A DNA stretch of 15,328 nucleotides, counting the filler, from an uncultured virus (IMG/VR IMGVR_UViG_2061766007_002127) (Duplodnaviria > Heunggongvirae > Uroviricota > Caudoviricetes). It is 2 parts of one record of this genome, joined end to end, with 100 filler letters (N's around TTAATTAATTAA, not from the genome) between each part and the next. Parts side by side here need not be neighbours in the genome. Positions count along the whole stretch, not along the records: positions 840 to 15,328 come from IMGVR_UViG_2061766007_002127; 1 more part is not named here. The stretch is one strand, 5' to 3'. This document shows, one piece after another, positions 1 through 15,328 of the stretch; position 1 is the stretch's first letter; every line of letters starts with the position of its first letter. Position numbers and translations under genes: made by a program. The notes beneath the pieces were generated by a model. That model saw only the letters and a list, made by a program, of their open reading frames with translations, ran no database searches and was not told where the DNA came from.

Positions 1-739
1 TGAAAAAGGAGGACGACCCGACCCACTGCCCGTGGGGGAACGAGATAGCAGACATCGAGGTGACGACATCCTGCAGGGGAATCCGTGACGCGAAAGGTGA
101 GAGGAAGAACTGTGCCTTCTGTTATAAAAGCCTAACTAGCAACGGTTCGTACATGTCCTTCGACACGTTCAAGGTCATTTTCGACAAGATGAACCAGCCG
201 AGGACGATGACGCAGATTGCGTTCGGCGTCGATGCAGAGTGCAGGACGAACCCAGACATCTGGCGCATCATGGACTACGCTCTTGAGAACGGCGTCGTTC
301 CGAACGTCACGGTGGCAGACATCGACCAGCATGTTGCAGAGAATCTCGTGAAGAGGTGCGGGGCAGTCGCCGTGTCGTGCTACGAGCGCAACAAGGACTG
401 TTGCTACGATTCAATCCAGTTGCTCGTCGAGGAGGCGAAGGCTCAGGGTCGGAAGTCTTTCAAGGTGAACATGCACCTGCTCGTGAGCCATGAGACCGAG
501 AAATTCGTGTTCGAGGTGCTTGATGACATCCTTCACGACCAGCGCCTGAATGGAATGGGCGCAGTCGTACTGCTGTCGCTGAAGCAGAAGGGGAGGGGCG
601 CCGCGTTCCACAAGATGGACGACGAGGTCTACAGGAAGGCGATATTCTTCCTTCAGGACAACCACATTCCATACGGGAGCGACTCGTGCGGGGCGAACCG
701 TCTGATGAAGTGCCTGAAGGCGTACTACGACGGCAAGGA
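1..739 (+). CDS. Radical SAM-family Fe-S protein, partial (5' end outside window, 3' end lost in gap)
   Basis: Frame is open from nt 3 (KKEDDPTHCPWGNEIADIEVTTSC...). It has DIEVTTSC-x12-CAFCYKS (radical SAM Cys motif with an extended first spacer), then MSFDTF, QIAFG, VPNVT and AVAVSCY segments consistent with the partial TIM barrel. Confidence 0.8.
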
Positions 740-783
740 NNNNNNNNNNNNNNNNNNNNNNNNNNNNNNNNNNNNNNNNNNNN

Positions 784-795
784 TTAATTAATTAA
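784..795. other. Artificial contig/scaffold linker (stop codons in all six frames)
   Basis: TTAATTAATTAA sits alone between two 44-nt N runs. It is palindromic and gives TAA in every frame, a common spacer used when joining contigs. Confidence 0.85.
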
Positions 796-842
796 NNNNN
801 NNNNNNNNNNNNNNNNNNNNNNNNNNNNNNNNNNNNNNNATT

Positions 843-1817
843 GTGAAGAAGTTTGCAAGAATCGAGGTCAATGACAACTGGGCTGACGAAATGGACATCG
901 AGTACGTGACGTACATGCCGATGTCGGAGTGGAGGAAGCTGGAGAAGAGAATCGCCAAGTACACGGCGTTCATTCAGGTTCCCATTGGCTCGAACGAGTA
1001 CGTCGAGTACGATGGCGGCGAGGACTATCTTGAGCACTGCCAAGTGACGGAAGTGGATGCAGAAGGCGAGACGCATGGATTTGACTGTCTCGACCCGAAC
1101 GGAATCCTTGAGGGTCTCGTCGAGTCCCAGAAGGAGGAGAGGCGCGTCGGGAAGGTCACTGCCGACGCCACCAGATTCCTGAAGAAACTCTACCGTGACA
1201 TCGTCGATAACTACGACGCAAACAAGCAGACGAAATATGTCGTGCATATGAAATGCGTCAATTCGCCACGTGGGTATTTCGGTGGAACCTTGTCGAAGAG
1301 CTTCGGCATGTCGGAGATGTTCAGGTTCGAATGCGCTGTAAGCGAGGTGCATTTCATCCAGCAGGATGGCAGGACGCTTACGATGTTCGACCACGCAAGG
1401 ATTGACAGCGACATCGACAAGGGAATCGGCAAGTTCATCGACGACTGGAAAATCAGCCACTACGGCGACTACGACCTGAAGGGGATATACAGCCAGACCG
1501 TCATCGACAACCATTTCCTTGCAAAGGTCGACAATGCCGAGATTCTTGCGTCGAATTTCATGGACAATCCGTTGTACCTTGTGAACCGTTCAAAGGCAGA
1601 CCTCGAATACTTCAAGTCGCATGCGATGGAATTCGTGGAAAAGGACTACTACCAGATGTTCGACACGAGAAAGGAGGCAGAGGACGTGGTTGAGCTTATT
1701 GAGCAGAACATGAGGGAGATTCTCGATGCAGGATATTCGCAGGAGCTGATACAGCTCGACAAGTTCGTGGATGATAAGAAGAAGCAGTTGAAGGCGCTCT
1801 ATGCGCAGGAGGTCTGA
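843..1817 (+). CDS. Hypothetical protein, 'DNWADEM' family, copy 1
   Basis: 324-aa ungapped ORF, similar along its length to 6745-7671 (DNWADEMDIEYV vs DNWADEMELEYV; GIGKFIDDW vs GIHKFLKSW; FDTRKEAE vs FNTKEEAE). Confidence 0.85.
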   Translation: MKKFARIEVNDNWADEMDIEYVTYMPMSEWRKLEKRIAKYTAFIQVPIGSNEYVEYDGGEDYLEHCQVTEVDAEGETHGFDCLDPNGILEGLVESQKEERRVGKVTADATRFLKKLYRDIVDNYDANKQTKYVVHMKCVNSPRGYFGGTLSKSFGMSEMFRFECAVSEVHFIQQDGRTLTMFDHARIDSDIDKGIGKFIDDWKISHYGDYDLKGIYSQTVIDNHFLAKVDNAEILASNFMDNPLYLVNRSKADLEYFKSHAMEFVEKDYYQMFDTRKEAEDVVELIEQNMREILDAGYSQELIQLDKFVDDKKKQLKALYAQEV

Positions 1818-2047
1818 TGAACAGGGTTCTATTTATCTTAATCGTTTTTCTCGCTCTGGTTCCGATTGTCTGGAAGATTGTCATGAAGGTAATGATGAAA
1901 ATCGAGAATAGCGTGAACTCGCCAGAAATAGACGTGGACAGGTTCAATGAGCAACGCAAGTCCATGCTCGATGAATTGAACCAGAGGAAACAGAAGGCAG
2001 AGGATGAGGCTTCAAGCGCCCAGGAGGCGATGAGGAAGCTTAAATAG
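1817..2047 (+). CDS. Small membrane-anchored coiled-coil protein
   Basis: TGATG stop/start overlap with GGAGG upstream; hydrophobic N-terminus (VLFILIVFLALVPIVW) then a charged helical tail; directly precedes the SPFH gene. Confidence 0.8.
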   Translation: MNRVLFILIVFLALVPIVWKIVMKVMMKIENSVNSPEIDVDRFNEQRKSMLDELNQRKQKAEDEASSAQEAMRKLK

Positions 2048-2087
2048 TGGTTTTTTTCAACAGAGGAATCAATAGGAGAAAGTAAAA

Positions 2088-3336
2088 ATGTCAAGCAAAG
2101 GTATTGCGACTACAATCACGGTGTGCGTCAGTCTTTTCGTGGCGCTGGTCATCTCATGCATGTTCATCCACAAGAACAACATCTCGCAGTTGCAGGTGAT
2201 ACAGTCCTTCACTGGAAAGACATCGGTGAAGACAACGGGAGGCATTTATTTCAAGATGTTCCCGACAATCTGGACGTACAACAAGACGAACCAGGTCGCC
2301 TTTTCGTTCGAGAAGGACGAGTCCAAGGACAACGACGGCGTGCATGTGTTCTTCAGCAACAAGGGGCAGGGAGATGTCTCGACTCAGGTCACGTACAACA
2401 TCCTTTCCGAGGAGGAGAAGGTATACAAGATGCACGAGCTGGCGAAGGGCGACGACGACGTGATAGACCGTCGAATCCTTGCGACAATCCGTGAAATCAC
2501 GATGCGCGAGGCTGGTCTCATCACCAGCTCCGAGGCAATCGAGAAGCGCGAGGAGTTCGCCAACAAAATCAGACAGCAGTTGCTGCACAACCCCGACTAT
2601 CTCGCCATCGGCGTGGACATCACGCAGTTCACCATCACGAACATCTCGTTCGACGACCTGACCATTCAGGCGTACAAGAAGGCGCAGGAAGCCGACTTGC
2701 AGAAGAAGACGGCAGAGGCTGAGAANNNNNNNNNNNNNNNNNNNNNNNNNNNNNNNNNNNNNNNNNNNNNNNNNNCAACAGGTCGCTGAATCCAAGGGCA
2801 AAGCCGAGGTCGAGAAGATGAAGGCGACGACCGATGCAGAGCGCGAGAAGGAGCTTGCAGAAATCAAGGCGAAGCAGGAGGTCGCAGTCGCAGAGCTGAA
2901 CAAGGAGAAGGCAATCATCGAGGCTAACAAGTTGCTTGAGGTCGCCGAAATCCAGAAGAAGGAGGAGCAGGCACGGCTGGAGGTCATCAGGATTCAGGCT
3001 GAGCAGAAGGTCGCTGAAGCCGAGGCGAAGAAACAGCAGATTGAACTTGCTGGCGACATTACGGAGAAGGATAGGTTCGAGCTGGAAATCCAGATGAAGA
3101 CAAAGGTCGATGTGGCGAAGGCTATCGCGCAGGGCTTGAACGGGATGAAGCTTCCGACAACGTTGTTCATCGGGGCGAACGGTGGTGGTGGCAAGGCTGG
3201 AAACGCGCTCGACTATCTCATCAATCTTCTTACCGTCCAAAAGGCTAACGAGGTGTCGAAGGCAGAGCCGATTGGCAAAGGGATGTATTCCAGTGGAATC
3301 ATGCTCAACGACATTAAGCGCGAGGCTGCTGAATAG
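2088..3336 (+). CDS. SPFH/band-7/flotillin-like membrane protein (one gene split by the N gap at 2726-2775)
   Basis: AGGAG RBS; N-terminal TM helix; GGIYFKMF and ...IGVDITQFTITNISFDD SPFH-like segments; long A/E/K-rich coiled coil (AEREKELAEIKAKQEVAVAE); C-terminal LPTTLFIG-GGG. The frame changes only across the gap. Confidence 0.8.
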
Positions 3337-3346
3337 CGGCAGACAG

Positions 3347-3559
3347 ATGACCAAGGACGAGTTCAACAGGACGATGGACGGGTACCTCTGGATTCTCCAG
3401 AGGGCGCGTGAAGTCCTTGACAGGAATGGAATCAAGGACATCGAGGGCGTTTCCAGCGTCGTCCCACATGACGGCAAGGTCGTCATCAAGTACCTGTACA
3501 GATGGGACAGGGAAATAGACGGCGACAGCCTTGAGGTGACGCTGGACGAATTCCTTTAG
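3347..3559 (+). CDS. Hypothetical protein, 70 aa (MTKDEFNRTMDGY...VTLDEFL)
   Basis: ATG 10 nt after the SPFH stop; codon style matches neighbours; the longer ORF-track start overlaps the SPFH gene. Confidence 0.7.
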   Translation: MTKDEFNRTMDGYLWILQRAREVLDRNGIKDIEGVSSVVPHDGKVVIKYLYRWDREIDGDSLEVTLDEFL

Positions 3560-3586
3560 ACAAAATCTGCCAGAATCTATGAAAAC

Positions 3587-3598
3587 ATATTATAATAT
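3587..3598 (+). promoter_or_regulatory. Candidate -10 element inside a 12-bp palindrome
   Basis: ATATTATAATAT is a perfect palindrome containing TATAAT (3591-3596), in an AT-rich intergenic region upstream of 3759. No good -35. Confidence 0.4.
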
Positions 3599-3693
3599 TC
3601 AAATGACTTGAAATCTTGTTTTCATGTTTCATATTGATTATGCTTGGAAATTGACTTTCTGACTTGATTTCCATCATCTCATATTGAGGTGTT

Positions 3694-3732
3694 CATCCAT
3701 GAAATGTCAGATTTTGCCAGATTTCATGGATG
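3694..3732. repeat. 12-bp perfect inverted repeat (hairpin or operator)
   Basis: CATCCATGAAAT (3694-3705) / ATTTCATGGATG (3721-3732), 15-nt loop, no U-tract. Confidence 0.7.
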
Positions 3733-3758
3733 TGAGTTGAAATCTGAAGGGGGGCTGA

Positions 3759-4141
3759 ATGAGAATGAGGATTGGATATGTGAGCAACTCGAGCTCGAGT
3801 TCGTTCATCGTGTACGGCGAGGTCGTCGGCTACAAGGAGGCTCTCGAACGGATGGATGGCGCGAACGTGTACTGCGTCGTCAAGGACGGCGGGACGAGCG
3901 GCGACGTGGCAGACTTCATATTCAGGATGAGCCGTGGTCGGATGGACAGGCTGGNNNNNNNNNNNNNNNNNNNNNNNNNNNNGTCGGCAGGATAATGAGG
4001 ACGAACGGGTTCTACGTCTGCGACATCGCAGAGCCGTTGACGGGAGGGGGCGTGTACGACTTCGACAAGGACCACAGCTCGCCTGGGACGGACTCCGACG
4101 ACGACGGCAACTTCATCGACTGGATTGAATGCAGGAGGTAG
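3759..4141 (+). CDS. Hypothetical protein with N-terminal R-x-G-Y-V-S-N-S-S-S-S-S-F motif (split by N gap)
   Basis: MRMRIGYVSNSSSSSFIVYG start after a G-rich RBS; after the gap (3955-3982) it continues in another frame as GRIMRTNGFYVCD...WIECRR*. I recognise the motif from uncharacterised phage/bacterial proteins. Confidence 0.7.
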
Positions 4142-4144
4142 AAT

Positions 4145-4447
4145 ATGGTCATTGNNNNNNNNNNNNNNNNNNNNNNNNNNNNNAGGGCTTTGAACGGCGA
4201 CAAGATATACGGATGCTTGTCGGACTGCGACATGGTTTGGTACGCCGACCTTTCCGACAGGGCGTTGCTCGACGAGTACGTTTCCATACNNNNNNNNNNN
4301 NNNNNNNTCGACAGCCTTGAGTTCATCTCGGAGGGCGACAGGGTCGACTTCGGCGTTGGCAAGTACCTGTTCATGTCGCACGAGGAGGAGTGGATTGAGA
4401 AGGTGGAGACTCCAGAGAGGCTAAGGGAGGTGTACGCATGTTGCTGA
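4145..4447 (+). CDS. Hypothetical protein (two internal gaps)
   Basis: GGAGGT RBS before ATG 4145; open frame either side of the gaps; overlaps the next start. Confidence 0.65.
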   Translation: MVIXXXXXXXXXXRALNGDKIYGCLSDCDMVWYADLSDRALLDEYVSIXXXXXXXDSLEFISEGDRVDFGVGKYLFMSHEEEWIEKVETPERLREVYACC

Positions 4448-4730
4448 GAAGGCTTTTGGAAATGGAGGAGGTCAGGGAATTCTGTTTCGTCATCGGGTTC
4501 GCCGTGGCGTTCATCGTGTTCTGNNNNNNNNNNNNNNNNNNNNNNNNNNNNNNNNNNNNNNNNNNNNNNNNNNNNNNNNNNNNNNNNNNNAGGAGAGCCT
4601 GCCGAGGGTCAACGGAATCCACGTGGTTGTAATCGACGGTCACGAGTACATCTACTTCGTGAACGGGGCGAAGGGAAGCGTCTGCCACAAGGCAGACTGC
4701 CAGAAATGCGTGAAAGGAGGAGACGAATGA
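4438..4730 (+). CDS. Small membrane-anchored protein with C-terminal H-x3-C-x2-C motif (split by gap)
   Basis: GGAGG RBS; TM segment FCFVIGFAVAFIVF; post-gap frame reads ESLPRVNGIHVVVIDGHEYIYFVNGAKGSVCHKADCQKCVKGGDE* with TGA 4728-4730 overlapping the next ATG (ATGA). Confidence 0.7.
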
Positions 4731-5002
4731 AGAAGTCGTACAAATGCGATGCATGCGGGGAGGAGTTCAAGAGCGAGAAGGAGTGCCTTGAGCACGAGAA
4801 GACCTGCATGACGACGGAGAACCTCATCAAGAGGATACGGGAGCTGGAGTCGAGGGTGGAGACGCTTGAGGCGTTGCTGAGGATGAAGGAGACATACGTT
4901 CCGTACATCCCTCCACAGCCACCACCAGAGTACCCTTCGTATCCACGCAACCCGTGGACGGTTCCACCTATCTGGTGCAGGGCGTCCGACGACGCGAAGT
5001 GA
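4727..5002 (+). CDS. Zinc-finger (C2HC-type) / coiled-coil / Pro-rich protein
   Basis: AGGAGG RBS; YKCDACGEEF-x7-EHEKTC; heptad stretch LIKRIRELESRVETLEALL; Pro-rich tail. Confidence 0.75.
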   Translation: MKKSYKCDACGEEFKSEKECLEHEKTCMTTENLIKRIRELESRVETLEALLRMKETYVPYIPPQPPPEYPSYPRNPWTVPPIWCRASDDAK

Positions 5003-5011
5003 ACGGGCGAC

Positions 5012-5051
5012 AATGCCTTCCATATATAATCATGGAAGGCATTTTTCGTTT
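5012..5051 (+). terminator. Rho-independent terminator
   Basis: 12-bp stem AATGCCTTCCAT / ATGGAAGGCATT, 8-nt loop, running into a T-rich tail (TTTTTCGTTT), 9 nt after the stop at 5002. Confidence 0.75.
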
Positions 5052-5077
5052 ATACGCGCCACAGTTTGCAGGCGTTT

Positions 5078-5127
5078 AAGAGCATTCAATAAAGGGGACA
5101 AGGACATGAGCATACCGAGTTACATCC
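5078..5127 (+). repeat. 50-bp exact direct repeat, copy 1 (leader + RBS + first codons MSIPSYI)
   Basis: AAGAGCATTCAATAAAGGGGACAAGGACATGAGCATACCGAGTTACATCC is identical to 6686-6735. Confidence 0.9.
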
Positions 5128-5840
5128 AGACATTCAGCACCGACATCGACGTTGCCAACACGGACACGTTGTTGCACCTGCTCGCACCTGGCGAGATTTT
5201 CATTGCGTTCACGAAGGAAGTCGTGGCGAACGGCGACGCCGTCGTGCCTCCTGGAACCAAGGTCGTGTTCAAGGAATCCAACGGTGGCTTGATAAGCGTC
5301 GTCGCGTGCGGGAGCAGGGAGAACATCAAGGAGTTCTACTCGTCTGGAAACGCCATAAAGGTCAGAAGCGCGTCGGTCGGGATGACCTGCTCCATGACTG
5401 GGATAGTGTTCGAAGGCACATGGCCCTCACCTGGTCCGACACCAGAGGAAAGCTCCACAAGTGGGGAGGAGGGAAGTTCTGCTAGTGGTGGCGAGGGAGG
5501 CTCCAGCAGTTCTGCTGGTGGTGGCGATTACAGCACCATATACCTGACCATGAGTGGCGAATGGGCAGACTCACGCTACAACGGGATGTACACATACTAT
5601 GACGACAATGTCAGCACGTTCCCGAACGGATACTGGAAAAAAGAAGATTACATACTTGGCAAGACGAACAACGATGGATGGCTTCTGCGAAAGGAAGATG
5701 AAGCAGGTTATTACCAGTTGCAGGGAAACCAGTATGCTGGCATCGGGGACTTGATTGGCATGACTCAATTCGACTTGTTCGGTGGCGAAGGGGACTATTA
5801 CGGTACATCTAACGTGACGATTAGCACCAATCCTCAATAA
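5106..5840 (+). CDS. Putative virion-surface/decoration protein A: ~100-aa core + Pro/Gly/Ser linker + aromatic-rich C-terminal domain
   Basis: ATG 5106 after a purine-rich RBS. Core motifs FIAFTKE, VFKE, GSRENIKEFY, SMTGI are shared with 5906-6625. Linker PSPGPTPEESSTSGEEGSSASGG. Function is inferred from composition only. Confidence 0.7.
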   Translation: MSIPSYIQTFSTDIDVANTDTLLHLLAPGEIFIAFTKEVVANGDAVVPPGTKVVFKESNGGLISVVACGSRENIKEFYSSGNAIKVRSASVGMTCSMTGIVFEGTWPSPGPTPEESSTSGEEGSSASGGEGGSSSSAGGGDYSTIYLTMSGEWADSRYNGMYTYYDDNVSTFPNGYWKKEDYILGKTNNDGWLLRKEDEAGYYQLQGNQYAGIGDLIGMTQFDLFGGEGDYYGTSNVTISTNPQ

Positions 5841-5905
5841 CCTGTTTCAAATGAATGAAGTGCAATGACGGTGGAGGCGCCGTGCTGAAGGAGTAGAGGA
5901 GCAAC

Positions 5906-6625
5906 ATGAGTTCGACCCACGACTACATCGTTACGGTATCATCGCCCGTGTCTGCGAACGTGGACAGCGTCCTGTACGAGGTTCAGGATGGTCGCTCGTT
6001 CATCGCATTCTGCAAGGAATTCACTGCGAACAGCGCAGGCGGGGTCACGGTCGTCGGCGTGTACGACCCGTCGAATCCAGATTCCATGGTCTATTCGGAG
6101 CTGTCTGGAGTATACGTCGAGGACGGGACGCACAACGGGAGGAAGGCATACCACCGTGTCTCTGAAAACGGGGTGTCGGAGAAGTGGCTCGTATGGGCTG
6201 GATGCGGGATGTTCGATGTATACGCATGGCTTTTCAACGGCGTCAAGGGCGATTGCGAGAATCCAGACATCGAAACGAACGGATATGTCTTCTCGTATTC
6301 GGACGTGGCGACTCCAGACCTTGCGTCGGACTGGATTTACGACACAAGCGCGAACGGCACGATTCCATCTGGTAAGTTCTCCGTGGTGGAGGGGGGAGGC
6401 TCGGTTCCATTGGAAGGCACGGCAGTGTTCAAGGAGGAGTACGACGGCGTGGCGAGGCATCCGTTCACGTCCGTGTGCGCTGGTGGAAGGGAAATCATAA
6501 AGGAGAGGTACGACGCTGGCACGGTCGTCAGCGTGAATGCAGACGTGGCTGGCACGGCAAGCATCACTGGCATTGAATACGACATGAAAGGCGCCCCGAT
6601 TGTCCCTCCGACCGATGACGGTTGA
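5906..6625 (+). CDS. Putative virion-surface/decoration protein B, paralog of A with a ~120-aa insertion inside the core
   Basis: GAGGAG RBS; motifs FIAFCKE ...(insert)... VFKE, GGREIIKERY, SITGI. Confidence 0.75.
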   Translation: MSSTHDYIVTVSSPVSANVDSVLYEVQDGRSFIAFCKEFTANSAGGVTVVGVYDPSNPDSMVYSELSGVYVEDGTHNGRKAYHRVSENGVSEKWLVWAGCGMFDVYAWLFNGVKGDCENPDIETNGYVFSYSDVATPDLASDWIYDTSANGTIPSGKFSVVEGGGSVPLEGTAVFKEEYDGVARHPFTSVCAGGREIIKERYDAGTVVSVNADVAGTASITGIEYDMKGAPIVPPTDDG

Positions 6626-6685
6626 ACGGATTTTTCGTCGAGCAGGCTTGAAACCTCCTGATTGCGCGACATATNNNNNNNNNNC

Positions 6686-6735
6686 AAGAGCATTCAATAA
6701 AGGGGACAAGGACATGAGCATACCGAGTTACATCC
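6686..6735 (+). repeat. 50-bp exact direct repeat, copy 2, isolated between two 10-N gaps
   Basis: Identical to 5078-5127. Confidence 0.85.
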
Positions 6736-6744
6736 NNNNNNNNN

Positions 6745-7671
6745 NTGAAGAAGCTTGTGAAAATCACCGTCAGAGACAACTGGGCTGACGAAATGGAGCT
6801 CGAGTACGTCAGGACGATGCCGTTGTCCCAGTGGAAAAGGCTTGAGGCTAGGCTGTCCAAGTTCAGGACATGGGTCGACATGAACGTCGGCTCGAACGAG
6901 AGCGNNNNNNNNNNNNNNNNNNNNNNNNNNNNNNNNNNNNNNNNNNNNNNNNNNNNNNNNNNNNNNNNNNNNNNNNNNNNNNNNNNNNNNNNNNNNNNNN
7001 NNNNNNNNNNNNNNNNNNNNNNNNNNNNNNNNNNNNNNNNNNNNNNNTACAGGGACACCGAGAAGCTGTGGAAGTCCAGCGCCAGCAAGTCGTATGGAGT
7101 CGTGGTCGAGTTCGACAACCAGCCACGTGGAACGGACATGTACTCGAAGTTCTTCGAAGGGGATGCGTTCAGGCTGAACCGTCGCATGGTCGAGATTGAG
7201 AATATTGAAAAGGACGGGGCGTTCTACCTGAAGACGCACGATTTGCTCGAAATCGAGAAGGGCGACGAGAGGGATGGAATCCACAAGTTCCTGAAAAGCT
7301 GGAGAATGAACGGCAACTGGGGCAAGGACGTTGGCAATATGACCGTCCTCGACAGCCCGTTCCTGAGAAAACTGGACAGCCTTGAGAAGCTTGCATGTGG
7401 TGGCATGAGGATGCCCGTCAAGAATGCCGTCGGCACGATTGAATCCGTGAAGGAGCACATCCTTGAGATTGTCTACCTGAGGTTCTTCGTCGTGTTCAAT
7501 ACGAAGGAGGAGGCAGAGGCATTCCTGTCGGAAATCGACAGGAACGAGCAGTCCATACTNNNNNNNNNNNNNNNNNNNNNNNNNNNNNNNNNNNNNNNNN
7601 NNNNNNNNNNNNNNNNNNNNNNNNNNNNNNNNNNNNNNNNNNNNNNNNNNNAGACAGAGGAAACAGCTTGA
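6745..7671 (+). CDS. Hypothetical protein, 'DNWADEM' family, copy 2 (gapped; both ends approximate)
   Basis: (n)TG AAG AAG CTT GTG... gives MKKLVKITVRDNWADEMELEYV, colinear with 843-1817. The true stop may lie in the gap at 7560-7651. Confidence 0.8.
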   Translation, partial: XKKLVKITVRDNWADEMELEYVRTMPLSQWKRLEARLSKFRTWVDMNVGSNESXXXXXXXXXXXXXXXXXXXXXXXXXXXXXXXXXXXXXXXXXXXXXXXXYRDTEKLWKSSASKSYGVVVEFDNQPRGTDMYSKFFEGDAFRLNRRMVEIENIEKDGAFYLKTHDLLEIEKGDERDGIHKFLKSWRMNGNWGKDVGNMTVLDSPFLRKLDSLEKLACGGMRMPVKNAVGTIESVKEHILEIVYLRFFVVFNTKEEAEAFLSEIDRNEQSIXXXXXXXXXXXXXXXXXXXXXXXXXXXXXXXXTEETA

Positions 7672-7697
7672 CATTTCGGAAATCTGGCGTATATTAT
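7668..7697 (+). promoter_or_regulatory. Sigma70-type promoter
   Basis: Perfect TTGACA (7668-7673), with TATATT at 16-nt or TATTAT at 18-nt spacing; about 40 nt upstream of the next start codon. Confidence 0.65.
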
Positions 7698-7739
7698 GTC
7701 CAGAATTGAAAAAACCATTAAAGTCAAAGGAGAATGGCA

Positions 7740-8657
7740 ATGGGCACGTTTGTCGAATACGCGAAGAAGAGCGTCGAGGAAATCGGTAACGGAAACAACT
7801 TCAATGAACTCGATGAGTCAATCGGGAATTGCATCGACGGCATTCCGAACTGGAAGGAGACGATGGAGGACGGCAAGTTGTCGCCAGAGCCATCCAAGAG
7901 GCAGGAGCACGAGAAGGAGCTTGAGGAAATCGACTCCGACGTGTGCCGACTGGTGGCGATGGAGCATGCCATTCAGGACATCATTCTGGCAGCCCGTGAG
8001 CGCGTCGGGGAAATCGCCCGTCGGTTCTCGACGGAGTACGACAAGGACATGGTCGTGAAGGCGGCGAACTGGTACTTCAGGAACGTCAGCCATGCGAAGG
8101 ACGAATGCGGGCAGTCGCCTTCCGAGGACGAGTGCGCCAAGGACGGCATCACGTACATCGCGAAGTGCCTCCAGAGCGCACTGGGCGAACAGCAGTTGTT
8201 CAGGATTGTCGACGTCAGGTACGAGGCTGGCAACGAGGGCATGTACGTGTCGTTCACGATACCAGAGTGCCTCGGGGTGTGGGAGCTGCACATGCCGTTC
8301 GCGACGGTGTGGAAGCCGTCGCTGAAGGACTACGTTGGACGGCGTGGAGAGAACAGCCCGTTCCCGTTGCAGGTGCGCATCTGCTACCGAAGCCCACGGA
8401 GCGACTGCTTCGTCAAGACCATCATGAGCGCGTGGTCGTTCCACGACCTGTCGAGGAAGTGGTTCATGCTGGACATGGACGCCCACAGGAAGAGCCAGTA
8501 CCTTCCGACCAATGTGAGCAAGAACGGTCGGGTCATCGAAGAGTGCTACGACAGGCGAATCGGCAAGTACGAGAGGGAGAGCGACCTGACCGTCGACGAA
8601 TGGATGAGGAACATGCGCGAATGGCATTCGAGGATGTTGCCAGAGTGGGCGAAATAA
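7740..8657 (+). CDS. Hypothetical protein (~305 aa)
   Basis: Long ungapped ORF; AGGAG (7728-7732) is best spaced to ATG 7740 (alternative 7734). No family recognised. Confidence 0.8.
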   Translation: MGTFVEYAKKSVEEIGNGNNFNELDESIGNCIDGIPNWKETMEDGKLSPEPSKRQEHEKELEEIDSDVCRLVAMEHAIQDIILAARERVGEIARRFSTEYDKDMVVKAANWYFRNVSHAKDECGQSPSEDECAKDGITYIAKCLQSALGEQQLFRIVDVRYEAGNEGMYVSFTIPECLGVWELHMPFATVWKPSLKDYVGRRGENSPFPLQVRICYRSPRSDCFVKTIMSAWSFHDLSRKWFMLDMDAHRKSQYLPTNVSKNGRVIEECYDRRIGKYERESDLTVDEWMRNMREWHSRMLPEWAK

Positions 8658-8715
8658 AGGTTGCGAACAATGGGCAATCCACGNNNNNNNNNNNNNNNNN
8701 NNNNNNNNTAGCATT

Positions 8716-9229
8716 ATGGAGAAGGAAGGTTTCATGACTGAAGGAATCGGGCATCTGGTCGGCGAGGAGCTGAAGAAGCCAGTCCTGTATTCGGTGTTGC
8801 CAGACGGAACGGAGGTACCGTATGACGAGAGGGATGTCCAGATTGTTGTAATCGGGAGGCTTGTCGGTATCGAGAGGTGCCTGAACGGCATGTACGCAAC
8901 CGTNNNNNNNNNNNNNNNNNNNNNNNNNNNNNNNNNNNNNNNNNNNNNNNNNNNNNNNNNNNNNNNNNNNNNNNNNNNNNNNNNNNNNNNNNNNNNNNNN
9001 NNNNNNNNNNNNNNNNNNNNNNNNNNNNNNNNNNNNNNNNNNNNNNNNNNNNNNNNNNNNNNNNNNNNNNNNNNNNNNNNNNNNNNNNNNNNNNNNNNNN
9101 NNNNNNNNNNNNNNNNNNNNNNNNNNNNNNNNNNNNNNNNNNNNNNNNNNNNNNNNNNNNNNNNNNNNGTTCAGGAGGGAGAGGCTGGAACTGGCAGAGA
9201 AGCTTAAGAGGAGATACGAGAATGGATGA
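8716..9229 (+). CDS. Hypothetical protein(s), largely lost in a 265-nt gap
   Basis: Open frame before the gap; after it, FRRERLELAEKLKRRYENG* ends at 9229 overlapping the methyltransferase start. Could be one or more genes. Confidence 0.5.
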
Positions 9230-9947
9230 CGACGGGATTCAATTATATCATGGGGACTGCTTCGAGATTATGTCTGGCATCCCAGACGGCTCAATCGACC
9301 TCGTGGCGACCGACCCACCCTATCTGATAGATGTCCACAATGGTGGGGGGATGTACGCCGACAGGAGCATGCAGTCTGCGATAGACGAGCTTGAGACGAG
9401 CGACATCAACGAGTCGTATGACATCTTCAGGTTCGCAGACATGCTGGAGCCGAAGTTCAGGAACGGCATAAACGCCTACTTCTGGTGCAACAAGAGGCAG
9501 ATTTACGACTACCTGAAATGCTACATCGACGGTCACGGATGCAGGTTCGAGATTCTGAAGTGGTTCAAGCAGAATGCGATACCGAACTACTCGAACAAGT
9601 ACATGACGGACACCGAGTACTGCCTGTACTTCTACAACGGGGCAGGGCACTGCCATCCAGAGTCGTACACGGACGCATCGACGCTGTTCGTCGGGAGCAT
9701 CAACCAGTCCGACAAGAAGGCATACGGGCATCCGACCATCAAGCCCCTTGCGTTCATGGAGAGGATGGTCAGGAATTCGAGCCTTGAGGGGGAGACCGTG
9801 TTCGACCCGTTCATGGGCTCTGGGACGACGGGTCTGGCGTGCAGGCTCCACAACAGGAGGTTCATCGGCATCGAGAGGAACGACGGGTACTTCGAGATGG
9901 CTAGGAAGAGGATATACAGGATAGGGGAGCAGGATTTCCTGTTTTGA
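9222..9947 (+). CDS. DNA methyltransferase, beta class (N6-adenine/N4-cytosine)
   Basis: GDC start motif, IDLVATDPPY catalytic motif, HPTIKP, VFDPFMGSGTTG SAM-binding motif, FIGIE; motif order is beta class; GAGGAG RBS. Confidence 0.95.
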   Translation: MDDDGIQLYHGDCFEIMSGIPDGSIDLVATDPPYLIDVHNGGGMYADRSMQSAIDELETSDINESYDIFRFADMLEPKFRNGINAYFWCNKRQIYDYLKCYIDGHGCRFEILKWFKQNAIPNYSNKYMTDTEYCLYFYNGAGHCHPESYTDASTLFVGSINQSDKKAYGHPTIKPLAFMERMVRNSSLEGETVFDPFMGSGTTGLACRLHNRRFIGIERNDGYFEMARKRIYRIGEQDFLF

Positions 9948-9952
9948 CGAGA

Positions 9953-10662
9953 ATGAAGATAGGAAGCGACATTGAGCTGTTGCAGGGCGACTGCCTTGAG
10001 CTGATGAAGGGGATTCCAGACCATTCGGTGGACGCAGTCATCTGCGACCCGCCTTATGAGACGACTGCGTGCGAATGGGACAGGGCTTTGCCAGTGGCGG
10101 GGCTCTGGGAGCAGTACGACAGAATCATCAAGCCGAAGGGCAACGTGGTGCTGTTCGGCGCAGGGCTTTTCGCGTACAGGCTGGCGCTGTCGAACGAGAG
10201 GAGGTTCAGGNNNNNNNNNNNNNNNNNNNNNNNNNNNNNNNNNNNNNNNNNNNNNNNNNNNNNNNNNNNNNNNNNNNNNNNNNNNNNNNNNNNNNNNNNN
10301 NNNNNNNNNNNNNNNNNNNNNNNNNNNNNNNNNNGAACAACCTGAAGTACGGAATCGGGGGCGTCGCGACCGACAACAAGGGGACGAGGCATCCGTCGAC
10401 CGTACTGGACTTCCCCCAGAAGTGGCGCAGGCAGGACCAGGTTCATCCCACCCAGAAGCCAGTCGAGCTCATGGAGTGGCTCGTGAAGTCGTACTGCCCG
10501 CAGGGGGGGCTTGTCCTTGACAACTGCATGGGCTCTGGCACGACTGGAATCGCATGCAGGAACACTGGCAGGAAGTTCATCGGAATCGAGATGGACGAGG
10601 GGTACTTCGAGATTGCGAGGAAGAGGATTTCTGGCGAAGGCGAGCAGGAGACGCTGTTCTGA
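9953..10662 (+). CDS. Second beta-class DNA methyltransferase (split by gap 10211-10334)
   Basis: GDCLELM, VDAVICDPPY, HPTQKP, VLDNCMGSGTTG, FIGIE. Confidence 0.93.
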
Positions 10663-10675
10663 GCAGGTGGATGAG

Positions 10676-10948
10676 ATGAAGAGAAGATACGGCATGTGCC
10701 ACGAGTGCGACAGGATGATGTCGTGCTGGCAGGACGGGAAGGAAATCGGGTGCTTCTGCCGTCAGAGGGAAGTGGAGCCTTCGATGAACATTAGAATCGA
10801 GAACGGCGAATTTGTCATGTACGGTGGTCGCACGAAGGACAGCGTAATCTCGTCGAGGGAGAACTGGGATTCGCTCGACGTGCCTCGCGACTGCGAATTC
10901 TACGCGGAGCGCTTCATGGAGGAGTGCAATGAAGAGAAGATACAATGA
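10676..10948 (+). CDS. Cys-rich array protein 1
   Basis: MKRRYGMCHEC...GCFC...VPRDCEFYAERFMEECNEEKIQ. Confidence 0.85.
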   Translation: MKRRYGMCHECDRMMSCWQDGKEIGCFCRQREVEPSMNIRIENGEFVMYGGRTKDSVISSRENWDSLDVPRDCEFYAERFMEECNEEKIQ

Positions 10949-11162
10949 CTGCAGGAAATGCGACAAGTTCAGGCACGTGTACAGCGCGTTGGACGGCAAG
11001 TGGCTTGTGAGGTGCATGGCGACGAGCTGGAGCGAGGGTGGCGTGTCGTTCGAGGAGATTCTACGCGACAAGGAGGAGGAGTGGAACGGCTCCGAGCTTC
11101 CCATTGAATGCGTGTACTACGCAGACAGGTTCGTGGAGGAGTGCAATGAAAAGAAGGCTTGA
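10929..11162 (+). CDS. Cys-rich array protein 2
   Basis: MKRRYNDCRKC...VRC...LPIECVYYADRFVEECNEKKA. Confidence 0.85.
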   Translation: MKRRYNDCRKCDKFRHVYSALDGKWLVRCMATSWSEGGVSFEEILRDKEEEWNGSELPIECVYYADRFVEECNEKKA

Positions 11163-11385
11163 CATATGCAGGAGGTGCAGTTGCTTCAGGCGCGTGTCGA
11201 GAAAAAGCAACATGGGGAACTTGTACTGTTTCCACGAAGCCTTCTTCGACGGCAATGGCGATGAAATAGGCGTGGCGTGGTTCAACTTGCATCACAGCCA
11301 CGACTGGAACAAGGCAGACATCGCAGAGAATTGCGACTGCTATGCAGAGTATTTTGTGGAGGAGTGCAATGAAAAGAAGGCTTGA
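11146..11385 (+). CDS. Cys-rich array protein 3
   Basis: MKRRLDICRRC...LYC...IAENCDCYAEYFVEECNEKKA. Confidence 0.85.
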   Translation: MKRRLDICRRCSCFRRVSRKSNMGNLYCFHEAFFDGNGDEIGVAWFNLHHSHDWNKADIAENCDCYAEYFVEECNEKKA

Positions 11386-11599
11386 TGTCTGCAGGAGGTG
11401 CAGGATGATGGAGCCATGCCCTCACTGGGAGGGTCAGAAGCCTTCCTATCTGTGTGGAACATACCAGGAGGTGCGAGGGAACATGATATTCATCGAGGAC
11501 AACATCACGGAGGAGGAGTGGGTTCGCAGGGAAGTTCCAGACGGATGCGACATGTACGCAGAGTACTTCGTGGAGGACTGCAACAATGCTGAAGCGTGA
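11369..11599 (+). CDS. Cys-rich array protein 4
   Basis: MKRRLDVCRRC...YLC...VPDGCDMYAEYFVEDCNNAEA. Confidence 0.85.
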   Translation: MKRRLDVCRRCRMMEPCPHWEGQKPSYLCGTYQEVRGNMIFIEDNITEEEWVRREVPDGCDMYAEYFVEDCNNAEA

Positions 11600-11850
11600 T
11601 TTCAGGAAGTGCAAGACGTGTGGCAGGTTGCGCGAGGTGATGGTGTTCGACTCGGAGCTGCATTCCTATTTCTGTGGCTCNNNNNNNNNNNNNNNNNNNN
11701 NNNNNNNNNNNNNNNNNNNNNNNNNNNNNNNNNNNNNNNNNNNNNNNNNNNNNNNNNNNNNNNNNNNNNNNNNNNNNNNNNNNNNNNNNNNNNNNNNNNN
11801 NNNNGTACGCAGAGTACTTCGTGGAGGAGTGCAATGAGGAGAAGGCGTGA
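11586..11850 (+). CDS. Cys-rich array protein 5 (gapped; the gap could hide further units)
   Basis: MLKRDFRKCKTC...YFCG [gap 11681-11804] YAEYFVEECNEEKA*. Confidence 0.75.
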
Positions 11851-12094
11851 GATATGCGGCAGGTGCAGGTTCCTGTTCAACGGCGCAGGGGAAGGTGGCA
11901 GGAGGTATGCGTTCTGCATGAACACGGATTTGCACGGGAGCAGCGCGTTCTACGAGGCTGTCGCCAAGGCGAATCCAGCCAACTGCCCCGAGGACGAGTT
12001 CTTCGGGAGCGAACACGACGAGGATGTATTCTCGGAGTGCCCGTACAAGGCAGAGTATTGCCTGATAGAGTGGAACAATGAAAAGAAGAATTGA
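11834..12094 (+). CDS. Cys-rich array protein 6
   Basis: MRRRREICGRC...AFC...FSECPYKAEYCLIEWNNEKKN. Confidence 0.85.
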   Translation: MRRRREICGRCRFLFNGAGEGGRRYAFCMNTDLHGSSAFYEAVAKANPANCPEDEFFGSEHDEDVFSECPYKAEYCLIEWNNEKKN

Positions 12095-12302
12095 CATATG
12101 CAGCAAATGCGAGCAGTTCATAGAATGGAAGGAATATTGTCCAGGCTCCATGTCGTGTGGTTGCATCTATTCCGAGATGGTTTTTCCTTTCAAGATGACG
12201 AGGAACGAATTCCTTGGCAGGGATGTCCCCGACAATTGCATGATGAAGGCAGAGTATTGCTTAATTGAATGGAACAATGAGAAGAAAATTGGAGATATGT
12301 GA
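12078..12302 (+). CDS. Cys-rich array protein 7
   Basis: MKRRIDICSKC...SCGC...VPDNCMMKAEYCLIEWNNEKKIGDM. Confidence 0.85.
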   Translation: MKRRIDICSKCEQFIEWKEYCPGSMSCGCIYSEMVFPFKMTRNEFLGRDVPDNCMMKAEYCLIEWNNEKKIGDM

Positions 12303-12490
12303 GAACTGCAGCCAGTTCTATTCGTTTGCGACGTGCAGGAAGACGGTGTGCAGGCTTGCTGGAGGCGAGATGGCGAATCCAGTTCTCAGGGACATCAATA
12401 TTCCGTTCGAGTCGAGAAAGGTTCCAGAGAACTGCGTTTTCCTTGCAGAGCAGATGATGGCGAATTTTAATGAAGGAGAAGNNNNNNNNN
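12277..12490 (+). CDS. Cys-rich array protein 8 (stop presumed in or near gap 12482-12491)
   Basis: MRRKLEICENC...TVC...VPENCVFLAEQMMANFNEGE. Confidence 0.8.
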
Positions 12491-12940
12491 NCCTGTTCGA
12501 GGCGAAGGCTGACGTGGTGATGCACCAGTGCAACTGCATGTGCGTCTGGGGGGCGGGGGTAGCCGTCAGAATGAAGGAGGTGTTCCCAGAGGCGTATCAG
12601 GCAGACATGGCGACAGGCGCAGACAAGTGGAAGTTCGGTGGCACCAGCCACGTAGAGATAGCGCGTGAGAACCCGATGGGCGTGAAATGGGTCTACAACC
12701 TGTACGGGCAGGNNNNNNNNNNNNNNNNNNNNNNNNNAGTTCGAGAGGGCGTTTGCTCAGGCTTTGTGGCAACTGGACAGGAAGTATCCCGAGCACTGCG
12801 AGATTGCAATACCGTATCTGATTGGATGTGGACTGGCAGGNNNNNNNNNNNNNNNNNNNNNNNNNNNNNNNNNNNNNNNNNNNNNNNNNNNNNNNNNNNN
12901 NNNNNNNNNNNNNNNNNNGTACAGGCTCGTTAGGGATTAG
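12470..12940 (+). CDS. Macrodomain protein (Poa1/TARG1/DarG-like ADP-ribose processing), three internal gaps, end approximate
   Basis: MKEK..LFEAKADVVMHQCNCMCVWGAGVA...FP...VYNLYGQ, and in the post-gap frame IAIPYLIGCGLAG; both are macrodomain signature loops. Confidence 0.88.
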
Positions 12941-13038
12941 CCTCCCGAACGGCTGGTCATTTTCCGTCTATTTTCAAGCGCTATTCAAGGTACAATATGA
13001 AAGAAGGAGAAAATTGTTTCTAAGATAGGTTTTGGGAG

Positions 13039-14825
13039 ATGAGACAGTCGTCATTGGTATTTTTCGACCCGTCGAAGCAACTTGTCGTCTCGAGGGACAA
13101 CAGGTTGCCAGCATTGGACGGGAGCAGTCTGACGTGCATCAAGCCGTCGAGCGTCAAGATTTGGTTCACGACGGAGAACTCCGACAGCGTGATATGGGAC
13201 GAGGGGCATGAGGTCGCCACGGTAGCCCACGGTCTCGGATGCTTCCCGATTGTGTCGGTGTTCGACGAGGAGGGGGAGCAGTTGTTCCCGACCATCACGC
13301 TGATAGACGGTCTGTCGTTCACGATGGACTTCGGCGAGGAGGTCTACATCCCGTCTGGTCATCCGTGCTGTTGCGTGGTCGGATATCAGAGCGACTACGG
13401 CGATTCCACTGGCGAGCACGANNNNNNNNNNNNNNNNNNNNNNNNNNNNNNNNNNNNNNNNNNNNNNNNNNNNNNNNNNNNNNNNNNNNNNNNNNNNNNN
13501 NNNNNNNNNNNNNNNNNNNNNNNNNNNNNNNNNNNNNNNNNNNNNNNNNNNNNATGCAGGGCGCGACATTGATGACTGCCTTCGTCGACAATGGAACGGC
13601 GTCCATTCAATGGAACGACGCGCCAGCCTACTCTACTGGGTACGGAAGCGTGTCGACGTGGAAGTCGACGATTCTCGTCGCAAGCTACAGCCATCTGCCA
13701 GAGTCGGTCGACGACGGGGAGGTTCTTGTCGAGAACACGGTCAGGGACGCATACTCGTCGACCCCGTTCACGTTCGAGATGGAGCACGACGCCGTGTTCA
13801 TCAGGCTGTTCACGAGGATGTTCAACGACTCGATTTCGCCCTTGTCGCTCTCTCCTGGTCAGCAGTTAATCAACGTCGTCATCGAATCGCTCGGCGACTT
13901 CATGGAATACCTGAGGGACGGGGAGGTCGACGTGCTGAGGTCGGTGTATCCAGTCGGCTCTACCCTTCCGTTCGTGTCGCATTCGGAGTACACGCTCATG
14001 ACGTATCTGATTGGTCACTACGACTACACTGGCAACTACAATACGGTGTCCGACTATCTGAACGACGAGAACAGGTCGCACAACGTCATCCTGATACCAG
14101 CCACGGGCATCGCTGGCTCGAACGGGAACAGGATAGTAATTCCATACGACCTGTACGAGAAGACGAGCGCGTTGAGCCAGGACACGTCGTTCGTGTCTGG
14201 CAAGACGTACTACACGACGAACCAATGCACGTCTGCGTACAACGTGAACAACGCGCAGGAAGGGGACACGCCAGTTTCCCTCGGTCTGTACGAGAAGGGC
14301 AGGATAGTCACGGCGAACACGGGCTACGGCGTGTACGAGGAGTCGTTCATGAGGCAGTTCCTGACGAGCGACGCCGCGTCTGGGTGGTACCATCCACGGA
14401 ACATCTTCGAGCCTGCGTCCCATACGTTCGCGTCGAACCACGCTGGCTTCCTCTACGGTCTTGACTCCACGACGAAGTCGTACATGCATCCTGCGAGGAA
14501 CATGTACCTGACGTACAGGAACGTCCAGTCAATCGTGTACGACGCAGTGTTCCTCCCGAACAACTTCATGTTGATGAGGAGCGACGAGAACGGGTTCGGT
14601 CAGCAACTGGAGTACTTCAGGAGGATGACGACGAACGCGCAGAGGATACAGAGGGACCCGAACGGCGCAGCGCTGTACGCATGGTCTGGAAGCCAGGCGA
14701 ACCAGCCGAACAAGCCAGAAAACCTGATAAACCTGAGCACGGAGGGCGCGTGGAGCGTTGCAGGCAAGCTTGAGGGAGGTTCGAAGCAACTGGACGGAAC
14801 GGTTCCGTTCCTGTGCCTCGCATGA
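13039..14825 (+). CDS. Putative tail-fibre/receptor-binding protein with DUF6273-like C-terminal domain (one gene split by gap 13422-13553, or two genes)
   Basis: N-terminal VAHGLGCFPIVSVFD motif typical of phage structural proteins; W-x2-T...P-x4-DG...Y module; DTSFVSGKTYY; then YEESFMRQFL, GFL, DAVFLP, LEYF and terminal GTVPFLCL resembling DUF6273-type domains (recognised by eye, not searched). Confidence 0.6.
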
Positions 14826-14843
14826 TTCAATTGGAGACTTGAC

Positions 14844-15129
14844 ATGGAAATATCTTTCAACAGCATNNNNNNNNNNNNNNNNNGAGCTTGCAGGGGTGGA
14901 CGCGAATCCACCGAGGAAATGCACGAAGTACGAATTCGTCATGGCGCTGAAGCGCATCGACATGCCGTTGTACCAGATGCTCTACGGCGCGTACCAGCAG
15001 AACCCAGAGCTTCAGTTCATGTGGAACACGGTGAACGAGCTCGACAGAGACAACGAGGACTTCATCGGGATGACTGACTCNNNNNNNNNNNNNNNNNNNN
15101 NNNNNNNNNNNNNNNNNNNNNTGCAATAG
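14844..15129 (+). CDS. Small tail-fibre-associated hypothetical protein (gapped)
   Basis: GGAG RBS, ATG 14844; post-gap frame ...KCTKYEFVMALKR...LQFMWNTVNELDRDNEDF; sits directly behind the fibre-like gene. Confidence 0.55.
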
Positions 15130-15153
15130 GGGTCGGTCGCGTGGCGCTAGCGT

Positions 15154-15223
15154 GGAAATCTAGGTGAGGCGTCGCCTGCAACCAGATTTTTGAAAAGAAG
15201 AAATCCATTACATCTAGATTTCC
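15154..15223. repeat. Long-range inverted repeat enclosing two small hairpins
   Basis: GGAAATCTAGGTG (15154-15166) pairs with CATCTAGATTTCC (15211-15223) with one G-U; inside are AGGC-GTC-GCCT and GATTT...AAATC. Confidence 0.5.
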
Positions 15224-15328
15224 TTAAAATCAATTAACATTTATTAGCAAAATCCAACAAATGCACATACTATTGAAACAAGATGATGCAAACATAGTAT
15301 GATTTTAGATATTTTCAAGTAGAATCTC

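Follow-up and report, generated by a model that had tools for sequence, protein, structure and literature searches.

Organization of the locus

The window, a stretch of 15,328 nucleotides (filler included), derives from a gut phage and contains eight small paralogous genes that lie back-to-back on the + strand, flanked upstream by two DNA methyltransferase genes and downstream by a macrodomain protein gene (Table 1). Seven of these units are readable in full, and U5 is partly masked. The second methyltransferase is recognized in its C-terminal part by Pfam PF01555 (E 2.8e-23) and in its N-terminal part by phrog_12862 and phrog_67, and its DNA is 79 to 83% identical to methyltransferase genes found upstream of related arrays in contigs L026 and L037. 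The start of the macrodomain gene is hidden in a mask, and two more masks fall inside it; full-length relatives of 158 to 163 aa come after the arrays of L017, L026, and L037, and for the copy in L017 there is a match to PDB 5e3b (“Macrodomain protein,” E 1e-5) and one to Pfam Macro at E 1e-3, the latter below the cut-off. A scan for consensus sites returned no promoter-like site on the + strand between positions 9000 and 13400. The array is located among accessory and modification genes, outside the structural module, and its relatives in other contigs also adjoin nucleotide/NAD-type enzymes.

Table 1. Array units, junction repeats, and flanking features, with positions counted along the window
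Feature	Position	Strand	Remarks
DNA methyltransferase 1 (N6_N4_Mtase)	9222-9947	+	Pfam PF01555, E 1.5e-27; phrog_67, E 2e-57
DNA methyltransferase 2 (N6_N4_Mtase)	9953-10662	+	partly masked; ends 13 nt ahead of U1
U1	10676-10948	+	90 aa; first of array; starts 13 nt past stop of methyltransferase 2; independent HMM E 2e-14
U2	10929-11162	+	77 aa; ATG 20 nt inside U1; independent HMM E 3e-11
U3	11146-11385	+	79 aa; 17-nt overlap with U2; independent HMM E 9e-17
U4	11369-11599	+	76 aa; 17-nt overlap with U3; independent HMM E 8e-16
U5	11586-11850	+	interrupted by N run 11681-11804
U6	11834-12094	+	86 aa; 17-nt overlap with U5; independent HMM E 3e-13
U7	12078-12302	+	74 aa; 17-nt overlap with U6; independent HMM E 6e-19; structure modelled
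U8	12277-12491	+	68 residues visible; 26-nt overlap with U7; end hidden in N run 12482-12491
Junction repeat, reference copy	11109-11180	+	about 72 nt
Junction repeat, other copy	10892-10963	+	
Junction repeat, other copy	11332-11403	+	
Junction repeat, other copy	11554-11599	+	
Junction repeat, other copy	11797-11868	+	
Junction repeat, other copy	12047-12119	+	
Junction repeat, other copy	12246-12318	+	
Macrodomain protein gene	12482-12933	+	phrog_335, E 2e-18; directly 3' of array
Terminator-like hairpin, T-rich tail	12935-12958	+	3' of macrodomain gene; consensus scan only

The original observation of eight tandem Cys-rich paralogs is borne out both by alignment and by an independent HMM trained solely on 52 units from other phages. 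This model recovers the seven complete units at E values between 6e-19 and 3e-11, as well as the N-terminal portion of U5 (E 6e-4), matches nothing else among the 255 stop-to-stop open reading frames of the window, and gives no hit on shuffled unit sequences (0 of 700 at E ≤ 10). Aligned across the seven complete units, M1, R3, C8, C11, C73, A77, and N85 (U1 numbering) are invariant, while pairwise identity to U1 is merely 21 to 38%. The third Cys is found at residues 25 to 30, and the motifs quoted at the outset proved correct.

Two apparent irregularities arise from masking. The visible parts of U5 (32 N-terminal and 14 C-terminal residues, the middle being masked) stand in different frames on the two sides of the mask, with no read-through in the window, because the mask falls short of the true length of the DNA; one contig spans this region with more letters than the mask has, and the U5 ortholog P0083 is intact at 91 aa. 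Likewise, the in-frame fusion of U8 to the macrodomain protein is only apparent and comes from the 10-N mask, which is shorter than the real sequence. We reject a single fusion protein, since the U8 orthologs (P0006, P0011, P0013, and, in L026, unit 11) exist as separate proteins of 69 to 75 aa, and in L017, L026, and L037 the macrodomain gene begins at a start of its own. Counterparts of other units are also observed: a near-identical copy of U2 (P0001), orthologs of U6 in L037 (unit 2) and L026 (unit 3), and an ortholog of U7 that is 87% identical (unit 3 of L037).

Overlapping genes and the junction repeat

Start codons of the units lie 14 to 26 nt inside the preceding gene, and therefore the C terminus of one unit and the N terminus of the next are encoded by the same ~70 nt in two frames. 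The resulting repeat covers the helix and tail that end one unit, along with a purine-rich ribosome-binding stretch, and in the other frame it holds the start codon and the M-K-R-R...C-x-x-C of the following unit. The purine-rich stretch, read as E-E or E-W codons in the upstream gene, is found 6 to 8 nt upstream of each start codon. A frameshifted polyprotein can be rejected, given that every unit has its own start and its own purine-rich upstream stretch.

Conservation of the E-[WC]-N motif could partly reflect its second role as a ribosome-binding stretch for the next gene. The basic M-K-R-[RK] N terminus is kept even in first units that do not overlap an upstream gene.

A phage protein family without counterpart in curated libraries

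Among 1.84 billion proteins, the family is represented by 171 cluster representatives at E ≤ 1e-3, nearly all of them 63 to 105 aa long and matching over their full length. Its members (59 to 105 aa) share the N-terminal pattern M-[KN]-R-[KR]-x2-[IV]-C-x2-C-x2-F, a third Cys 13 to 20 residues further on, and the C-terminal pattern [FW]-x3-[DE]-[VI]-P-x2-C-x3-E-x4-[ED]-[WC]-N; this family pattern (profile A3) fits all seven complete units of the window. Cys residues occupy profile positions 9, 12, 29, and 60 in 98, 98, 98, and 100% of 207 nonidentical members, respectively; R4 (86%), P57 (81%), E65 (94%), and N72 (89%) are conserved as well, and positions 13 to 50 carry near-zero information. 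The four-Cys scaffold with a variable middle, first proposed for the eight units, is thus a property of the whole family.

As paralogs, the array genes belong to a family of phage proteins to which curated libraries hold no counterpart, in agreement with the initial failure to assign them to a known family. When 114 members were compared with Pfam at E ≤ 10, no family among those listed (25 of 52) was matched by more than one member. PHROGs gave no consistent match (2 of 114 members were weakly similar to phrog_13558, in the N-terminal knuckle only), NCBIfam gave none, and PADLOC gave 0 of 114. A profile search of PDB sequences had a best E of 0.049, which is not credible. Against cultured phages, neither megablast of positions 9171 to 13400 nor tblastn of U7 (E ≤ 1) produced a match. 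No fused form combining a unit with a known domain scored among proteins of 173 to 2,000 aa, which is weak evidence, and our literature search found no description of the family.

Related arrays were sought with a degenerate DNA motif that fits merely 29 of 161 fetched family proteins, so that these scans are far from exhaustive. In viral contigs a true array was found at one of four loci. The loci listed for metagenome contigs include, in addition to the window, seven distinct contigs with arrays; one of the seven and the viral-contig match are a single record. A pattern search of viral contigs with profile A1 returned 42 stretches, none of which was confirmed. Representative bacterial and archaeal genomes yielded 63 loci without a full match and two marginal partial matches (E ~4e-3), and no prophage or host was identified among them.

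Arrays vary by whole units in related phages

The seven further array-bearing contigs contain 5 to 37 units each, and three of them tile at 99.98 to 100% identity into one region with ~42 profile-defined units over 11.7 kb. Related phages thus have between 5 and about 40 units at a shared genomic location, which answers in the affirmative the initial question whether homologous arrays vary in number and order. The window, L026, and L037 have the arrangement methyltransferase(s), array, macrodomain gene in common; partial flanks are seen in L017 (array, then macrodomain gene) and L066 (methyltransferase, then array). For the lineage of the window itself, the array is colinear and unrearranged in contigs of four runs from four studies. 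The joints seen in these contigs are confined to masks and to the region between the two methyltransferase paralogs, and no joint skips a unit.

Within arrays, the best identity between units has medians of 30 to 37% and a maximum of 47%, whereas orthologs from different arrays are 57 to 91% identical. Pooled over ten ortholog pairs, the cores show a dN of 0.110 and a dS of 0.387 (dN/dS about 0.28), values to be read with the pairs not being independent and with dS at the unit ends distorted by overlapping frames. The core of U7 differs from that of its L037 ortholog at 0 of 35 residues. Paralogs are therefore old and orthologs conserved, with orthologous cores under purifying selection and nothing between orthologs to suggest positive selection in the variable segment. 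The cores had been called hypervariable, a description that fits the comparison of paralogs and fails for orthologs; the associated suggestion of ongoing diversification is not supported, in view of conserved orthologous cores, the lack of any within-array pair above 47% identity, and the colinear array of the four runs.

Homology between the DNA of the window and L026 begins at position 12221, inside the V-P-D-N-C block of U7, and continues through U8 into the macrodomain gene, while the cores upstream are unrelated. A comparison of three orthologs belonging to a single unit type shows 3 to 4 differences over 53 core residues, but 7 to 10 over the 22 to 25 residues of the C-terminal blocks. 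Arrays differ through gain and loss of whole units, with homology breaking inside the conserved junction, although the breakpoint evidence comes from few arrays. The junction may then also act as a homology patch through which unequal or interphage recombination would add, drop, or swap units with reading frames intact. Old paralogs, conserved orthologs, whole-unit gain and loss, and colinear runs together point to a stable repertoire that changes by cassette exchange and not by hypermutation.

Two other sources of variation were considered. A target of a diversity-generating retroelement is rejected, there being no reverse transcriptase family among the 22 proteins of the window and no template repeat; the sole repeats of the array region are the junctions. 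A shufflon-like inversion system is also rejected, as the units are all co-oriented, a recombinase is absent, and no joints were seen.

Predicted structure of the units

An AlphaFold model of U7 built on a 114-sequence alignment is compact (pLDDT 87.4, pTM 0.71), with a hairpin at residues 14-17/24-27, a C-terminal helix at residues 57 to 72, and the lowest confidence within the variable stretch. An earlier model of U3 from 16 sequences was poor (pLDDT 58.5). The U7 model found no fold match in PDB with Foldseek (best E 4.5), in BFVD, or with VIA-align among 48,161 PDB chains (best Z 3.0, with none at Z ≥ 2 upon re-check), and these null results from PDB and BFVD do not establish a new fold.

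Conservation of the Cys residues is what suggests metal binding. Each unit would form a compact cytoplasmic mini-domain around one metal ion, most likely Zn2+, with ligands contributed by the N-terminal CxxC knuckle, the Cys that ends the β-hairpin, and the Cys just ahead of the C-terminal helix. The segment of 15 to 60 residues between the third and fourth Cys, which is different in each paralog yet maintained by purifying selection, would then serve as a paralog-specific binding surface.

Possible functions of the array

We tentatively favor, at somewhat less than even confidence, a reading in which these metal-held mini-domains, as old and conserved paralogs, constitute a repertoire of specific binders that is co-expressed with its neighbors and exchanged via the junction. 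Such binders would most plausibly be inhibitors or decoys of host proteins, for instance defense components, and translational coupling would ensure their expression alongside the methyltransferases and the macrodomain enzyme. The lack of promoter-like sites on the + strand and the terminator-like hairpin behind the macrodomain gene speak for one operon. What points toward a host-interaction or anti-defense role is the gene neighborhood, namely the methyltransferases, the macrodomain gene, and the nucleotide/NAD-type enzymes of relatives. A more specific version seems doubtful to us: the arrays may be a phage “counter-immune repertoire” in which one metal-held mini-scaffold carries dozens of stable specificities, each against a different host defense or takeover target, exchanged as in-frame cassettes through a junction that would at once be protein end, ribosome-binding site, start codon, and recombination patch. 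If this were true, array size (5 to about 40) would track the breadth of defenses met by a phage lineage.

Cys4 mini-domains are often nucleic-acid binders, and the units could instead be small zinc-finger proteins, whether specific transcription factors or structural DNA/RNA binders of a large phage, with each paralog recognizing its own site. We consider this unlikely. The basic N terminus that persists even in nonoverlapping first units speaks for it, as does a pI above 8 in 38 of the 207 members, so that some of them could bind nucleic acid; members are nevertheless mostly acidic (median pI 5.6, with 124 of 207 below pI 6). No fold match to DNA-binding zinc fingers was found by Foldseek or VIA-align, which is not evidence of absence. 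A precedent exists in the zinc-ribbon expansion of Bacillus phage G, for which such a role was proposed by Iyer et al. 2021 (PMC7824862), yet the family profile has no match in that phage at E ≤ 1, and 40 specific regulators in one operon beside counter-defense enzymes would be unusual.

Slightly less probable again is a protein-level role outside host conflict, with the units acting as assembly chaperones, virion-internal proteins, or metal buffers. Housekeeping of this kind would be as compatible as conflict with purifying selection and with an array that stays stable across four runs. However, a copy number of 5 to about 40 among related phages, with gain and loss of units, is atypical for core functions, and the position of the array among accessory and modification genes, not in the structural module, also argues against this role.

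With their tandem order, richness in Cys, conserved ends, and variable cores, these small genes resemble precursor arrays of ribosomally made, posttranslationally modified peptides (RiPPs), and the window does contain a radical-SAM-like enzyme gene (positions 3 to 791; phrog_7293 / Fe-S oxidoreductase-like) that might process them. We regard this origin as very improbable: the enzyme gene is ~10 kb from the array and is not seen beside the arrays of L026, L037, and L066, 171 cultured T4-like phage records contain homologs of it, in a collection where U7 has no match (E ≤ 1), and the units, at 59 to 105 aa, are predicted to fold and are conserved at both ends. Genes for modifying enzymes, proteases, or transporters do not flank the arrays in the window, L026, L037, L066, or L017.

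Least probable of all is that the array is a recent “gene accordion,” that is, rapid tandem amplification of one counter-defense gene as reported for T4 under toxIN selection in a preprint (bioRxiv 10.1101/2022.04.14.488369), or that a targeted mechanism hypermutates the cores: head-to-tail copies and repeated junctions do recall an accordion, but the lack of near-identical neighbors (no within-array pair exceeds 47% identity), the conservation of orthologous units between phages, and colinear contigs from four runs refute this form, and a reverse transcriptase and a template repeat are both absent from the window.

If the units do bind host proteins specifically, each array would offer a ready-made set of inhibitors, and their scaffold would be a compact display framework of natural origin. 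Independently of function, the family comprises ~170 sequence clusters of confidently foldable, ~75-residue mini-proteins that match neither a curated family nor a solved fold, and in some phages the array genes fill up to about 12 kb of genome. Their organization is unusual in that ~70 nt serve both protein ends, the translation-coupling signals, and recombination homology, and this shared junction would account for the ability of a multigene family to acquire and shed units without breakage of frame. As a caution, fixed ends and a variable core among paralogs do not imply ongoing hypervariation.

Comparison with known systems

Treble-clef and zinc-ribbon fingers have an N-terminal CxxC knuckle followed by a β-hairpin and a further ligand beside a C-terminal helix, and the secondary structure of the U7 model displays the same knuckle-hairpin-helix order. 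The units differ in having one CxxC knuckle, the second half-site consisting of two single Cys residues that lie 25 to 60 residues apart, and no solved chain exceeds Z 3.0 against the U7 model.

A lead from a protein-language-model atlas pointed to Pfam DUF6171 (PF19668), likewise made up of small viral Cys-containing proteins, with feature scores of 0.84 to 0.85 and the family annotated on 15 to 29% of cluster members. However, the linked clusters are shorter (48 to 58 aa) than the array units. On contig G001, with its at least 20 units, the PF19668 model gives no match at E ≤ 10; it gives none for the seven window units at E ≤ 0.1 and is absent among the families listed (25 of 52) for 114 members at E ≤ 10. 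With no score above the gathering cut-off of 27 bits, membership is rejected.

Venom knottins, conotoxins, and defensins combine invariant structural Cys residues and a variable remainder with tandem paralogs and a family size that varies by lineage. The array units resemble them in all of these respects, including copy number, but are phage encoded, presumably cytoplasmic, and presumably held by metal rather than disulfides, and they show no sign of positive selection on the variable portion between orthologs.

Phage counter-defense “islands,” in which methyltransferases, macrodomain and NAD-related enzymes, and anti-CRISPR operons are gathered, are comparable in the location of the array between methyltransferases and a macrodomain gene, in gene content that varies among related phages, and in the small, acidic nature of the proteins. 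The array members differ by matching no known anti-defense or defense family (0 of 114 in PADLOC, and none consistently in Pfam or PHROGs), and our literature search found no other described island made of up to 40 paralogs of one fold.

A close precedent is Bacillus phage G, for which Iyer et al. 2021 (PMC7824862) describe a lineage-specific expansion of ~35 zinc-ribbon copies, proposed to be specific factors. There, too, a large phage has dozens of paralogs of a single small domain that is built on Cys residues and binds metal, metal binding being predicted in our case. Profile A3 has no match at E ≤ 1 in the whole phage G record, compared with 28 in the positive-control contig G001. The genes described here are set apart by their overlap and translational coupling within a single array, by the fixed location of that array, with methyltransferases on one side and a macrodomain gene on the other, and by a CxxC...C...C pattern with a variable insert between the third and fourth Cys.

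A tandem array of four-cysteine units

Every long ORF in the window is encoded on the plus strand, and the genes that can be read resemble those of phages in comparison with Pfam and PHROGs. Eight small genes (U1 to U8) occupy the space between the second of two methyltransferase genes and a macrodomain gene. Among the seven complete units, identity to U1 is 21 to 38% in the alignment, and M1, R3, C8, C11, C73, A77, and N85 are invariant. An independent profile built from 52 units, all from other phages, matched exactly the array units among 255 window ORFs (E 6e-19 to 3e-11; N-terminus of U5, E 6e-4) and recovered 0 of 700 shuffled controls, so the tandem array of Cys-rich paralogs in the original prediction is real.

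The N runs (e.g., 10211-10334, 11681-11804, and 12482-12491) understate the true length of the masked DNA: relatives and public contigs spanning the masks carry 11 to ~45 extra bases, P0083, the ortholog of U5, is a complete unit of 91 aa, U8 orthologs are stand-alone proteins of 69 to 75 aa, and in three relatives the macrodomain gene has an independent start. The apparent frameshift of U5 and fusion of U8 to the macrodomain gene are thus masking artefacts, as are the apparent frameshifts of methyltransferase 2 and the SPFH gene.

Features of the window and of array-bearing loci on other contigs
Feature	Coordinates	Strand	Remarks
Radical-SAM-like/Fe-S oxidoreductase-like protein	3-791		phrog_7293, E 9e-51
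Paralogous gene pair	843-1817; 6757-7671		304-324 aa, no family match
SPFH/band-7 protein	2088-2789; 2818-3336		apparently split in two frames by mask; both halves match phrog_11908
50-nt exact direct repeat	5078-5127; 6686-6735		spacing 1608 nt
Two N6_N4 DNA methyltransferases	~9222-10662	+	upstream of array
U1	10676-10948	+
U2	10929-11162	+
U3	11146-11385	+
U4	11369-11599	+
U5	11586-11850	+	middle masked
U6	11834-12094	+
U7	12078-12302	+
U8	from 12277 into mask 12482-12491	+
Macrodomain-type protein	after 12482	+	phrog_335; downstream of array
Fused or long-insert genes (L024)	4546-5172; 10161-10784	array strand
Accessory-enzyme neighbours (L037)	597-1802; 3023-5246	array strand
Accessory-enzyme neighbours (L017)	5968-7113	array strand
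Atypical member (L002)	1114-1431
Atypical member (L066)	3784-4074
Weaker match cluster (G001, contig of L002)	28265-32197		~6 kb upstream of main array

Elsewhere in the window, the phrog_7293 protein is matched by homologs of ~40% identity in cultured phages (171 records, most from T4-like phages of Klebsiella, Enterobacter, and Cronobacter). Both L002 and L066 carry full-length relatives of the SPFH/band-7 protein upstream of the array (417 aa in L066). The 50-nt repeat includes a purine-rich segment, an ATG, and the seven codons (M-S-I-P-S-Y-I) that open two different downstream frames; it resembles a gene start or regulatory cassette that was duplicated. The paralogous pair shares the N-terminus M-K-x-x-x-x-D-N-W-A-D-E-M-[DE]-[IL]-E-Y-V, and the 5' regions of the two genes form a 130-nt repeat (73% identity).

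Overlapping junctions couple successive units

From U2 to U8, each gene starts 14 to 26 nt before the end of the one ahead of it and consistently in the next frame. The codons for ...V-E-E-C-N-E-K-K-A-stop double as a purine-rich GGAGGAG 6 nt 5' of the ATG, and the same DNA in the other frame encodes M-K-R-R-L-D of the next unit. This repeat of 46 to 73 nt is found at 7/7 junctions: the two fixed protein ends are one DNA junction. The unit tail beyond [CW]-N mirrors M-K-R-R of the following gene. Because non-overlapping first units (U1 and those of L037, L026, and L002) retain the basic N-terminus and last-unit tails are variable, we take the N-terminal motif to be under selection and regard the tail as mainly a by-product. 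Across arrays, successive units overlap mostly by 17 nt (generally 3n+2) or by the 4-nt ATGA type. Consensus scans found no promoter-like sites on the plus strand of 9000-13400 and a terminator-like hairpin 3' of the macrodomain gene. The arrangement matches a translationally coupled operon.

A family without curated relatives

A word-seeded search returned 15 relatives, mostly near-identical orthologs of window units from small metagenome contigs, and a complete HMMER search of 1.84 billion cluster representatives returned 171 at E<=1e-3, of which 18 reach E<=1e-10. Nearly all of the HMMER matches are 63 to 105 aa long and aligned end to end, with a few two-unit fusions or N-terminally extended proteins among them. 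In 207 non-identical members of single-unit size, many of them also used in building the profile, the Cys at profile positions 9, 12, 29, and 60 are conserved at 98, 98, 98, and 100%, alongside R4 (86%), P57 (81%), E65 (94%), and N72 (89%), and positions 13 to 50 hold almost no information; the median pI is 5.6. As in the original prediction, the units fit no known family, profile and library searches of Pfam, PHROGs, NCBIfam, PADLOC, and PDB sequences yielding nothing consistent or credible. A lead to DUF6171 from a protein-language-model atlas was failed by DUF6171's own model, and at least one match, the 432-aa repeat protein P0151, looks spurious.

Two units can share one reading frame in a fused gene (184 to 230 aa), and single units can carry a very long insert (138 to 141 aa), as seen in L024 and in the proteins P0036, P0058, P0131, and P0153; unit fusion and insert growth therefore also occur.

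Arrays in other phages

Scanning with a degenerate DNA motif for A-E-Y-[FC]-x-x-E-[CW]-N, which fits 29/161 fetched proteins, and then with the family profile located arrays in at least seven further distinct contigs. Run on one genome per prokaryote species, the motif, with that same limited fit, gave 63 loci and no true member.

Arrays located by motif scan and family profile
Locus	Units	Contig (kb)
L002 (same record as L011)	19-20	42.8
L024	37	22.3
L017	17	25.2
L066	16	13.1
L026	11	3.7
L097	7	1.9
L033	5	1.1
L037	5	7.6

L002, L024, and L017 tile at 99.98 to 100% identity into one region with ~42 profile-defined units in ~39 genes over 11.7 kb and a macrodomain gene at its end. The 42.8-kb contig is rated 13% complete, an estimate that suggests a very large phage. 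The gene order methyltransferase(s)-array-macrodomain recurs in the window, L026, and L037, and partly in the visible flanks of L017 and L066. Homologs thus occur in arrays of varying number and order, with 5 to ~40 units each. Shared types keep their relative order and whole units are present or absent (L037, a-b-c-d-e; L026, a-b-x-x-x-d-f-e-U8; window, U1-U5-b'(U6)-c(U7)-U8).

Genes near the L037 and L017 arrays include a run of three N6_N4 methyltransferases, one whose product combines nucleoside 2-deoxyribosyltransferase-like and metallophosphoesterase domains, and another for a 382-aa protein that carries a cytidylyltransferase-like domain; these are accessory enzymes of the nucleotide/NAD type. 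A distant atypical member (~100 aa, E 1e-4 to 2e-4), with C-K-E-C or C-L-K-C replacing the usual start, precedes the main array in the unrelated arrays L002 and L066, with other genes in between. Many of the weaker matches in G001 (E 1.6e-10 to 9e-3) are of the C-terminal helix only, and this cluster may be a more diverged sub-array.

Old paralogs, probably exchanged at the junction

The best pair within any array is at most 47% identical (medians, 30 to 37%), whereas units of different phages reach 57 to 91%, which argues that the paralogs are old and each unit type is maintained. Over ten pooled, overlapping ortholog pairs, dN and dS are 0.065 and 0.535 at the N-end, 0.110 and 0.387 in the core, and 0.175 and 0.70 at the C-end, dS at both ends being affected by double coding. 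U7 and its L037 ortholog differ at 0/35 core residues (4 silent changes) and 7/22 C-end residues, and three type e orthologs at 3-4/53 core residues versus 7-10/22-25 C-end residues. The predicted hypervariability of the cores therefore holds between paralogs but not between orthologs. DNA homology between the window and L026 runs from 12221, in the V-P-D-N-C block of U7, through U8 into the macrodomain gene; upstream of this breakpoint the cores are unrelated. Since C-ends differ where cores match and homology breaks at 12221, the junction is probably the site at which arrays break and recombine. The exchangeable cassette would be offset from the gene, joining the C-terminal helix of one unit to the N-terminus and core of the next. 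Exchange is not always clean, as two different units 5' of type d have only their final few codons in common.

Twelve studies include sequencing runs, labelled bovine gut or gut metagenome, in which the window stretch is present; one of the samples may be its source. Contigs from four runs of four studies are colinear on 9900-13100 at mostly 90 to 99% likeness, one of 3.25 kb spanning U1 to past the macrodomain gene, with joints only at masks and between the two methyltransferase paralogs. Over this interval, these contigs give no indication that the window lineage is still shuffling units or changing copy number; given this colinearity and the low core dN relative to dS, ongoing diversification of the cores is not borne out.

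Predicted structure and function

AlphaFold gave a poor model for U3 (pLDDT 58.5, 16 sequences) and a better one for U7 (pLDDT 87.4, pTM 0.71, 114 sequences). The U7 model has a short helical turn around the N-terminal CxxC, a hairpin (14-17, 24-27) with the third Cys at its end, two short helices of lowest confidence in the variable part, and a long helix (57-72) immediately after the fourth Cys. The natural reading of the four Cys is one putative metal site. No solved fold matched the U7 model in Foldseek against PDB (best E 4.5) or VIA-align against 48,161 chains (best Z 3.0; none on re-check), nor did any predicted viral structure in BFVD (best E 0.56).

The scaffold is conserved, the middles are paralog-specific and under purifying selection, the unit proteins are mostly acidic, and the array is co-oriented and coupled with methyltransferases and a macrodomain enzyme, with copy number differing between phages. 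Our leading, still tentative reading is a repertoire of metal-held mini-binders directed against proteins of the host, of which defence or takeover targets are the most plausible. Other protein-level roles are quite unlikely, RiPP precursors highly improbable, and recent accordion or hypermutation, set beside the colinear contigs and conserved ortholog cores, least probable of all.

Counter-defence islands are well known. One report (PMC7824862) notes, for the only time before, a paralog expansion of small zinc modules in large phages, and proposes the phage G zinc ribbons as nucleic-acid-binding factors. A corresponding role for the units is unlikely, though less so than the other alternatives; the phage G expansion is unrelated, its zinc ribbons having no sequence homology to the family profile. 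Beyond these two precedents, the family appears undescribed in the literature searched, as do the architecture of its overlapping junctions, its cassette-type mode of evolution, and its scale.

Follow-up and report, generated by a model that had tools for sequence, protein, structure and literature searches.

A tandem array of overlapping genes for small four-cysteine proteins, joined at dual-coding repeats, in an uncultured virus

Analysis of a 15,328-nt window (the whole stretch of DNA under study, filler included) confirmed an array of genes connected by dual-coding junctions, as observed in the initial annotation. Eight head-to-tail, co-oriented paralogs of 74–90 aa each occupy positions 10676 to ~12481, and the DNA repeat seen there is made up of the C-terminal helix of a gene and the MKRR..CxxC start of its successor, both of them conserved. 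The explanation that we consider likely as a whole is that the repeat marks where successive members of a tandem multigene family meet, these overlap-coupled, recombining genes encoding putatively zinc-held binders aimed at the host. The window probably comes from a very large uncultured phage of animal-gut metagenomes. The phage assignment is based on PHROG matches, the IMG/VR record and a CheckV estimate, the latter giving about 330 kb for the relative L005; capsid or terminase genes were not found in the stretches examined.

Organization of the array and its junctions

The array is preceded by two N6/N4 DNA methyltransferase genes on the plus strand (8877–9947 and 10069–10662), in a flank common to the relatives L001 and L002, and followed by a partly masked gene for a macrodomain-like (DarG-like) protein on the same strand (12493..12933), in a flank common to L001–L004. 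Altogether two or three DNA methylases adjoin the array, and adenylyltransferase genes are also present in the neighbourhood. No promoter-like site was found in 9900–13300, terminator-like matches in or near the array were weak ones only, and no Rfam family was matched in the window.

The first paralog, g0 (10676..10948, plus strand as all the others, 90 aa, HMM E 1.3e-21), starts with MKRRYGMCHEC, ends with FMEECNEEKIQ and sits 3' of a methylase gene, not of a family member. It is followed by g1 (10929..11162, 77 aa), g2 (11146..11385, 79 aa) and g3 (11369..11599, 76 aa), all matched by the HMM and overlapping the preceding gene by 20, 17 and 17 nt, respectively. The body of g4 (11586..11850, overlap of 14 nt) lies under the masked run 11681–11804 of this metagenome-type record with many such runs, and its C-terminal part matched at E 7e-4. 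The two ends of g4 are in differing frames in the window as it stands; in a related contig 138 letters correspond to 127 positions of the window, which would give a single frame of 276 nt. Further downstream are g5 (11834..12094, 86 aa, orthologous to both L001 b and L002 b') and the mosaic g6 (12078..12302, 74 aa), each with a 17-nt overlap, and finally g7 (12277..12481), which overlaps g6 by 26 nt and ends in or after the masked run 12482–12491, its orthologs having 69–75 aa. Hence, the seven overlap lengths of the initial annotation were reproduced from the start and stop coordinates. Its repeat is real, but the array begins earlier than proposed, with g0, and does not end at 12302, as g7 runs to ~12481.

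The reference copy of the junction repeat (11109..11180, plus strand) contains the codons of the C-terminal helix, the overlap and the MKRR..CxxC codons. The other copies, on the same strand, are at 10892–10963, 11332–11403, 11554–11599, 11797–11868, 12047–12119 and 12246–12318, and all copies are mutually 60–83% identical. The repeat families in the array are 46–73 nt long, with neighbouring copies 199–253 nt apart, and the 22-mer GAGGAGTGCAATGAAAAGAAGG occurred four times at up to three mismatches versus none in 200 shuffles. The repeat–spacer layout with coding "spacers" was borne out, as the units are open frames and dN/dS was 0.12–0.37 in all eight ortholog pairs; the array genes are under purifying selection.

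The stretch GAG GAG TGC AAT GAA AAG AAG GCT TGA forms the end of both g1 and g2 and, in the +1 frame, supplies ATG AAA AGA AGG CTT GA., i.e., MKRRL(D) of the next gene. The claim that the ATG starts at the second base of an AAT codon held for all seven junctions of the window but not throughout the relatives: among 61 junctions of five arrays the start context was AATG in 28, GATG in 28, CATG in four and TATG in one. In the same set the overlap was 17 nt in 28 cases, 4 nt in 13, 20 nt in four, 14 and 38 nt in three each, and 23, 26 and 29 nt in two each, with single cases of 16, 32, 47 and −26 nt.

The upstream stop falls within codons 5–6 of the downstream gene, so that codons 1–6 of the latter encode, in another frame, the stop of the previous gene and a few tail residues. 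The third base of codon 5 was T in 35 of the 57 canonical cassettes, whereas 11.7 were expected from codon usage. This three-fold enrichment of a synonymous base keeps the upstream stop codon in existence: through this T, TGA was formed in 29 cassettes, TAA in four and TAG in one. The residues after the Asn track the downstream neighbour and not the gene body. Both g6 and L002 e', each located upstream of g7, end with NNEKKIGDM; in L001, where the g6 ortholog is located upstream of d, its last residues are NNEEKD. The dual coding is thus lopsided, MKRR being a family trait that the array's first gene has as well and the EKKA tail being a passenger. For annotation practice it means that the C-terminal tails, as by-products of the neighbouring gene, are not to be taken for functional motifs.

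The GGAGG motif lies 6–9 nt 5' of the five starts from 10929 to 11834 (junctions 1–5) and is missing before 12078 and 12277, just as first described. The idea that the junction supplies a Shine–Dalgarno sequence had to be restricted: a match of at least 5 nt was found for six of the eight window genes but for only 15 of the 77 family genes. The embedded Shine–Dalgarno sequence is therefore local to this window, not family-wide. Termination–reinitiation would carry ribosomes from gene to gene across the overlap, and the GGAGG written by the Glu–Glu codons may aid reinitiation in this window. It is this predicted overlap coupling on which the notion of "self-expressing" units would rest.

Outside the overlap, synonymous sites of the conserved residues behave about as codon usage predicts (GCA 14, GCG 7, GCC 6 and GCT 5 at the conserved Ala; GTC 16, GTT 9 and GTG 7 at the conserved Val). 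This freedom indicates that the DNA repeat is explained mostly by the conserved protein ends, codon bias and the stop-codon constraint, and gives no sign of DNA-level homogenisation.

Copy number, content and mosaicism among relatives

In the relatives the array occupies the same genomic slot, between the DNA methylases and the gene for the DarG-like macrodomain, and the number of copies in it is 5, 8 (window), 9, at least 20 or at least 38. The family matches at HMM E<1e-3 were 8 in the window, 5 in L001, 10 (in 9 genes) in L002, 20 in L003, and 33 in L005 plus 5 in L004, the last two being one phage for which the counts were summed. Whereas the array flanks align at 70–82% between relatives, the content turns over much faster. 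Ortholog-like cassettes were 1 of 7 for the window compared with L001, 1 of 7 with L002, 1 of 19 for L003 compared with L005, and 4 of 5 for L001 compared with L002, and the indels between arrays are gains or losses of whole cassettes. With more than three co-oriented adjacent paralogs, and with copy number and content that differ at a syntenic site, the array has the features of tandem viral multigene families evolving by birth and death. The interpretation of the initial annotation is supported in part, by this variation in copy number and content among the relatives.

The exchange of a single cassette is best visible in g6. Its core (12102–12254) is 95.4% (146/153) identical to L001 c, although around it the window and L001 are far less alike (68.3% for g5 and b, 76.2% for the methylase 3' end). 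From 12255 onwards, the g6 tail shares 93.8% identity with that of L002 e', and g7 is 91.0% identical to its L002 counterpart. The breakpoints of this mosaic fall within the conserved end blocks. On this comparison at least one variable core appears to have passed from one lineage to another by crossing over within the conserved ends, and the sequence evidence for such movement of single cores between phage lineages may be called direct. The L001 and L002 arrangements come from single metagenome contigs, in which chimeric assembly at a conserved end is possible; contigs X3, X4 and X7 from three other studies span junctions 6 and 7 around g6 in the order of the window.

The best within-array match was a neighbouring gene for six of the seven window genes (p 0.0035) and for 9 of 36 in L005 (2 expected), in line with local duplication. 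The array would grow and shrink when conserved end blocks of different genes undergo unequal homologous recombination, which would leave frames, stops and overlaps intact since the end blocks are homologous. Every rearranged junction examined retained an overlap, as predicted in the initial annotation, because each gene receives its stop and tail from the cassette that follows. In this sense the cassettes were swappable over evolutionary time, as the copy numbers, whole-cassette indels and the g6 mosaic indicate; nothing shows, however, that recombination is what the repeat is there for.

A dedicated recombination handle, the strong form of the initial annotation, i.e., a dual-coding junction selected for frequent addition, deletion and swapping of genes as in programmed cassette systems, is in our estimation unlikely. 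It would agree with the exact 30-mer common to junctions 2 and 3 and their 83% identity across 72 nt, enough for phage recombinases, with cassette indels and a core exchange that break in the conserved ends, and with a content turnover outpacing the flanks at junctions whose geometry outlasts every rearrangement seen. However, most junction pairs have only short exact matches, the synonymous sites outside the overlap follow codon usage, and crossovers map to the ~70-nt conserved block, not specifically to the 17–30-nt dual-coding core. The ORFs scanned in the vicinity of the array included neither a recombinase nor an integrase; with regard to integron-type gene cassettes, a Pfam scan of 16 window ORFs likewise showed no integrase. 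The paralogs are also old: apart from one 100% pair that is a nested-ORF artefact, their identity within an array does not exceed 48%, with no sign of recent amplification, and the orthologous cores are under purifying selection. A genomic accordion in the sense of recent adaptive amplification was rejected on the same grounds, near-identical copies being absent and the top identity 48%.

The junction-to-junction joints proposed as a check were looked for in Logan contigs of four other studies, mostly 90–99% alike, and none was found; as contigs drop rare variants, low-frequency rearrangements would escape this search. The contigs were colinear, with three joints of which two lie at masked runs and one in the methylase region, and the X8 contigs cover the flanks only (9/30 bins). 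Such colinearity suggests that the shuffling is evolutionary, not ongoing, and that rearrangement is slow. The tandem multigene family recombining through its homologous ends remains the preferred reading of the repeat.

The four-cysteine protein family

The proteins have four conserved cysteines, a CxxC near the start, one in mid-protein and one in a VPxxC motif, and a conserved C-terminal helix AEYxxxEW/C-N, while the centre differs among members in both sequence and length. A profile built from 16 of them retrieved 173 clusters among 1.84 billion proteins, nearly all of 63–105 aa. In 146 aligned members C8, C11 and C54 were invariant and C27, E59 and N66 at least 90% conserved. The AF2 model of g6 (pLDDT 86, pTM 0.70) combines two short strands with a long helix at the C-terminus.

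The family has no counterpart in Pfam or NCBIfam, and its sole PHROG match was weak (phrog_13558, 5 of 146 members, best E 2.3e-4). The PDB sequence profile search gave a best match of E 0.054. In fold searches no match at E<=1e-3 was obtained with Foldseek against PDB or in BFVD, and the best Z with VIA was 2.7. DUF6171 (PF19668), an Atlas lead with the score of 0.85, received no backing, being absent among the 25 of 56 families listed when the 146 members were analyzed with hmmscan at E<=1. The array DNA matched no GenBank phage, in which two neighbouring proteins also lacked a tblastn match. In IMG/VR the profile scan confirmed no member and the exact junction pattern matched no stretch; the degenerate junction pattern matched 120 stretches, and family members were present in one of the 120 loci scanned (L082). 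Two peptide patterns gave 67 matches in GTDB genomes, none of them confirmed, so nothing obtained with these patterns points to a copy in a prophage or a cellular genome. No paper describing such an array or this protein family was found in the literature search.

Several known kinds of loci were considered and set aside. Modifying enzymes of a RiPP precursor array are absent nearby, and both ends of the proteins are conserved rather than a leader. The sequences contain no signal peptide or hydrophobic stretch expected of secreted toxins. A reverse transcriptase, which would accompany a DGR target, is absent among the ORFs scanned. Polymorphic toxin or orphan immunity arrays do not fit a single small family, and no toxin or immunity family was matched in the Pfam, PHROG and NCBIfam scans.

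Nucleic-acid-binding zinc fingers, acting as regulators of transcription or replication or as partners of the DNA methylases and not as host-directed binders, are also unlikely. The four cysteines, the basic MKRR start, the Lys-rich tail and the adjoining methylases are in line with such a role, as are weak single matches of isolated members to zinc-finger models. On the other hand, zinc-finger families matched at most two of the 146 members each, the limit holding for every family among the 25 of 56 listed. The cysteine spacing, C-x2-C-x15-C-x26-C, was accompanied by no zinc-ribbon or treble-clef fold match in Foldseek PDB, VIA or BFVD, and a conserved regulatory task would not ordinarily call for 5–38 regulators with hypervariable centres in lineage-specific sets.

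Fusion of the units into a polyprotein via +1 frameshifting or read-through, already regarded as the lesser alternative in the initial annotation, has gained no support and is very improbable. The downstream gene is in the +1 frame at 47 of the 61 junctions, and two family domains do occur together in three of the locus genes and in a small number of database proteins. Nevertheless, the two-domain genes are ordinary in-frame fusions with linkers, the other 14 junctions are in another frame, and one has no overlap. Each unit, including g0 after the methylase, opens with an ATG of its own and the conserved MKRR sequence, and neither a slippery site nor a stimulatory structure was noted, nor an Rfam match.

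CRISPR arrays have near-identical repeats of 23–50 nt and non-coding spacers of 25–70 nt, unlike the 60–83% identical repeats, the wide spacing and the coding "spacers" under purifying selection described here. Despite the repeat–spacer look of the DNA and the many masked runs, an artefact or non-coding repeat (assembly collapse, CRISPR-like array or satellite) is refuted by the open frames with their low dN/dS and by independent contigs from four studies that reproduce the array, and its probability is close to nil.

A putative binder repertoire and comparison with known systems

According to the preferred explanation, the proteins would be zinc-held scaffolds displaying a variable loop, the zinc being suggested by the four conserved cysteines only. 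Together they would form a long-lived repertoire of binders against host proteins, most likely for counter-defence or host take-over. This role is proposed from the neighbouring DNA methylases, the DarG-like macrodomain and the adenylyltransferase genes, and as guilt by association it makes a weak case for counter-defence.

A more far-reaching version, to which we give limited credence, is that of a heritable, recombining library of zinc-held mini-scaffolds in very large gut phages (from 5 to at least 38 seen per genome), each loop directed against a different host defence or host protein and the ends acting as universal handles. Co-infecting phages would then trade variable cores via the dual-coding ends, and any new pair of neighbours would be correctly terminated and translationally coupled.

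If the preferred explanation is true, the array represents an undescribed protein family, the confidently predicted fold of which is unmatched in three libraries of solved or predicted structures, and which has reached dozens of copies in large uncultured phages of animal guts. It would also offer a set of natural small binders tractable to screening against bacterial defence systems. The overlap would make the genes modular, each bringing the stop for whichever gene precedes it, at a synonymous site that is visibly selected.

Among large DNA viruses of eukaryotes, tandem multigene families such as MGF110/360 of African swine fever virus and the poxvirus genomic accordions (the latter reportedly described by Elde et al. 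in 2012), resemble the array in having head-to-tail paralogs in a variable region, strain-dependent number and content, and a presumed interaction with the host. They differ in that the viruses, hosts and protein families are unrelated. The conserved out-of-frame overlap with the stop coming from the next gene is a feature of the array and is not known from the MGF110/360 or poxvirus genes.

The vls antigenic-variation cassettes of Borrelia are flanked by short direct repeats. Arrays of orphan cassettes are described for the CDI/Rhs polymorphic toxin systems (PMC3482391). These systems are like the array in that conserved borders of variable modules allow exchange by homologous recombination. 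They have one expressed locus with silent or orphan cassettes and toxin–immunity pairs, while in the array all units are complete genes of a single family, each able to start separately, with no toxin or immunity domains. A phage mini-scaffold repertoire would follow the logic of variation systems built on cassettes, except that all of its cassettes would be expressed.

In phage T4 the copy number of a small gene (the tifA "accordion") changes by short-homology recombination in conflict with the host, and in its headful-packaged genome the gains by amplification must be offset by losses (PMC9391042); T4 amplification is also the subject of a second paper (PMC13096335). Common to T4 and, on the preferred reading, the array is the alteration of small-gene copy number via short homologous stretches. 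The T4 amplicons are recent, near-identical and transient, whereas the array copies are old (<=48% identical), conserved in orthologs and maintained as a standing repertoire.

Overlapping genes and the junction rule

Reading of positions 10600-12700, with translation from each candidate start, revealed eight co-oriented small genes rather than seven. These head-to-tail paralogs (g0-g7) lie on the + strand and start at 10676, 10929, 11146, 11369, 11586, 11834, 12078 and 12277; the first seven stop at 10948, 11162, 11385, 11599, 11850, 12094 and 12302, and the end of g7 falls at the masked run 12482-12491. The overlaps at the seven junctions (J1-J7) were 20, 17, 17, 14, 17, 17 and 26 nt, and every ATG began within an AAT codon, at its second base, exactly as the initial annotation had described. 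GGAGG stood 6-9 nt 5' of five starts and was missing at the last two. A 22-mer of the junction occurred four times at ≤3 mismatches versus none in 200 shuffles, and a repeat search gave junction repeats 46-73 nt long, with neighbouring copies 199-253 nt apart.

The window holds 21 masked runs (e.g., 8904-9168, 10211-10334, 11681-11804 and 12482-12491). At two of them, the number of letters in related contigs differs from the positions skipped (167 for 124; 138 for 127), so reading frames across masked runs are not trustworthy. One such run, 11681-11804, interrupts g4, whose two ends do not share a frame in the window as given; the 138 letters of a related contig, against 127 window positions, would give one 276-nt frame. 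No promoter-like site was found in window 9900-13300. Since all genes around this region share the + strand, a single transcript joining the array and the flanking genes is likely.

A scan of related loci with the family HMM allowed 61 junctions of adjacent members to be measured across five arrays. The overlap was 17 nt in 28 junctions and 4 nt (ATGA) in 13, followed by 20 nt (4 junctions), 14 and 38 nt (3 each), 23, 26 and 29 nt (2 each) and 16, 32 and 47 nt (1 each); one junction had no overlap (26-nt gap). Junction overlap is a family-wide rule. The dual-coding repeat first described from the window is confirmed and extended. Where the overlap is 17 nt, the last base of downstream codon 5 and the first two of codon 6 form the upstream stop (xxT GAx, coding for [L/I/R/P][D/E]). 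Among 57 canonical-start cassettes (array genes), the third base of codon 5 was T in 35, where codon usage in neighbouring genes predicts 11.7, creating TGA in 29, TAA in 4 and TAG in 1. The T is a DNA-level constraint required by neither protein sequence: by retaining it at a synonymous position, the downstream gene provides the stop of the upstream one. Such a borrowed-stop overlap is unusual and conserved.

The dual coding is real but lopsided. The residues after the conserved Asn track the downstream neighbour, not the gene: g6 and cassette e' of the related locus L002, both upstream of g7, end in ..NNEKKIGDM, and the L001 ortholog of g6, upstream of cassette d, ends in ..NNEEKD. The first gene, g0, follows a methylase yet carries MKRR, so this start is intrinsic to the family. 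Because the tail follows the neighbour whereas MKRR is intrinsic, the MKRR.. frame carries the function and the ..EKKA frame is mostly a passenger.

The view of the repeat as a purpose-built recombination device was not supported. At conserved residues outside the overlap, synonymous codons varied widely across the family, with GCA 14, GCG 7, GCC 6 and GCT 5 for Ala and CCG 12, CCA 11, CCT 6 and CCC 5 for Pro (a minority of rows in these counts being mis-indexed by trimming), and codon identity within the window was largely predicted by strong codon bias (TGC 94%, TTC 91%, AAG 89%). The embedded Shine-Dalgarno sequence is local, a feature of the Glu-Glu-Cys-Asn subtype: matches of at least 5 nt preceded 6/8 window genes versus 15/77 across all loci, where 40/77 genes had no 4-nt match. 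The +1 frameshift, offered initially as the less likely alternative yielding a polyprotein, was not supported either.

In the family genes of the window and all loci, Lys2 was AAA in 20 and AAG in 12 versus a background preferring AAG (83-89%), and Arg3 was AGA in 32 and AGG in 6 versus a background preferring AGG (44-48%). Since g0, overlapping no family gene, has the A-rich start as well, this start may be there for initiation rather than for the tail upstream.

Related arrays and their tempo of change

No relatives were found among GenBank phages, GTDB genomes or in the first IMG/VR scans. A scan of JGI metagenome contigs revealed five related loci (L001-L005), all with the window flanks in common: upstream, DNA methylase genes (window 9221-10608, L001 3726-5179, L002 1-661; 70-82% identity) and downstream, a macrodomain-like gene (window 12494-12840 versus L001, L002, L003 and L004; 72-79%). 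Counted as HMM matches at E<1e-3, the arrays held 8 copies in the window, 5 in L001, 10 (in 9 genes) in L002, 20 in L003, whose array reaches the contig edge, and 33 in L005, with 5 more in L004 outside the part shared with L005. L004 1-2829 equals L005 7282-10110 at 100%, and the IMG/VR locus L082 (42.8-kb record) equals L005 1-5596 at 99.98%, so the three represent one phage, in which ~11.7 kb hold at least 38 domain copies. The L082 record is 13% complete by CheckV (IMG/VR listing), from which the genome would be ~330 kb if that estimate is right; the same record carries genes for an NAD-dependent DNA ligase and a Mom-like DNA modification protein. A second, weaker family cluster (E 5e-12 to 3e-4) lies at 28.5-32.2 kb of this record (G001), ~6 kb upstream of the main array.

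With ortholog-like cassettes defined by ≥60% identity over ≥70% of length, the window shared 1/7 with L001, 1/7 with L002 and 0/7 with L003 or L005; L003 and L005 shared 1/19, and L001 and L002 4/5. Array content thus defined diverges far more than the flanks. Common cassettes were colinear among the window (..g5 g6 g7), L001 (a, b = g5, c = g6, d, e) and L002 (a b x y z d w e g7), the differences being gain or loss of whole cassettes.

A four-way DNA alignment with segment identities demonstrated that g6 is a mosaic, L001 and L002 being represented by one contig each. Its core (12102-12254) was 95.4% (146/153) identical to L001 c, versus 75% for its first 24 nt and 58% for its tail; g5 versus L001 b reached 68.3%, and the methylase 3' end of the window versus L001 76.2%. 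The tail (from 12255) was 93.8% identical to that of L002 e', and g7 was 91.0% identical to L002 g7'. The switch points are the MKRRIDIC codons and the MKAE codons of the C-terminal helix, both inside conserved blocks flanking the variable centre. The dS values agree (≥1.0 for g5; 0.27-0.30 for g6 and g7), and database orthologs of g6 with both tail kinds (P0009 and P0010 versus P0007) fit the picture. The junctions around g6 are also spanned, in window order, by contigs of other studies (X4 record 12, covering 10771-11677 and 11805-12840; X3 record 6, covering 11805-12383; X7 records 18 and 19, across J6 and J7), so the mosaic is not an assembly accident of the window. It directly records recombination at the conserved ends.

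The best within-array paralog was a neighbour for 6/7 window genes (p 0.0035) and for 9/36 genes of L005 versus 2 expected, above chance and as expected for local duplication. A transient accordion or switching device is argued against, since no within-array pair exceeds 48% identity, orthologous centres are conserved, and four further studies, whose contigs are mostly 90-99% alike, gave no junction-to-junction joint, although contigs cannot reveal rare variants. For the same reasons, the arrays are best read as old, maintained repertoires changing by occasional recombination. The idea of swappable cassettes is supported on the evolutionary time scale, by whole-cassette gains and losses and the g6 core exchange.

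Of the three joints listed in the other-study contigs, two fall at masked runs and the third within the methylase region. An X3 contig joins 10628 back to 9950 (going back 679, with 36 other letters between), which points to another arrangement, or one more copy, of the paralogous DNA methylase genes in a related strain. In L001, three methylase genes are consecutive.

The protein family, its possible role and known systems

The seven readable window products align as one family, with an MKRR-x3-C-x2-C start, a centre variable in both length and sequence, and a [D/E]VPxxC-x3-AEY-x3-E-[C/W]-N end. Searched against 1.84 billion representatives at E<=1e-3, a profile from 16 members matched 173 clusters, almost all of 63-105 aa. 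In a 146-member alignment, C8, C11 and C54 were invariant and C27, E59 and N66 at least 90% conserved; the AlphaFold2 model built from it was confident (pLDDT 86, pTM 0.70). Between a short N-terminal turn and a long C-terminal helix (residues 57-72), the model has two short strands and one short helix. In eight ortholog pairs from the window, L001 and L002, dN/dS was 0.12-0.37 with overlapped codons excluded, which marks the array genes as real.

Pfam matched no window member, and hmmscan of the 146 members gave no Pfam family matched by more than 2; NCBIfam had no match, and PHROGs only a weak N-terminal one to phrog_13558 (function unknown) in 5/146 members. With the family profile or model, the best PDB sequence-profile E was 0.054, Foldseek against PDB and BFVD returned no match at E<=1e-3, and an exhaustive VIA structure search reached Z 2.7 at best. 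An identity with DUF6171, an ESM-Atlas lead (score 0.85), had no backing from hmmscan. No description of the family was found in the literature searched.

Two-domain in-frame members of 207-213 aa occur at L003 4518-5159, L004 2083-2706 (= L005 9364-9987) and L005 3749-4375, with a degenerate C-terminal block in the first unit; the fusion is conserved, as the first units of the L003 and L004 genes share 80% DNA identity over 310 nt. Two family stretches were present in 9 of the 150 listed database matches. L002 1601-1780 encodes a 59-aa minimal member, the conserved start joined to the conserved end almost without the centre, followed with a 38-nt overlap by an atypical member lacking MKRR (MISVCRKC..).

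The arrays neighbour two or three N6/N4 DNA methylases and a macrodomain that most resembles the DarG DNA ADP-ribosyl glycohydrolase domain (NCBIfam E 2.5e-9, below the whole-protein cut-off; PDB 5e3b, E 1.1e-5). Near the array, at L004 5968-7116 and L001 597-1805, lie a PPAT/NMNAT-type adenylyltransferase-like gene (all models below their cut-offs) and a nucleoside 2-deoxyribosyltransferase-like and metallophosphoesterase fusion gene, candidates for nucleotide- or NAD-related counter-defence. Window 2088-2789 encodes an SPFH/Band-7 protein (Pfam E 3.4e-14), and the next gene, 2818-3336, matches the other half of phrog_11908; together they resemble one phage family that has been split or is encoded as two genes. 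In L082, part of the SPFH gene is also found ~2 kb upstream of the array.

The four conserved cysteines, brought together from both chain ends, suggest a metal-held scaffold, in which the conserved helix and ends would form the core and the centre, of 10 to more than 60 residues, is the part that differs. On the strength of the neighbouring genes and the lineage-specific sets of diverged paralogs, we tentatively favour, as the most likely role, a repertoire of small binders or inhibitors directed against host proteins for counter-defence or take-over. Nucleic-acid binding by the family proteins is the main alternative.

The family is new and uncharacterised, and it is arranged as a known kind of system. 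In behaviour, the arrays resemble viral tandem multigene families and phage short-homology amplification, such as that of T4 tifA (PMC9391042); unlike in accordions, the copies here are old and individual. They also resemble cassette systems such as the CDI/Rhs orphans (PMC3482391) in having conserved boundaries that permit exchange, but every cassette here is a complete gene.
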